DNA of 64,000 bases. It comes from an uncultured Phycisphaerales bacterium (GTDB taxonomy: Bacteria; Planctomycetota; Phycisphaerae; Tepidisphaerales; Tepidisphaeraceae). Under the pieces are notes generated by a model. That model worked only from the letters and a program-made list of their open reading frames with translations, was not told the DNA's origin and did no database searches. The DNA lies in assembly GCA_963758525.1 (NCBI GenBank), contig CAVWVQ010000003.1:2368001-2432000 (forward strand). The letters run 5' to 3'. This document shows, piece after piece, positions 1 to 64,000 of this stretch. How positions within the stretch are numbered: the first letter of the stretch is position 1; each line of letters starts with the position of its first letter. Position numbers and translations under genes: made by a program.

Positions 1-213
1 AGTAATCCCTTTGATCTGACACCCCACGGCATCTGCATTGCCAACCGAACGATATACCGTCAGCTTACTGTCAATCCTGTCAGCGTAGAACTCATCGGGG
101 CGCCAGTGATAATGGATACAATCACCGTACTGGTTGTACGATGGCACCGCAGTGAATTGCAGGTTCTCTCCAGCGGTGACGCGATCGAAGAATTCTACAA
201 TTGTTTCGGCCAT
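1..213 (-). CDS. Hypothetical protein, DUF2283-like (possible antitoxin); runs off the window edge
   Basis: Manual translation from ATG 213: MAETIVEFFDRVTAGENLQFTAVPSYNQYGDCIHYHWRPDEFYADRIDSKLTVYRSVGNADAVGCQIKGIT. The Y..GD.I.Y...AVG.QI pattern resembles DUF2283. Overlaps the stop of the upstream ORF. Confidence 0.5.
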   Translation of the reverse strand, partial: MAETIVEFFDRVTAGENLQFTAVPSYNQYGDCIHYHWRPDEFYADRIDSKLTVYRSVGNADAVGCQIKGIT

Positions 214-674
214 AATCTCTTCCCAAATCTGTCGTGATATCCAAGCGGCAAACCTTCTACGTCCGGATCGGCTGGCTCCCACCTCCACTCAAACACAATT
301 CCATGAGGGTTAACATACACGCAAAATACCTTTCCGGGTACGGGCGGTATCTTCGCGCCTCCGTTAGTATAGGCACAAGCAGGCACCCCCGAATAGCACG
401 TCCCGCCGACTTGGAAATCCCGCACACCATCGAAAATCGCCGCGGGCGCGGCCAATACATGCTGTACGGGACTTCCAGTTGTTGGGTCGGACCTGTCCCC
501 GATGACCTCGTGCAGCATCGATGCCGGACGGGTCTTTTGAAAGCGGACAACCAGATCGCTCATAAGCTTGACTATTTTGTCCCCTCCCGTGTCGGGGGAG
601 AGCGCCTTGATGGGAAAATGAGCGGCAGTCGAGGGTTGTCCGGCAGAGGATTTATCGGGTCGTTCGCGCCCCAC
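195..674 (-). CDS. Hypothetical protein (possible toxin partner); start uncertain
   Basis: 159-aa ORF in a lower-GC segment; overlaps the next gene by 19 nt; ends VFCVYV...FEWRWE...RFGKRLW. Confidence 0.5.
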   Translation of the reverse strand: MGRERPDKSSAGQPSTAAHFPIKALSPDTGGDKIVKLMSDLVVRFQKTRPASMLHEVIGDRSDPTTGSPVQHVLAAPAAIFDGVRDFQVGGTCYSGVPACAYTNGGAKIPPVPGKVFCVYVNPHGIVFEWRWEPADPDVEGLPLGYHDRFGKRLWPKQL

Positions 675-776
675 GAAATTCAGCTTATCCGTCTTTTCTT
701 ATCACTTCAACGCCTGCAGAAGACTCAGCAAGAAGAGTCTTTGAAGGCCGGCTATGTCCCTCCCGTCCCTTCCCCC

Positions 777-935
777 TCACTTTTTCATCGCGGCAGCGGC
801 GCGCATGTTGTCGACGAGATTCGGGTACTTCCGGCCGGCGCGTTTCGCCGCGGCTTTGGCGGAGGCTTTGGCCTTTGGCGTCAGCTTTGTGGATTTCTTC
901 TTCGGGTTGGGACGCTTCCAGGGAGGAGATTTCAT
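777..935 (-). CDS. Small basic protein (52 aa), absent from the ORF track
   Basis: MKSPPWKRPNPKKKSTKLTPKAKASAKAAAKRAGRKYPNLVDNMRAAAAMKK*; I recognise the 'AGR.YPNLVDNM' motif from small conserved hypothetical proteins. Confidence 0.7.
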   Translation of the reverse strand: MKSPPWKRPNPKKKSTKLTPKAKASAKAAAKRAGRKYPNLVDNMRAAAAMKK

Positions 936-1008
936 AGGCTATGCAGCGTACCGGGATCGGAAGAGTCGCGGAGCGGGAGAAATCGGTGAGACTTCAGCGC
1001 CGGCGGGG

Positions 1009-1048
1009 CATTGCAAAATGCAAATTGAGGATTGCAAATTGCAAAATG
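1009..1048. repeat. Heptamer tandem repeat (TGCAAAA/TGCAAAT-like)
   Basis: cattgcaaaatgcaaattgaggattgcaaattgcaaaatg. Confidence 0.6.
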
Positions 1049-1120
1049 GGGACAGGGCTAGCCGCTTCGTTCTTCGCGGGGCCCGGCGCGAGCGAGGCGA
1101 GCAGTGGTTTTTCAGCGCAT

Positions 1121-1181
1121 AAAAAATGGCCCGCGAGGTGATGGAGAGGGGGGGAACTCCATCGGGGAAACCCGCGGGCCG
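1121..1181 (-). ncRNA. Candidate small RNA or attenuator: long hairpin with C-rich loop and bulge, ending in U6
   Basis: Stems 1128-1139/1170-1180 and 1140-1146/1157-1163; loop UUCCCCCCCU; U-tract 1121-1126; promoter-like TATACT directly upstream. Confidence 0.5.
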
Positions 1182-1186
1182 ACAGG

Positions 1187-1235
1187 AGTATACACCACGT
1201 GGGGATTTTCACAAACTGAAAATCGAAAAAGAAAA
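1187..1235 (-). promoter_or_regulatory. Putative sigma70 promoter
   Basis: Minus strand TTGTGA (1214-1209), 16 nt, TATACT (1192-1187), with an A/T-rich UP-like tract upstream. Confidence 0.5.
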
Positions 1236-1261
1236 GGGGCCGTCGGGGGGACGAGCGGGGA

Positions 1262-2770
1262 TTGAAGAAGGGCGCGCGGTTCTGCATGATTTGCGTGACG
1301 CTTCAAACCGCGATCGCTCCGCGTTCTGGGCTCAAACCGGGGATTGGCTCGTCTGGGAAGATCGCCCAAGGGAGACGCTTGCAAACGTCCGATAATCCAT
1401 CAGCTACACGCGTGCCAGCCGGTGTTAGGGGGGAATTCCCGGGTCCGCGCGGGCATTGGCTCAGGGGGTGCCTCCCGCAAATGAGGAGCGATCCACTTGG
1501 GCTTTATACCGATGCCCGCCGGGAGTTTGGGGATTACGTGCGCATTCGCGTTGTCGCCGGAATCGAGTGCTACCTGCTGACTCATCCGGACGCGGTCGAG
1601 CACATTTTGCATAAGCGGCATCGCAACTACCGCAAGCCGGACCGATTTTACAATAGCGTGGGGCTGCTGGTCGGCAACGGGCTGTTCACCAATGAGGGAG
1701 AGGCCTGGCACCGGCAGCGGCAACTGGCGCAGCCGGCGTTTCACCGGCAGTCTATTTCGATGCTAAGCCCGCTCATGGTCGAGGGGGCCGAGGCGTTTGT
1801 GCGGGAGCAGGAGCCGAACGTCGGGCAGCCGATCGACATGGTGCCAGCGATGATGAAGGTGGGAATGCGGATCGCCAGCACGACGCTGTTCGGCGCGGAT
1901 ATCTCGGGCGACGCGGACACCGTCGGCACCGCATACCGAACCGCCTTCGCGCACATCAGCCGGCGGATGAACTCCACGCAACTGGTGCCGAACTGGGCGC
2001 CGACGGCCGCCAATCGCTCGTTTGCCCGGGCGAAGCGGCTGCTGGATCAGTTGGTGATGCAACTGATTGCCGCACGGCGCGCCAGCGCCGATGACTCGAA
2101 ACGGGATCTGCTCTCCATGCTGATGGACGCGCGAGAGGAAGGTTCTGGCGAGCGCATGTCCGATCGGCAGTTGATGGACGAGGTGCTGACGCTGCTCACT
2201 GCGGGGCACGAAAATATCGGGGCCGCGCTGGTCTGGACGTGGTATCTGATTGCGAGACATCCCGTCACGCAGCGCGATCTTCACGACGAGCTTGACGCGC
2301 AATTGGGAGGACGTAGCCCCGCGATGGATGATCTGACGAAGCTGCCGATGCTGTGCGCCGTCTTCGCGGAATCACTGCGGCTGTATCCGCCGGGATGGGG
2401 CCAGTTGCGCGAGAGCATTGAGCCCGATGAGATCGAGGGGTACGCGGTTCCCGCCAAGGCGATGATTCTGCTCTGCCAGTGGGTGACGCACCGGCATCCG
2501 GATTTCTGGGAGGACGCCGAGCAGTTCAAGCCGGAGCGGTTCTTGAACGGGAGCGCCGATCGGCATCGGTTTGCCTATTTCCCGTTTGGCGGCGGGCCGC
2601 GCATCTGCATCGGATTGCAGTTTGCGATGTGCGAGGGGCCGTTGGTGCTGGCGACGATTCTGCAGCGGTTTGAGATCGAGTTGGTGGCGGGGCAGGAGGT
2701 GACGCCGGACGCGACGTTCACGCTGCTGCCCAAGCATGGGTTGAAGGCGATCCTGCGCGATCGGGGGTGA
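1262..2770 (+). CDS. Cytochrome P450 (true start probably downstream, ~1412-1481)
   Basis: Heme motif FGGGPRICIG, ExxR (ESLR), PERF, I-helix AGHEN. Confidence 0.95.
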   Translation: MKKGARFCMICVTLQTAIAPRSGLKPGIGSSGKIAQGRRLQTSDNPSATRVPAGVRGEFPGPRGHWLRGCLPQMRSDPLGLYTDARREFGDYVRIRVVAGIECYLLTHPDAVEHILHKRHRNYRKPDRFYNSVGLLVGNGLFTNEGEAWHRQRQLAQPAFHRQSISMLSPLMVEGAEAFVREQEPNVGQPIDMVPAMMKVGMRIASTTLFGADISGDADTVGTAYRTAFAHISRRMNSTQLVPNWAPTAANRSFARAKRLLDQLVMQLIAARRASADDSKRDLLSMLMDAREEGSGERMSDRQLMDEVLTLLTAGHENIGAALVWTWYLIARHPVTQRDLHDELDAQLGGRSPAMDDLTKLPMLCAVFAESLRLYPPGWGQLRESIEPDEIEGYAVPAKAMILLCQWVTHRHPDFWEDAEQFKPERFLNGSADRHRFAYFPFGGGPRICIGLQFAMCEGPLVLATILQRFEIELVAGQEVTPDATFTLLPKHGLKAILRDRG

Positions 2771-2805
2771 TGCGGTCTGTCGACGCCATCTGCAAAGGTT
2801 GGAAG

Positions 2806-3228
2806 TTACCGAATCGCTATGCCTCCGGGATCACTTCCCAATTTCTGCAGCGATGACAGTCGCTCGTGGAGCAAATGCAATTGGTCACTCATCCGTTCGT
2901 GGTCGCAGCCGTCGACGATGATCCGCGGAGAAAACTGCATCGACGCCAGCGTGAGCGTCATCAGTAGGATGGCGAAGACGATCGAAACGACCGTCATGAT
3001 AGACGTCGCAATGGCGGCAAGAATGACCTGGGCCACGACGGGATCCGCCCGCGTGGGAAACAGAAAGCGGGGAACCCAGGCGCTGAAGGCGGGGTAAAAT
3101 TCCTCAAGCCACGAGAGTCCAGCGCCCAAGGTTCCCAGCGCCAGTGCGATGGCCAGCGGCCGTAGCAGAAACCCGCCGCGCAGGTTGTACAGAATGTGGC
3201 GAAAGATGAGCGGGAGGCGCTTGTTCAT
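2806..3228 (-). pseudogene. DUF2254-family membrane protein, truncated or internally deleted
   Basis: 'SIMTVVSIVFAILLMTLTLASMQFSPRII' matches the DUF2254 N-terminus, but the ORF ends about 35 aa later; the family is normally about 400 aa. Confidence 0.7.
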
Positions 3229-3386
3229 GACTGGAATGAAATGCAGAGGCATGAAATGGCCCGACCATTCCCGCGCCTGCGGCCGAGGCACGACCGCACC
3301 GGGAATCATCGTAATTCAGCGGCGGGCATTTTGCGAAGAAGACGGATCATGCCCTGGCGAGCGGGCGTGGCGCTCGAACTTGGCGA

Positions 3387-3454
3387 GCAGGGCGGGATTC
3401 ATCCCGCCGATCTGTTGGCCGGCCGAGAAATCGGCGGGGTGAATCCCGCCCTAC
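3387..3454. repeat. REP-like inverted doublet, family B (GTAGGGCGGGATTTATCCCGCC)
   Basis: gcagggcgggattcatcccgccga ... tcggcggggtgaatcccgccctac; same unit at 31188-31255. Confidence 0.85.
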
Positions 3455-3470
3455 CATCACAAGATAAGAG

Positions 3471-5154
3471 TTACACCTTGGCGAGCGGACGGGCGGCGGC
3501 GGATTCGTAGTCGCGGATCGCCTCGACGGCGTCGAGGGGGGTCTGCGCCTGGGAGAGGGCGCGGCGCAATTCGCGGTTTTGCAGCGCACGGCCGACGCGG
3601 GCGAGAAGCTGGAGGTGAATATTTGACCCGCTCTCGGGGGAGAGAAGCAGAAACACCGCCTCGACCGGTTTTTCCGTCTGGGCGTCGAGCACGCCGCCGT
3701 GGGTCAGCCCAAGGGCGACGAGCGGCTCGTTGATTTCCTCGAGACGCGCGTGCGGGAGGGCAATCCCTTCGTTGAGATAGGTCGATCCCTGCTTCTCGCG
3801 CTCCAGCAGCTTTTCGATGACGTGCTGCGGCTCCAGCGACGGATTGCCTCGCGTGACGGATTCAACCAGGCGCTTGCGGATATCCCTGGTGGTGATCGGA
3901 TCCTTCCAGATGACAATGCGCTCGGGCGCGAGAAGCCCGCTCAGAATCCCCGGCGGCCGGGCGGCGCCGTCGTTTGACGGGGCGTTGGGCTCGATGAATT
4001 CGGTGGAGGTGCGCTCGTCGCTTTCGGCGTCAACGACGACGATCGTCACGCCGCGGGCGCGATGGATCAGTCCTTCGGCGACGCTCTTCTCGCCGCTGAT
4101 GCGCCGCCACCAGGGAAGCCGGCGCGGCCGGCCGATGACCACCTGCCCGACGCGATATTCCTTGGCGAAGCGCAGAATCGTGTCAACCACGTCCTGGCCT
4201 TTGAAGGTGAAGACCATGGCGCCCAACTGGTTGGCAAGCGTAAGCGTGTCGGCCAGCAGGCGCTGGGTGACCGCGTCGATGACCGTCGGCTCTTCGCGCG
4301 GGGTCTGCACGTAGATGGCATACCAGTTGCGATTGAGCCGGCCCGCGAGGCGCGACGCAAAGCGAAGCAGCCGCGCGCTGTTGGGCCCGCGCGACGAGAG
4401 GCAGACCATGATCTGGTCGGGGGCGCCGTTGGTAGGCGGCGCGTGCTGGTCCTGGGCGGTCTCGCGGCGCTTGAAGTCGAGCTGCGAGGCCAGCTCGCGC
4501 AGCGTGAGCTCGCGCAGATGTTCGAGATTGGACTCGGTAAAGAAATTCTCCAGCGACGACGCGACGCGATCCTTCGGATAAATCTTCCCTTCGCGCAGGC
4601 GCGTCTGCAGATCCTCCGCGGCCAGGTCGATGTTGACCACCTGATCGGCCTCGGAGAGCACCGAGTCGGGAATGCGCTCGCGCACCTTCACGCCGATGAG
4701 CTGTTCGACGGTGTTGTAGAGGCTCTCCAGATGCTGCACGTTGAGCGCGGAGATGACGTGAATTCCCGCGGCGAGAATGTCCTGCACGTCCTGGTATCGC
4801 TTGGCATTGCGGCTGCCGGGAACATTGGTGTGGGCAAGCTCGTCGACGAGCACCACCTGCGGCTTGGCGCCAGGATCGCGTCAACGTCCATCTCTTCGAC
4901 GACGATGCCGTGATATTCGCTCTTTCGGCGCGGGATCACTTCAAGGCCGTCAATCAGCTTGGCAGTTTCGGCGCGACCATGCGTTTCGACCAGTCCGACG
5001 ACGACGTCGATTCCGTCTTTCTTGAGGCGATGCGCCTCGGAGAGCATCTGAAACGTCTTGCCGACGCCGGGGCCGTAGCCGAGATAGACTTTCAGCCGGC
5101 CGCGCTGGGAGCGACGAATGAGCTGGAGAAAAGCTTGGCGCGGTCTTCAGACAT
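3471..5154 (-). CDS. kdpD: Soluble KdpD N-terminal sensor domain + Usp + PTS EIIA type-2 domain fusion (two frameshifts, ~5138 and ~4868)
   Basis: RGRLKVYLGYGPGVGKT Walker A; VETHGR; LVDELAHTN..KRYQDV; Usp MVCLSS...WYAIYV; C-terminal 'EREKQGSTYLNEGIALPHARL...HLQLLARV' EIIA signature. No TM, HisKA or HATPase domain. Confidence 0.9.
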
Positions 5155-5160
5155 ATTTAG

Positions 5161-5344
5161 GTACCACGGGTTTCCAACCCGTGCGAGGAGCATCAGAACG
5201 ACAAAGGCCCCGGGCTCTCTCTGAACCCGACTCGAAGAAAACTCGTGCGAACAGCATCAAAAGGACAACGACTCCAGTTTCTGCGTCAGGGGAATATCAT
5301 CACTTTACTGCTGCGCACTATGCACGGGTTGGAAACCCGTGGTA
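5161..5344. repeat. REP-like inverted pair, family A (GTACCACGGGTTTCCAACCCGTG)
   Basis: Copies at 5161-5184 and 5322-5344 (inverted); the second overlaps the 3' end of a small gene. Confidence 0.85.
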
Positions 5345-5559
5345 CGTGTAAGTCTCCAGCGGTTGAGCGCGACGAGCGACCAGATCGCTTCAACCAGGCC
5401 GAAGGGCCACGCGCCCTGCAGGAAGCCGTAAATTGACCCCATTACGCAGGAGCCCGCGAAGGCCAGGACGTACCAGGGCGAGCGGTCTTCCATCGCGTAG
5501 GTGAAGAGCATCAGGCTCACCGCGAGGAGTCCGAATAATGTGAGACGATCGAGTGTCAT
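5305..5559 (-). CDS. Small membrane protein (84 aa, about 3 TM) within the kdp operon
   Basis: MTLDRLTLFGLLAVSLMLFTYAMEDRSPWYVLAFAGSCVMGSIYGFLQGAWPFGLVEAIWSLVALNRW; the last residues are contributed by a REP. Confidence 0.75.
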   Translation of the reverse strand: MTLDRLTLFGLLAVSLMLFTYAMEDRSPWYVLAFAGSCVMGSIYGFLQGAWPFGLVEAIWSLVALNRWRLTRTTGFQPVHSAQQ

Positions 5560-5562
5560 ACC

Positions 5563-5660
5563 TGTACCACGGGTTTCCAACCCGTGCCTGCGGCTGCAAA
5601 GATCAAACGACGCAACTGTACCACTCTCGCACAACACACGGGTTGGAAACCCGTGGTACA
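5563..5660. repeat. REP-like inverted pair, family A
   Basis: tgtaccacgggtttccaacccgtgc and acacgggttggaaacccgtggtaca. Confidence 0.85.
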
Positions 5661-5725
5661 AACGGCGGTCGCGGGGCGGCGTGTGGCGATGCCAGGCCCC
5701 GCGACCAGCCGGGAAGTCGATCTGG

Positions 5726-6640
5726 TTATTTGACCGGCGCCGTCGTCGGTGCCGTGGCGGGCGGCGCGGGGACGGGGTAGGCCGCATCCAGCGCCAGGTT
5801 CGCCATGAGCACATTCACGCCCGGATCGCCAAGAAGCCCGAAACTAGGATTGTCGGTGTGCTGATCGAGCAGTGCCAGCACTCTCTCGACTGGAACGTGC
5901 CGCGCATCGGCGACGCGCCGGGCCTGCATGCGGGCGTTGTCGGGACTGATGTGCGGATCGAGACCGGAGGCGGAAGCAGTGACGGCATCGCTGGGAATCA
6001 GAACGGCCGATCCGTCGGCTTTTCTGAAATCGCCGGCGACGAGTACGACGCGATCGGCCGCATCGCTGGCCGGATGCGGGAAAGCGTCGATCAGTGCGAC
6101 ATCGTTGAGATTGCCCTGCGCATCGGTGAACTTGGCCAGCGGAACTTCATCGCGTGTTCCGTCAGGCTTCAGATTGTAGAGCTTGAACGACAGGCCATTG
6201 TCCATCGCATAATGCAGCGTCCGCAGGCGAACACCGTCGTAGGCGACCGACTCCGGCTGGGTCGTCGGCTGCGTGGTGGCGGCGTTGGTGACTCCATTGA
6301 GCAGCTTATCGCTCAGCGGCCCCAGGTTGCTCCCGCCCGAACTGCTCGGATCGTAGCCACTGCCCGCGGCGCTGGGCCGGGGATGGAAATATCCCGGGAA
6401 AGTGAACGACTGCCCGAGAAGAGACGAACCTACCGCCTGATCATCTTTGGTGGTGAAGCTTCCGTCCCGTTTGACCAGCGATCCGTTCGCGCGGGCGGGG
6501 AAGAGTGCCTGCCCGAGTCCCCAGACAATCAGCGGATAGATTCCGCAGCAGATGATCACCAGCACGATCGTGGCGCTGATGGACGAGAATAAATGGCGAA
6601 CGAATGATCCGCCGGATTCTGAATGTAATTTCTGAGTCAT
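5726..6640 (-). CDS. kdpC: K+-transporting ATPase subunit C (extended, ~304 aa)
   Basis: GIYPL..G.GQALFP.RANGSL, YFHPRPSAAG, SGGSNLGP, DAVTASASGLDPHISP, VNVL..NLALD; carries a large internal insertion. Confidence 0.93.
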   Translation of the reverse strand: MTQKLHSESGGSFVRHLFSSISATIVLVIICCGIYPLIVWGLGQALFPARANGSLVKRDGSFTTKDDQAVGSSLLGQSFTFPGYFHPRPSAAGSGYDPSSSGGSNLGPLSDKLLNGVTNAATTQPTTQPESVAYDGVRLRTLHYAMDNGLSFKLYNLKPDGTRDEVPLAKFTDAQGNLNDVALIDAFPHPASDAADRVVLVAGDFRKADGSAVLIPSDAVTASASGLDPHISPDNARMQARRVADARHVPVERVLALLDQHTDNPSFGLLGDPGVNVLMANLALDAAYPVPAPPATAPTTAPVK

Positions 6641-6654
6641 GACTGCTCCGTTTG

Positions 6655-6783
6655 TAAACCCGAACGACGAGACCCGATCGCAAAACAAATCCGAATGACG
6701 AAACCCGATCGCGTAACAAACCCGAATGACGAAACCCGAATCCCCGAATCAAGTCCGAATGACGAATGACCGAATGACGAAAC
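6655..6783. repeat. Degenerate tandem repeat (CCGAATGACGAAA / CGAATGA) in the kdpB-kdpC spacer
   Basis: Several copies of ccgaatgacgaa, and duplicated aaacccgatcgc..acaaa. Confidence 0.7.
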
Positions 6784-6879
6784 AAAAATGCGCAACTTGG
6801 ATCCCCTTTCTTACCCTTCGTGCCTCCGTGCCGCAGTTTACCCGCCGCGGCGGGTGCCTCCGTGCCTTTCTTCCTCCCT

Positions 6880-8917
6880 TCAACTCACAACGTGCCGGAC
6901 GAGCAAATCGATCGCCCAGATGCCGGGGAACGGGCAGATCACGCCACCCACTCCGTAGACCAGGAGGTTGCGGCGCAGAATGACCGATGCGGATGCGGGT
7001 CGGAATTTCACGCCGCGCAGGGCCAGGGGAATCAGCAGGATGATGATGACGGCATTGAAGATGACGGCACTGAGGATCGCGCTGTGTGGGGACGCCAGGC
7101 GCATCACATTCAACGGCGCGATCTGCGGAAACGCGCCAACGAGCATCGCGGGGATGATGGCAAAGTATTTGGCGACGTCGTTGGCCACGCTGAACGTCGT
7201 GAGGGCGCCGCGGGTCATCAGCAGTTGCTTGCCGATCTCGACAACTTCAATCAGCTTCGTCGGATTGCTGTCGAGATCGACCATGTTGCCCGCTTCCTTG
7301 GCGGCCTGGGTGCCGGTGTTCATCGCGACGCCCACGTCCGCCTGCGCCAGGCGCTGGCGCGTCGTTGGTTCCATCGCCGGTCATCGCGACCAGGTGACCG
7401 CTCGCTTGCTCCTTCTTGAGCAGCGCCAGCTTGGCTTCGGGCGTGGCCTGGGCGAGGAAATCATCGACGCCGGCCTCTTTGGCAATCGCTGCAGCCGTCA
7501 GCGGATTGTCGCCGGTGATCATGACTGTCTTAATGCCCATGGCGCGGAAGCGCTGGAAGCGGTCGGGCAAGCCCTGTTTGACGATGTCCTTCAGATAGAT
7601 CACGCCGAGCGCTTTGGTCCTGGTGGCGACGACCAGAGGCGTACCGCCGGCGCGACTGATCTTCTCGACCGACTGATCCAATTCCGATGCGAAGACGCCG
7701 CCGCTTTCGGCGACGAACTTTCGCACGCTGTCAGCCGCGCCTTTGCGATACACCTCACCGTTGACATTCAATCCGCTCATGCGGGTCTGGGCGGTAAACG
7801 GCACGAACACCGCGTGCGGCATCTCGCTGATTTCGCGGCCCCGCAGGCCGTACTTCTCCTTGGCGAGGACCACGATGCTGCGCCCTTCGGGCGTTTCGTC
7901 GGCGAGACTCGAAAGCTGCGCCGCGTTGGCCAGTTCCTCGGAGGAGACGCCCGGAGCGCACAGGAATTCCGCCGCCTGGCGATTCCCGAGCGTGATCGTG
8001 CCGGTCTTGTCGAGCAGGAGCACGTCGACGTCCCCCGCCGCCTCGACGGCCTTGCCGCTCATGGCAAGCACGTTGTGCTGCACCATGCGGTCGATCCCGG
8101 CGATGCCGATGGCGGACAGAAGGCCGCCGATCGTGGTTGGAATCAGGCAGACGAGCAGTGAGACCAGGACGGTGACGGTGATCGCCGCATCGACCGACGG
8201 ACCGGAGTACTGCGCGAAAGGCTTGAGGGTCACGCAGACCACCAGGAAGATAATCGTCAGCGCCGACAGCAGGATCGAGAGGGCGATCTCGTTGGGCGTC
8301 TTCTGGCGCTTGGCCCCTTCGATCAGCTCGATCATGCGGTCCATGAAACTCTCGCCGGGGTTGGCGGTGACGCGGATCTTGAGCTCGTCGGAAAGTACGG
8401 TGGTGCCGCCCGTCACCGCCGAGCGGTCGCCGCCGGCCTCGCGGATGACGGGAGCGGATTCGCCGGTGATGGCGGATTCGTTAACGCTGGCGGCGCCTTC
8501 AATGATCTCCCCGTCGGCGGCAATCAACTCATTGGCCGTGACGACCAACACATCGCCCTTGCGGAGCGATTCTGCCGCCACGGTCTGAATCGACCCGTCG
8601 GGCATGAGCTTTCGCCCGACGCTTTTGGTGCGGCTCTTGCGCAGCGTGTCCGCCTGGGCCTTGCCGCGCCCTTCGGCCATCGCTTCCGCGAAGTTGGCGA
8701 AGATGACGGTGAACCAGAGCCACAGCGAGATCTGGGCGACGAAGGATCGCGCATCTTTCGTAAAGAAAAGATCGACCGTGGTGACGGCAGCGCCAACCTG
8801 GGTCACAAACATGACCGGGTTCTTCCACATGTGAACTGGATTCAGCTTTTTGAGACTCTCGATGATCGCCGGCTTGACGATCTCCGCATCGAATAATGGT
8901 CGTGCTTTGGTAGCCAT
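6880..8917 (-). CDS. kdpB: K+-transporting ATPase subunit B (one frameshift ~7350)
   Basis: [25 protein letters not shown] phosphorylation site, TGDN, GDGTND; continues [32 protein letters not shown] in the next frame. Confidence 0.97.
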
Positions 8918-8948
8918 AATAGTTCTCTCTATACAGACGGATTCTAGA

Positions 8949-10709
8949 TCAGTACGTGAGTTTGGATCCGGTCATAATGTAATGCTCGACAATTGGGGAC
9001 AGGGACAGCACCGGGAAGAACGTCAGCGCGCCGACGATGATGACGGTGCCGATGAGCAGCACGATGAACGTTGGTCCGGTGACCGGAAAGCTTCCGACAC
9101 TTGCCGGGGCGGCTTTTTTCTTCACGAGACTTCCGGCCAGAGCGAGGACGGGAACGATCATGAAGAACCTTCCGAAGAGAATGACGATGCCGAGGATGGT
9201 GTCCCAGTGACGATCGCCGTTGGTTGGCGCGCAAGTTAGACCTGCGAACGCGGAGCCGTTATTCCCGGTTCCGGAGCTGAACGCGTAGAGCATTTCGCCC
9301 AGCCCGTGCGGTCCGTTGTTGTTGAGTCCCGCCTGACCCCAATCGCTGATCGATGCCCAGGCGGTTGGCACGAGCACGCCAAACGCGGTGACCAGCACCA
9401 TCAGGGACGCGAGCTTTACGTCGTACGCTTCGATTTTCTTTCCGAGGTATTCGGGCGTTCGCCCGATCATGAGCCCGGCGATGAAGATGGCGACGAAGAC
9501 GAACACAAGCATGCCGTAGAGCCCTGAACCGACGCCGCCGAAAATCACCTCGCCGAGCTGCATGTTGATCAGCGGAATCAAGCCGCCCAGCGGCGTGAAG
9601 CTGTCGTGCATGGAGTTGACCGCGCCGCACGTGGTGCTGGTGGTCATCGCGGCAAAGGCGGCGGAGTTCATCACGCCGAAGCGCACTTCCTTCCCTTCCA
9701 TGTTCCCGTAACCAGGATCGACTCCGAGGTCGGCCAGTCGCGGGTTGCCGTGCGACTCGGCCGCCCAGCAAACAATGATCCCGGTCACCAGGACGATGAA
9801 CATCGCCGCCCAGACGGCCCAGCCGTGCGCCTGCTTGTTGACCATTCGGCCCAGGTAATAGGTCAACGCGCTGGCAACCGACATGAACGAGACGATCTGT
9901 ACGAAATCGACCAGCGGGTTGGGGTTCTCAAAGGGGTGAGAACTGTTGGCATTGTAGTAGCCGCCGCCGTTGGTCCCGAACATCTTGATGGCAATCATCG
10001 AAGCGACCGGTCCCTGGGCGATGGTCTGCGCGGTGGGCTGGGTCGTCGAAGCCGCGCCGGATTGATCCAGCGCGTTCACGACAGAATAAGGACGGAAATT
10101 CTGCGGCGTACCCTGCGAGATCAGGAACAATGCATAGACGATCGAGAGGGGCAGCAACAGATAGAGATTGAGCCGCACCAGGTCGCGCCAGAAGTTGCCG
10201 ATGGTCGAGCCGGCACTGGTTGCAATGCCGCGCACCAGCGCCGCCGCCACGGCGATACCGACAGCCGCCGAGAAGTAGTGGTGCATGACCAGAGCCACCA
10301 TCTGGGAGAAGTAGCTCATCGTCGATTCGCCGCCGTAGCTCTGCCAGTTTGTGTTGGTGAGGAAGCTGGCGGCAGTATTGAACGCGAGATGATCCGGCAC
10401 CGCGGGGAGTCCCTGCGGATTGAGCGGCAGCTTGGCCTGGAAGCGCAGCAGGCCGTAGGTCACGAGCATCGTCACGCAACTGAAGATCAGCATCGCGACG
10501 CTGTACTCTTTCCAGTTCTGCTCCTTCTTCGGATCGACGCCAAACATCTTGTAGAGCAACCGTTCGATCGGCCCGAGCGCGCGCTCCAGCGCGGTTCCTC
10601 CCTGCCGCTCCGGATCGAGAATGTGCAGCAGGTAAATTCCCAGCGGCTTGGTGAGCAAAGCGACCGCGCCAAGCATCAAAGCCAGTTGAAACCAGTCCGA
10701 ACCACGCAT
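8949..10709 (-). CDS. kdpA: K+-transporting ATPase subunit A
   Basis: [45 protein letters not shown]. Confidence 0.98.
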
Positions 10710-10823
10710 GGCAAACTCCGTAATCTAAAATGAATGTGCTCGAGTGCGCTCACGTGCAAGCAGTATGCTGACCTCCGGACAGCGGCAAAAAGATTTTCAG
10801 AAGCGCGCAGTCGCGCAACGTCA

Positions 10824-10907
10824 TCAAAATTTCTCGGGACGAATCAGTGAAGCGAACAGATAGATCACCAGGCTGATCGCCACGATTCCCACACAAAGGT
10901 TTTCCAT
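10824..10907 (-). CDS. kdpF: K+-transporting ATPase subunit F
   Basis: MENLCVGIVAISLVIYLFASLIRPEKF, with the characteristic YL...L.RPEKF end. Confidence 0.9.
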   Translation of the reverse strand: MENLCVGIVAISLVIYLFASLIRPEKF

Positions 10908-10909
10908 GG

Positions 10910-10993
10910 TCAGAGTCTCCCGCAGGCATAGGTGTATAGAATGCAGACGGCGAAGAAGCCGACCGTCGTGGATACGAATAAAACGTCCATCAT
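10910..10993 (-). CDS. Small hydrophobic peptide upstream of kdpF (27 aa)
   Basis: MMDVLFVSTTVGFFAVCILYTYACGRL*; AGGAG RBS upstream; stop is 2 nt before the kdpF ATG. Confidence 0.75.
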   Translation of the reverse strand: MMDVLFVSTTVGFFAVCILYTYACGRL

Positions 10994-11023
10994 AAAACTG
11001 ACTCCTGTCTTCCCAGTGCATTA

Positions 11024-11053
11024 CCTCCTCTCCCGGTACTCAGGGAGAGGAGG
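11024..11053. repeat. Palindrome, family D (CCTCTCCC-n-GTAC-n-GGGAGAGG)
   Basis: cctcctctccc ggtactca gggagaggagg; related to 51343-51460. Confidence 0.7.
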
Positions 11054-11089
11054 ATCGATTGCTCGTGAAGCAGCCGCGCGAACAACACT

Positions 11090-11835
11090 TCAAAATGTCT
11101 CCGGTCCATCACCAATCAGCGACGGCATCGCCGGCGAGGTGACGTCATCGCCAAAGGCAACGGGGCGCACACTCTTGCCGTGGTAGCGGATGTCGGCCAG
11201 GCGGCGCAGATTTTCCTGGGCCGGCTGATAACCCCGGTTGCTCATCGCGGACTTCTCGTAGAACTTGCGTGCGCTTTCCACGCGTCCGTGCGATTCGTGA
11301 AGCACGCCGGCAAGATTCAGAAATGCCGGGTCTTCGTCGGCGATCATTCCGGCGCTCATCAGCCCGGCTTCCGCCTGGCGAAATTCTCCGCGCGCAGGGC
11401 GTCGCGCACTCTCTGCAGCACCTCCCCATAGCCGGCGCTGGGCGCCCGCAGATGGGCGGGGAGCTCGTCGTGCAGCACGCTGGCAACGCTGAGGCGCAGC
11501 TCGTCGGGCGTGAACGGCTTCTCGATGAAGTCGCTGGCGCCCAGGCGAATCGCCTGGATCGCATTCCGCACCGATCCGTGCGCCGTCATCACGATCGCTC
11601 GCGGCATCTGATGCGATAGCAGGCCGCGGATTTCCGCCAGCACGGTCATTCCATCGAGCACCGGCATTGCCAGATCGAGCAGCACCAGGTCCGGCGGCGA
11701 GGCATGTATCTGCTGCAGCGCGTCGCCGCCGTTGACCGCATGCTCGATGGCGTATCCCGCCGCCTCCAGGCAGAGGCGCACCGACGTGCGGATGTTCGCG
11801 TCGTCATCCACGATGAGAATTCGTATTGCATGCAT
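11090..11835 (-). CDS. Response regulator receiver + TPR-like C-terminal domain (frameshift ~11375)
   Basis: ILIVDDD, LVLLDLAMP, TAHG, KPF; tail 'AFLNLAGVLHESHG...ARKFYEKS...YQPAQENLRRL'. Confidence 0.85.
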
Positions 11836-11879
11836 GGGAAGAGCCCCTTGCTTCAAAACGTTGTCTTCAGTGCCCGCCG

Positions 11880-12625
11880 CTACTCCGCATTCACCACGTG
11901 AAACGGAATCTCTCCCTGCGCGTCGCCCCCGAGCATCACACTTTGCGAACTGCGTCCGAACGAATGCAACTCATACAGGCGGCGGATGTTCAACTGCGAC
12001 GGTTGATAATTCCGATCGGCCGCGATCGCCTTGCCATAACACTTGGCGCCAGCCGCCATTTCCGCTGCACCTCATAGAGCACTCCGAGCAAGTTGAAATA
12101 TTGAGCGCTCTCCTGCTCGCGCACTTCGGCGGCCTTGGTCAGCAGCGACTCGGCGCTTGAGAAATCCGCCTGCCGCAACGAGCGGCGAATCCGTTCCAGC
12201 ACCTCCGCGTACCCTCCCGCCACGTCCGAGCCGACGGGCGGCGAATCGAGCTCGGGCTCTTCGAGTATGCTTCGGACGCTTCGCCGAAGCTCCGTGGGAG
12301 TCAGCGGCTTCTCGAGAAAATCCAGCGCTCCCAGGCGCGTTGCCTTCACCGCCGACTGGATCGACCCGTACGCCGTGAGAATCATCACGCGAGGCATGCG
12401 CACGTGGGGCAATTCCCTGAGCCGCTCGAGCACCGCCATCCCGTCCATCACCGGCATATTCAGATCGAGCACCACCAGGTCCGGCATGTGCTGCTCGATC
12501 GCCGCCAGCGCCTCACGGCCGTTGGCGGCTTCGTTCACCTCGTGCCCGTCGGCCTCGAGGGCCGTGCGGAGCATCATCCGGATGTTGGATTCATCGTCCG
12601 TTATAAGAATAGACGCCGGCATCAT
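11880..12625 (-). CDS. Response regulator receiver + TPR-like domain, paralogue of the adjacent gene (frameshift ~12047; 3' end approximate)
   Basis: ILITDDE, LVVLDLNMP, TAYG, KP; tail 'YFNLLGVLYEVQRKWRLA' continues 'KCYGKAIAADRNYQPSQLNIRRLYEL' in another frame. Confidence 0.85.
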
Positions 12626-14546
12626 GGGTCTCCTTGTGCGGTTCGTTGGCCGGCTGATCGGCGCGCTGCAGCGTGAAGCTCAGCCGGCTTCCTTCGCCCT
12701 CGCGGCTCTGCGCCGCGATGTGGCCGCCATGCGCTTCGACAATTTCTTTTGCAATCGCCAGCCCAAGCCCCGCCCCAGGAACCTGGTTTTCGCGCGGCAC
12801 GCGGAAAAAACGCTCGAAGATACGCGGCAGAAATTCCGCTGGAATTCCCATTCCCGTGTCTTCGACGACGAAGCGCACCATGGAGTCTTCGTTTGCCGCG
12901 GTCACCCGCACGCGTCCGCCGGGCGCGGTGAACTTCAGCGAGTTGCCCAGCAGATTCGAGAATACATGATCGATCCGCGCCGGATCGACCAGTACGGGTG
13001 CAACGTCGCCCGGCACGTCGACCTCCAGGGTCACGCCGCGATCGTGAAACGCTGTTTCCAGCGGCGTGATCGCATCCGACACCAGTCGCTCGGCGGGCTC
13101 CGAACGAAGATCCAGCTCGACTCGGCCGGATTCGAGCCGGCCCATGTCCAGAAGATCGGCGATGATTCGTTCGAGCCGATCGCTGTCTTCGCGGGCCGCC
13201 ATCAGCAGTTCCGTCTGTTTCAAGCTCAACGGTCCCACCTGCTCCTCCAGGAGCAGATGCACCGCCATGCGGATCGACGTCAACGGCGTCTTCAGCTCGT
13301 GCGACACCACCGACAGCAGGCCGCTCTTCATCTCGTCGAGACGCCGCAAGTTGGTGACATCCGCCAGAACCAGCGTGACGCCCAGAAGATGATGCTCCGC
13401 GTCGCGGATCGGCACCGCGTGCGGCAGGAAGTATTTCAACTGCCCGCCCTGGTCGTAGACTTCGATGGCGCCTTCATATCCGCGACGCTCCAGCGGACGA
13501 TCCGCCGCCGCGACCTCGCGGACGATCTGCGCCAGACGCGGGTCGGAGGCCTGCGTGATCTCCATGCCGGGATCGAGCTGAAAGAGACGATGCGCCGTTT
13601 CGTTGGAAAGCTCGATGTGTCCGTCGGGGCTGATGATCGCGATCGCGTCGGGCAGGCTGTTGACCGCCAGTTGCGTGGTCCGTTGCGTGCGAACCAGCTT
13701 GGCGCGGTCCGTCCGGCGAAACTCCCGGAGCTTGGCCGTCATGGAATTAAACGCCTCGGCAAGCTGATGCAGCTCGTCGCGCGATCTCACCTGCACCACC
13801 AGATCCAGATTCCCCTGTTCAATTTCCCGGATCGATTTGGTCACGGTCGCAAGCGGACGCAGGATCGATCGACCGACGAAATAGGTAAAGACAATCGCCA
13901 AAGCGATCCCGGTTGCCGCCAGCAGCACCATCATTCGGGTTGCGCTGTCGGCCATCCGCTTGGCGCGGCCGTCAACCGGCTTCATGTTGTCAAGATTCAG
14001 CCGGATCACCCCCTGCGCCTGGGCTTTGAGCAGTGGCGAAACCCGCGTCAGCGTCGCATAGGCGTCGATGCGTTGTTTCCCCGTCGTCTTTGGATCGAGC
14101 AGGCTCAAAAACGCTTCGCGGTATGAATCGCTCGGCAGCTTTTCGCCGGCGAGGCTCTGGCCCTTCCATAGACGCGTCAACTCCGATGCGATCTTGTCCT
14201 CGCCTTCGAGGGTGATGTTGTGGTCCTCCGCGCTGCAGTTCGTCTCGAACTGACCGAGCGGACGATCCTGCGAGCGAAGATCACCGGCGCTATTAGATGC
14301 GGCCTGCAACTCAGCTTTCGTTGGCTCACGCGGCTCGCCGGAGATCGGCCGGGCGATGTCGTTCAATCGCTCCAGCGAGTCGAGCATGTGCTGGCCATAT
14401 TCCACGCTGCGCCAGTTCTCGTAAAAGAACTTGTCCAGCGCCGCGCGATATTGCGTGAGCACGGCAATTCCCAGCCCGCTCACGACGAGCAGAATCGCCA
14501 GAAGCCCGCCGAAGCCAAACGAGAGTTTTTGCTTGAGCCCAAACAT
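12591..14546 (-). CDS. Membrane sensor histidine kinase (2 TM, periplasmic domain, HAMP, PAS, HisKA, HATPase; KinB-like)
   Basis: VSHELKTPLTS H-box, NLLGNSLKF N-box, DTGMGI, IFERFFR, GAGLGL; HAMP 'SRDELHQLAEAFNSM'. Confidence 0.95.
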   Translation of the reverse strand: MFGLKQKLSFGFGGLLAILLVVSGLGIAVLTQYRAALDKFFYENWRSVEYGQHMLDSLERLNDIARPISGEPREPTKAELQAASNSAGDLRSQDRPLGQFETNCSAEDHNITLEGEDKIASELTRLWKGQSLAGEKLPSDSYREAFLSLLDPKTTGKQRIDAYATLTRVSPLLKAQAQGVIRLNLDNMKPVDGRAKRMADSATRMMVLLAATGIALAIVFTYFVGRSILRPLATVTKSIREIEQGNLDLVVQVRSRDELHQLAEAFNSMTAKLREFRRTDRAKLVRTQRTTQLAVNSLPDAIAIISPDGHIELSNETAHRLFQLDPGMEITQASDPRLAQIVREVAAADRPLERRGYEGAIEVYDQGGQLKYFLPHAVPIRDAEHHLLGVTLVLADVTNLRRLDEMKSGLLSVVSHELKTPLTSIRMAVHLLLEEQVGPLSLKQTELLMAAREDSDRLERIIADLLDMGRLESGRVELDLRSEPAERLVSDAITPLETAFHDRGVTLEVDVPGDVAPVLVDPARIDHVFSNLLGNSLKFTAPGGRVRVTAANEDSMVRFVVEDTGMGIPAEFLPRIFERFFRVPRENQVPGAGLGLAIAKEIVEAHGGHIAAQSREGEGSRLSFTLQRADQPANEPHKETHDAGVYSYNGR

Positions 14547-14565
14547 GATGTTCCCACGCACCTTC

Positions 14566-14582
14566 GCGAAGCTGATGCCAAA
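14566..14582 (-). promoter_or_regulatory. Putative sigma54 (-24/-12) promoter for the kinase-RR-kdp operon
   Basis: Minus strand TTTGGCATCAGCTTCGC: GG (14579-78), N10, GC (14567-66), about 20 nt before ATG 14546. Confidence 0.65.
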
Positions 14583-14646
14583 CCCATGGGAATGTGCTTA
14601 ACCCCACTGGAACCGCAAAGAACAGGGAACTTCATCCGCATCATCG

Positions 14647-14804
14647 TGCAAGATGCAACCGCGCGATGTTGTCAGATCATGCATTTTGCATGATGGCACA
14701 CGTGCCGGCCCAAGTGTCTTCCAATGTGAGCTTTAGCAATGATTCGCCACAGCCTTTTCGCTTGAGGAGCGGCCCCGAAGCCAGTCACCGGATTGCAAAC
14801 TGCA
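14647..14804. promoter_or_regulatory. Putative enhancer sites for an NtrC-family activator (TGCA-N3-TGCA x3)
   Basis: TGCAAGATGCA 14647-57, TGCATTTTGCA 14680-90, TGCAAACTGCA 14794-804. Confidence 0.5.
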
Positions 14805-14966
14805 ATGCGCCATCACGCGTCACGTGCGAGCGTCAGCACGCAAACCGCGATATTGGCGCCTTAACGCTTCCCGCCCGCTCCCTGAAGCCTAATCCATTCG
14901 ATATCACCTGCGGCATCTCGTTTGATTCTAATCGGGCGCACGGAGTTGCTTCTATTGGGAGCCAAC

Positions 14967-15443
14967 ATGAGCGCGCTGGGAATCCTGTGCTGCGTTGCAT
15001 TTTTCGTGATCGTCGCCTGCCAGGCGGTGGTGCTGCATTGGCATTACGCGCATAGCAACTGGCGATGGCTGAAGCATCGCTACCCCGCGCCGCCGTCAGA
15101 ACCGGCCGGGCCGCGACAGGTCTTTGCTGACGCGACGATCCGAGTCAACCAGCATTGGTACTGCCGTCTTTCACGCCTCACGCTGAATTCGGCCGGCCTG
15201 CGACTGGAGCTCCCCGCTCCGCTGCCCCGTCTGTTCCATCAACCGCTGTTGATCCCCTGGGACGATCTCACGCTTCGCGCTAAAAACCCTGATGGATCGC
15301 TCTTGCTCGATGCTGGAGATGCAACAACCCTCACGCTCACCGGAACCGCGGCGCTGAGCGCGCATCGCTGCTTCCAACTACGAACGACAAAATGCGTCCC
15401 GCGCAAGCTCCAGCGCAGTTCGCGGGAAAAGAGACTGCGATGA
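14967..15443 (+). CDS. Hypothetical membrane protein
   Basis: N-terminal hydrophobic helix; 'W..L..RY' and 'GL.L......FHQPLLIPWDD' PH-like tail; GGGAG RBS. Confidence 0.65.
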   Translation: MSALGILCCVAFFVIVACQAVVLHWHYAHSNWRWLKHRYPAPPSEPAGPRQVFADATIRVNQHWYCRLSRLTLNSAGLRLELPAPLPRLFHQPLLIPWDDLTLRAKNPDGSLLLDAGDATTLTLTGTAALSAHRCFQLRTTKCVPRKLQRSSREKRLR

Positions 15444-15454
15444 AATGCCTTCCC

Positions 15455-16812
15455 TCAGATCCCGTACTTCTTCCGCCGTCTCCACAGCGTGGCGACGTCA
15501 ACTCCCAACACCTTTGACGCCTCATCAAGCGAGCGAGTCTTCGCCAGCACGCGACGAATATGCATTTCCTCAAGCTGATCCAGCGAAACCAGATCGCCGA
15601 CGCCCACCGCGGCCGGCGGCGCCTCGGCCGGCGAAAAGCCGCCGGGCAGATGCTCCAGCCCGACCCGGCCGCTCTGACAGAGAATCAGCGCGCGTTCAAC
15701 CACGTTGCGCAGCTCGCGAATATTGCCCGGCCAGTGATAGGCGCAGGCGCTGCTTCGGTTTCAGGCGCGAATCCCTCCACCGGCTTTCCGCGCCTAAGTT
15801 CCCCCAGGAAACGCTCCGCCAGAACGATCACGTCCTCCGGCCGCTCGCGCAGCGCCGGAAGATCCAACTGCACCACCTTAATCCGATAGAGCAGGTCTTC
15901 GCGGAATCGCCCGGCGCTGACGGCCTCTTCGAGATCGACGTTCGTCGCGGCAATCACCCGCACGTCCGCCCGCCTGGTCCGCGCTTCACCCACTCGCTCA
16001 TACTCGCGGTCCTGCACAAAGCGCAGCAACTTCGGCTGAAGGTTCAACGGCAGATCGCCGATCTCATCGAGAAACAGCGTGCCGCCGTCCGAGCTGGCGA
16101 TGCGTCCCGGATTGTCGCGCACCGCCCCGGTGAACGCTCCGCGGGCATGTCCGAACAATTCGCTCTCCAGCAACTGTGCCGACAGCGTCGGACACGCGAT
16201 GGTCGCAAACGGCTTCTCCCGCCTGCCGCTCCACGCGTGAATCGCATGGGCGACCACGCCCTTCCCCGTCCCGCTCTCGCCGCGGAGCAGGACCGTGGTA
16301 TCCGTCACGGCCACTTGCTGCGCGAGATTGATCACCCGCTGCACGGCGGGGCTGCCGCTCTTGAGCATCACGTCAGGCTGGCGGCTCCCCAGCGCCCCCT
16401 CCAAGCCCGCCACCTGCAGTTCCAGCGCCCGCACGCGCATCACGCGCTCGGTCGTCAGCCGCAGCTGCGCCGGGGTAAACGGCTTGGTCAGATAATCCGC
16501 CGCCCCGCGCCGCATCGTCTCCACCGCGCTGTCGATCGAGCCATGCGCCGTGATGATGATCACGCGGATCCACGGGCTCTGCGCCAGCAATTCAGGGATC
16601 AGATCCAATCCCAGCGTCGCCCCCAGCCGCAAATCCACGAACGCCAGATCAAACGGCTGGCGCGTCGCCTCGGCAACCGCGTCCCCGGCGTTGCTCACCG
16701 CAACCACGCGATGCCCGTCGGCCTCGAGCCCGATCGCCAGCGTCTTGCGAATGTTGATCTCGTCGTCGACGACCAGCACGCTCAACGAAATTCCCGGGGT
16801 CTTCTCATTCAT
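15455..16812 (-). CDS. Sigma54-dependent response regulator (NtrC/AlgB family; frameshift ~15745)
   Basis: Receiver [54 protein letters not shown] and a Fis-type HTH in the second frame. Confidence 0.96.
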
Positions 16813-16877
16813 AACAATCTTCAGACACGGTCTGGTTCACCCGATAACCAATCCTACTCACTATCCCCCGGAACATC

Positions 16878-17318
16878 ATGAGCCTCTTCCCATTCACGCT
16901 TCTGCGACCCCGCACCCCGTCGTCCGCTCTATCCGGACCGCACGGCAGCCTCGATGCCTTCCTGGATGCGCTGTCCCGCGTCGCGGACCGGGTGGAGAAT
17001 CTCCATTATCGTTTCGGCGATGCGCAAGACCCCGACGGATTCGTGCAACTCTGGGGCTCCGCGGATCACTGGATCCAGATTCACCGCCTGTGGACCCGCC
17101 ATGCCGGACGCGGCGACGGCTCGCGCATCCTGCAAACCCTCTGCGCACTAGCCGACGAGCACGACATCGGCATCCGCCTCAAGGTGACTCCCATCGGCCG
17201 AAAGCCATATCCGCTTTCGAGATTGCAGCTCAAGGCGTGGTATCAGCGGCACGGCTTCGAGGGGAAAAGGTGGAACGTGCGGAGATTGCCGAGGGAGCGA
17301 TCTCTCATGACGACATAA
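16878..17318 (+). CDS. Hypothetical protein with GNAT-like motifs
   Basis: 'IHRLWT..AGRGDGSRIL..LC..AD' and 'L.AWYQRHGF' resemble acetyl-CoA binding motifs. Confidence 0.6.
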   Translation: MSLFPFTLLRPRTPSSALSGPHGSLDAFLDALSRVADRVENLHYRFGDAQDPDGFVQLWGSADHWIQIHRLWTRHAGRGDGSRILQTLCALADEHDIGIRLKVTPIGRKPYPLSRLQLKAWYQRHGFEGKRWNVRRLPRERSLMTT

Positions 17319-17586
17319 AGCTTCGCAGCGCATTTTCGCGTCTCGCGTGTCCGGAAAGACCCGGTGCATGCCTCTGAGCAGTCATGCGCGGCGCGGCCGT
17401 CCGGCGCGTTGGCGACATGTCGTTAATGTTCGAGTCATGACCGGCGTCATTCGCGCCCGGGGATCGGGGAGAATGTGAAGGGGTTGGAAAAACGCGCAAT
17501 GCAAAAACCCTTCAGGATTGAACACTTTGTATTTCACTGTCGTCTTTTGCCCGCTGTTGCCCATAAATCGACGGCAAAGCTGCCTC

Positions 17587-17614
17587 TCGACAGGTTCCAC
17601 GATGCCCGTATAAT
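17587..17614 (+). promoter_or_regulatory. Putative sigma70 promoter of tRNA-Leu
   Basis: TCGACA-16 nt-TATAAT just upstream of the tRNA. Confidence 0.55.
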
Positions 17615-17627
17615 TCGCAATCTGCTC

Positions 17628-17709
17628 GCCCAGGTGGCGGAACTGGCAGACGCACTACTTTGAGGTGGTAGCGCCGCAAGGCGTGCAGGTTCAAATCCTG
17701 TCCTGGGCA
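17628..17709 (+). tRNA. tRNA-Leu (anticodon GAG), CCA not encoded
   Basis: Acceptor GCCCAGG/CCTGGGC, D-arm TGGCGGAACTGGCAGACGC, anticodon arm CTACT-TTGAGGT-GGTAG, long variable arm, T-loop GGTTCAAATCC. Confidence 0.95.
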
Positions 17710-17713
17710 TACG

Positions 17714-17745
17714 CGAAGGCGATCCGACACGGATCGCCTTCTTCG
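17714..17745 (+). terminator. Hairpin terminator after the tRNA
   Basis: gaaggcgatccg aca cggatcgccttc followed by ttcgttt. Confidence 0.6.
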
Positions 17746-17760
17746 TTTCAAATCGCCGGG

Positions 17761-17922
17761 GAGCCGCGCACGCAGCGTACTCGCGGAGTAAGCGGAGCAT
17801 CGGAGTAAGCGGAGCATCGGAGTAAGCGGAGCATCGGAGTAAGCGGAGTTAAGCGTAGCTGAGGAGCAAGCGCATCAGTAACGTACCCGCTTACTCCGGG
17901 GAGTACCCTGCGTGCGCGGCTC
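17761..17922. repeat. REP-like inverted pair (family C) enclosing a 17-nt tandem repeat
   Basis: GAGCCGCGCACGCAG..GTACTC..CGGAGTAAGCGG at 17761-95 and inverted at 17887-922; CGGAGTAAGCGGAGCAT about 3.8 times at 17784-17848; third copy at 18229-63. Confidence 0.85.
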
Positions 17923-17934
17923 AACGAGTTTTGG

Positions 17935-18259
17935 GTACCGTTAACGGGAGCTTTGCTTGCGCCGCATACATGTTCGCAGCAATCATGTGCATGTCGTGAT
18001 TTCGGCGGATCGAGAACCGGGCCGATTGATGAGCGACCTCAAGGGGCGGGCGTCGGCTGCGTTGACCCGAGCAGGATTCCACGACGCCACGCGAAAGCGC
18101 TGGACGCGGCACGGCAGCACCCTCCATCTTTTTGATGAAGCAACGGTATCGGACAAGATCGACTACACATTACATCGTCACGGAACTCCCATGGCGTCAT
18201 ACCATGGACGAAATCGCGTGCACGCGCCGAGCCGCGCACGAAGGGTACACCCGCAGTAA
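17935..18259 (+). pseudogene. REP-associated tyrosine transposase (IS200/RAYT-like), 5'-truncated relic
   Basis: HUH motif VRSNHVHVV, 'MSDLKGRAS..L', 'WTRHGS', catalytic-Tyr region 'IDYT'; N-terminus missing, in-frame stop upstream. Confidence 0.8.
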
Positions 18260-18376
18260 GCGGGCATTTTGGGAGTTTCCTCACAAAATGAATCTTCGCG
18301 GGTAGATATGGGCGGCGGATAATTCCGAACCATAGATCGGCTTCGATACAGGCGCGATAAACGAGGCGAAGACAGG

Positions 18377-21300
18377 ATGATTAGACTGAAGGCGATCGTG
18401 ACGCTCGGGTTGTTGTTTGTGTGTTGTGTCGGACGATCGGCGCTGGCTCAGGATGACCTCGCGGGGCAGGAATACGGACCGCGAATTCATGCGGCGTCGA
18501 ATGAAGGGGAGAACGCGATCGCGCGTTTCCATGTGCCGGAGGGTTTGAAGGTTGAGCTATTCGCCGCGGAGCCGCTGGTGGCCAATCCGGTTTGTTTGCG
18601 CGTCGACAGCCGGGGGCGGATTTACGTGGCCGAAGGGTTTCGGCGCGCGGGCGGGGTGATCGATATTCGCAATCATCGGGATTGGGTCGAGGAAGACCTC
18701 GCGTCGCAAACGGTCGCGGATCGGATCGCGCTGCTGCGACGCAAGTACGGGCCCAATATCTTTCAGCTCCGTTCGGAAACCGACTGTGTTCAACTGTTGC
18801 AGGATACGCAGGGCCGCGGGAAGGCGGATAAGTCCACTGTGTTTGCGGACGGGTTCAATGCGATCGAGGACGGGATTGCCGCCAGCGTGCTGCCTGTGGC
18901 CAATGGATGCTACCTGGCGGACATCCCCAGCCTGTATCTGCTGCGCGACACGACCGGCAAGGGAGTCGCCGACGAGCGAAAGGTCCTGGCGACCGGTTTT
19001 GGCGTGCACATTTCCTATCGGGGGCACGACATGCATGGGCTGCGGATGGGCCCTGATGGGAAGGTCTATTTCAGCAGCGGCGATCGGGCCGCCAATGCGT
19101 TCAGCTCGATCGATGGAAGCAAAGCGGTGAACACGGATTCGGGAGGTGTCTTCCGCTGCGATCCTGACGGATCGAATCTCGAGCTCTTTGCTTATGGGCT
19201 GCGAAATCCGCAGCAGTTGGTCTTCGATCAATATGGGAACCTGTTTACCGGCGACAACAACCCGGATTTCGGCGACCCGGCGCGATGGGTCTACGTGGTC
19301 GAAGGGGGCGACAGCGGTTGGCGCATCGGATATCAGCTGAGTCGTACGCCAGTTCTGGGGGGTCAATGGATGGCAGAGCATTTATGGCAAACACAACCAA
19401 AACTCAACGCCGCGTATATGGTTCCGCCGGTGGCGCATCTGGGGGCGGGGCCGAGTGGGGTGGCGTGTTATCCGGGAACGGGCCTTTCGGACCATTGGAA
19501 GGATCACCTGTTCATGTGCGATTTCCGCGGATCGGCCGCGTCGAGCGGCATCCATGCGTTTCAGATGAAAACGCAAGGGGCGGGATTCGAGCTGGTGAAT
19601 CACGAGAAATTCTTCTGGGGATGTCTGGTCACCGATCTTGATTTCAGCACCGTGGGCGGAGCGTATGTCAGCGATTGGGTGCACGGCTGGGACGGTGCGG
19701 GCAAGGGAAGAATCTACCGCGTCTTCGACCCAGTCGAGGCGAAATCGTCGATTGTCGAGCAGACGCGAAAGCTCCTGGCCGATGGGATGGCGGGCCGTGC
19801 GTCGGCTGAGCTGGGGACGCTGCTGGCGCATCCGGATATGCGCGTGCGGCAGATGGCGCAGTTCGAGCTTGCCGGCAGAGGTGCGGAATCTGTTGCGCTT
19901 TTGTCCCGCATAGCGGCAAGCGGTGGTGACCGGTTCGCGCGAATCCACGCCATCTGGGGACTGGGGCAGATCGTGCGCCATACACCCTCGGCAGCGACTC
20001 CGCTGCTCTCGCTGTTGTTGGATTCCGACGATGAAATTCGCGCCCAGGCCGCGAAAGTGCTGGGCGATGATCGAATTGCAGCGGCGTTTGAAGGGATGGT
20101 GAAGCTGCTGAAAGATCCCAGTTCACGGGTGCGATTCTTCGCGGCCCAGGGTCTTGGCCGCCTCAAGCGTGGGGAGGCGATCGCGCCGCTGCTGGCGATG
20201 CTGAAGGAGAACGGGGACCGCGACGGATGGCTGCGACACGCCGGTGTGATGGGGCTGATCGCCAGCGGCGAGTCCCAGGCGTTGCTCGCCGCAGCGGGCG
20301 ATTCATCGTCGGCGGTGCGCATGGGCGTACTCCTGGCGCTGCGTCGTCTGCATCAGCCGCAAGTCGCGCAATTTCTCCATGATCCGGATCCGCAGATTGT
20401 ACTGGAGTCGGCGCGTGCGATTTATGATGTGCCGATCCCCCAGGCGATGCCGGCACTTGCGAGCATGGCCATCGAGGCGTCGGCGGATGATGCGGTTACT
20501 TCACGTGTGGTTAGCGCGAATTTCTACCTGGGAACTCCAGCGGCGGCGAAGGTATTGACCACTCTCGCGAATAATCAAAACGTGCCGACGCCGTGGCGAG
20601 TTGCGGCGCTAAACGATCTTGGCCGATGGGAATCACCACCTTCGCTGGACATCCTGCTTCACGCGTATCGTCCATTGGTTCCGCGTCCCTCGGCCGATGC
20701 TCGCGATGCGATTGCGCCAGTACTGGCGTCGATTCTGGACAGTGCGCCGAATGAAGTTCGAGTTGCCGCGATCGGGCTGATCGAGACGTTGAAGATCGAT
20801 GATCCCGGCGTACTCAATACCCTGGCGACGGACGCCAAGTTTCCGGTATCGGTTCGCCAAGAGGCGATGGAAGTGATGGCGCGCCGGCATGATGCCGGCT
20901 TGGCGCGGGCGGTCGAACTCGCGCTCGCCCATAAGGACGTTGGCTTCCGCTGCGCCGCGATCCGCTGTCTTGGCAGCCTTCCCGATTCCCAGACGAAGTT
21001 GGCGGCATTTTCGGAAAACGGTTCGACGCCGGAGCGTCAGGCTGCGTTGGAAGCATTGGGCGGACTGCCGGGGGAGGTGGTCGATGGATTGCTGGAAACC
21101 TGGATGAAGCGGTTGATTGCGTCGCAAGTTCCGCCGGAATTGCATCAGGATATCGTGGACGCGGTAAGCCAACGGTCGTCTGCGACACTGACGGCGATGC
21201 TCAAGCAATACAACGAAGCGTTGTCAAAAGGCGATGAGCTGGCTCGGTATCGCGATGCGCTGGTCGGCGGGGATGCGGCCAGCGGGCGGAAGATTTTCCG

Positions 21301-21712
21301 CGAGCGCGTGGAGGTGTCATGCATACGCTGTCATGCGGTCGGGCACGACGGCGGAATTGTCGGTCCGCGGCTGGATGGAATTGGCGAACGACAGAGTCGG
21401 GAATACCTGCTGGAATCGATCGTGTTCCCCAACGCAAAGATTGCTCCCGGCTTCGAAAGCGTCACACTCAAACTCCGCGATGGACCCGCAGTCAGTGGCA
21501 TCCTCAAGAAGGAAGACGCTAAGAATATCGAACTGGTGAATGGCGACGGGAAGACTGTGAAAGTGCCGACGGCAACCGTGATGTCGCGGGAGCGCGGACT
21601 TTCCGCGATGCCGGAGGGATTTGCGAAGGTGCTGAGCCGTCGCGACTTGCGCGACCTGGTGGAATTTCTGGCCAGCCTTCGGGGAACGCCTGCGAAACAC
21701 GCGGACAATTGA
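18377..21712 (+). CDS. PVC-type heme-binding CxxCH protein (beta-propeller dehydrogenase + HEAT repeats + cytochrome c)
   Basis: Signal peptide, 'VELFAAEP.VANP', GHDMHG, GLRNP, HEAT repeats, CIRCH, GP.LDGIG, SAMPEG. Confidence 0.93.
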   Translation: MIRLKAIVTLGLLFVCCVGRSALAQDDLAGQEYGPRIHAASNEGENAIARFHVPEGLKVELFAAEPLVANPVCLRVDSRGRIYVAEGFRRAGGVIDIRNHRDWVEEDLASQTVADRIALLRRKYGPNIFQLRSETDCVQLLQDTQGRGKADKSTVFADGFNAIEDGIAASVLPVANGCYLADIPSLYLLRDTTGKGVADERKVLATGFGVHISYRGHDMHGLRMGPDGKVYFSSGDRAANAFSSIDGSKAVNTDSGGVFRCDPDGSNLELFAYGLRNPQQLVFDQYGNLFTGDNNPDFGDPARWVYVVEGGDSGWRIGYQLSRTPVLGGQWMAEHLWQTQPKLNAAYMVPPVAHLGAGPSGVACYPGTGLSDHWKDHLFMCDFRGSAASSGIHAFQMKTQGAGFELVNHEKFFWGCLVTDLDFSTVGGAYVSDWVHGWDGAGKGRIYRVFDPVEAKSSIVEQTRKLLADGMAGRASAELGTLLAHPDMRVRQMAQFELAGRGAESVALLSRIAASGGDRFARIHAIWGLGQIVRHTPSAATPLLSLLLDSDDEIRAQAAKVLGDDRIAAAFEGMVKLLKDPSSRVRFFAAQGLGRLKRGEAIAPLLAMLKENGDRDGWLRHAGVMGLIASGESQALLAAAGDSSSAVRMGVLLALRRLHQPQVAQFLHDPDPQIVLESARAIYDVPIPQAMPALASMAIEASADDAVTSRVVSANFYLGTPAAAKVLTTLANNQNVPTPWRVAALNDLGRWESPPSLDILLHAYRPLVPRPSADARDAIAPVLASILDSAPNEVRVAAIGLIETLKIDDPGVLNTLATDAKFPVSVRQEAMEVMARRHDAGLARAVELALAHKDVGFRCAAIRCLGSLPDSQTKLAAFSENGSTPERQAALEALGGLPGEVVDGLLETWMKRLIASQVPPELHQDIVDAVSQRSSATLTAMLKQYNEALSKGDELARYRDALVGGDAASGRKIFRERVEVSCIRCHAVGHDGGIVGPRLDGIGERQSREYLLESIVFPNAKIAPGFESVTLKLRDGPAVSGILKKEDAKNIELVNGDGKTVKVPTATVMSRERGLSAMPEGFAKVLSRRDLRDLVEFLASLRGTPAKHADN

Positions 21713-21761
21713 ACCAACGCGAGAGCGGTCGTTGTTTTTTTAAGAATAAAGGAGTGCTCGA

Positions 21762-22595
21762 ATGAGAAGATTGATGAGTCTGATGGCAGCGGCGCTGTTT
21801 CTCTGCACGAATGCTTTGGTCGCCGCGGAGACGAAGCCGATCAAAGCGATCATGTTCTGCGGCGGCGGCTTCCACGACTACAAAACAATGCCGGGAATTC
21901 TGGCCAAGGACATCGCAGGGATGGCCAACATCAGCATCGACATCAAGCACGTGCCAACGCCGCCCGACATGGTTGCGGTGCTGAAAGATCCCAAGTTCGC
22001 CGACGGCTATGACGTTGTGATTTACGATATCTGTTATGGAGAGAACTGGAAAGATGGCGATTACGACGGTGCGCTGGACGTGGCCCGCGCGGGGAAGCCG
22101 GCGGTGTTCATTCATTGCTCGGCTCATACCTATCGGCCCCCGCGCAAGCAGGATGATCCGCAGCTCAAGGAGCGCGAAGCGATCGCCGACGCGAAATGGC
22201 ACGCGCTGGTGGGAATGGACACCCGGGTTCACGACAGATTCGGGCCGTTCTCCACCGAGAAAGTTGACAAGGAAAATCCGATCGTCAAGAGCTTTCCCGA
22301 TGAATGGAAGACCAAGGGTGATGAGCTGTACAACACGATCAAGATGATGCCAACAGCCACGCCGCTCCTCACGGCCAAGAGCCCCAGCAGCGGAAAGGTG
22401 CATACTGTCGCGTGGATCAATCAGTATGGAAAGGCGCGGATCTTCGGCACGACGCTCGGCCATGACATGACCACCGGCGGAGACGCGGATTATCACCGGC
22501 TCCTCGCCTACGGCATTCTCTGGACTTGTCAGAAGCTGGGGGAAGATGGGAAGCCGGTGGAGGGGTATGGGGTGGCGCCGTCCGGGCAAAAATGA
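21762..22595 (+). CDS. ThuA-domain secreted protein
   Basis: Signal peptide, GGGFHDY, DELY, 'VAWINQYGKARIFGTTLGH'. Confidence 0.9.
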   Translation: MRRLMSLMAAALFLCTNALVAAETKPIKAIMFCGGGFHDYKTMPGILAKDIAGMANISIDIKHVPTPPDMVAVLKDPKFADGYDVVIYDICYGENWKDGDYDGALDVARAGKPAVFIHCSAHTYRPPRKQDDPQLKEREAIADAKWHALVGMDTRVHDRFGPFSTEKVDKENPIVKSFPDEWKTKGDELYNTIKMMPTATPLLTAKSPSSGKVHTVAWINQYGKARIFGTTLGHDMTTGGDADYHRLLAYGILWTCQKLGEDGKPVEGYGVAPSGQK

Positions 22596-22646
22596 TGTTG
22601 GGGGCGCCGGGAGCGGGCCGGGGCCAAGGGCGTCTGACGCGGGTGA

Positions 22647-22704
22647 GAGAGGAAAAGGGGGAGAGGAAAAGGGGGGAGAGGAAAAGGGGGAGAGGAAAAG
22701 GGGG
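22647..22704. repeat. Polypurine tandem repeat (GAGAGGAAAAGGGG+) x4
   Basis: Read directly from the sequence. Confidence 0.85.
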
Positions 22705-22867
22705 TCATCAGCCAAAACCGCCGTCATCCATTCCTGAGCCAACCGCTTCCGCTGCACCCTAACGCTCTGGTGCAAAAAAAAACGCAATGATCTTGCCATG
22801 GTATACTGCGTCCGAGGGCTCGTGCCACGGTTTATCCTATTCAACCCCTCGTCGGTCATCCGCTCTT

Positions 22868-25453
22868 ATGCTTAAGCCAAAACACCTTGCCGTTTCGCTT
22901 GCCACATTTCTCGCAATCTGGCTCGTGAGTGCCAATCCGGCCGCCGCCCAGACCGATGCAGACCTTGCGCCCCGCAAAGATGAAAACTTTGACCGTGGGT
23001 GGAAGTTTCATCGTGGCGAGGCGGCGGGAGCGGATCAGCCGGGTTTTGATGATGCGTCGTGGCGTGCCTTGGACCTGCCACACGACTGGAGCATCGAAGT
23101 CCCGGCCGATGTCCCGCAGAAACCCGGCGTCCAGGAGGGGCCGTTCGACAAAAAATCGCCTGCGCAATGGTGGCGCCTACCTGGACGGCGGCGTGGGCTG
23201 GTACCGCAAGACCTTCACGCTGGCGAGTGCCACGCCGGGCGAGCGGTTCACGATTCTCTTCGACGGGGCCTACGAGAATGCCGCTGTTTTCCTCAACGGC
23301 CAGAAACTCGGCAGCCATCCCTACGGGTTCACAAGCTTCTATTATGATCTGACCCCACTCCTGAGACCGGCGTCGGAGAAGAATGTCCTGGCGGTTCGCT
23401 TACAGGCCGATCAACCGGGCTGCCGCTGGTATTCGGGGGCCGGTCTCTACCGGCATGTTCATTTGATCGTGACACAATCCGTCCACGTCGCGCAGTGGGG
23501 AACTTACATCACCACTCCAGCGGTGACGCCAGGCAGCGCAAGGTAAAGGTGAAGACAGTGCTGTGCAATGACGGCACCGCCGCGGCGAACGCGACGCTCA
23601 CAACGATTCTGCTGAACCCGAGTGGCAAGGAGGTGGCCCGGCTGCAATCCGGGCAGGCCATCCCCGCCAAAGGCAGCGCGCCGGTGGAGCAAACCCTGCC
23701 CGTGACCGGCCCTGAGCGCTGGTCTTGTGAAAAACCACTGCTTTATCAGGCGGTCAGCCAAGTGCGCGTGGGCGCGGTGCTCGTGGATTCGCTGCGCACG
23801 CCCTTCGGCATCCGGACCATCGAGTTCACGAAGGACAAGGGATTTTTTCTCAACGGCGAGCGCGTGCAGATCAAAGGTGTCTGCGACCACCACGACCTCG
23901 GCTGCCTCGGCGCGGCCGCGTACCGCCGGGCGATCCAGCGGCAGATCGAGGTATTGAAAAGTTTCGGTTGCAACGCGATCCGCACGAGCCACAACCCGCC
24001 CGCGCCCGAATTGCTCGACCTCTGCGACCAGATGGGGATGCTCGTCATGGACGAGGCGTTCGACGAGTGGAAGGAGAACCATTACACCTACGGCTACGCC
24101 ACGGTCTTCGACGCGTGGAGCGAGCCGGATATGGTCAGCATGCTGGACCGCGACCGCAACCATCCGAGCATCGTCCTTTACAGCATCGGCAACGAAATTC
24201 CTGAAGGCCGCGAGGGCAAGCCGCAGGCCGGTGCCACCGCTGCCCGCCTCGTGGCGATTTGCCACCGTGAGGACCCCACGCGGCCGGTCACCTCGGCTTG
24301 TCCCGGCCCCGAGGCCGATTGGAACAGCGGGCTGGCCAAGGCGCTCGACGTTTTCGGTCTGAACTACAACATCGGCTGGTACGGGAGAAATGATCCGGCC
24401 TCCAAAGCTACGCGCAAGCCGGGCGACACCAGCTACCACGGGCAGCTTCCGCTGGTCGGCAGCGAGACGTGTTCGCAAGTGGATTCCCGCGGGGAATATG
24501 GTCTGAAACTCGACGCAGCAGGCAACGTGCAGATCGTCGCCAAGGCCAACAACCAGGTCTCCAGCTACGATTATTGGCACCCCGGCTGGGGTTGCTCCGC
24601 CGAGACGGACCTGCTCGCGCTCAAGAATGCCCCGTGGATGGCGGGCGAGTTCGTGTGGACCGGCTTCGACTACCTCGGCGAACCCAACCCTTTCGCTTGG
24701 CCTTCCCGCAGTTCGTACTTCGGCATCGTCGATCTGGCGGGTTTTCCGAAGGACCGTTACTACATTTACAAGAGCGTCTGGAGCGCGGAGCCGGTCGTGC
24801 ACATCCTGCCGATGAGTTGGAACTGGGCGGGCTTTGAGGGAAAAGCGATCCCGGTGCGCGTCTTCACGAACGCCGACGTGGTCGAACTGTTCCTCAACGG
24901 CAAGTCGCTGGGTTCTAAAAAATTCCCCTCGGAAAGCGCGGAGCAAACCCTGGAAAAACAGAACAAGGACAAAACCGTTTCCTTTACGAAGAGCCCGGGA
25001 ATGCACCTGGAGTGGGCAGTGCCCTACTCGCCGGGTGAGCTGAAAGCGGTTGCCACCAAAGACGGCAAGGTCGTCAAGAGTGACGTGGTCCGCACGGCGG
25101 GAGCACCGGCAACGCTCCGGCTCAGCGCCGACCGGACCCGAATCGCCGCCGATGGCCAGGATTTGTCTTTCCTAAAGGTCGAGGTTCTCGATCGGGAGGG
25201 CAACATCTGCCCGAACGCTGACAACAAGATTCACTTCGACGTGGATGGAAATGCCTTGGTTATCGCCGGGTTGGACAACGGGGACGCCACCAACCTTGAG
25301 TCCTTCCAGGGCCGGGACCATCAGGCGTACCATGGCCTGGCGCTGGCGGTCCTGAAATCCAATTACAACGTGGTCGGCGACTCGAAGCTCACCGCGAGCA
25401 GCGCGGGGCTGACCCCGGCCAGCATCATCCTCTCCACGACAACGGTGAAATAA
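22868..25453 (+). CDS. Glycoside hydrolase family 2 (beta-galactosidase-like); frameshifts ~23165 and ~23538
   Basis: LPHDWSIE, GWYRK.F, WYSGAG.YR, NAIRTSHNPP, RDRNHPSIVLYSIGNE, WTGFDYLGEP. Confidence 0.93.
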
Positions 25454-25791
25454 CCCGGAAGCCACGCGCGCGTCGTCGGGCCCTGCCTTACCCAGATGCG
25501 AGTTGCCCCATAATAATTGATTCAGCGCCGCAAGATTCGGTTTCGCATCCGCCGCGCTCGTTTTCACTTTGCCTCTTGGGCCAGTTAGGCTTCAATTCCC
25601 GCTGGCTCCAGTTTTGGAATCCAAAATCGATCAGTATGCCCGTATCAATGGACGGCTCTGTGGCTTCCCGCCACAAAAAACAATAAGTAAATGACCGGGC
25701 ATAACTTTCAATGAAATGCTCGAATCGGCAGGCAAGATTATATGGCTCGGGCACCGTCAGTAACTTCTCGGCTCATACCGCAAGTGCTCGC

Positions 25792-26262
25792 CTAATCGAG
25801 CGGGAGCGCACGGAGGTTATGCGCCTTCACAAGCTTTTTAAGCGTCGCCACCAAAGTCTCCCGCTCATTCTTTGATAGTGGCGCGAAATACTCAACGTCG
25901 TTTTGATCAGCAAGTTCACACAGCACCGGTATCAGTTGCTGGGCGGCGGCGGTGAGGGCGATTTCCTGAAATCGCCTATCATCCCGGCGGCCTTTTCTTG
26001 TGACCAGCCTCTTGGCCACAAGCCGCTCGACGAGTTTTGAAGCAGCCCCGCGCGTCATGCCGGTCAGATCGGCCAGCATGCTAGGGGCGATTGCTTCGAG
26101 CCCGTACATCTCGCGCAGCACCACCCATTCAGCCACCGTGACCCCGCTATTGACTAGTTTGCGAGCGAAGGCGTGCGACACATGGTTGGAGACGAATCGC
26201 AGCCAAAAGCCCACATGCTTTTTGAGATCGCTTGCGACCGGTGCATGATCCGTTGTCTTCAT
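25792..26262 (-). CDS. MarR-family transcriptional regulator
   Basis: wHTH 'LADLTGMTRGAASKLVERLVAKRLV', 'DDRR...I.LT'. Confidence 0.92.
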   Translation of the reverse strand: MKTTDHAPVASDLKKHVGFWLRFVSNHVSHAFARKLVNSGVTVAEWVVLREMYGLEAIAPSMLADLTGMTRGAASKLVERLVAKRLVTRKGRRDDRRFQEIALTAAAQQLIPVLCELADQNDVEYFAPLSKNERETLVATLKKLVKAHNLRALPLD

Positions 26263-26268
26263 AGCATC

Positions 26269-26304
26269 AGGTTACTTGACAACTATTTCCTTGTCAACTA
26301 TAAT
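26269..26304. promoter_or_regulatory. Overlapping divergent sigma70 promoters and probable MarR operator
   Basis: Plus strand TTGACA (26276)-17-TATAAT (26299); minus strand TTGACA-17-TAACCT ending 6 nt before the marR ATG; inverted repeat TTGACAA-N8-TTGTCAA. Confidence 0.8.
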
Positions 26305-26337
26305 GGTTGTCAGATCAGAATCAAAAGGAGAATCCAC

Positions 26338-26749
26338 ATGAGCGACGCGATCGAAAATCTAAAATCCGCCCAGCAGAAGGCGATGGCGGGTCGCCCCAAG
26401 GTTGGTGGTTTCCCATATCTCGCCGAGGTTCTTCGCCAAGCGGGCGTCACCCGAAACGTATGGTCGCTACCGGCATGCCAAAGTCTGTATGTGACTGACA
26501 AGGGCCCGGTCGTGGTGCAGGGTACGCCGCTCCTCGCCGGTATGGCCGAGGTGCCAAAGTTCAATCGCGAGGCTCTCATCACTGCTCTGAGGACTGATCA
26601 AGCAGGGGAAAGCACGTTCCCGGAGTTCTTGGCGGCTACTTGGCGGGCTGGCGTCGTAGCCTACGAGGTGGATTTTGCTGCGCATCGTGACGTATTTCGG
26701 ATCGAGTCAGGAAAAGTACGTCGAAACCTATCCCGCCACAGAGGTCTAG
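26338..26749 (+). CDS. DUF1398-family protein (frameshift ~26682)
   Basis: RPKVGGFPYLAEVLRQAGV, DQAGESTFPEFL...W.AGV..YEVDF; corrected end VTYFG...YVETYP. Confidence 0.8.
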
Positions 26750-26839
26750 GCCGGAACGTGTTAGTGTAACCGGCGGTCTTTTTTTGGTGCGGTAACGGCT
26801 TGATTTTCGATCAATTTGAAGTCTCTTGGGCGAGCGCCT

Positions 26840-28029
26840 TCAAGTCAGATGAACCTTGATGCCAACCGCAAAGTCGCAGGGCGGCGTGGCGGGTTTCTGG
26901 ATGACGAGCGCATCCCCGGTCTGGCTCCAAGTTGGCTTGCCTGACCCGCCTAGCATCTCCACGCCTATCACCTTTCCGGGACTGGTGGCAGCGCCGGTTC
27001 CCAGGCTTTTGATGACCAGATCACCGACTGGCCAGCCCATGACGAACGCGTAAACGATGTCTCCTTTCTTACTTTGGGTAAAACGTATGTCAGTCGAGTC
27101 CAGCGGGGCCGCCTCGTTTCCGTTTTGATGGACGGTCGTGAGATGCGTTCCTTCGCCGAAGACTTTCCACGGCCGCGTCGCGTAGATGCCTTCGCCGTTG
27201 GGCTTGATCCATCCGGTCAGCGCGTCGAGGATCGCAATCTCGTCGGTGTCGAGGGGCATCCGGCCGGCCGGGGAAGTTGAGGACGAACGTGCCATTCTTG
27301 CTTACCACGTCGATGAGCCAATGGATAGTTCTTGACGTAGGGCGTGTCCGGCAATTCGTCGACCATGGTGTGCTTGCGACCATAAAGAACTTCTGGATCG
27401 AAGCCGCGCCACCACTGATCCTTGCCGTCTGCGGAGCTGAGCACGCCATCGTATGGGATTCCGGTGAGCGGCCCCTTGCGGTCGCAAAGCCGCGCCACCT
27501 GGAACCACCACCAGTTTCGCGGCCGCATGGACGGTGGCGCCGAAGCGCATTCCCCGCTTGCGGCCCAGCCTCCGAGCACGTCGCGTTTCGGCCCGAGGTT
27601 TACCGAATTCCAGACATGGTATTTCGAGTTCCAGGAATCGAAGCCATCGTGGTGATTCGCCATTCCGAAGAAGAACCTGGCCCCGGCCGCGTGATAGCGT
27701 TCCATGAGTGCATCAGGGTCCCAGTTTTGCAGGGTCCATGAGCGGCAAAGATCCTTGTAGCCGAATTTCGTGGGGTGCCCGAACCGCGCGCAGTGATCGA
27801 CATAGTTGGGCGATCCTTCGATATAAAGCGAGCGGGCATAGCCGTCGCCATTTTCGGCCACGCATTGCGGGCTCCAGTGCGCCCAGATACCGAACTTGGC
27901 GTCGCGGTACCATTCCGGCGCTTCGCCGTATTGGGCAAGCGATTCCCATGTAGGCTGGTACGGGCCGTCTCCCGCCAGATCCGGTTTGAGAGCCCGAAAC
28001 CGGAACGTGAGCGACCTTAAACCACTCAT
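26840..28029 (-). pseudogene. Alpha-L-fucosidase GH29, frameshifted and internally deleted
   Basis: PTWESL, PEWYRDAKFGIWAHW, MANHHDGF, DVVSKNGT.VLN, NGEGIYATRPW; the segment between 'TPYVKNY' and 'WLIDVVSKNG' appears to be missing. Confidence 0.8.
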
Positions 28030-28030
28030 G

Positions 28031-30649
28031 TCATTTAATCATGACGACGGCGTCCCGGTCGCCCATGGTGAGACTGATTTTCTCTCCCGCGGCAGCCTTG
28101 TGCACGTAAAGCTGGGCGGGAACCAGAAGGAGGTCATTGTTGCGCCACAGGGTGGTTGTCCCCGGGGAGACTTCCTTGAATTGCCCGCTGGCGGCGAAGG
28201 CAGGCGGCGCGTCCGTTTGAGTGGCCATGATGTAGATATTTTCAGCCTTCGTCGCTGTAAAGGAGAGATTGGTCGATTGGTCCAGCGTCGGCTTTGGATT
28301 GTGCTTGGTTGGCGGACTTGCCTGAATGGTTACCCGACGCAGGGCAATCCAGGTCGCGTTTTCAAGGTCGGGGGGAATCGTGTTCCATGAGTTATCGGCT
28401 CTGGAATCAAGATCGTCATAGATCGGCCACTGTTCGTGAATCGGCATATCCATGTAATAAGCGGGATTCCCGGCGTTGCTGCTTGTGAGACCGCTGATCG
28501 GGAGCGGATCGCCGGCCAATTCAGGCAGCCCGTCTTTGCCATAAAAATAGATTGTCGCCGTGTCGGTATGTCCCTGGTCGTCGGACGCCGTCACCACGTT
28601 TTTTCCGGTGTGGAGCGCGACCGGCCAGAAGAAGACATTGTCGACTTTCTCCGGCACGTAAGTCCGGGGCGGTGAAGGGGGAGGTGCGGGCTCGCCTTTT
28701 TTGGTCTTTTTCTTGTCGACGTGAAGCATCCACGGGCCGTTGGGAATGACGTAGTGGCCATTGTCGAGTGTGGAGACTTTTTTGCCGTTGAGGGTCAGCG
28801 TAACTTTCGCGGCATTGCTGTAGACCTTGATTCCATTATTGACGGCTCCCTGTCGCAGAAAATAGCGCTTTGACGTGATCCACAACGTCGGTTCGTCGGG
28901 CCGCAGAAAGCTGCGGTAGAGGTAGTAAACGTCCTTCTTGTCGCCCGCGTAGGTGAGCAGGCCTTTGGTATTGATGCCGACCGGTGCCTTGTATTTGCCG
29001 TCGCTGAACTCGCGCAGGCACCAGACGCAGAAGAGGCCCAGCTGGCTGTTGTCGCCGTGAAAAACCTTCTGGAAATTATTTTCCGAGACGATTTGCTGGT
29101 ATTCCTCCGGTTCATACTGGTTCACAATCCAGTCGCAATTGCCATAGTCGCAATGGGTGGTTACGGAGCCCCCGGCGCCGACTTCAGATATGAAGCCGAT
29201 TGGCTTGAACCCGTCCAGATCAGAGTGGTACCACCCGAAGTAACAGTGCCTCGTGTGAAAGTCGGCCAACTTTGATGCCATGTTAGCCACTCCCACGGGC
29301 CGGGAGGGATCAAGGGCCTTGGCGACGGGAACGCATTCATCGGCCACCGCGGCATTGGATTCGTTGCCCATGCTCCAGACCACGATCGAGGGATGGTTGT
29401 AGTTTTGCTTCACCATTTCGGTGGTGATCTGCGCGGCGGTGGGGCTGACGATGTCCTTGCCGTTGCTGTGTCCGTTTTCCGCCCAGGCGAGAATGCCATC
29501 CTGATCGCAAAGATCATATTCCAGGGCCGCATGGGGATAATGGCAGAACCGCATGAAATTGAGGCCAAGGTCCTTGATCGTGTCGAAATTAGCTTTCAAA
29601 TCCTCCGGCGATACCGCCGATCCCTTGGTCTCGACCTCCTGGTGAAGATCGGCTCCGTAGAGGATGATCCTCTTGCCATTCAATTTGACCGTGCCCCCGG
29701 TCTTCGCATCCATCGTCAGCCATTCCAGCAGGCGGAAACCGGTGGGTTGGGTGACTTCATCGACGGGCTTTCCGTTCATGTAAACGCTCGTTTCGACGTG
29801 ATAGACGCGTCCGTCCCGAGCTCCCCAGAGCTGGGGCCGATCGATGGTGGTGGAAAGTTCCACCGTACCGCGTCCACCGGCGGGCACCGAAGCGGGTGCT
29901 GCGAGCATCTTCACTTCTTTCCCGTCCGGATCGAGAATGCGGGCGCGAACTTCCGCCTTCGCGTCGGCGGCCGAGGTGTTGCGCAAGAGTACGCGGATAT
30001 CGAGGCGGGCCGACTTCTCCGAGACGTCCTTGGGCGTCAGGTAAACGCCGGGAGCGGCGAAATCGGTCGGGTCAATGTGCACCGGAGAAGTCGCGACCAG
30101 CCAGGCGTTGCGGTAAAGACCGCCCCAAATCTTATAGAGTCCGGTCTGGCTCCAGGGCAGGCAGTCTTTGGTGTCTGCAGGACTGTCATTGACCAGCACC
30201 GCCAGTTGATTGTCCGTGCCGACATGGAGCGCCTTGGTGGCATCAAATATGAAACGGGTATAGGCGCCCCGATGCTGGCCGAGGTGCTGGCCGTTGACGT
30301 AAACATCGGCGAGACTCGCCGCGCCCTCGAAGACCAGGTAAAGCTCCTTGCCTTGCGCCGAGGGATCGACGGTCAATTGGCGGCGATACCAGCCCCGGGT
30401 CAGCGTGTCGTAGGCGGCTCGCGTCTGGAAATTATGAGGAACTTCCACGTCTTTCCATGCCGCCTGATTGAAGGCGTCGGTACCGATATCCGGCGGCTTC
30501 GTCGCATCCTCGTAACCGACAAACTGCCAACCGGAACCGTTGAGCAATTGTGCTTGCCGCGGGGAGGAGTCGTCCTGCGCCTTAGCAAAAGAGTGTGAGG
30601 TAAGGAAGAAAAGCAGAGAAAGTGTAAGGAATTGCAAGCGGGCCAACAT
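28031..30649 (-). CDS. Glycoside hydrolase family 2, secreted
   Basis: VPHNF, GWYRR, FEGA, GGLYRN, RFCHYPH, NHPSIVVWSMGNE, INTKGL. Confidence 0.92.
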   Translation of the reverse strand: MLARLQFLTLSLLFFLTSHSFAKAQDDSSPRQAQLLNGSGWQFVGYEDATKPPDIGTDAFNQAAWKDVEVPHNFQTRAAYDTLTRGWYRRQLTVDPSAQGKELYLVFEGAASLADVYVNGQHLGQHRGAYTRFIFDATKALHVGTDNQLAVLVNDSPADTKDCLPWSQTGLYKIWGGLYRNAWLVATSPVHIDPTDFAAPGVYLTPKDVSEKSARLDIRVLLRNTSAADAKAEVRARILDPDGKEVKMLAAPASVPAGGRGTVELSTTIDRPQLWGARDGRVYHVETSVYMNGKPVDEVTQPTGFRLLEWLTMDAKTGGTVKLNGKRIILYGADLHQEVETKGSAVSPEDLKANFDTIKDLGLNFMRFCHYPHAALEYDLCDQDGILAWAENGHSNGKDIVSPTAAQITTEMVKQNYNHPSIVVWSMGNESNAAVADECVPVAKALDPSRPVGVANMASKLADFHTRHCYFGWYHSDLDGFKPIGFISEVGAGGSVTTHCDYGNCDWIVNQYEPEEYQQIVSENNFQKVFHGDNSQLGLFCVWCLREFSDGKYKAPVGINTKGLLTYAGDKKDVYYLYRSFLRPDEPTLWITSKRYFLRQGAVNNGIKVYSNAAKVTLTLNGKKVSTLDNGHYVIPNGPWMLHVDKKKTKKGEPAPPPSPPRTYVPEKVDNVFFWPVALHTGKNVVTASDDQGHTDTATIYFYGKDGLPELAGDPLPISGLTSSNAGNPAYYMDMPIHEQWPIYDDLDSRADNSWNTIPPDLENATWIALRRVTIQASPPTKHNPKPTLDQSTNLSFTATKAENIYIMATQTDAPPAFAASGQFKEVSPGTTTLWRNNDLLLVPAQLYVHKAAAGEKISLTMGDRDAVVMIK

Positions 30650-30852
30650 GGGTTCCTTCATCTCAAGGTACTCTGGTTTGAACCAGTTGGCGAACACTTC
30701 CCGCAGCATGATCTTGATTTTCAATTGACTCGCGTAAAACTTCATTTTGTATATCCTTTGCGTATGCTCAATATTTAGTCGCCGGCCTTGTCTTCGTTGC
30801 TCTCGGCGTTCCGGTTTCGGCGGATGACTCAAACTCCAGCGGCGCGCTGCGA

Positions 30853-31137
30853 GTGCCGCAGCCTCTCACCGGCTTCACCGCCGCGGGTGACGATGGGATT
30901 TCCCATCCGGCCGACGCCGCGATCTCCGGCGATGCGGTGGTAGTCACCAGCTCGCAGGTAAAGGAGCCGAAGGAAGTCCGGTTCGATTGGGACGAAGCGG
31001 CTGTGCCCAATCTTTACAACAAGGACGGCCTGCCCGCCGCGCCGTTTCGCACCAACCATCAGCCCCCGCCCGCGGAGCCCGCGGCGACGAATGGACCTGC
31101 TGCGAAAAGGATGCTGCGCCGCAGTAAAGTGCTCTAG
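30853..31137 (+). pseudogene. C-terminal fragment of a sialate O-acetylesterase-like protein
   Basis: 'LTGF.AAG.DG..HPADA.I.GD.VVV....V.EP..VRF.W....PNLYN.DGLPAAPFRT'; no N-terminal part; the stop comes from the MITE edge. Confidence 0.75.
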
Positions 31138-31539
31138 GCTCTGTCTGAAAACCCTAAGTACAGCGCCCCATTGAAAGAGGGCCACATGTAGGGCGGGATT
31201 TATCCCGCCGATTCGCATCCGGCGGAGGCATCCGGCGGGATAAATCCCGCCCTACATTGATGGTCCCTTACTTATGCGGATGTGTACTAAGTCCTCACGA
31301 CGGCTCAGAATGGCTTTGGCCGCTAGGCGCCCTGGCGACATCAGGGTCCGTAGACCCTTTGAGCCGGGGCAACGACGCGGACGAAGCCATTCTGAGCCGC
31401 CTGCGGTGGGCCGGATTCGATCCGCCTGCTTCGTTGCCGCCCCTTGATGGCTCTACGGAGCCGGACTGCGGGGCGACGCCTCGCAGTCGAATCGAATCCG
31501 GCCCATCGTGAGGGCCTAGGGTTTTCAGACAGAGCCTAG
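31134..31539. mobile_element. Non-autonomous MITE with 23-bp terminal inverted repeats and nested insertions
   Basis: CTAGGCTCTGTCTGAAAACCCTA (31134-56) / TAGGGTTTTCAGACAGAGCCTAG (31517-39); internal CTAAG direct repeats (31154-58, 31287-91) flank a 128-bp insert that holds a REP doublet (31188-31255). Confidence 0.85.
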
Positions 31540-31646
31540 CGTGCTTGGGCCGCATCGAGGTCAAGAAGCGTCAGCAACGGAATTCGATACCCTACGTAGT
31601 TGTTGATGGCGGGACTTACTGTATCTCAACCTCGTAGCTCGATTAG

Positions 31647-34547
31647 ATGATGCCTATGAACGTTATTCCTCAGCGCGTCTGGATCATTGCGCTTCTTGCA
31701 TTTGCTGCCGGAACGCTGCCTCTTTTCGCCGCGCCGCTGTCGCCGCACGAGCATCTTTCGCTCGACGCAAACTGGAAATTCCACCTCGGTGACGACTGGC
31801 CCAACGCGCTTTACCTCAACAAAGCGGGCGTCAATAAAGGGGCAGCGAGCGCGAATTTCGATGACGCCGCCTGGCGCACGGTCAACCTGCCGCACGACTG
31901 GGCGGTCGAGCTGCCCTTCGACCCGGCGGCGGACGTGGGTCACGGGTTCAAGCCGGTCGGCCCCGGCTTTCCGGCCACGAGCGTTGGCTGGTATCGCCGG
32001 GCACTCGACCTGCCGGAAGCGGACAGTGGCAAGCGCATTTGGCTCCAATTCGACGGCGCGTTTCGTGACACGACGGTTTACGTCAACGGCTGGTTCGTCG
32101 GCCATTACGAGAGCGGCTACTATCCCTTCCGGGCGGACATCACGGATTTGGTCCGCTTCGGCAAAAATAATACGATTGCCGCGCGCGTGGATGCTAGCCG
32201 GTTCGAGGGTTGGTTCTACGAGGGTGCGGGTATCTACCGGCACGTCTGGCTCGACAAAAATGAGCCGGTGGCCATCGCGGGCGACGGCATTTTCGTTTAC
32301 AGCAGGTTCCCCGGGAACGCGCCCGAGGGCGCGGCAGAACTGCACGCGGAAGTCCGGCTGAGCAACGCGCTCGACCACCCCGCGCAGGCGAGCATCGACC
32401 ACGCGTTTTTCGATCCCAACGGGACGCCGGTCGGCGAAATGAAGCAGACGGCTGACGTCGCGCCACTCTCGCAAGAGACGTTTACCACCGACGGTGCAAA
32501 CCAGCACCTCGCCCTGGACAAGTACGAACTCTGGTCGCCGGAATCGCCGAAGCTCTACAAGCTGGTCACGACCGTTTCGGTCGACGGGAAAGTCGTGGAT
32601 CGCCAGGAGACCGCGTTCGGCATCCGGACAACTGTGTTCGATGCGAAAGAGGGATTCCTCCTCAACGGCAAGCACTACGAGATCTGCGGCACCTGCAATC
32701 ACCAGGATCATGCCGGAGTCGGCGCAGCCATTCCGGATAGCCTGCAATATTTCCGCGTGGCAAGGCTCAAGGAGTTCAGCAACGCGTACCGCACCGCGCA
32801 CAACCCGCCGACGCCGGAGTTGCTCGATGCGTGCGACCGGCTCGGCCTGCTGGTGATGGACGAGAGCCGAACGCTCGGCAGCGACGAGGCGAACCTGCGC
32901 CGCTGGGAGACGCAGGTGCGGCGCGACCGCAACCACCCAAGCGTTATCTTCTGGAGCCTTTGCAACGAGGAGCCGATGCAGACCGACCCCAACGGCGGCC
33001 GGGTCGGCGCGACCATGCAGGCGCTGGCGAAGAAGCTCGACCCGACGCGCACCGTCACGGCGGCCGAAAACGTGGGCGATGTCTTTACCGGCTTGCCGGG
33101 CACGCTGGAAGTGCGCGGCTGGAACTACAATATCACCCAGGAGCGCGCGGTCGAGGTGGAAGCATATCGCGCCAAACATCCCAACCAGCCGAACCTTGGT
33201 AGCGAGCAGGGTGCCAATCGTGGCACGCGCGGCATTTATACTAGCGACCCGAAGCGTGGCTACGTCAGTGCTCGGCCGGGCAACATCGAGAGATGGTGGC
33301 CGTTCTTTGCCGACCGCCCTTGGATGAGCGGCGCGTTCGACTGGACGGGCTTCGACTACCGCGGCGAACCGACGCCGTATCAGCGCTGGCACAACATCAG
33401 CTCGACCCCCGGAATTTTGGACACCTGCGGATTTCCCAAGGATAACTTCTACTATTTCCAATCCTGGTGGACGAACAAACCGGTGCTGCACCTGGAGCCG
33501 CACTGGAACTGGCCGGGGCAGGAAGGCCAGGAGATCGAAGTGGATGCGTTTAGCAACGCGCCGGAAGTCGAGTTGTTTCTCAATGGCCAAAGCCTCGGGC
33601 GCAAACCGGTGCCGCGGAATTATCACGCGGCGTGGCAGGTTAAATACGTGCCGGGAACCTTGAGCGCCAAAGGGTACGACAAGGACCGGATTGTCTCGGA
33701 AACCAAAGTTGAAACAACCGGCGCGCCGGTGTCGGTGGAGTTGACGCCCGACCGGGCGAAGATCAACGCCGACGGCGAGGATGTGAGCGTTTTCACCGTG
33801 GCGGTAATGGACGCCGCTGGCCGCGTCGTGCCGACGGCGATGAACAAAATTCATTTCGAACTTGCAGGCGCCGGTCACATCATCGGTGTCGGCAACGGCG
33901 ATCCGACTTGCCTCGAGCCGGATACCTACGTGGCCCAACCGCAGACGCAATCCATCCCTGTGAAAGGGTGGCACTGGAAGCTCGAGGAAATGCCGGGAAA
34001 TCACGAGATCGTCCCGCCGGCGGAGGTAAACTTCGACGATTCCTCATGGCCTGCGGTCACGACGCCCGCGCCCGGACCGAGCGGGGTGGTGCCCGATGGA
34101 GAAGCCGCCATCTTCCGTACGCATCTCGCGCTGACGAAAGAGCAGTTGGGCAATCCCGGGGTCCAGCTTCGCTTTCCTGACCTGGGCACCCACGGATTGT
34201 TTTACGTCAACGGCAAGCGCATTGCCGATACGAATGACTGGATGCCGCGGCCTCCAATCGACGTGCGTAAATCCTTGCACGTCGGCGACAACGTCATCGT
34301 CGTTTTTGCATTCAAGGAATCGTCGAAAGGCGACTTCAACACCGCCGCGAGTCTCGATCTGACCAGTGAGCCCGTAATGCCGCCGTCCCCCTGGATGCGC
34401 AGCGTCTTCAACGGCTTGGCGCAAGTCATCGTGCAATCGTCGAAAGAGCCCGGCACGCTCACCCTCACTGCCACCGCCGACGGATTGAAACCCGCGTCCG
34501 TCTCGGTGCAGAGCCAGGCGTGCACTCCGCGCCCGAGTCTGCCGTGA
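31647..34547 (+). CDS. Glycoside hydrolase family 2 (beta-galactosidase-like), secreted
   Basis: LPHDWAVE, EGWFYEGAGIYRHV, HQDHAGVG, RTAHNPP, RDRNHPSV.FWSLCNEE, WTGFDYRGEP. Confidence 0.95.
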   Translation: MMPMNVIPQRVWIIALLAFAAGTLPLFAAPLSPHEHLSLDANWKFHLGDDWPNALYLNKAGVNKGAASANFDDAAWRTVNLPHDWAVELPFDPAADVGHGFKPVGPGFPATSVGWYRRALDLPEADSGKRIWLQFDGAFRDTTVYVNGWFVGHYESGYYPFRADITDLVRFGKNNTIAARVDASRFEGWFYEGAGIYRHVWLDKNEPVAIAGDGIFVYSRFPGNAPEGAAELHAEVRLSNALDHPAQASIDHAFFDPNGTPVGEMKQTADVAPLSQETFTTDGANQHLALDKYELWSPESPKLYKLVTTVSVDGKVVDRQETAFGIRTTVFDAKEGFLLNGKHYEICGTCNHQDHAGVGAAIPDSLQYFRVARLKEFSNAYRTAHNPPTPELLDACDRLGLLVMDESRTLGSDEANLRRWETQVRRDRNHPSVIFWSLCNEEPMQTDPNGGRVGATMQALAKKLDPTRTVTAAENVGDVFTGLPGTLEVRGWNYNITQERAVEVEAYRAKHPNQPNLGSEQGANRGTRGIYTSDPKRGYVSARPGNIERWWPFFADRPWMSGAFDWTGFDYRGEPTPYQRWHNISSTPGILDTCGFPKDNFYYFQSWWTNKPVLHLEPHWNWPGQEGQEIEVDAFSNAPEVELFLNGQSLGRKPVPRNYHAAWQVKYVPGTLSAKGYDKDRIVSETKVETTGAPVSVELTPDRAKINADGEDVSVFTVAVMDAAGRVVPTAMNKIHFELAGAGHIIGVGNGDPTCLEPDTYVAQPQTQSIPVKGWHWKLEEMPGNHEIVPPAEVNFDDSSWPAVTTPAPGPSGVVPDGEAAIFRTHLALTKEQLGNPGVQLRFPDLGTHGLFYVNGKRIADTNDWMPRPPIDVRKSLHVGDNVIVVFAFKESSKGDFNTAASLDLTSEPVMPPSPWMRSVFNGLAQVIVQSSKEPGTLTLTATADGLKPASVSVQSQACTPRPSLP

Positions 34548-34582
34548 GAATGCAACCTCTGTGCAACAGGTTGGGCTTCCCC

Positions 34583-34965
34583 ATGAACATGCTGCTGAGA
34601 AATTGCCTTTTTCTTTTCGGTCTATCGCTGGCTAGCCGGAAACTCAGCGGCGGGGACGCCGCGCCAGCGTCTGCGCATCGACGACGATTGGAAATTTTTC
34701 CTGGGCGATCCGAAGGACGCTTCAACCACGGACTTCGCCGATTCCGGCTGGGCGGACGGTGACATTGCCGCATGACTGGAGCATCGAGGGCAAGATGGAC
34801 CGGGAAGCACCGATGGGCGGACAGGGCGGCTTTCTTCCCGCCGGCCACGTCTATCACGGCCGCGCGCTGATCGTCCTGCTCGGATCGAAGACGACGGGAA
34901 CGCTCGACCTCAAGGCCGACTCACCGGGGCTCGCCTCCTCCAATGTGGCCATCGACTGCCGGTGA
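34583..34965 (+). pseudogene. GH2 gene relic: N-terminus joined to the extreme C-terminus
   Basis: Signal peptide, 'IDDDWKFFLGD', 'TLPHDWSIEG...GGFLPAG' then directly 'HVYHGRALIVL...G...L.ADSPGL'; catalytic domain absent. Confidence 0.85.
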
Positions 34966-35062
34966 TTGGAATTTAGCAAACCCGTGTGGCGGGGATTTTC
35001 AAGAGCTGGGCGACGCGTTCGAACGTAGCGGGCAAAATACCCCGCTCCGATGGCAACCCCTC

Positions 35063-37726
35063 TCACTGACCTGCCGGCGTCGCTGCTGGCGCGGCCTTAG
35101 GCGTTGACGCCGGCGCGGCCATGGGCAGCGCAATTCCCGGCGTGATGAACTCCCTCACGCTCCTGACCGCCAACTGCGCGTGAAAGTCCGCGGCGGAAAG
35201 GTCGTGCTCGCAATCCACCTTAATCGTGATCGGCGTGCCGGGCTCGAGGTGCACAAAGTTGTCCGAATACAGCGCCTTCGGATCGCTCGAGAGATCGATC
35301 CAGGTCCACAGTGCCGGCTGCGCACTCTCGAGCGTCACGCTGAATTGCTTTCCGGCGCCCGCTACCTTTGTCTGGATCGAGGGCGTCGGAAGCGTCAGTG
35401 CCCCCGGCGATGCGAAGAAGCAAAGGTTGGTCTCTGCCGATCCGCCCTCGGGTGTCACCGTCATCCACAGCAATAGACTCGAAAGTCCCGCCGCCTTTTC
35501 CTCATCGCTGAGCACGACCGACTCGGCAAGCAGGGTGCCGTTGGCCGGAAGTTGAATGGTCGTTTCCTTGTGGCGCAGCACTTTTCCGTCTGTGGTCGTC
35601 AGCCGCCATGTCAGCGCCGCCCGCCCACCCGTGAGCCGATCATTGATGACGTGGATACCCACCTTCCCTTGCGTCGAGTCCACATCGCCGGAAACGAGCA
35701 CCGGCGCATACATGTGTCTCGCGTGATACTGCGACGCTTTCCACCGATGATAATAGTCAATCATCGACCAGGTTTGCCCCGGCCAGGAATCGTTGTATTG
35801 CCAGATCAGCGCCGCGGTGGAATGCGGCCAGTCCCGGCGCAAATGCTCGACGGCGAAGCGAAGTCCGTATGCCTGGACGATCTGGCTCAACCAGCAAAGG
35901 TCATCGAGTTTGTCCGGAGTTTTTCCAAAGTACCGGACCACCTGGCTCGCGATTTCCTTCTGCGAGGAGAGTTCGTGATCTTGAAGGATTGGCGAGTTGG
36001 CGCCGCCGGCCAGGTCGGCATCCGTGGCGAAACGCCGGTTCGATGCCGGCTCGAGATACGATTGGATTCCGAACTCCGCGACGAACCCGTGGGTTTCGGC
36101 ATAGTGGGAGAAGGGACTGTTACCGTGCCCGAGTCCCCAGTCGTGCGCGTCCGGGGCTCCGGCGCCGCCGCTGGATTGTTGGTAAGGCTGCCCCGGCGCC
36201 AGCTGGCGCACGGCTCCGCCGATCACCTGGTCGAAAAGCTCCGGGTAGCCCACATAATTCCTGATCTCGTTGTTGCCGCACCAAATGGCGATCGAGGGGT
36301 GATGCCGGACGCGCAGGATTTGGTCCTCGAGTTCTGCCTTCACGTTGGCGATGAACTTTTCGCCGAAAGTGGGGTACGACGTATTGGCAAACTTGAACTC
36401 GAACATCAGCGCGATGCCCAGTTCATCACAGGCGTCAAAGAGCGCGTCGTCCTCGTAAAATCCGCCGCCCCAGAGCCGGATGAAGTTGAAGTTGCACGCC
36501 GCCGCGTCCTGCATATACCAGCGCAGCACCTGCGGCGTGATCCGCGCCAGCAGATTGTCGGGCGGAATCATGTCCGCTCCCTTGGCGAAAAACGGCTGCC
36601 CGTTGACCTTCAACGTGTAGGCCGATTGCGTTCGCCGCGTCCCCGGAACCGTCTCGAAGTGCCGCAGCCCGATCCGTTTCCTCATCGTATCGAGGACTGT
36701 TCCCCCGGCATCCACGAGCTGCACCTCCAAGGTGTACAGGTTCTGCTCCCCCAGCCCGTTCGGCCACCAAAGTTTCGGCTTGGGAACGGTGAGCGTGAGC
36801 GCCGCCGTCAGATTCGCGAGGGGTTGCTTGACCGGTGCGCCGTCTTCCAGGAGGCGCGCACTCACCTGACAGCCTGAGGGAGGCTGGCCCGCTAAATCCG
36901 CCGTCACGTCCAGACGCACGGAACCATCGGCATCATGGTGCTGGAGCACGCCCAGCTTCGCCAGCCGCGAATCAAATGCCCGCAGTTCAATGCCCTTCCA
37001 GATGCCCATCGTCAGAATCGGACGGCACCAGTCCCAACCCCATTGGTACGGCGCTTTGCGGATCCAGCCCCAGCTCCGGTTGTGCATGGAAGCGCGCATT
37101 CTTGACAGGCCTTTGGCATCGTCAGGAAGAACGTTCGGGTGGAGTTTGAAGTAAGCCTCCGCCAAGGCATTCGTTTCCGCTAGATTGGGGACCGGTCGAA
37201 ATTGGATTTCGAGATCGTTCGTGCCCGGCTTCAGGGATTGCCGGACATCAAAGACCCATGTGCGAAACATGTTGTTCGTCGAGCCGAGCACGGTGCCGTT
37301 CAGCGTCACCGTTGCCAGGGTATCCAGGCCGTGGCAGACCAATTCCACCGTTTTCATCGCCAGTTGCTTCGGCGTGGCCTCGAAGGTCGTACGATAGATC
37401 CAACCGGTCTGCGCTACCTTGTCCTCGATCTGGTACCCTGGCTTGTCCTTGTTATTATCCCGGTAATAGGGATCGGGAATCTTTCCTGCTCGCAATAAGT
37501 CGCTGTAATGATCGCCTGGCACCTGCGCAGGAAGCTTCTCGCTTTGCCCAACCTGCTGGAGCGTCCATGCGGTTCCGCCCAAGTTCAAGATCAGCACGCG
37601 GCCAGGAAGCGGTGGCCCAGCGGGTGCCGCCTGAAGCTGCGCGCCCCGCGTCTGATCCCAGCGACTCAATGCCCACCCTGCCACGCCCATTCCGCTTATT
37701 TTGATAAAGGTGCGACGATCCATCAT
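35063..37726 (-). CDS. Beta-mannosidase-like GH2 with Tat signal
   Basis: MDRRTFIK twin-Arg, RKAPYQWGWDW, LWWPNG.G.Q.LY, RLWGGG.YE, HHPSIAIWCGNNE, EFG, WQYND.WP. Confidence 0.93.
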   Translation of the reverse strand: MMDRRTFIKISGMGVAGWALSRWDQTRGAQLQAAPAGPPLPGRVLILNLGGTAWTLQQVGQSEKLPAQVPGDHYSDLLRAGKIPDPYYRDNNKDKPGYQIEDKVAQTGWIYRTTFEATPKQLAMKTVELVCHGLDTLATVTLNGTVLGSTNNMFRTWVFDVRQSLKPGTNDLEIQFRPVPNLAETNALAEAYFKLHPNVLPDDAKGLSRMRASMHNRSWGWIRKAPYQWGWDWCRPILTMGIWKGIELRAFDSRLAKLGVLQHHDADGSVRLDVTADLAGQPPSGCQVSARLLEDGAPVKQPLANLTAALTLTVPKPKLWWPNGLGEQNLYTLEVQLVDAGGTVLDTMRKRIGLRHFETVPGTRRTQSAYTLKVNGQPFFAKGADMIPPDNLLARITPQVLRWYMQDAAACNFNFIRLWGGGFYEDDALFDACDELGIALMFEFKFANTSYPTFGEKFIANVKAELEDQILRVRHHPSIAIWCGNNEIRNYVGYPELFDQVIGGAVRQLAPGQPYQQSSGGAGAPDAHDWGLGHGNSPFSHYAETHGFVAEFGIQSYLEPASNRRFATDADLAGGANSPILQDHELSSQKEIASQVVRYFGKTPDKLDDLCWLSQIVQAYGLRFAVEHLRRDWPHSTAALIWQYNDSWPGQTWSMIDYYHRWKASQYHARHMYAPVLVSGDVDSTQGKVGIHVINDRLTGGRAALTWRLTTTDGKVLRHKETTIQLPANGTLLAESVVLSDEEKAAGLSSLLLWMTVTPEGGSAETNLCFFASPGALTLPTPSIQTKVAGAGKQFSVTLESAQPALWTWIDLSSDPKALYSDNFVHLEPGTPITIKVDCEHDLSAADFHAQLAVRSVREFITPGIALPMAAPASTPKAAPAATPAGQ

Positions 37727-37759
37727 GCAATCCTTGGCTGGTGTGAGCAGATCACAGGA

Positions 37760-38589
37760 TCAGGTGCGTTGGAGATATGCCTCGCGGATCAGCTTCAGAT
37801 ACTCATTCTGATCCATCGCCCAATAGTGGTCGGAGAAGATCTCCACTTCGTTGAAGCCGCGGAATCCGGTGGCTTCGACCCAACCGCGGATGGTGCGGAT
37901 GTCGATGCAGCCATCGCCCATCAGGCCGCGGTCGTTGAGCATGTGGCGGGTCTCGACGCGCCAGTCGCAGACGTGAAACCCGAAAAGGGTTTGCTGCCGC
38001 CCGGCGAGTTCGATTTCCTCCCTGAGGTCCGGGTCCCACCAGATGTGATAGACGTCGGCGGCGATGCCGAGCATCGGATGCTGCAACTGCTCGCAGATCT
38101 CGCGCGCTTCGGCCATGCGATTGATGCAGCTGCGGTCTGCCGCGTACATCGGATGCAGCGGCTCAATCGCCAGCTTCACGCCCGCCGCTTCCGCGTACGG
38201 CAAAACAGCTGCGATTCCGTCGGCAACCTGCTTGCGCATCCGCCATCGGCATGCCGGGCACCGCGCCGACGACCAGAACGATCATCGCCGCGCCGATCTC
38301 GCGCTTCGTCAACGCATGTGCGGTTCAAGTCGATGGCCGCTTGTCTTGCCTCTCGCTCTTTCGCCGGGAAGAACCCCCCGCGCACCAGTGCCGGCACGGA
38401 CATCCCCGCGTCCCGCAGCATCCTGCCGGACTCGCGCGGGCCGGCTGCTTCCAGCGCATTTCGCCAGACGCTGATGCCTTTGACGCCGATGCGCGCGTAG
38501 CCGTCGATGCACTGGCGGAGCGACCAGGGTTTGTTGGTCGCGGTGTGAATTGCGCAGCGAGAGAGATCGGTCAGATGCGAAGCGGGCAT
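37760..38589 (-). CDS. Sugar phosphate isomerase/epimerase (xylose isomerase-like TIM barrel; frameshifts ~38250-38300)
   Basis: [50 protein letters not shown]. Confidence 0.9.
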
Positions 38590-38667
38590 GCTTTTAATTC
38601 CTTGTATTGATCGCGCCGTCGCTGCGCTTCTGCCGAGCACGCGAATCGCTTCGAGGCGGTTTCGCCA

Positions 38668-38783
38668 CCTGCTTAGCCGCGCCGCGAAGCGAAGCGCGTC
38701 CAGCCAGCGTGTTCAGACGAATGGCGCTGCACGTCAGAGAAGCGCCGTTGGACGCGCTCCGCTTCGCGTCGCGGCTAAACAGG
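38668..38783. repeat. REP-like inverted pair (TTAGCCGCG..GCGAAGCG.AGCGCGTCCA)
   Basis: 38668-38704 and 38747-38783 are reverse complements. Confidence 0.8.
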
Positions 38784-38830
38784 TAACGGAGCGGCTGCAA
38801 GCTCCTGAGGCCGACGTTGCAACGCGCGCA

Positions 38831-40000
38831 TTACAGCGCCGGCACATCAATCCACTTCCGCTCTTTCCAGCTCTGCAATCCCAACTCCGCAAGCTGCACA
38901 CCTTTGGCTCCTTCGCGCAGCGACCAGCGGAAGGGCTCATCGAGCGCCACGTGCCGGAGAAACAGCTCCCACTGGATCTTGAACGCATTGTCGTACTCGG
39001 TGGCGGCGGGAATTTTCTGCCAGCCTTCGTAGAAGTTGATCGGCTGAGCGATGTCGGGATTCCAGACCGGCTTGGGCGTCTCGGAAATGCTCTGAACCCA
39101 CGCTTCGCGCAGGCCGGCAACGCATGTCCCCTTTGTGCCGTCCACCTGGATCGTGAGCAAATCATCGCGGCGAACGCGCGTGCACCAGCTCGAATTGAAC
39201 TGGCAAATCGTCCCGTCCTCGAGTTGGAACATTGCGTATGCCGAGTCGTCCGCGGTGGCTTTATACTTCTTGCCGGATTCCGCGACGCGCTCGGGAAGAT
39301 CGGTGGCTCCGTAGGCGACGACCGATCTGATGGGGCCGAAGAGATTTTCGATGACATATTGCCAGTGACAGAACATGTCGATGATCACGCCGCCGCCGTC
39401 TTCCTTGCGGTAGTTCCAACTGGGGCGCTGGCTGGGCTGATCGGGAATTTCGCCGGTGAAAACCCAGTATCCGAATTCACCGCGAACCGAGAGGATGTTG
39501 CCGAAGAAGCCCTGCTGCCGAAGCATCTGGATTTTCCGCATTCCCGGCAGCCAGAGCTTGTCCTGCACGACGCCATTCTTCAGCTTTGCGCTTTCGCAAA
39601 GTTTGGCCAGGCGGAGCGCTTCGGACGTTTCCACCGCGGTGGGCTTCTCGCAATAAATCGCCTTGCCCGCTTTCACGGCCTTCTCGACGAAGCCAGCCCG
39701 CTGCAGCGTTCCCGACGCGTCGAAGAAGATCTGATAGCTCTTGTCGCCCAGCGGAGCGTTCAAGTCCGTCGTGTATTTGAGCGGCTTGCCGATCACGGCG
39801 GGGCCGTGCGCTTCGGCGAGCGCCTTGAGCTTCTCCTCGCTGCGGCCGGTGAGAATCGGATCTGGCATCAGGCGGAGGTTATCGTTCACCTTGATCCCGC
39901 CCTGCTTCATAATGGCGACGATTGAACGAATGAGATGCTGGTTGGTGCCCATGCGCCCGGTGACGCCATTGAGAATGATGCCGATGCTGCGCGTTTCCAT
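38831..40000 (-). CDS. Gfo/Idh/MocA-family oxidoreductase
   Basis: [31 protein letters not shown]. Confidence 0.93.
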
Positions 40001-40030
40001 CTAAGCCTTCTTCCTTTTGATCGGTGAATG

Positions 40031-40675
40031 TTATTTCTGCGCCGGCCGAGTTTGCTCCGCGAGCTGAACAGCCTTGCGGGTGATCTCGGCAATTTGCTTG
40101 AACTGCTTGCCGGCAAGCAGTTCCTTGGTGACCATCCAGCTTCCGCCGCACGCCACGACCTTGGAGAACTGGAGATACTCCGCGAGATTCGCCAGCGTGA
40201 TTCCCCCGGTGGGAATGAATTGCATCATCCCGTACGGCGCGGCAATCGCCTTGAGCGTCTTGATTCCGCCCATCGCTTCGGCCGGGAAAAACTTCACCAC
40301 GGTCAGGCCATGATCCAGCGCCATCTCGATGTCCGTCGGATTCGACGTGCCGGGCGTGATGGGAATCTTCTGCTCGACGCAATAGCTCACAACCTTGGGA
40401 TTGAACCCCGGCGAGACGATGAATTTGGCGCCCGCGTCGACCGCCCGCTTCACAGTGTCAACATTGAGCACGGTCCCGGCGCCGACAAGCAGCGTTGGCT
40501 GGCGCGCCATCGTGCGGATCGAATCGGCGGCTGCCGCGGTACGAAATGTCACCTCGGCGCAGGGGAGTCCGCCTTCGATCAACGCTTCGCCAAGAGCGGC
40601 GGCATCGCCGGCGTCTTCAATCGCGATCACGGGAATGATTTTCAACTGCCCGAGCCGCTGAATTAAGTCGTTCAT
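40031..40675 (-). CDS. eda: KDPG/KHG aldolase
   Basis: EVTFRT, VGAGTV, FIVSPG, VKFFPAE, PTGGI. Confidence 0.95.
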   Translation of the reverse strand: MNDLIQRLGQLKIIPVIAIEDAGDAAALGEALIEGGLPCAEVTFRTAAAADSIRTMARQPTLLVGAGTVLNVDTVKRAVDAGAKFIVSPGFNPKVVSYCVEQKIPITPGTSNPTDIEMALDHGLTVVKFFPAEAMGGIKTLKAIAAPYGMMQFIPTGGITLANLAEYLQFSKVVACGGSWMVTKELLAGKQFKQIAEITRKAVQLAEQTRPAQK

Positions 40676-40694
40676 GGGAACCTCCGTCGAAACC

Positions 40695-41489
40695 CTAAAG
40701 TCGTGGAAGTGTCAGCCCGCCATCGATCATCAGAACCTGCCCGGTGGCATACGACAACTCGCCCTTTGCAAGAACGCTTACCGCTCGGCCGACGTCTTGC
40801 GGCGTGCCCCACCGCCGTTCCACGGTCAGCCCGCCGGCGATTAATGCGTCGTACTTTTCCTTCACGCCCGAGGTCATGTCGGTGGCGATCACGCCAGGGC
40901 GCACTTCATAGACGTCGATCCCAAACTCCGCCAGCCGAGCCGCCCAGAGACTGGTTGCCATCGCGATACCAGCTTTGCTGATGCAGTAGTCGCCGCGGTT
41001 GACTGATGCGACCGTCGCGCTGACCGACGAAACATTGACGATGCAGCCGCGAAAAGTCGAGTTGTCTTTTTTCTGCTGCACCATCCAACGGGCGACGGCC
41101 TGTGTCAGAAAATACGGCCCGCGCAGATTGATGGAAATCAGTCGATCGAAGCTCTCGGGAGCCGCATCGAGAATATCGGCACGAACGTCGGGCGCAACGC
41201 CCGCGTTGTTCACCAGGACATCAAGCCGGCCAAAACGCTCGCGAACGAAATCGAGCAGCCGGGTGTGATCCTTCGTGTCAGCGACATCGGCGCGGCAATA
41301 GGCCGCCTCGGCGCCGGCTGCGCTCAATTTCGCGATGACGTCACCCACGTCGGCTGCATTGCGCCGGCCATTGATCACCACATTGAATCCCGCCGCCGCC
41401 AGCGCGCTTGCCACGCCCAAGCCAATTCCCCGGCTGCCGCCGGTCACGATGGCTGCTTTACGGATGTGTTGTGATGTGGCATCGGCCAT
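40695..41489 (-). CDS. Short-chain dehydrogenase/reductase
   Basis: TGGSRGIG, NNAG, YCISK; the ORF track fuses it to the upstream gene because of a frameshift. Confidence 0.92.
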   Translation of the reverse strand: MADATSQHIRKAAIVTGGSRGIGLGVASALAAAGFNVVINGRRNAADVGDVIAKLSAAGAEAAYCRADVADTKDHTRLLDFVRERFGRLDVLVNNAGVAPDVRADILDAAPESFDRLISINLRGPYFLTQAVARWMVQQKKDNSTFRGCIVNVSSVSATVASVNRGDYCISKAGIAMATSLWAARLAEFGIDVYEVRPGVIATDMTSGVKEKYDALIAGGLTVERRWGTPQDVGRAVSVLAKGELSYATGQVLMIDGGLTLPRL

Positions 41490-41512
41490 GGATCGAATCC
41501 CTTCTTCTTTTC

Positions 41513-42920
41513 TTATGCCTGATCGAAGAAGGTCAAATATTTTCCACCCTCGGCCATGCGTTTGACCAGCAGCGACAATTCGATCATGTGATAATCCCCC
41601 CACAGGCTCGATTCGCCGCAGGGAACCTTCCGGCCCGGCGGAATGTAGTCCCAGCCGTTGGGGCGATGATAGACCGAATGCAGCAGCAGACCCTGGTGCT
41701 CGGGGGATTCTGAGAGATATGCGCGCGCCCAGCAGCGTTTTGGCGACGGTGAGGCCGGCCTGCAGATATTTCGCGCCCTCGGCGCCAAGATAATTTCCCA
41801 GGCGGATCAATCCCTGCGCGGCGATCGCCGCAGCGGAGGAATCGACCGGCTCGTGATCGTTGAACGGGTCGGCCGGGCGACTGCGCCAATCTCCCAGCCG
41901 CCACAGCTCCGGCGCGCCGTCGTCCCAGTAAACCAATCCGTCCGCGGCCGAACATTCATTGATGTAATGGTCGCAGGTGGCCATTGCGGCGCGGGTGTAG
42001 CAATCCTTCACATCGCGGCGCGAAAGCCCGACGGACGACTGAAACGTCGCGTCATCAATGCCCGCGAAAAATTCGAGTTCCTCGGCATACCCGAGCATCG
42101 CCCATGCCAGCCCGCGCGTCCAGGTGCTGAACGGCGAGTATCCCTGCTGCGAAGATCGGCACCGGAAGTTCCCATCGTTGCGATTGAAGATCGCTTCATG
42201 GGCCGTCCGACCGCGCACGTCATACGTATGCGAAGAGTCCCCGTGAAAAACGATGTAACGGCTTGTGCACAGTCCGTGCAGCACCGACCGCTTGAGCAGA
42301 TCGGCCGCGCGATCGTTCTCGTGCATCAGCTTGTGACCAAGCTGCCACGCGCAGCCGAGAATTCGCACTGTGCGAAGGGTGTCGACGAAGAGCGACTGCG
42401 GCCCGTTAAACGAGTAAACGTAGCCAAGGCTCCCGCTGTTTGCCGCGTGCGGCGATTTCTCCGCGACGGGCACGCCTGACCAGCGCGCCGCCTGCACCGC
42501 GCCGCTGGCCTTAATCGCCATGTCATAAAACGCCAGCTCCCATTCGTTTGCCGGGAGCGCTTTCTCGCGCATCAGCCGGCGCAGGTTGCCGTAGGTCGAT
42601 AGATTGTTAAATCCATGATCGTGAACGCCGGTGTGCGTCACATGGGGCGCCATGAAACGCACCGTGTTTCGCCGGCCCATCTCCAGCAGGTCCTGCTCGC
42701 GCGTCGCGTCGAATGCCAGGATGGCACAGCCGTATTGAAACCCTTGCGTCCATTCCGTCCAGCCGCGCGTGGCGTATTGTCCCTCGATCGTGAAAACCGG
42801 CGTCCCCTTGGAAGTGTCCCAGCTTCGCTCCAGCGCCCGGACCTTGGTGGCGGCGAGCTCAAAAAGTCGCGTCAGGGGCTTTTGCAGTTGTGCCGGGGTG
42901 ATCCGCTCGTCTGTTTTCAT
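41513..42920 (-). CDS. GH88-like unsaturated glucuronyl hydrolase (frameshift ~41725)
   Basis: WTEWTQGF, HDHGF, QGYS..STWTRG.AW, YWDD, DSSAAAI, WGDY. Confidence 0.85.
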
Positions 42921-43249
42921 TGATGCCGTGTCGTTTCGATCCTTCAAACCGTGTCTGTTCGCCAATGCGATTCAACGCAGCCGACATCGCAAGCTCGCGG
43001 AAGTGTCTTGGCCATCTCGAAAAGTTCGCTTCGTCCTTCGCCGTTGAATCGACGAGCGCATTATAACGCCCGCGAGCGTCGCGCCTATCAGATTCGGTTA
43101 AACCGTTCGTCCGTGCTTTTGACTCGTGGCAACACGGTCCCCCGTCGCGTTCCCTGCCGAGCCATCGACCGCAAGAGCGCTTCCGGCCACAATGCATCGG
43201 CGCAGCCAACGCGGGGTGGTGCCTTGAGGGGCAATTCACTCACCTCAGC

Positions 43250-43656
43250 GTGATCGGGAGCTACCGCCGAGCCCAAAAGTATTTGAGTGCAATTACTGAG
43301 ACGCGAACTCCAGCGGGGCTTTTCGAGTTCAGCGGCCGTCGTGGCAATCCGTTGGCGCTGCCATATCTCAAGGGATCGAAGCTTTACATCGCGACGGACG
43401 CATACTTCAAGGGGTAGAGTCGGCGATCTTCGACTTTCATATCGCCGGCTATCAGATATGTCAGGTTTGGGTATCGGCCGGCAATCGGAGTGGTATTCAA
43501 CGGAAGGGGAAGCCGATCACGGCGCAGCACGTTGACGACTTTAGAAACGTGCTGTTTGCCATTCGAGAGACAATCAGAATCCGGCGGGAAATCGATGAGA
43601 CGATCGAAAACCACGGGGGATGGCCGCGCGCGTTTGTGAGGGACGGAAAGGCATGA
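43250..43656 (+). pseudogene. C-terminal specificity-domain fragment of a Type ISP (LlaBIII-like) restriction-modification enzyme
   Basis: Manual translation: 'LYIATDAYFKG|VESAIFDFHIAGYQICQVW...RKGKPIT...AIRETIRIRREIDETIENHGGWPRAF'; missed by the ORF track. Confidence 0.7.
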
Positions 43657-43822
43657 CACAGCCAAGCGAGGAGAGCACAGCCCGCTACTTTGTTGACGAG
43701 GCCGACGACCCGACGCTGTTCAGCAGCAAGGGGAGGGTGCTCGTGGGCAGCGACGGATGTACACGCTATTTTCTGCAATTACCTGCTTTGGGCGGTGCAG
43801 CGGTGCTACGAGTACGGGCAGG
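43653..43822 (+). pseudogene. DUF3800-family relic, internally deleted
   Basis: N-terminal 'YFVDEADDPTLF..KGRVLVG.DGCTRYF' followed closely by C-terminal-like 'NYLLWAVQRCYEYG'; ATGA overlap with the upstream relic. Confidence 0.55.
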
Positions 43823-43859
43823 CCGTGAAGGCTGAGAAGGCCGGTACATCGAGCTCGTC

Positions 43860-44041
43860 TGGCCAGACGGGCACAGCCATCATCATCGTGCAGGACGGCA
43901 AACGCCTCCGCGTCACAGCAGAAGAACTGCGCCAGCAAGCGTCAGAATCAGTTGGCAGAAGCGCACATCGACCGGATCGTCCAAACGTATAAGAATCTGC
44001 CGTCAAAGCAGAAGAGACAAGAACCCGATAGCAGATGGTGA
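43860..44041 (+). pseudogene. Possible Type I HsdM C-terminal fragment
   Basis: 'TGTAIII' and 'KRQNQLAEAHIDRIVQTYKN' resemble the HsdM C-terminal helix motif. Confidence 0.35.
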
Positions 44042-44097
44042 ACCTGGCGCTCGAAGCCCCTCGCGGGCGGTTGCCGATCTTGGGTAGACTGGGTTGG

Positions 44098-47000
44098 ATG
44101 GAGCCAACGCCGGATCAGCTTCAGCCGATTCAGGAATTCTATGACCAGGGTCTGATGCTGCGGGCACACGCGGCAGCGCAAACCATCGGGCGCGTGCAGG
44201 AATGGCGAGGAGTCCAGGGGCGCGTGCTGGGGGGGCGGCTGGCGATGAACCTGGGCGCGCCGCGTCTGGGCCGCGTGCTGCACATGCTCGCGTGGCGCGA
44301 GCATCCGCAAGATCCAGCCGCGCAATATTATTATGCCCGGGCGATTTATGAGCGGCGGGGTCCGTTGCCGGCGTGGGAGTTCCTGCTCAAGCAGGGCGAA
44401 CTGCCGCAGGCCGAGCCGGCGCAGCGGGCCGACTGGCTTTCGCTGCATGCACAGATCGCGGGGTTTCTGCGCGATTTTCAGACTGCCGAGCAGTGGCTCG
44501 CCCGCGCCGAGGCGGCCGATCCAAATCATGTCTGGGTTTTCATGGAGCGGTCGGATCTGCTCGAACGGCAGGATCGTTACCAGGACGCTCTGGCGGTCGC
44601 GCGCAACGCGCTTGCCCTGCGGCCCTGGTACCGCCCGGCGGTGCAGCAGGCGGCCAATCTGCTCCAGATGCTCGATCGCGACAGCGACGCGCTGGAACTG
44701 CTTCGCGATGCGTCGACGCACATCGAAAGCGCTCCTGTGGTCATCCAGCTTGCGGCTTTGGAGACGGAACTGCATCTCTATGACGAGGCCCGCAAAAACT
44801 GGGAGCGAGCCGTCGAGCTCTCTGCGCTGCTGGAGAAGGGGCTTGCCAAGTGGCTTGCGGGCCGCAGATCCGACGCGGCCTACTACTGCGGAGATTTTGA
44901 GCAGGCCGCGGCGCTGGCGAAAGAAGCGGGCAACCCGTTTCATGAAAAGATCGCCGAGAAATTGCTCGAAACCAAAGGCCAGGGTCGGCGGGTGGCGCTG
45001 CCGGTGGGGTTCGTCCGCCAGCATCACATGACCTGCGCCCGGCAACGCTCTCCGCGCTGAGCCGGTTCTGGTCGATCGAGGCGGATCATCTGGCGCTGGC
45101 TGAGGCGATCTGCTACGACGGAACTCCGGCGCACAGCGAGCGCCACTGGGCGGAGATGAACGGCTTTGTCGCGCGCGAATTTACCGTCAACTGGGATTCG
45201 GCCAAGGCGCTGATCGACGCGAACATTCCCTTCACCTTCACCACCACGCACGCGACCAGCAGCCATCTGCAGGCCGTGACCGGCTACGACAGCCTTCGCG
45301 GCACGCTGCTCATCCGCGACCCGTTTCAGCGATATTCCGGGGAGTTCGTCGGCGACATCACGTTCGACGTGTTCCGTTCGACGGGTCCCCGCGGGATGGC
45401 GATGCTGCCGCGCGACCGGGCGGCGCAGCTCGAGGCGATCGCGCTGCCGGATCAGGCGTCGTATGACGGGCTCTATGAAGTGCAGCGGGCGCTGGTGGCG
45501 CACGATCGCGCCCGCGCGGCGGCCGCTTGCGAGGCGATGGTGCAATCCGAACCGAACCATCGGCTGACGCTCTGGGCTCGCCGCTCCCTTTCTTCGTACG
45601 ACAGCGACACGTCGCAATCGCTCGTCTGGATCGACGAGCTCCTCAAGCTGTTTCCAACGGATCCCGGACTGCGCCTCGGCAAGCTTTCGTGTCTGCGGGT
45701 GGTGGGCCGTCGGGCGGATCGCCTGCAGTTGCTCGACGCGATCTGCAATGAGAAGCAGGTCGATCCGATCTTCTGGGAGCAATACGCCCGCGAGTTGAAT
45801 GACGACGCCCGCGAACTGCCGCGAGCCCAGCGGTTGCTTCGCCGCGCCCTGCGGTATCGGCGCCGCGAGGCCTCGATCTATCACGCGCTGGGCAACCTGC
45901 GGTGGGAACAACGCCGTTTCGATGAGGCGCTGCAACTGTATCGCTTCGCCTCCTGCATCGACGACAAGGACGAGCGGCTGGCACGCACGTGGTTCATCGC
46001 GTCGCGGCACCTCAAGCAGACGGACATCGTGCTCGCGCAGATGCGCGACCGCTTTCGTCGGTTCGGCCGGCAGTCCAGCCAGCCGGCGCGCACGCTCTTC
46101 TGGGCCTGCGAGCAGATCAATCAGCCGGACGAGGGATACCGTTTGCTGGATGAGGCAATGGCGCTGCGTCCGGACGATGGAGAGCTGCTGGCTTTTGCGG
46201 CGTCGCAACATGCACGACACGGGAAGGTGGATCGCGCGCTCGAGCTTCTCGCGGCCGCCAAGGGCAAGGCGCGGGAGGCAACCTGGCTGCGCACCGCGGC
46301 GGGAATCGCGGCGATTCGCGGGGAAGCGCGCCAAGCTCTGGAGCTCTGGCGGCAAATCGTCTCCGCCGAACCGCTCGCGCTCGACGCCCACCGGCAAATT
46401 GCGATGCTCCTTGCCGAGACCGAGGGGCGGGCGGCGGCGCTGACGCACCTGCGCGCGTTTGCCGCGCGTTTTGAGCACAATTACGCGATGCAGCAACTGC
46501 TGATCGAGTGGCTGCGCGAGGAGGGCGCGGCGGCGGTCGAGCCGGCGGTGCGCAAGCTGATGGAGATTCATTCCGCCGACGCGTGGGCGCGGCGCGAGCT
46601 TGTCGGGCCGCTGCTGAGCCTCGGGCGGTTTGACGAAGCTGCCGCCGAGGCCGAAGAAGCGCTTCGGCTCGATCCCGCCGACCCGGGCTCGCATTATTTT
46701 CACGGACTCGTGCTGGCGCGAACCGGCCGGCTTCCCGAAGCGCGATCGGCATTTCGCCAGGCGATCTCACTTTCGGTGGACGCTGATTACGCCATTTCGC
46801 ATCTCATGTCGTCCTGCGACACACTCGCGCAGCGCAAGGAAGAGCTGGCGTTCCTGAAGCAGGAGCTGCAGCGGCAGACCATTTTTGGCGACGGGCTGCT
46901 GGCCTACCGGAATCATGCCCGCGACACGCTCGATGCCGAGGAGCTTCTCGCATCGCTCCGCGAGGCGTTGGCAGCCCGACCTGATCTGTGGCACGCCTGG

Positions 47001-49081
47001 TCGGCGTTGATCCGTCAGCTGGCGGACATGCGGCAGTCGGAAGAGGCGCACGACATCGCTTTGAAAGCGACCGCACGGTTCCCGCTGTTGCCGCGGCTGT
47101 GGCTCGATCTGGCGGCCGTTTGCAGGGTACGCAACGATCGCGAGGGGGAGATCGCCGCGCTCGGCGAGGCGCTGGAGATCAATCCCGCCTGGGGCGACGC
47201 CGTGCGGCAATTGGCCGATGTGTACGACCGTGCGGGGGAGACCGCCCGCAGTTGCGAATTGCTCGAGCAGGCGACGGTGCGATCTCCGCTGGACTCGACG
47301 ACGCAGGGGCGCTGGCGTCGATGTTGTGGAAGCTGAACCGGCGCGAGGAGGCATTGGAGCGGGCCGCGCGCGCGGTTCGGCAGGACCCGGGCCTGCAATG
47401 GGTTTGGAATGCCATCAGTCGCTGGGCGGCGGAGCTGAAGAAGCCGAACTATGCGATCGATCTGGCGCGGGAGCTGACCGTGAGCCGCGCCGGCGAGGCG
47501 CGATCATGGCTGGTGCTGGCGGGGATGCTCTCGGAGAAGGCGCAGGTTGACGAACGGCTTGCCGCGCTCGACCGCGCCGTCGCGCTCAATCCCCGGCTCA
47601 TTGAAGCGCACGATCAGCGGGCGTGGGTGTTGCACGACGCGCAGCGGAATGAAGAGGCATTGGCTGCGTGCCGGCCGGCAATCTGGGGCGAGACGCCTCC
47701 GATCCGACTGCGCGGACGCGCCGCGTGGATCGCCGCCGAAACCGGCGACATTACCGGCGCCATCACGGCGATGCGCCAGGTGGTCGCCGAGGATCCGCAC
47801 TATTACTGGGGATGGTCTCGTCTGGCGACCTGGTACCGCCAGACCCGCGATTACACGCAGTTTCTCTCGACCGCGCAGACGCTCGTCAGCCAGTGGCCTC
47901 TCGACGCGGTATCGCGCGGATTTCTCGGCCAAGCGCTGCGCTTCACCAAAGACCCCAAGGGCGCCAAAGAGGCCTTTGCCGACGCGCTGCGGCTCGATCC
48001 TGACAACGAATACGCGGCGACATCATTGTTCGACATGGCGATCGACGACGAAGACGTCGCCGAGGCCGCGAAGGCGCTGACGTTTGTTCAGCGGCACGGT
48101 CGCGATGCCGCCACGATTGCGCGCGAATGCCGGCTCGCGACCGCGCGGCGCGATCATCCCGCCGCCCTCAATCTGTTTAGCGAGCTATGCCGCCATGAGC
48201 GGGCAGATCGCGGCCTGCTCGACTGGGTGATCAAACCGCTTGCCCCAATGGCCGGGGAGGGGACGGTCAACCGCACGTTGCGTGCCTTGGCGACCGAACC
48301 GCAAACCCGCCGGGCGGCGGTCGCCCGCCTGCTGATCGATCGGCTGGTTAAAGCCAAACATTTTCGTGAAGGGGAATTGCTTGTGGAAGAGCTTGTTGCG
48401 GTCGGCGGTGACTTCGCTCACGAAGCCGCGCAAGCCTGGCTCAGCGGTCTTGGCACCAGTGTGAATGAAACGCTGCTGAAGCGTTTCGTGCATAAGCACC
48501 GGAAATTCCTTCGCGAAAATGACGTCGATTGGGGCACCGCCGGGTACGCGATGCATTGCGCCCACCGCCATCGCCAGGTGATTTCCTGGATGGCCGACTG
48601 GAAAGAGCGAAAGGGAACGGCCGCGTGGATGCTGGTGAATCTGGCCCAGTCTTATCGGGCACTGAAAGAGGATGCCGAATCGCACGCGATTCATGTTTTT
48701 GCCGAGGCGCTGCCTGCTCCCGGGTTCGAGCAGCCGCGTTCGATTCACCGCCTCTGGCTCGCCGCCGACGCGGCGCGCGACGGGCACCATGACTCTGCCG
48801 CGGCACTATTGGCAAAAGTAAAGATGGACTCGTTGCATCGCGATTACCAATTCTTGCGCAAGGTTGTGGACGCGATGATGATCGCTCTGCGCCCGCCGGC
48901 CCCCGGCAGCTTTGCATCCATCCGGCAAACGCTTGCTGCCGCGCGAAAGATCCATCCGAAATTCGGCAAGGACCGGGAACTGAAGCGCATTTACCTCCAG
49001 GCGCTGAGGACCATTTCCCCGCGCGGCGGCGGATTTGGGGCGCGGTGGTGGTGCTTCTGGCACCGCGTGAGTGTGCAGTAG
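44098..49081 (+). CDS. Large TPR protein with a central C39-like cysteine peptidase domain (~1660 aa; frameshifts ~45038 and ~47308)
   Basis: Many TPRs; 'VGFVRQHHMTC(A)PATLSAL', 'SHLQAVTGYD', 'LLIRDP' give Q/C/H/D. Confidence 0.85.
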
Positions 49082-49180
49082 CACCGGCGGTCGCTACAAT
49101 TGCCGCACGTTGCCTGCGGGCGTCGCAGCACGCCGTCACGAGTTGCACCTGTCACATTGGTGAAGAGCGGAGTCAAGGTT

Positions 49181-49804
49181 ATGAAACGTATGATCGAAGC
49201 ACTGGAATCGCGGACTCTGCTCTCGGGCACAACGTCCGCGACGCTGGCTGGTGACAATTCGCTGATCATCTCGGATGCCGCCGCCGTCAAAGGCGCGATG
49301 AACGAATTGTTCGCCGTGGACCTGGCGAACGACAAGACGATTGCGACTGATCTGGCAAGTGGTCACGCGGCCGGCACCAGCGGAATCGTAGCGTCGATCA
49401 AGGCCGCTCAGACCAAAGCCAAGGCCGCGTTCATGAAGGATATCAACGGCCTGGTCAATCCAGGGCTGGCGCTTGCCAAAAGATCCGGGACCGCCGGCAA
49501 TTCGCTGCTGCTCAGATCGACCAAGCCGAAGATCGCCATGGTTGCGATCGATGCATCCGCCCTTGGAAAAGTTGCGATCAAACCGCTGGCCAAAATCCAG
49601 GCGCAACTGGCCAACACGAAGATCTTCACGGATCTGGAGGCGTTGCGGACTCTCAACTCCGGCAACACGACGGTCTCCGCCGCCATCACCGTGGCGGAGC
49701 AGGGCGAGGATGCTCAGGCAGCCAACGTCACCGCCGCCGCCATGAAATTCCAGACCGACTTAAACACGCTCAGCACGCATTTGGTGAATATCTTCTCGGG
49801 TTGA
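49181..49804 (+). CDS. Planctomycete extracellular protein with LEPR-XLL N-terminal motif
   Basis: MKRMIEALESRTLLS followed by an Ala/Lys-rich helical region. Confidence 0.8.
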   Translation: MKRMIEALESRTLLSGTTSATLAGDNSLIISDAAAVKGAMNELFAVDLANDKTIATDLASGHAAGTSGIVASIKAAQTKAKAAFMKDINGLVNPGLALAKRSGTAGNSLLLRSTKPKIAMVAIDASALGKVAIKPLAKIQAQLANTKIFTDLEALRTLNSGNTTVSAAITVAEQGEDAQAANVTAAAMKFQTDLNTLSTHLVNIFSG

Positions 49805-49981
49805 TCCGCGAGCGACGGCCCTGCTGAACGCGCCTCGCGAGCGAGGCGGCTAAAGGCATAAGGCCGCTCTGCTGACACAAGGACATTCGGGATCCGATAA
49901 CGTGGGAAAATCTTCCCGGGACCTATCTTCGGCTGGTTCCGGGACGATATTCGTTGGGTGAACTGCGGTCCGTTGACAGCG

Positions 49982-51229
49982 ATGAAGTTGATCCGCCAGG
50001 CGGCGGCCTCCAGTTATTGGTCGCCGGAGAAGCTCCACGCGCATCAGGAGCATTTTCTGCGGCTGCTGCTGGAGCACGCGTATGCGAATGTGCCGCTGTA
50101 CCGCCGGATCTACGACGAGGCGGGGTTTCGGCCCGATCACTTCCGGTCGCTGGACGACCTGGGAAAAATCCCCCGGCTCCACAAGGCGATGTTGAAAGCC
50201 GCGCCTCGTCAGGACGTTGTGGCGCGCGGCATCGACTTCTCTCAATGCACGATCGTCTGCACCAGCGGCTCAACCGGGATCCCGCTGAAGATGTATCTGG
50301 GCGCTTTCGAGATGCAGTGGCAGCGGGCAGTCGCGTGGCGGATTCTCTTCGAGCATGGTTACCGCCTGACCGACCGGACGCTGGAAATCCGCATGACGCC
50401 CGGGCCAACCCACTGGCTGCAAAATCTGGGTATCGCCCGAAAAGACTGGCTGTCAATCCTCGATCCGCCGATCTCTTGGGCGCGGCGGCTCGCGAAACGC
50501 AATCACCAGATCGTCATCGCCTCGGCGACAACGCTAGGCGCGCTTGCGGAAGCGGTCGAATCGGCTGGCCTGAAGATCAATCCGCCGCGGCTGATCATTT
50601 CCGACAGCGAAACGCTTGCGCCCAAACGCGGGCGCTGATTACGCGCGTATTGGGGACAGGGCCAGTAGACGTGTTCGGGTTGGTCGAGGTGTCAAACTTC
50701 GCGTGGGAATGCGAAGCGAGGAACGGCTTTCACATCAGCGCCGACAGCCATCTGGTTGAAGTTGATGCCGCGCCCGGCGAGATCGGACCGATGATCGTCA
50801 CCGACCTGCGGATGCGCACCATGCCGATCATCCGGTATGACTGCGGGGACATGGCCGAGGCTTCACCTGGCGATCAGAGATGTTGTTGCGGGCGAACGCT
50901 TCCGCTGCTCCCGCGGATTTTCGGGCGGGCGATCGACTCAGTCTTGCTCCCCGACAGCCGACGGCTCTTCTGGCCGTTCTTCCACGAAATTCTCGGCGCA
51001 GGATGAGCTGTTGCAGTGGCGTGTCACTCAGACCACGCCTCGGCGGATTTGCCTCCAGTTGTCACTGTTGAACGACGATCTGGCGCGATGTGAGCGTATT
51101 GCTGAAGAGGTTCGCAGGCAGTTGCCGCGGGATTTGGAGCTGGTGACCGAGCAAGTTGAGCGGTTCGAGTATGTACCGAATGAAAAAGTTCGGCAGGTGA
51201 TCTCGCTGGTCAAGCCGGGTGTGCATTAA
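49982..51229 (+). CDS. Phenylacetate-CoA ligase-like (PaaK/CapK) adenylate-forming enzyme; frameshifts ~50620 and ~50998
   Basis: HAYANVPLYR, TSGSTG.P, FGLVE, TDL...MPIIRY..GD, CCCGR.LP....GR. Confidence 0.85.
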
Positions 51230-51342
51230 TGAGGGCGTGCGCCAGGCGACACGCGGAGATGAGCGGTCTTTAGCACTGTTGCGGCTCGGTCATCCGTTTA
51301 CTTCTCTTCGCGCGGTTAAAACCCGGGCGCGCGAACGCCCAA

Positions 51343-51460
51343 CTCCCTCTCGCGGTACGCCGGTAGAGGGTCAGGGTGAGGGTGATTTCAAACGTCAGGC
51401 GCCGCTGGTCCTCGAAATCACCCTCACCCCAACCCTCTCCCAGAGTACTGGGAGAGGGAG
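51343..51460. repeat. REP-like inverted pair, family D
   Basis: ccctctc..gtac..gagggtcagggtgagggtgatttc ... gaaatcaccctcaccccaaccctctccc..gtac..gggagaggg. Confidence 0.8.
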
Positions 51461-51514
51461 TGATGAAACGGGCTGCGAACAGGATCCGAAATCGTCCGTG
51501 AGGGCGGAGTTGCA

Positions 51515-52906
51515 ATGAACAAAGTCATCGATCTTGAAATCTCGGACAGAACGACAGTTTGCAAAGCGCGCGTTGAGGAACGGCGATCCGGATCGCATGG
51601 CTCCTCCGCGCCTTCCCTCGTTACCGAGACGCTTGCGACCGCAACCCTTGTCCGTCGCCTGCGCCGGGCGATGCGAGATGATGCGTCACGTGTGTCGGCG
51701 GATCGCGATCGGCTTCTCCGCGAGATGGTTCGTCACGCCTGGGAGCGCGTGCCATTTTATCGCGAGCACTGGAGCGGCGGCGGATTCGATCCGGGGGAGT
51801 TCCGCGGGGAGAGCGACCTGCATCGCATCCCGTTGGCGCGTCCCGCTCAGATCAAAGCGGCGCTGGCCGCGGGGCGGCTGCTGCCTGAAGGGGTGCGGCC
51901 CGAGGACTGCGGATTTCTGGAATCGAGCGGGTCATCATCCGGCGTTCCGTCACGCTACTATCGCGGCGTCAGCGAAGAGCGCATCCGCCGCGCCGTCGGG
52001 CTTCACATTTGGCGCGAGCACGGCTTCGGCTGGCGACACTCCACTGCGCAATTTCAAATCAAGCCCGGCAGCCAGCACGTTCTTCAGCGGCTTGGCATCG
52101 CCCCGAAAACGTGGATTGGATCGACCTTGCCGACCTCTGAGCAGCTCGAATTGTTCCTCAGCGCAGGTGCTGATGTTGTGGCCGGCACGGCAACCGCGCT
52201 GCGGCGCATCAGCCGGGCGATCGAATCGTCGGTACGCAAACCAATGAAAGCGCCCCGCCTGGTGATTTGCGCCGGCGAACTCGCCGACGAAACCACCCGC
52301 CGGCTCGTGCGTCGAACGCTCGGCGCGGAAATCGTTGCGCTCTATGGGATGACGGAGGTCGGTTATGTCGCCTTCCAGTGTGAGCTGCGCAGATCGATGC
52401 ACGTGAATCCGCTTTCGCACATCGTCGAAATCAATCGAAACGGCCGCCACGTTGCCGGCGGAGAGATCGGAGAATTGGTCATCACCGATCTTCATTCGCG
52501 GACCACGCCGTTGATCCGCTACGCCAATGGCGATCTCGCGACTGCCTCTTCCTGCGCGTGTCCCTGCGGACGTTCGTGGCCGCCGATCGCGGCAGTGGAG
52601 GGCCGCGCGTCTGGTTGCATCACTTTGCCCGACGGGCGCGTGCTGACGACTCGCCAGATCGTCGATCACATGGCTGACGCCGCCGACATCGGGCTGTATC
52701 GCATCCGCCAGCACGCGATCGACAAGTTCACCATCGAATTCTTCGACGAGCTTACTGAGGCCCGCCGCACGGCACTGGTCTCCCGCCTGGGCGAGATCAC
52801 CGGCCGGGCGGATATTGTCGTTCGATCCGCTGCCGCGCCGTCGACCGATGGGACGGGCAAGACGCAGTCGGTCGTCTCCGAAGTTCCGCCGGTCATCCAG
52901 GCGTGA
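51515..52906 (+). CDS. Second PaaK/CapK-like adenylate-forming enzyme (start may be downstream)
   Basis: HAWERVPFYR, SSGSSSG, YGMTE, TDL....PLIRY..GD, CPCGR, VEGR, TGKT. Confidence 0.88.
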   Translation: MNKVIDLEISDRTTVCKARVEERRSGSHGSSAPSLVTETLATATLVRRLRRAMRDDASRVSADRDRLLREMVRHAWERVPFYREHWSGGGFDPGEFRGESDLHRIPLARPAQIKAALAAGRLLPEGVRPEDCGFLESSGSSSGVPSRYYRGVSEERIRRAVGLHIWREHGFGWRHSTAQFQIKPGSQHVLQRLGIAPKTWIGSTLPTSEQLELFLSAGADVVAGTATALRRISRAIESSVRKPMKAPRLVICAGELADETTRRLVRRTLGAEIVALYGMTEVGYVAFQCELRRSMHVNPLSHIVEINRNGRHVAGGEIGELVITDLHSRTTPLIRYANGDLATASSCACPCGRSWPPIAAVEGRASGCITLPDGRVLTTRQIVDHMADAADIGLYRIRQHAIDKFTIEFFDELTEARRTALVSRLGEITGRADIVVRSAAAPSTDGTGKTQSVVSEVPPVIQA

Positions 52907-53037
52907 GGTCCCGCGATAGCTTTCTTGAGCGAGTTGTGAGCAGGTGGCGTATTGCCGTTTTCTGCCGTAAAATTGGGTGCTGGACGGGCAGACGGTTCGT
53001 CGATCGCCGGTTCCGGGGGCCGTCGATACTCCCGCTT

Positions 53038-54735
53038 TCAGTTCCGAATCGCCGTCAGCTTGTGCACGCACGTCACCGCCAGCGAGCCGTCGCCGACCGC
53101 GAAACCGACGCGTTTTGTCGATCCGGAGCGGATATCGCCGGCGGCAAGGATGCCGGGGGTCGTGGTTTCCAGCGGGCAGGGCTCGCGGTCCTTCAAGGGC
53201 CAGCGGCCGGATTTGAGGGCGTCCACGCCGGTGAGGATGTAGCCGAGCTTGTCGCGGGCGATGGTGTCGGGGAGCCAGGCGCAGCCGGGGTCGGTGCCGA
53301 TGAACACGAAGGCGGCGCTGACCGGCAGACGCTCTGTGGGCGCACCATTGTGCGGCGTGTCGCTGTCAGCACTGAAGGCGCGCAGCGTCACGCTCTCCAT
53401 CCGGCGTTCGCCGTGCACGGCGGAGATTTCGACGCCTTCGTGAACGACGATGTTCCCCGACGCGAGAATGCGGCTCACGAGGTACTCGGACATGCCAAGC
53501 CCAAGCTTTCGGCGGATCAGCAAATGCACCTTTCGATCGCGACAGCATTCGGAGAGAAACATTGCGGCCTGACCGGCTGAGTTCCCCGCGCCAACGACGG
53601 CAACGTCGAGATCGTTATACAGCATTGCTTCAACCGTCGTGCAGGCGTGGTGAATCCCCGCGGACTCAAATCGCTCGGCTCCTTCGGCCTCCAGCTTGCG
53701 CCAGCGCACGCCGGCGGCGATGAGCACCGTCTTGGCCCGCAGCAAGGTTCCGCAATCTAACTGCAGCAGATGACAATCCCCCGGCGTCGAAGCGGCGGTG
53801 ATGTGCTCAACCTTCACGGGCGCGACCATCTTGGCGCCGAACTTGAGCATCTGCAGGACACTGCGGGTCGCCAGTTCCGCGCCGGTCAGTCCGCTGGGGA
53901 AGCCGATGAAGTTTTCGATTTTCGACGATCCGGCCGCTTGTCCGCCGGGGCCGAGCTTGTCGAGGACGATGGTGCATAGCCCCTCTGACGCGGCATAGAC
54001 AGCCGCGGTCATTCCCGCCGGACCCCCGCCGACGATCGCAAGGTCCACCTGTTCCGAGGGGCAGTGCCTCCATACTCCCGCGCCCTGAGCGAGTTCGCGG
54101 AGGGTGGGGTTGAACAGCAGACGGTCTCGACTGAGTTCGACGACTGGAGACTTTCGCGGCGAGCCCCAGCCCTGCATTAACTTGAGTCCCTGATCGGAGG
54201 TGGAGTCGTACCACGTAAAGGGCACGAAATTCTTGAAGAGGAACTCGCGGACCTGCATGGTGTCGCGGCACTTTCCCGGTCCGACCACCCGCAATCCGAG
54301 CACGCCGGCAGCGGCAAGCAGCCGCCGGCGTTCCTGGAAGGCGATCAGCATTTTTTCCCCGAGCATCGGGACTTTGGTCAGCAACTCGCGAAGCTTGTCG
54401 CCGGGAATGCGGAGCACGCGAGTTTCTCCCCGTGCGACAAAACTGACGATGATCGGCCGGCGCGTGAGCATGTCGATATCGCCGGCAAAATCGCCGGGGC
54501 CGTGCAACACGATGCTTTCGTCGTCGTTGGACGGGTTGAGCACTTCGATTCCGCCGGCCTCCACGACCAGCAGATCGATGTCCGATTCGCCGGCGCGCAT
54601 GATGAACTGGCCATCAGCGAACTCGCAGACGGTGGCCATGGGCCGCAAGGCGGCGAGCTCCGAATCGGTGAGCTTGGGGAAGGCAATCGGGTCGGCGGCG
54701 GATTTGCCAGGAATCTCGATTAGAACGTCGCTCAT
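53038..54735 (-). CDS. cNMP-binding domain + thioredoxin reductase-like FAD oxidoreductase
   Basis: N-terminal cNMP barrel (GPGDFAG), GGGPAG, GGQA..SSKIENF.GFP, GAGNSAGQ, AAGDIR. Confidence 0.92.
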   Translation of the reverse strand: MSDVLIEIPGKSAADPIAFPKLTDSELAALRPMATVCEFADGQFIMRAGESDIDLLVVEAGGIEVLNPSNDDESIVLHGPGDFAGDIDMLTRRPIIVSFVARGETRVLRIPGDKLRELLTKVPMLGEKMLIAFQERRRLLAAAGVLGLRVVGPGKCRDTMQVREFLFKNFVPFTWYDSTSDQGLKLMQGWGSPRKSPVVELSRDRLLFNPTLRELAQGAGVWRHCPSEQVDLAIVGGGPAGMTAAVYAASEGLCTIVLDKLGPGGQAAGSSKIENFIGFPSGLTGAELATRSVLQMLKFGAKMVAPVKVEHITAASTPGDCHLLQLDCGTLLRAKTVLIAAGVRWRKLEAEGAERFESAGIHHACTTVEAMLYNDLDVAVVGAGNSAGQAAMFLSECCRDRKVHLLIRRKLGLGMSEYLVSRILASGNIVVHEGVEISAVHGERRMESVTLRAFSADSDTPHNGAPTERLPVSAAFVFIGTDPGCAWLPDTIARDKLGYILTGVDALKSGRWPLKDREPCPLETTTPGILAAGDIRSGSTKRVGFAVGDGSLAVTCVHKLTAIRN

Positions 54736-54753
54736 GGCGGTATTGTAGTCTCG

Positions 54754-54990
54754 CTATCGAATTGAAGACTGGTTTCTTGTGGGCACGGGCATCCCGCCCG
54801 TGTTGTCTTCGCTCATGCCGGTCTTCGCAAAATCGGCGCGAATGGGGGCCAGCAGCTCGTCGATTGTGGGCTTGGTCACCGTATCCGCGACGAGTCTAGC
54901 GGTGTATGCGGGCACAGACTGCCCGCTGACGGCCGCACGCTTCTCAAGCCGTGCTGCCACATCGTCGGGGATCGAAATAGTCATATCCAT
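54754..54990 (-). CDS. Small ribbon-helix-helix antitoxin-like protein, C-terminus disrupted by a REP-like palindrome
   Basis: MTISIPDDVAARLEKRAA..GQS; cacgggcatcccgcccgtg lies in the 3' end; no toxin gene follows. Confidence 0.55.
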   Translation of the reverse strand: MDMTISIPDDVAARLEKRAAVSGQSVPAYTARLVADTVTKPTIDELLAPIRADFAKTGMSEDNTGGMPVPTRNQSSIR

Positions 54991-55259
54991 GCGAGCTCCT
55001 CTCGCAAAATTATATCACAAAATCATGCCGCTGAGCATTCTTCAGGCGGCGGGTCGTCGGGCAGATGACCACGGCGCGCGCCCGCACGCCGCGTGAGTTG
55101 CCCGTGCCAGAAGAAAAATGCCCCAAGCACGCAAAGTGACAGGCCTCCGGTGTTGCAACTGTTTCAATGCCGGCTTTTGAAGCATCCCGCGGCATACCAG
55201 CCAAAAAAGCGTTCCAATCACAAGTTTAGAATTTGGCGGGGAATACGAATCGAACATGT

Positions 55260-55277
55260 TTTGGCACGTCGTGCGCT
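55260..55277 (+). promoter_or_regulatory. Putative sigma54 promoter
   Basis: TTTGGCACGTCGTGCGCT: GG (55263-64), N10, GC (55275-76), about 40 nt before ATG 55318. Confidence 0.7.
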
Positions 55278-55317
55278 ATGCGTTCGCACGAGCTTTTTGA
55301 GTCAAGAGAGGAGCGTC

Positions 55318-55997
55318 ATGGACAAGAACGCCACGGTAACCGTGCGGGCCGAGCCCTATGAGTATGAATTTGTGCCGGCCAAGTGCGCGCTGCTGATCAT
55401 CGACATGCAGCGAGACTTCCTGGAGCCGGGGGGATTTGGAGAAATGCTGGGGAATGACGTTTCCCAATTGCGGCGAACGATCGAGCCAAACAAAAAATTG
55501 CTGGCGGCTTGGCGCAAGGCGGGGCTTCAAGTCATGCACACACGTGAAGGGCATCGGCCGGATCTCACGGATCTGCCGCCGGCCAAGAAGGTGCGCGGCG
55601 CAGCGCGACTTGCATAGGAGACGCGGGTCCGATGGGACGCATCCTCGTCCGCGGCGAGGCGGGACACGACATTATCCCTGAACTTTACCCGCTCCCGACT
55701 GAGCCGGTGATCGACAAGCCTGGCAAGGGGGCGTTCTTCGCCACCGACTTGCAGGCGATTCTCAATAACCGCGGAATAACCCATCTGATCGTAACTGGTG
55801 TCACGACTGAGGTCTGCGTCAACACCACCGTTCGCGAGGCCAATGATCGCGGCTATGAATGTCTGATCCCCGAGGATTGCGTCGGTTCTTACTTTCCGCA
55901 GTTTCAGGAAATGGGGCTCAAGATGATCAAAGCCCAGGGCGGGATATTCGGGTGGGTCACCAACTCTTCTCAGATTCTCGATGCCATCAACAGTTAG
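55318..55997 (+). CDS. Cysteine hydrolase of the triuret/biuret hydrolase (TrtA/BiuH) group; frameshift ~55600
   Basis: [51 protein letters not shown]. Confidence 0.88.
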
Positions 55998-56114
55998 ACG
56001 ACCATGCACGACCGAGTGTCATCCTCTCAACATTTAGCGGCTGTCCCATGGGCAGCATGTCGTTCGGAATGGACGCGTACTCGCGCCCATTCATCCATTT
56101 AAAAGGAACTTGTC

Positions 56115-57746
56115 ATGAGCACGCTCGAAGCTTCTCCATCATCAGACTTTAAGCCCAAGTTATGGGTGCCGGGAGACTGGAACGCGTTCTTCGGATTTGG
56201 AACCAACATCCTGGTCAACCTGCTGACGCTCAGCGCCCTGCTGCTGTTCGTGCTGCAGATGCCGCCGGACATGGTGTTCAAACGCATTCTTCCCGCCGCG
56301 GGCATGATGATGTGCATGAGCACGATGTATTACGCCTGGCTGGCGTATCGTCTGGCGAAAAAGACAGGGCGATCGGATGTGTGCGCGCTCCCCTCCGGCA
56401 TCAGCGTGCCGCACATGTTCATTGTGACATTCGTCATCATGCTTCCCGTGAAGCTTGCTACAGGCGATCCCGTGAAGGGATGGCAGGCGGGTCTTACCTG
56501 GGTGTTCATCCAGAGCTTCGTGCTGATGCTCGGCGGCTACATCGCGCCGATCGTCCGAAAGATCACGCCGAAGGCTGCTCTGCTCGGCGCGCTGGCGGGC
56601 GTATCCATCACCTTCATTTCGATGAAGCCCGCGCTTGAAATGTATATGACGCCGGTGATTGGCGTCGTCTGTTTTTCGATCATTCTCGTGAGCTGGTTCG
56701 GTGGCGTGAAGTTTGGCGGGATCCCCGCCGGGCTGGTTGCCATCGCGGGCGGTATGCTGCTGGCGTGGGGATCGACGCTTCTGCCCGAGGCGTATCACAT
56801 CGGCGGGATGAGCGCCGAAGGCCTCAAGGCGTCGTTCAAGACCTTCGGATTCCATGGACCGCTGCCGACTGTTGGCTTGGTGCTGGGTGGATTGCACTGG
56901 AGCTTCCTCAAGACGATTCTCGTCACCGCTATTCCCTTCGGCATTTATGACCTGGTGGAAGCGATGGACAACGTCGTCAGCGCTGGCGCTGCCGGCGATG
57001 AATATCCGACCACCCGCGTGCTGACCGCCGACGGCGTGGTCAGCCTGATCGGCTGCCTGATGGGCAACCCATACATCAACGCCGTTTACATCGGCCATCC
57101 CGGCTGGAAAGCGATGGGCGGCCGCATCGGCTATTCCGCGGCCACGGGGGTCATGGTCATCATCCTCTCCTGGTTCGGGATCATCTCGCTGATGACCGCC
57201 ATCATTCCGGTCGTCGCGATTTCGCCGATCCTGCTCTACATCGGTATGCTCATTGGCTCGCAAGCCTTCCAGGAAAATCCGCGACGCCACGCTCCGGCAG
57301 TCGTTGCGGCCCTGGTTCCCTCCATCGCGGCGTGGGGCAAGCTGATGATTGATAACTCGCTGGGCGCGGTGGCGGGCATCCACAGCGTAACTCCAGAGAT
57401 GATCGCCTCAATGGCCCAGACCGGCGTGCTTTACAAAGGGCTCAGCGTGCTCGGGGGCGGCTCGATCCTGGCTGGTGTGGTGCTCGGCGCGATGGTCACC
57501 TTCATCATCGAGCGCGAATTCCTCAAGTCGGCCGGATTCGCGGCAGCAGGCGCCGTCCTCAGCTTCCTCGGACTCATGCACGGGGAAGCTGTCGGACTCG
57601 GGCAGTCTCCGACGGTGGTGGCGGCATATCTGATCGTCAGTGGCGTGCTGCTGGGCTGCCACATGTTCGCGGATGTGCCGGCCGTCTCTCCCGCGGAAGA
57701 AGAAGAGGAACAGGCCGGCGAAGGGGAGCTCGTGCCGGCGACGTAA
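56115..57746 (+). CDS. NCS2/AzgA-like permease, probable triuret/biuret-type N-compound transporter
   Basis: About 14 hydrophobic segments, 'GDWNAFFG', 'ALPSG.SVP', 'VYIGHPGWKAMGGRIGYS'. Confidence 0.8.
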   Translation: MSTLEASPSSDFKPKLWVPGDWNAFFGFGTNILVNLLTLSALLLFVLQMPPDMVFKRILPAAGMMMCMSTMYYAWLAYRLAKKTGRSDVCALPSGISVPHMFIVTFVIMLPVKLATGDPVKGWQAGLTWVFIQSFVLMLGGYIAPIVRKITPKAALLGALAGVSITFISMKPALEMYMTPVIGVVCFSIILVSWFGGVKFGGIPAGLVAIAGGMLLAWGSTLLPEAYHIGGMSAEGLKASFKTFGFHGPLPTVGLVLGGLHWSFLKTILVTAIPFGIYDLVEAMDNVVSAGAAGDEYPTTRVLTADGVVSLIGCLMGNPYINAVYIGHPGWKAMGGRIGYSAATGVMVIILSWFGIISLMTAIIPVVAISPILLYIGMLIGSQAFQENPRRHAPAVVAALVPSIAAWGKLMIDNSLGAVAGIHSVTPEMIASMAQTGVLYKGLSVLGGGSILAGVVLGAMVTFIIEREFLKSAGFAAAGAVLSFLGLMHGEAVGLGQSPTVVAAYLIVSGVLLGCHMFADVPAVSPAEEEEEQAGEGELVPAT

Positions 57747-57780
57747 AATCGAAATTGCCGTTCACTGTTCTCGACAAGAG

Positions 57781-57817
57781 CTGCAAGCTCCACGTTTCTG
57801 TGGAGCTTGCAGTCTTT
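57781..57817. terminator. Intrinsic terminator hairpin between convergent genes
   Basis: ctgcaagctccac gtttct gtggagcttgcag tcttt. Confidence 0.75.
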
Positions 57818-57865
57818 AATGCTCTGATTTTGTACGGTTGACCGTTATGGGATGGAGACAGGTCG

Positions 57866-58285
57866 TCATGGTTTGGCTGAGAGATCGAAGCTCCCTGCCG
57901 GCACGTTGCCCGAGAGCAGGAACACCTGCACCATCGTGCCGCTGGTGAAGACCTGAACGACCGCGCCGGACGCGGGGTCCACTTCCGCGGCCGCCTCGCG
58001 CACGTCCATCCCGGTAATCCGTCTGATTTCTTCGCGCAGCGTTGCCGACGCGCTCAGAAATAACTGCCGATGAAACTCCTGCACCTTGGCTGCGCCATCC
58101 GCGCTCTGCGCCATCGCCTGTTCGGCCGGAGACAACGCGCCGTGCAGCGTGACCACCAGCGTATCCCCGCTGAGCACAACGCTGACCGATTTAGGCTCGT
58201 GGCCGGTCCGCGCCTGCTGGAACGCGGTTGCGGCCTGGGCAATTTGCTCTGCCATTGTTTGTTTGGAATGCTGCGTCACATTCAA
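57866..58285 (-). CDS. DUF2294 / MpsC-family protein
   Basis: 'FQQARTGHEPKSVSV.L....LVVTLHGALSPAEQ', 'I..ITG..V'; TTG start at 58285 or ATG ~58255. Confidence 0.85.
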   Translation of the reverse strand: MNVTQHSKQTMAEQIAQAATAFQQARTGHEPKSVSVVLSGDTLVVTLHGALSPAEQAMAQSADGAAKVQEFHRQLFLSASATLREEIRRITGMDVREAAAEVDPASGAVVQVFTSGTMVQVFLLSGNVPAGSFDLSAKP

Positions 58286-58306
58286 ACCCCGTCTTCGCGA
58301 AGTGCG

Positions 58307-58416
58307 AAAAAAAACCGACGTGCTTCAACACCGCTGAGGTGCTCAATCACGCCGGATTACTCTGCAACAAGCCCCCCGACTGCGCGGGTTGCCTTTTATT
58401 TAGTCGTCCGACGACT
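58307..58416 (-). ncRNA. Structured leader RNA with intrinsic terminator (candidate attenuator or riboswitch)
   Basis: Hairpin 1 58402-16, A-rich linker, bulged hairpin 2 58369-95, terminator stem 58315-55 plus U8 (58307-14), 22 nt before the DUF2294 start. Confidence 0.65.
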
Positions 58417-58507
58417 GTAGATATTGCCCATTTGGCGGGCCTTTTCAGGTCGGCCTGCTTGTAACCCTACCCCTGTAACTCTGGAATAGCAATAAGTAAT
58501 ATAGCAG

Positions 58508-58888
58508 CTATCTTCGTTTTGCTTCACGGAAGACAGGCAATCCAGCCAGAGTGAACAAAACGACCTCCTCGCCGGTCACGGTGCTGATGTCGTGATGCAG
58601 ACTCATCGATTTATTGCCGGTGATGCTCTCCACCATCGCCTCCATGGTGGGCCGTGCGATTTCGATCAACTGGCTGCGCACCTGCTTCAGCAGATCTCTG
58701 CCTTTCTCGGGCGGGAGCGTTTTCACCAGGTGCTGCTCCGCGGCGGTCAGAACGCCGGTCAGTCGGACGACAATCAGGTTATCGATCAGGTGGGCGCGAA
58801 CGTCCTTGGGGCCTCGCCCCATGTATTCCTGTTCAAAACGGCTCATGCCCTCTGCAATAGCGCTCTCGATTTCGCCCTGAGTCTTCAT
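58508..58888 (-). CDS. DUF2294 / MpsC-family protein
   Basis: MKTQGEIE..I......FEQEYMGRGP, VRL.GVLTAAE..L, G..LLKQVR, SLHHDISTVTGE. Confidence 0.92.
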   Translation of the reverse strand: MKTQGEIESAIAEGMSRFEQEYMGRGPKDVRAHLIDNLIVVRLTGVLTAAEQHLVKTLPPEKGRDLLKQVRSQLIEIARPTMEAMVESITGNKSMSLHHDISTVTGEEVVLFTLAGLPVFREAKRR

Positions 58889-59009
58889 CAGGAAAAGGAG
58901 TATACCATGCAACTAGACATCGCTGGTGATTTCCCTTTGATCCCGGAAATGGACGGGAAGCGCTACGAGCTTTATTCAGACGGCACATTCGCCGAGGTCG
59001 ACCGTTAGA

Positions 59010-60554
59010 TCAGCTCAAATGCCGCAATTGCCGCTTGGGAAGTCGACCGACTGGCGTCGAGCGGCGGGCGGATATCGCAGCCTCCGGCAACCAGGGCCGG
59101 AGAAAATCGGGGCAGTCGCTTCGGCCGCCACGCTGGTAGTCGTTCCAAAGGGTCTGCGCAATCAGGGCCGGATCGAGATGCGCTTCGTTGCGCAGATAAG
59201 TGGCCACGGACTCAGCAAGATGTTGCAGGGAAATGCCATGCTGGCGGCCGAACTTCCGGGAGAGCCAGTCGCTGAAGTTGAGAAAATGGTGGAAGGGAGA
59301 GCCGCTGGTCCAGAGGAGCGGCGTGGTGTCGATGAAGTTGCCGCTGTTGGCAACCAGGTCCCAATAGCGCGAGAACCGGCGGAGGCGCTGCATGGTCGGG
59401 AAGTCGATGCTCGCGGTTTGCAGGATTTCATAGGGGGGAGTCGGACTGTAGACCATGCCCCACTGGGCATCGTGACGCACGATCGGGGTGCCGCGGAGGC
59501 GCTTCAGCAGGCCGACCTGGATCTCGTGGGGGGCGAGGCGGATCAGTCGATCGAAGCCGACGCCGAAGCTTTCGAGGTCTTCGCCGGGAAGGCCGACGAT
59601 CAGATCGGCGTGGATGTAGACGCCGGTTTCCTTGCGAAGAAAACGCAGGTTCTCTTCGACTTTGGCGTTGTCCTGACGGCGGCTGATTCTTGCCGCGACG
59701 TCGTCATTGAATGTCTGAATTCCCACTTCGAACTGTAGCGCGCCGCGCGGGAACCGTGCGATCGGCTCTCGCAACGCGCTGGGCAGGCGATCGGGGATCA
59801 TCTCGAAGTGCAGAAACAAGCCGGGCTCGTAACGCTCGTGAAAGAATTCCAGAATCGCGCGGCCAATCGAGAGATTGAGGTTGAACGTGCGGTCGACGAA
59901 TTTGAAGCGGCGGAGTCCGCGATCGAGCAGGCGCTGCATCTGCGCCAGGAACAAGTCAACTGGCACGTTCCGCACGGGAACGTCGAGCGAGGAGAGACAG
60001 AACTCGCAGCGAAACGGGCAGCCGCGCGAGGCTTCGACGTAGACCACGCGATGAGCCAGGTCCTGTTCGTCGTACAAGTCGTACGGCAGGGCGAGCTGCG
60101 TAAACTGCGGGAGCGAGGCCGCTATGATTTTGCGCTCGGGGCGCTCGCCATCGAGCAGTCGCTGACAGAGTTCCGCGAACGCGAGGTCCGCTTCGCCGGT
60201 GACGACGTAATCGGCAAGGCGGACAATTTCCTGCTGATCCGTTTCGTGGCTGACTTCCGGCCCGCCAAGAACGACGAGCACGTCGGGGCGGATACGTTTC
60301 AGATCGGCCACTAGCTGCGTGGCCGGGGCGACGTTCCAGATGTAGACGCCGATTCCCACGACTTTCGGATCGAACGCGAGAATTTTTTCGAGGATGTCGA
60401 CCGACCGCTGGCTGACGTCAAACTCAGCGAGCGACGCCCGTGCGCGCAGCGGGCCAAGGTTGGCCAGCAAATATCGCAAGCCGAACGCGGCATGAGCGTA
60501 CTTGGCGTTGAGGGTGGTGAGGACGATGTCCCGTTGACTGCAATCGCCGTCCAT
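59010..60554 (-). CDS. B12-binding radical SAM protein (DUF4080 type)
   Basis: [32 protein letters not shown] (CxxxCxxC), [19 protein letters not shown]. Confidence 0.93.
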
Positions 60555-60906
60555 CCCCGTTTTTTGAGATGACTGTTCGCAATGGGGAGTTGTCGCGAGT
60601 ATGTCCGGCACACGGGAAAGTATAGTGAGATTTTATGAGCGGTGCATTGGAAACCCCCGGTATGCGCACGGAGTCCGGCGACAAATCGCTCGGCCCTGCC
60701 TGGCGCGACTTCGATAAGCCCTGCCGCGTTCGGCAGTGCGCTTACTGCTTTTGATGACTGCGCGAGGAGATATTTCACGTTCGCAGTCGAACCTGGAAGT
60801 CGAGCGATTGCGTGGGAATTTCCAGCCTCCCGCCAGCGCGGAGCCGAGCGACTTATCGCCGGACCCCGTGCGCCCGTCATTTGCGGATTCGAGCGGCGCG
60901 GGACGC

Positions 60907-63900
60907 TCAATTCGGGCATCCGATGTACACAAACGGCGCCCAGAAAAACGGCTCCGGCCGTTTCGCGCGCAGCTCCTTGCGAACCTCCACAAACGCCTGC
61001 AACGGCGTTGCGTTTTGCAGGCGCTGATACAAATGCCCCATCATTTGCGCGGTGCTGGCGTCGTCCACTTCCCAAAGGCTCGCAATCACCGCCGGGCTGC
61101 CCGCGTACATGAAACCCCACGGCAGACCGAAGACGCCCTCGCCTCCCGATGTATCGCGGCTGTCGCCGACGCTGTCGCAGGCGCTGAGCACCACCAACTG
61201 CGCATCGGCCAGCTTGCCCCACCAATTATCAAACAAATCCGCCAACGTGAGGAAGCCGGTGTCCTGCTGTGTTGGCACCATCGGCTCGGTCAGCGCGACG
61301 CTGCTATACACTGCCCGGTCGCCATGCTCCATCAGGCCATGCGTCGCCAGATGCACATAGCGAGCGCCAGCCGCGGCAGAGGACAGCCGCTGGTTGGTGG
61401 CGTCTTCTCCCAGCAGCACCACGATGGATCCGGGTGTATCACCGGGAACCTGCGCCGCGTAAGAATGACCAGCCAGCGTCTGGTAGATCGTCTCCACTTC
61501 CACCCGCGTCCCCGGCAGCGATGGCAGCGCGCCGTTCGCGTAGCCTCCACGCAGCGCGCTTGCCATCTCCGATCCCACATCGGGAACGTGGCCGGCGCTG
61601 GCAACGGCGTGTCCTTGAGCACTCTGCGCCGTGATTCCCACTTTTCCGTCCAGCGGCATCGCGGGACTCAGCCATTGCCCGTCGCGCCAGAATCGAATGA
61701 TCGGCATGGGAAGGCTCGGATCGTCGGCATGGGCCAGGAGCAGTTGAGCCCGCGCCTGCTGGAACTGTTCCATTGAAATGACGCGGTGGCCGTCGAGCGA
61801 GACAATCACGCAGCCGGGCGCGAGCCCGATTCGCTGGCCGATGGACCCGGGTTTCACGTCATTGACGAGGACTCCCTGAGCCGGCGCCGCGACGACTGGC
61901 TGCGCCCTGCGCTGAAAAATCCCATCCCCCAGCAACACCGCCTGACGGGATGGCCCATGCCCGGCGGCGAATCGCTCCACTTGCTCCCGATGCGCTTTGA
62001 GCCGATTGACCAGCACCGTCGCCGACGGCCCATACGCCAGCGGCGGGCCGTCATCCAGCCAGTAGTGACGCTGGGCAACGCTCTCCGTCGACACGGGCGC
62101 TGACACCAGCAGCGTTTCCAGGGGCAAGCGGTCCAGGGCGCCATCGGGAACGACGTATGTTAATTCTGCCGGCCGAAGTTGGTCCCAGACATCCTTCGGC
62201 ACCAGCGCCTGAAACAGCTCATATCCCAGGTTGGTTTGAGATGGCTGAGTCGCAGCCTGCGCGCGCTCCTCCGGCGCAAGCCTCGCGCCTCGCACCGACT
62301 GGCCCTCGCGCAGGATGGTGGACAGATATCGGATCACCGCCTCCCGCAGTGAAGCGGCATCGACATTTCTGCCATCCGCCCAGTGCAAGGGTCGGCCGAT
62401 GATCGGGGCGCCCGGCGGACCGACGAGAAATACATCTGCCCCGACATCCGAGACACTGAAGACCAACATTCGCTGCGACGGCCCGAGCGACGCTTGAATC
62501 TGATCGGCCGACAGCGGCTTGATGTCGGCCGCGCCGTGCTCGGCGGCGAGGTTGTACACCACGCGCTGTGCCGCCAGGCAGGCGTCCTCGTCGCTGCCCA
62601 GTGCTTTCTCGCAATCCGCCAGGCGTGACGCCTCGGCTGAATTGCCGATCAACTTGTTGAGGATGGCCCGCGTCTGCGCCATGCGATCCTCCGCGGCGGC
62701 AAAGTCCGCCTGCGCCTGGTCGATCTGTGCAACCAGCGCCAAATCGCCCGAGGCCTGCGCCTTTTTTCTCGCGGCTCCCAGCACGTCGCCGCCCTGCAAG
62801 CGGTCGCCCCGCTCAAGCGTATCCAGCAAGCTGCGGCTTCTGCCTCGCTCAAGATATTCCAGCGCCAGATCCGCGCGTCCAAGCTGCAGTTGCGCCGTCA
62901 CCATTCCCCGGAATGGCCCCAGCTTCTGCTCGGCAAGGCTGAAGAACTTCATTCGATCCTGATCCGTGCCGCCAAATGACAATCGCACCTGCTCGAGCCC
63001 TTCGATGGCAGTTTTGAATGATTCCACGGCCTTTTCCGGTTGCCGCTGGTCCAGTTGCAGCCGGCCGAGCTGACTGGCGTATCGACACCCCTCCACGGCG
63101 TGCAGCCGCTGCGCGATGGACAGGGCTTGCGCGAGGTCAGCGGCGGCCTCCGAGTTACGGCCAAGCGCCTCCAGGGTGACGGCCATATTGCTCAGCGCCA
63201 TCGCCACGCCCGGATGGTCACTTTTTCCAAGAAGCCGCTGCACGATGGCAAGCGATTGCTCGTGTACGGGCAATGCTTCTTTTGGGCGGCCAAGTTCATC
63301 CAGGCAATAGCCAATATTGCCCATGGCCAGGGCCAGGCCGGGAACCTCGGTGCCGCCGGCGAGTCGTTGTCCCATCGCAAGGGCTTCCTGGAATTTCGCC
63401 AGCGCTTCCTCCGTGCGGCCGACGTTGTGCAGGCAGCACGCAAGATTGTTCAGGCCGACCGCCATTTCGGCATTGTCCTTTTTGCCGCACAGCCGGTACC
63501 CCATCGCCATCGCCTGCTCCATTTTCGGCAATGCCTCATCAAAGCGGCCAAGAGCCTGCAGGCACATGGCAAGGTCTTCCAGTCCCAGTGCCGTGTCGCC
63601 GGTATCGCTATCACCATAGAGACGATGCTCAATGGCAAGGGCCTGCTCAATTTTGGGGTATGCTTCCGCCGCGCGGCCAAAACCCTCCAGGATCTGGGCC
63701 AGAAGCACCAGGCTTCTGGCCACTTCGATATCGTCCTTTCCGCCACTGAGCCGCTGGCACATCGCCAGTGCCTGCTCAGCTTTGGGCAGTGCGTCCGCGC
63801 GGTGGCCCAATACAAACAGCAGCAGCGACACATTCCTCAGACTTTGCGCTACGGCAATGTTGTCCTTATCACCGGCAATTCGTTGCCGAATACCCAAAAC

Positions 63901-64000
63901 GCGTTGGTGCACCGCGAGCGCTTCCGTCCAGCGGCCAAGCGAGTAAAGACAGCCCGCATAATCCGTCATGCCAATCGCAAAGTTCGGATCATCCTTCGCG
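60907..64000 (-). CDS. TPR-CHAT (caspase-like) protease with an inserted PDZ domain; 5' end outside the window
   Basis: 42-aa TPR units, 'ERGRSRSLLD', VPDG.L..LP.E.L, LPGT..EV, HLATHG, LVVLSACDS, ASLWEV.D, PFFWAPF. Confidence 0.93.
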   Translation of the reverse strand, partial: AKDDPNFAIGMTDYAGCLYSLGRWTEALAVHQRVLGIRQRIAGDKDNIAVAQSLRNVSLLLFVLGHRADALPKAEQALAMCQRLSGGKDDIEVARSLVLLAQILEGFGRAAEAYPKIEQALAIEHRLYGDSDTGDTALGLEDLAMCLQALGRFDEALPKMEQAMAMGYRLCGKKDNAEMAVGLNNLACCLHNVGRTEEALAKFQEALAMGQRLAGGTEVPGLALAMGNIGYCLDELGRPKEALPVHEQSLAIVQRLLGKSDHPGVAMALSNMAVTLEALGRNSEAAADLAQALSIAQRLHAVEGCRYASQLGRLQLDQRQPEKAVESFKTAIEGLEQVRLSFGGTDQDRMKFFSLAEQKLGPFRGMVTAQLQLGRADLALEYLERGRSRSLLDTLERGDRLQGGDVLGAARKKAQASGDLALVAQIDQAQADFAAAEDRMAQTRAILNKLIGNSAEASRLADCEKALGSDEDACLAAQRVVYNLAAEHGAADIKPLSADQIQASLGPSQRMLVFSVSDVGADVFLVGPPGAPIIGRPLHWADGRNVDAASLREAVIRYLSTILREGQSVRGARLAPEERAQAATQPSQTNLGYELFQALVPKDVWDQLRPAELTYVVPDGALDRLPLETLLVSAPVSTESVAQRHYWLDDGPPLAYGPSATVLVNRLKAHREQVERFAAGHGPSRQAVLLGDGIFQRRAQPVVAAPAQGVLVNDVKPGSIGQRIGLAPGCVIVSLDGHRVISMEQFQQARAQLLLAHADDPSLPMPIIRFWRDGQWLSPAMPLDGKVGITAQSAQGHAVASAGHVPDVGSEMASALRGGYANGALPSLPGTRVEVETIYQTLAGHSYAAQVPGDTPGSIVVLLGEDATNQRLSSAAAGARYVHLATHGLMEHGDRAVYSSVALTEPMVPTQQDTGFLTLADLFDNWWGKLADAQLVVLSACDSVGDSRDTSGGEGVFGLPWGFMYAGSPAVIASLWEVDDASTAQMMGHLYQRLQNATPLQAFVEVRKELRAKRPEPFFWAPFVYIGCPN

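Follow-up and report, generated by a model that had tools for sequence, protein, structure and literature searches.

The kdp cluster and the fusion gene

The stretch of DNA analysed here (the window, 64,000 nucleotides long) carries on its minus strand a kdp cluster whose kdpABC genes are followed by a last gene joining a KdpD domain, a Usp domain and a PTS EIIA domain. The features, all on the minus strand, are as follows.

3471..5154 (-): kdpD-EIIA fusion gene, 561 aa once two one-base deletions are restored; start ATG at 5154-5152, stop TAA at 3473-3471
3492..3956 (-): PTS EIIA type-2 (PtsN-like) domain; Arg57-equivalent at 3800-3798, His73-equivalent at 3752-3750
4053..4415 (-): Usp domain with the E. 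coli-type motif RxxxR-X8-WxA(V/I)Y
4482..5107 (-): KdpD domain PF02702, an atypical serine kinase domain (function from PMC11018627, as accessible)
Sites in the KdpD domain (-): Walker A GYGPGVGKT at 5080-5054, Walker B DE at 4844-4839, R190-equivalent at 4514-4512
5726..6688 (-): kdpC
6880..8917 (-): kdpB, with a frameshift near 7351; TGES serine, the predicted kinase target, at 8458-8456
8949..10709 (-): kdpA
10824..10907 (-): kdpF-like membrane peptide of 27 aa
10910..10993 (-): second small hydrophobic ORF of 27 aa, directly upstream of kdpF
11090..11856 (-): receiver-domain protein 2, apparently split by a frameshift near 11360-11380
11919..12625 (-): receiver-domain protein 1, with a frameshift near 12045
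12591..14546 (-): membrane histidine kinase with two TM stretches, HAMP-PAS-HisKA-HATPase, intact
14566..14580 (-): sigma-54 -24/-12-like site, with two mismatches to the consensus; its position is conserved in relatives
15455..16812 (-): NtrC-family sigma-54 activator, with a frameshift near 15757

The peptide at 10824..10907 is presumably kdpF, a label based on its position and its likeness to KdpF. The frameshift in the NtrC-type gene was placed by reference to an unpublished locus, L009 (G207), which also enters the 27-locus counts given below as one row, as well as alignments A1-A3, the tree and the promoter scan; the main conclusions are independent of it.

An earlier note, made from the letters of this DNA, had described a KdpD-Usp-EIIA fusion with this start and stop and without a membrane part, and the fusion is confirmed as real, conserved and soluble. 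Pfam searches recovered the three domains that the note had expected: KdpD PF02702, split over two matches (E 2e-20 and 2e-51), Usp PF00582 just over the cut-off (E 3e-5) and PTS_EIIA_2 PF00359 at E 6e-24 (85 bits, cut-off 27). The Usp and EIIA domains share a single open frame of 461 aa, and the stop that the note had allowed for between them is absent from the sequence. Both the PF00359 match and the EIIA fold identify the C-terminal domain as PTS_EIIA_2, and it carries the GIALPHARL motif with the His codon where the note had placed it. No transmembrane stretch was found in the fusion protein, in which the top 19-residue hydropathy mean is 1.2, against more than 1.8 in the neighbouring kinase. 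Up to the EIIA domain the layout is that of a short KdpD, PF02702 followed by Usp without TM, GAF, DHp or CA parts; the broken pieces in the window reach 234 and 71 bits with the short-KdpD model NF038185, whose cut-off is 550 bits.

An AlphaFold model of an intact relative (P0004, 561 aa, 89% identical to the window protein; mean pLDDT 75) matches three kinds of known structure: the N-terminal part of KdpD in 2R8R (TM 0.92), PtsN (target TM-score 0.81-0.87) and the Usp domain of S. aureus KdpD in 7JI4 (E 7e-8). With a pTM of 0.41 and low confidence at linker residues 379-400, this single-chain model gives no docked contact between EIIA and kinase domain.

Several smaller features of the region were recorded. 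A short element of the GTACCACGGGTTTCCAACCCGTG type is repeated in both orientations between kdpC and kdpD (5165-5185, 5340-5350, 5563-5590 and 5640-5665, by eye), flanking a small membrane ORF at about 5385-5560 and having a REP-type appearance. KdpC contains an insertion of about 85-100 aa that splits its Pfam match in two, with similar splits in Tepidisphaeraceae loci and L013. A second kdpA copy occurs in Tepidisphaeraceae/Phycisphaerales kdp operons (L003, at 8303-9904, and L005, L006 and L007, within the range L004-L007), and in L049 such a copy lies between kdpC and kdpD. Just upstream of the cluster is a tRNA gene at 17628-17709.

Distribution of the fusion

At least 120 protein matches listed carry both PF02702 and PF00359, most of them about 560 aa long and the window's own protein among them. 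A chance read-through or chimera was ruled out, the fusion being intact in more than 100 independent proteins. Eighty loci were taken from the 345 confirmed, and 31 of them extend into EIIA (27 intact, two frameshifted and two cut by contig ends). By record titles and NCBI ranks, the bearers belong to Planctomycetota (with Tepidisphaeraceae as nearest kin), Fibrobacterota, Lentisphaerota, Bdellovibrionota, Latescibacterota and Myxococcota, together with unclassified delta-proteobacteria and one Bacillota MAG. The EIIA profile matched 22 of 150 representatives at 50% identity, 11 being full-length with Walker B and His motifs, and two fusion representatives at this level are named from Leptospira sp. 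and Thermoanaerobaculia.

The fusion is patchily distributed, being present in 3 of 201 genomes of the class (41 with some KdpD), 3 of 301 in the phylum and 11 of 41 around G211. In a quick KdpD-Usp tree, covering 25 of 47 short proteins and leaving root and monophyly aside, the label has to change three times, which agrees with a single gain followed by two losses; the probable double loss of EIIA, in L045 and in L047, suggests that it is dispensable. No EIIA was found within the loci of unfused short KdpDs, and in the 16 genomes with unfused proteins no free EIIA belonged to the fused family (best scores at most 98 bits).

The KdpD domain as a probable serine kinase

Silberberg et al. (2024, PMC11018627, as accessible) showed that the KdpD domain by itself inhibits the pump and phosphorylates KdpB at Ser162, an activity that requires G36/K37/T38, W39/R190 and D109/E110. 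According to the same text, an N-terminal fragment of KdpD and a short Deinococcus KdpD-Usp protein both phosphorylate E. coli KdpB, the latter kinase being stimulated by c-di-AMP, and the control of the serine kinase activity is left open (PMC11018627).

Every catalytic residue is present in the window's KdpD domain (Walker A G-X5-GKT, Walker B and the aromatic39/R190 pair). All 27 intact fusion loci keep the equivalents of G36, K37, T38, D109, E110 and R190; in the 114 close homologues, the G, K, D, E and R are likewise constant, and T38 is T in 111 and S in three. Position 39 is aromatic (Y or F) in 26 of 27 fusion loci; the window has F there, and Y predominates among relatives and is also the residue of the active Deinococcus enzyme. 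The KdpB TGES serine is intact in the window operon, and TGES turned up in 27 of 31 fusion loci, the corresponding part of kdpB lying outside the locus in at least three of the other four. TGES is known to be universal in KdpB, a necessary and not a discriminating feature.

Full residue conservation and the published biochemistry make it highly probable that the fusion protein phosphorylates KdpB. The label 'kinase-less', which the earlier note had given to this protein, thus has to be withdrawn, since its KdpD domain corresponds to the published serine kinase for KdpB Ser162 (PMC11018627, as accessible) and keeps the catalytic residues; the note was right that the histidine-kinase half is missing. 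No canonical KdpD histidine kinase or KdpDE pair was found in the genome (90.9% complete), in which the fusion is the sole KdpD-domain locus; likewise, the TM/GAF part of E. coli KdpD had no match in this 90.9%-complete genome, and KdpE-like matches reach only 31-35% identity over most of the protein. Many proteins of 730-780 aa (P0156, P0163, P0165 and others) are tandem KdpD+Usp duplications, a class that is present in the 2024 survey (PMC11018627, as accessible).

The EIIA domain and the PTS relay

The Arg57 and His73 equivalents (numbered by alignment to E. coli PtsN) are kept without exception in the 27 loci, in the 114 close homologues and across the 11 full-length clusters at 50% identity, which fits continued phosphotransfer. 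We take this His to be the phospho-acceptor and the Arg to be the known EIIA type-2 residue. Over 116 aa the fused EIIA shares 39% identity with E. coli PtsN, and its identity to the two free EIIAs of its own genome is 32% and 26%; with 69.9 bits against a cut-off of 138.7 for the PtsN equivalog TIGR01419, it is PtsN-like and not a PtsN orthologue. Fused EIIAs form a family of their own (they score 173-208 bits, free EIIAs 99 at most), in all members of which the Gly64 of E. coli PtsN and of the genome's free EIIA is replaced by F/Y beside the active site, a change that could alter HPr docking.

The genome encodes one HPr, enzyme I (EI) and a diadenylate cyclase, and contains an hpf-EIIA-HPr-EI cluster (labels partly by eye). 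The phospho-His is retained by the fusion, as the earlier note had seen. HPr was found in all 27 fusion genomes, and the N-terminal domain of EI in each of the 26 that were searched for it; HPr also occurs in 16 of 16 genomes with unfused short KdpDs, and its presence is non-discriminating. Phosphorylation of the EIIA His by the EI-HPr relay is probable. A role in sugar transport was rejected, as no PF02378 permease was found in the genome (90.9% complete) or near the fusion gene.

The Usp domain and c-di-AMP

The older S. aureus c-di-AMP motif, SXS-X20-FTAXY (PMC4686210, as accessible), occurs in none of the 27 fusion loci, and the E. coli-type motif occurs in 21 of them and in the window. 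Of the five positions of the refined motif, (A/G/C)xSxSx2N...(Y/F) (PMC8214093, as accessible), the window's Usp domain keeps three or four: the C242, S244 and Y271 equivalents are present, and N249 is present only when counted from the cysteine, a one-residue insertion making it ambiguous. The S246 equivalent is R/H/Q/K in 27 of 27 fusion loci; the fusion's Usp resembles the c-di-AMP receptor Usp of S. aureus KdpD in structure (7JI4) and differs from it at S246 (PMC4686210, PMC8214093). A search of the Usp sequence against the PDB gave nothing significant. A diadenylate cyclase was detected in all but three of the 27 fusion genomes, and the Usp domain may add a c-di-AMP input. The three exceptions are Fibrobacteria (L028, L039 and L042), in which the Usp S244 and N249 equivalents are D and E; this coincidence counts as a single event and is no more than a hint.

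Transcriptional wiring

The usual gene order among the loci is NtrC-type activator, HAMP-PAS kinase, an optional receiver, kdpABC and a short kdpD with or without EIIA. A sigma-54-like site closely precedes the kinase in 30 of 48 regions, where 200 mononucleotide shuffles gave 1.4 on average and 6 at most; upstream of kdpA such a site was found in 0 of 50. The window combines activator, kinase and -24/-12 site, and its genome encodes rpoN, as in a sigma-54-controlled kdp operon of the DVU3334 type; such wiring, a kinase with an NtrC-type regulator, is known from Desulfovibrio (PMC3333781, as accessible). No riboswitch was found in the window.

The kinases vary in their H-box, which reads HQLKTPLT and not HELKTPLT in 11 of 21 fusion loci plus L045 (L012, L014, L015, L019, L033, L036, L038, L040, L041, L044 and L046, and L045), following one tree branch, and has lost its His in L018; kinases with an altered H-box, that of L018 included, may be weak, phosphatase-biased or dead. 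The tandem receiver proteins at 11090-12625, between kinase and kdp genes, have helical C-terminal tails; one receiver copy is common in Planctomycetota loci and two are rare (L051 has two). Desulfobaccales-type loci (L021, L022 and L024-L027) contain an unfused short KdpD together with an opposite-strand Usp-TM-GAF-kinase gene, and thus two regulatory systems.

A proposed pump-silencing kinase under PTS control

We propose, with a probability of about one half, that the fusion is a pump-silencing serine kinase gated in cis by PTS phosphorylation and perhaps also by c-di-AMP. The domain order, the absent membrane part and the operon position with kdpABC are the directly observed part of this mechanism. 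The KdpD domain likely acts as an ATP-dependent serine kinase that would phosphorylate the KdpB TGES serine and thereby stop the pump, and EI and HPr likely pass phosphate to the fused EIIA, which would gate the kinase within the same molecule. We lean towards an action of EIIA on the kinase domain of the same protein or at the pump, and not on a histidine kinase. As to direction, there is a slight preference for unphosphorylated EIIA restraining the kinase, with the pump on, and for phosphorylation releasing the shut-off, by weak analogy with E. coli, where unphosphorylated PtsN favours potassium accumulation (PMC13445646, as accessible). The fullest form of the proposal, in which phosphorylation of the EIIA His directly switches the pump-silencing kinase and is integrated in one protein with c-di-AMP at the Usp domain, is more tentative. 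Transcription would form a separate layer, running from the histidine kinase through the NtrC-type activator to the sigma-54 promoter.

The earlier note had instead suggested that the protein acts in trans on the kinase at 12591-14546; in such a scheme, EIIA would bind the neighbouring histidine kinase and tune sigma-54 transcription, with KdpD-Usp as a scaffold or sensor. The kinase indeed accompanies the fusion in 26 of 27 first-set genomes (22 in the locus, four elsewhere in the assembly) and directly adjoins the fusion gene in L042, L107 and L109, but the same kinase also stands beside unfused short KdpDs in many loci. Published work offers precedents, as PtsN binds the DHp domain of E. 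coli KdpD and also activates PhoR (PMC8534201, as accessible), and the Desulfovibrio pair was read as a split kinase (Rajeev et al. 2011, PMC3333781). The docking sites of PtsN, however, are DHp in E. coli and GAF in S. fredii, domains absent from the fusion protein, so that the note's Rosetta-stone argument does not carry over directly. The complete set of serine-kinase residues also argues against a mere scaffold.

Further evidence comes from five genomes (G211, G245, G253, G264 and G267) in which the fusion is the first gene of an operon behind a c-di-AMP riboswitch (87-92 bits; 87 bits in L013, the G211 locus, where an intact fusion leads the operon). No kinase orthologue was found in them, the best profile match being at most 192 bits and none in G267 passing the threshold, against 364-387 bits for the orthologues of five sister genomes; in G211 the best match had 183 bits, against 319-389 in four control genomes. 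G211 also yielded no NtrC orthologue (best 41-43% over full length, against 63%). Among ten fusion-bearing relatives of G211, four have the riboswitch without a kinase orthologue, five have the kinase without the riboswitch, and in one, whose fusion lies on a different and possibly short contig, neither was found. Every motif is intact in the five kinase-free genomes, and EIIA dN/dS is 0.07-0.25 in them and 0.06-0.28 in kinase-bearing Tepidisphaeraceae, against 0.32-2.7, near neutral, for the linker (pairwise and non-independent values, some of them saturated). The low EIIA dN/dS, a mark of purifying selection, together with the kinase orthologue not being found, therefore indicates that EIIA is kept without the kinase in this group, which is one lineage (one event) of MAGs of unstated completeness, and trans action on a neighbouring histidine kinase is not required. 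We regard the trans scheme as unlikely, although an additional effect in trans may exist in genomes that have the kinase. The soluble fusion and the phospho-His of the earlier interpretation stand, and its 'kinase-less sensor' and its action on the kinase at 12591-14546 are not supported.

The kinase-free operon (L013:1708-11698; L101-L104) follows amtB and a PII gene in five of five loci, with a GAF-domain, EI-Ntr-like enzyme I just before amtB/PII in at least three of them; this neighbourhood could reflect shared ancestry of gene order.

Another alternative keeps an active serine kinase but lets EIIA dock on KdpFABC or another potassium transporter, or serve as a non-phosphorylated binding module. 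Such roles have a parallel in unphosphorylated PtsN, which inhibits the K+/H+ antiporter YcgO directly and binds TrkA in vitro (PMC13445646, as accessible), and the separate family of fused EIIAs, with its G64-to-F/Y change and variable linker, would suit them. The invariance of His and Arg at 50% identity speaks for phosphotransfer instead, and we consider docking improbable beside the PTS-gated kinase proposed above.

Relation to known systems

Each part of the proposed system is already known, namely the short-KdpD serine kinase, the control of Kdp by PtsN and the sigma-54 kdp operon. Among the closest known systems is the short KdpD of Deinococcus geothermalis (Q1J2K3; PMC11018627, as accessible), which shares the soluble KdpD+Usp arrangement in a kdp operon, the catalytic residues, the lack of a histidine-kinase half and a diadenylate cyclase in the genome; relative to it and to NF038185 short KdpDs in general, the fusion adds the C-terminal EIIA-2 domain. 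This fusion class is absent from the architecture headings of the 5495-species survey in the accessible text (PMC11018627), and its accessible supplements gave 0 matches to EIIA, PTS or the family motifs.

A PtsN-like domain is likewise coupled to Kdp regulation in E. coli (KdpD with free EIIA-Ntr, PtsN) and in S. fredii (PtsN1-KdpD), but in both, PtsN is a separate protein that acts on transcription, binding the DHp of KdpD in the former (PMC8534201) and the GAF in the latter (PMC9239096), according to the accessible texts. The fusion lacks both domains and joins its EIIA to the probable kinase that acts after translation. In Desulfovibrio vulgaris DVU3334-DVU3339 (Rajeev et al. 2011, PMC3333781, as accessible), as here, kdpFABC stands beside a regulator of its own, a kinase encoded separately and an ORF for a KdpD sensor plus Usp, the window having two extra receiver proteins. 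Compared by description only, DVU3336 is a K+ sensor domain plus UspA, with EIIA unmentioned in the accessible text (PMC3333781).

No publication on a KdpD-Usp-EIIA fusion was found in the literature searched, most subscription papers being outside its reach, and database entries wrongly call the fusion a sensor histidine kinase or a subunit of a sugar transporter. The known link between PTS and Kdp is transcriptional and runs through the histidine-kinase half of KdpD, whereas the fusion ties the PTS acceptor to the N-terminal half and is retained in genomes where no orthologue of the histidine kinase was found. If the proposal is true, the PTS would reach a P-type ATPase post-translationally and independently of any histidine kinase, and a metabolic phosphorelay would tune potassium uptake directly. 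Whether the PTS controls pump shut-off is directly testable in a soluble 560-aa protein with many intact natural copies, also because E. coli KdpB is already known as a substrate of a short KdpD from another organism (PMC11018627, as accessible).

Frame breaks in the window

Alignment with intact relatives places the two one-base deletions in the fusion gene near 5137 and near 4867, and both are probably assembly errors. Frameshifts also affect 3 of 29 essential genes (rpsK, rplE and fusA, over about 25 kb), and the assembly therefore has indel errors. That the cluster is decaying, with the window gene a pseudogene and the family functional only in relatives, is very unlikely: although the kdp cluster has about six frameshifts within 13 kb, denser than in the essential genes, and neither break point was covered by the contigs of two soil DNA runs, which contained 9% of the words (no RNA run was listed), essential genes are affected too, the pieces of the fusion gene are free of premature stops and share 89-96% identity with intact relatives, and its terminal branch in the quick tree is short (0.096, against a median of 0.17). 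An RNase E/G-like gene beside the PTS cluster (L083:1928-4478, label by eye) is likewise split by a frameshift, a further sign of indel errors.

Follow-up and report, generated by a model that had tools for sequence, protein, structure and literature searches.

The window, which is the whole 64,000-nucleotide stretch of DNA that was analyzed, contains two genes for MpsC/DUF2294 proteins on its minus strand. The upstream gene (58508..58888) encodes a class A protein of 126 aa, a candidate RNA-binding antiterminator. The downstream gene (57866..58279) encodes a class B protein of approximately 137 aa. Both had been described as DUF2294/MpsC paralogues in the initial annotation, and both score above the curated PF10057 cut-off of 23 bits (123.2 bits for class A and 79.5 bits for class B). 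The two proteins share 28% identity. PF10057 is the only Pfam family that either of them matches, with no CAT, PRD, or ANTAR domain, and no NCBIfam match was obtained. GTG at 58279 and TTG at 58285 are candidate start codons for class B. The GTG is probably the start, based on the N-termini of homologues and a GGGG site. The gene after class B is convergent in the ORF map, so the attenuator of the window fronts the class B gene alone.

A putative extended -10 promoter for the class A gene can be read from the sequence at 58899..58907 on the minus strand, 10 nt before the ATG. If it is correct, the class A mRNA would be near-leaderless. A hexamer resembling it is found at an equal distance from the start in two other loci, L024 and L021. 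A sigma-70 scan of window positions 56000-60500 returned no promoter, the putative -10 included. A search for RNA runs that contain this DNA listed none. The spacer between the two genes holds the two hairpins, the terminator, and the run of eight U residues that were initially described, all on the minus strand at 58416-58307.

Several other genes are present in this part of the window. A gene for a BiuH-like biuret amidohydrolase (55093-55997, plus strand) is split into two ORFs near 55610-55630, and the two parts align with positions 8-91 and 103-221 of the model. The next gene encodes a 543-aa membrane protein (56115-57746, plus strand) with no Pfam or NCBIfam match, which presumably resembles a nucleobase permease. 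Two tandem, similar-looking AMP-binding/CoA-ligase-like genes are found at 49958-51229 and 51515-52906 on the plus strand. The first is apparently split across frames, and only the second gave a Pfam match, a weak one.

The RNA rod and its terminator

The spacer is a conserved RNA rod that overlaps an intrinsic terminator. The rod, designated the type I element, is 64 nt long (58350..58413, minus strand) and scores 71.9 bits with its model, R1. It consists of three helices, two internal loops, a bulged G at 58368, and a tandem purine mismatch. The loop core that is common to the RNA types has a 5' half, GG-NNG-AY (58403..58409, minus strand), and a 3' half, RU-ARR-CC (58354..58360, minus strand). 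At the third loop position of the 3' half, the window copy has a U and 173 of the 199 listed copies have a G. The CC of the 3' half doubles as the start of the terminator (58307..58355, minus strand), which has its stem at 58355-58315 and its U8 at 58314-58307. Compared with shuffled sequences, the terminator is much more stable (z -4.5; 0 of 200 shuffles), and its upper stem is also similar between copies.

Hairpin 1 (58402..58416, minus strand) and hairpin 2 (58369..58394, minus strand) had been proposed as separate units. The conserved unit is better described as one rod of 64 nt, with hairpin 2 as its upper portion; hairpin 1 is a fold that the 5' strand can adopt in the terminated state. 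The predicted fold of the complete 116-nt leader consists of both hairpins and the terminator. When the leader is cut before the 3' arm of the terminator, it refolds into the rod, in which 58413-58408 pair with 58355-58350 (CGUCGGA/UCCGGCG). This is the pairing that had been predicted for a conditional terminator with a mutually exclusive antiterminator, and it is conserved in the family.

Covariation was examined in an alignment of 130 of the 133 de-replicated copies; one copy from an unpublished genome, G004, and two with long insertions were omitted. In the 21-pair rod, 91.8% of the cells are paired. Changes on both sides were found at 15 pairs and in 113 cells, as against 33 in shuffles, and 0 of 500 shuffles were as high. 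Slid controls of the same alignment lowered the paired cells to 26-49%. The lower helices barely vary and are partly fixed by the scan pattern and the anchoring, and thus the signal comes mainly from the upper helix. Hairpin 1 was rejected as a conserved unit, with 69.5% of its cells paired and covariation at the shuffle level in four of five measures. A conserved core had been suggested for this spacer, and it exists in the form of the covarying rod and not of hairpin 1.

A terminator with a U tract is present at the end of 188 of the 192 type I copies that have enough flanking sequence. By forced folding, the terminator state is preferred in 174 of 189 copies, by a median of 9 kcal/mol. For the window copy the values are -42.3 for the terminator and -38.2 for the rod, a margin of 4 kcal/mol. 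Stepwise folding of this copy indicates that the rod persists until the final terminator bases are made. In 129 of 136 type I copies, the first downstream gene (80 aa or longer) shares the strand of the element. The rod and terminator are likely a transcription attenuator that is off by default.

The DNA upstream of 197 type I copies was searched, and no promoter at a fixed position was identified. Hexamers resembling a -10 cluster near -55 to -60 upstream of these copies. Behind such hexamers, an inverted repeat, GGAGCC...GGCTCC, was found upstream of about 35-39 of the 197 copies. Examples lie 80 nt upstream of the type I copies in L047, L051, L054, L087, and L091, and the repeat is absent at the window copy. 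The repeat could form another RNA hairpin or serve as a DNA operator.

Distribution of the RNAs and the genes around them

The window genome possesses four type I copies: the one in the window, a divergent pair at C3:1518057-1519620, and one on contig C5, which has no terminator. The divergent pair flanks a LuxR-type response regulator and leads into PAS histidine-kinase operons. A third MpsC gene is located 3.5 kb on from this pair. Across species genomes, a pattern scan identified at least 137 stretches in at least 136 loci, of which at least 130 are titled Planctomycetota. Among the matches listed there are six loci from outside of this phylum. Three of these are real, from a delta-proteobacterial and an acidobacterial bin. 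The other three (L084, L088, and L138) are chance pattern matches with no model match. From this distribution, the window genome is probably that of a planctomycete. A profile search of the listed loci gave at least 199 distinct type I copies, nearly all from Planctomycetota. G004 contributes two of the 199 copies, three of the 134 downstream proteins discussed below, and one positive relative, and no claim depends on it. A genome can have up to 13 type I copies, and the distribution is patchy, with type I present in 8 of 41 genomes (the window genome and 40 relatives). Two type I copies lie in series at L081:5504-5706. On a viral contig, at L297:4744-5375, a class A MpsC gene comes directly after an intact type I element, the reverse of the usual order. 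Such a contig is a possible route of spread.

This RNA does not appear to be catalogued. Rfam 15 gave no relevant match at the gathering score for type I, for the type II RNA described below, or for the copies from Bacillota. The sole Rfam match in the window is a tRNA (17628-17709, plus strand), and at a relaxed threshold the spacer gave only two chance matches, far below threshold. The initial statement that the element belongs to no known RNA family thus agrees with the Rfam scan. The RNA was also not described in the literature searched, which extended to few subscription papers and to the main text of PMC11109978; the supplement of that paper is rich in further motifs and may list a related one. 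The attenuator family is real and uncatalogued, and its tie to MpsC is strong but indirect.

The genes behind type I elements can indicate what the RNA controls. A Pfam scan was performed with 134 of 175 candidate ORFs. Matches include CsbD (2), YflT, ferritin/Dps-like proteins (2), BON (3), a transglycosylase-associated protein, DUF1328, DUF3309 (3), DUF3185, DUF5670 (2), Hsp20, SPFH, FloA, fasciclin, and PRC-barrel proteins. Glycosyltransferase, GH130, glucan phosphorylase, G6PD, and AI-2E transporters were also identified, as were sigma-70 factors (3), CsrA-like proteins (6), STAS, DksA, and two-component proteins. Many of the 134 proteins have no Pfam match. The general-stress character of such genes is known from the sigma-B and sigma-S regulons. 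Together with the label of YflT and a statement on CsbD in the available text of PMC11109978, this allows the genes to be read as a stress-type and signaling set. Short CsrA-family genes recur early behind type I, often directly after class B (L006, L044, L049, L063, L073, and L087).

A link of this locus to inorganic carbon had been suggested from the function of MpsC in other bacteria. For the window copy and its type I relatives this was not borne out. None of the 134 proteins matches DabA, SbtA, carbonic anhydrase, or PEPCK. Neither DabA (PF10070) nor SbtA was found in the window genome, which is 91% complete. As candidate targets, DAB and SbtA were therefore set aside in this genome; it has one beta-carbonic anhydrase (C3:4004188), which is far from all four copies. 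The link does hold for related RNAs that are accompanied by a divergent MpsC.

These RNAs were found in genomes that possess MpsC and lack type I. The MpsC gene there encodes a divergent protein, A', and behind the gene there is usually a sigma-70-like promoter and, after it, a shorter rod and a terminator. The shorter rod was designated type II. It has the core GG-NNG-AY/RU-ARR-CC and the bulged G, and only these approximately 14 nt and the bulged G are common to both types. Among 24 type II sequences 95.5% of the cells are paired, with 31 double changes vs 7 in shuffles (0 of 500). The RNA type tracks the protein group, with type I accompanying A and type II accompanying A'. Genes for PEPCK, DUF4914, SbtA, argininosuccinate synthase, and B-like paralogues are present behind type II, and no CsrA-like gene was identified in the type II loci scanned. 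One locus, L279, has four type II copies within 4.8 kb.

A metagenome sample of 80 loci of A'-like genes was also explored. The type II profile gave 25 anchored matches, one of them weak, in 22 of the 102 loci searched. When the DNA behind the genes was examined with a relaxed attenuator test, 26 of 72 MpsC genes with flanking sequence gave a positive result, compared with 11 of 280 other ORFs. Clear variants, for example L294, L245, and L255, escape this test. Downstream of A'-like genes, 69 proteins from 53 loci were scanned (68 of the 104 listed, as selected by the authors, and one more). A gene related to CO2 or bicarbonate follows MpsC in 28 of these 53 loci. These include PEPCK (11), purC/purE (9), and gamma-carbonic anhydrase (3, one shared with purC). 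Carbamoyl-phosphate synthase, acetyl-CoA carboxylase, a carboxyltransferase, pyruvate carboxylase B, biotin ligase, and isocitrate dehydrogenase were found once each. A distinct, longer leader that ends in an A-rich stretch and AAGGCC at the terminator is located behind the MpsC gene in seven loci (L224, L228, L241, L242, L244, L247, and L254). Where these loci were scanned, it precedes purC, purE, and gamma-carbonic anhydrase. Six of the seven were compared with Rfam and gave no match, and the leader is possibly a third RNA type.

In Bacillota, a rod and terminator are present in two of four plasmid records. They lie between DUF2294 and SbtA in Anoxybacillus (L207) and between DUF2294 and an MFS transporter in Acetoanaerobium (L205). 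Neither rod is significant with either RNA model. Upstream of the Anoxybacillus DUF2294 gene there is another structured leader (L207:7830-7985), which includes a terminator-like hairpin of its own and has no Rfam match. The ndhF-dabA leader of Staphylococcus pettenkoferi has a clear terminator and no clear rod or core. No element was found in the DNA examined for the DUF2294-fdhD locus of B. badius and for genome G146. The form with A' and type II or variant RNAs is apparently the older and more widespread one.

It is very unlikely that these RNAs do not switch at all and are instead constitutive terminators, small RNAs, or dispersed repeats spread with a mobile cassette. The numerous similar copies in single genomes, the patchy occurrence among relatives, the similarity of the upper terminator stems, and the copy on a viral contig are what would be expected of a repeat. 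A repeat or a plain terminator would not explain compensatory changes that preserve a helix incompatible with the terminator. It would also not explain the orientation of the copies ahead of same-strand genes, the position of type II copies between sigma-70-like promoters and their genes, or the functionally coherent targets that recur in distant genomes.

The RNAs and MpsC occur together at the genome level. MpsC was found above the cut-off in 11 of 149 genomes of the phylum. Type I is present in five of the 149, four of which have MpsC, and type II in six, all with MpsC. Thus, 9 of 10 genomes with either RNA type have MpsC, compared with 2 of 139 without, in a set whose genomes are incomplete and whose kin are not independent, so that Fisher values for it are overstated. 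One of these two RNA-negative genomes, G169, carries a variant copy. No sequence from its six positive genomes went into the type II model; to the type I model, some of its positives did contribute copies. Among the 40 relatives, MpsC was found in six of the seven with type I vs 2 of the 33 without it, and those two have type II RNAs. In three incomplete genomes (G095, G012, and G337) the RNA is present and MpsC was not found. The copy in G095, which is 89% complete, is intact at 77 bits. Copies are often degenerate where class A is broken or was not detected, as in G174 (31.9 bits), whose class A gene has an internal stop, and in G012 (51 and 48 bits). The G012 copies, L304 and L305, precede metabolic genes, which from their sequences we take to encode a class I aldolase and a transketolase, and a phosphoketolase. 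One genome, G084, possesses an A' protein together with both RNA types.

The rod could also be the aptamer of a ligand-binding riboswitch, with the MpsC genes as neighbors or accessory members of the regulon. Highly conserved unpaired nucleotides, covariation, and a terminator platform ahead of genes are features that would suit an aptamer, and the riboswitches of Rfam 15 likewise combine a conserved structured 5' element with a terminator platform, although none is matched here at the gathering score. Na+ and Li+ riboswitch classes are included in Rfam 15. No evidence was found for Na+ or pH, which had been among the signals first proposed. A riboswitch would likewise be consistent with the three genomes in which the RNA was found and MpsC was not, with a class A core that is not basic, and with the S. 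aureus delta-mpsC strain, which shows no growth defect in the available text of PMC6689103. It nevertheless appears rather unlikely, because only approximately 14 nt and a bulged G are common to both types, and because carboxylation genes and stress genes would need to be served by one and the same ligand. The RNA is tightly tied to MpsC at the genome level, and class A is mostly outside of the regulated unit. In addition, a stabilized rod should mean ON, whereas direct sensing of bicarbonate in front of SbtA or carbonic anhydrase would call for the opposite response.

Proposed control by MpsC

The two classes of MpsC are not equivalent. Class A proteins of planctomycetes share 69-79% identity, and class B forms a separate group in a quick tree (support of 91 and 98). 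The 32 A and A' proteins that were compared all share R25, R42, K68, R71, R79, H98, and D100. All seven are replaced in most class B proteins, and the class B protein of the window lacks the basic ones. Members of PF10057 from staphylococci and Anoxybacillus keep R25, K68, R71, H98, and D100. A PF10057 gene is also present in the B. subtilis control genome, and we take YbcI to be the member of the family in B. subtilis. The position of the genes also differs between the classes. In 133 type I copies with 600 nt of flank on each side, class A is located within 400 nt upstream of 46 elements (32 divergent and 14 in the same direction), within 400 nt downstream of none, and 400-3500 nt downstream of three. 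Class B is within 400 nt downstream of 32 elements and 400-3500 nt downstream of 16 more. The suggestion that a DUF2294 protein could act in trans on the RNA is thus plausible from the genome co-occurrence and the gene order.

The predicted structure of class A is not informative on RNA binding. The AlphaFold model is a confident one, with a pLDDT of 90.8. Matches to other structures were no more than middling: Foldseek returned no match at E<=0.001, the best VIA-align Z score was 6.9 with none at 8 or above, and a search of the ESM Atlas gave MpsC clusters only. A sequence search of the PDB gave nothing below an E of 0.45, and no sequence relation to a solved structure was seen. In the literature searched, largely without subscription papers, no regulatory role of MpsC was described.

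The reading that is favored here, and considered fairly probable from the sequence comparisons, is antitermination that depends on the class A MpsC protein; class B would be a modulator that is itself regulated and probably does not bind. The rod is predicted to form first during transcription. The more stable terminator would then displace it unless something stabilizes the rod, and termination would be the default. Class A could bind the conserved internal loop and the bulged G, as LicT and BglG do on RAT hairpins, and bound class A would hold the attenuator open and allow read-through. Class B, which has lost the conserved basic residues, would be the output of the switch and a feedback modulator. 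Antitermination by class A is supported by the conservation and covariation of the antiterminator fold and by a terminator that prevails unaided. In planctomycetes the same switch would front stress-type and signaling genes. For the form with A' and type II or variant RNAs the signal is likely a shortage of inorganic carbon, because the targets consume or supply CO2 or bicarbonate. Ahead of an uptake gene such as SbtA, stabilization of the rod by bicarbonate itself would give ON at an inappropriate time, and this favors a protein that is released or inactivated by CO2 or bicarbonate. In S. aureus, mpsA was 1.7-2.5-fold lower at 5% CO2, according to the available text of PMC6689103.

Some observations do not fit antitermination by class A. 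These are the three genomes without a detected MpsC gene, the reversed order on the viral contig, the S. pettenkoferi leader without a rod, and the mixed genome G084. The class A core has a net charge of -2 to -5 when the basic tail is excluded, which counts against a simple RNA-binding reading. The S. aureus delta-mpsC strain grew normally in air (PMC6689103, available text), and this is evidence against a strictly required activator of mpsAB in that species. The RNA ahead of S. aureus ndhF (mpsA) bears on the same point. As RsaX05 it was first listed as "Cis-acting leader of ndhF?" (PMC2790875), the closest that the literature searched comes to such an element. RsaX05 is a synonym of Teg41 (PMC2873960, PMC11538773), which in the available text of PMC6428751 is a trans-acting regulator of alpha-PSM production and is argued to be a stand-alone RNA and not a leader; this also is evidence against a strictly required MpsC activator in S. 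aureus. RsaX05/Teg41 ends in a terminator directly ahead of the mpsABC operon, and it is likened to the present RNA by this position. S. aureus MpsC belongs to PF10057, as do both proteins of the window. MpsABC/DAB loci encode DabA with MpsC, whereas no DabA was found in the window genome.

The logic of control by MpsC could also be a different one. The protein could promote termination, act only as an A/B pair, or relay the signal to a different RNA-binding protein such as a CsrA-like one. A negative or redundant role would agree with the normal growth of the S. aureus mutant (PMC6689103, available text), and the B-type paralogues that are found with both RNA types could suggest a pair. The CsrA-family genes, found six times among the 134 downstream proteins, are themselves targets, and the scanned type II loci yielded none. 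A single A-like gene adjoins the RNA in many type II and Bacillota loci, the fold that is conserved and covaries is that of the antiterminator, and the terminator already wins alone. These alternatives are considered unlikely.

Antitermination by class A would resemble several known systems. In the RAT systems of BglG, SacY, and LicT, a hairpin also partly overlaps an intrinsic terminator, the regulator gene is also beside its target, and read-through needs the hairpin to be stabilized, as is predicted here. The RAT hairpin is approximately 30 nt long (PMC12591593, available text), compared with 64 nt for the rod, and its consensus is unrelated. BglG, SacY, and LicT have CAT and PRD domains and control sugar uptake, whereas the MpsC candidates (126 and 137 aa) show neither domain and the targets here are stress or CO2 genes. 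The hutP-hutH locus of B. subtilis is similar in its gene order of a small single-domain regulator, a terminator, and a target, as in class A, attenuator, and class B. By analogy, HutP as a small, ligand-gated protein is likely the counterpart of class A MpsC. HutP binds single-stranded NAG motifs and destabilizes the terminator (PMC12591593, available text), whereas a structured, covarying antiterminator is conserved here. ANTAR antitermination uses a dual-hairpin RNA target (PMC12591593, available text) and an ANTAR protein; here there is one covarying rod, and the flanking proteins have no ANTAR domain.

A broader reading is put forward only tentatively. MpsC/DUF2294 may be an undescribed family of RNA-binding antiterminators gated by CO2 or bicarbonate that, with their cognate rods, control genes for inorganic-carbon uptake and carboxylation in Bacillota and many uncultured bacteria. 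In Planctomycetota of soils and sediments it may have been rewired to a multi-locus general-stress regulon that is run by antitermination instead of an alternative sigma factor, with the non-binding class B as a feedback partner. If true, this would provide an answer, open to direct test, to the question of how non-photosynthetic bacteria tune bicarbonate uptake and carboxylation genes to the supply of CO2. A preprint on B. subtilis (10.64898/2026.09.08.750065) leaves the mechanism of adjustment to the CO2 supply open, and its available text has no mention of ybcI, a leader, or attenuation. The system would contribute a new RNA family along with a new candidate family of antiterminator proteins, and a planctomycete stress regulon run at the level of termination is predicted. 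The RNA of 64 nt and the protein of 126 aa are small enough for tests in vitro or in E. coli.
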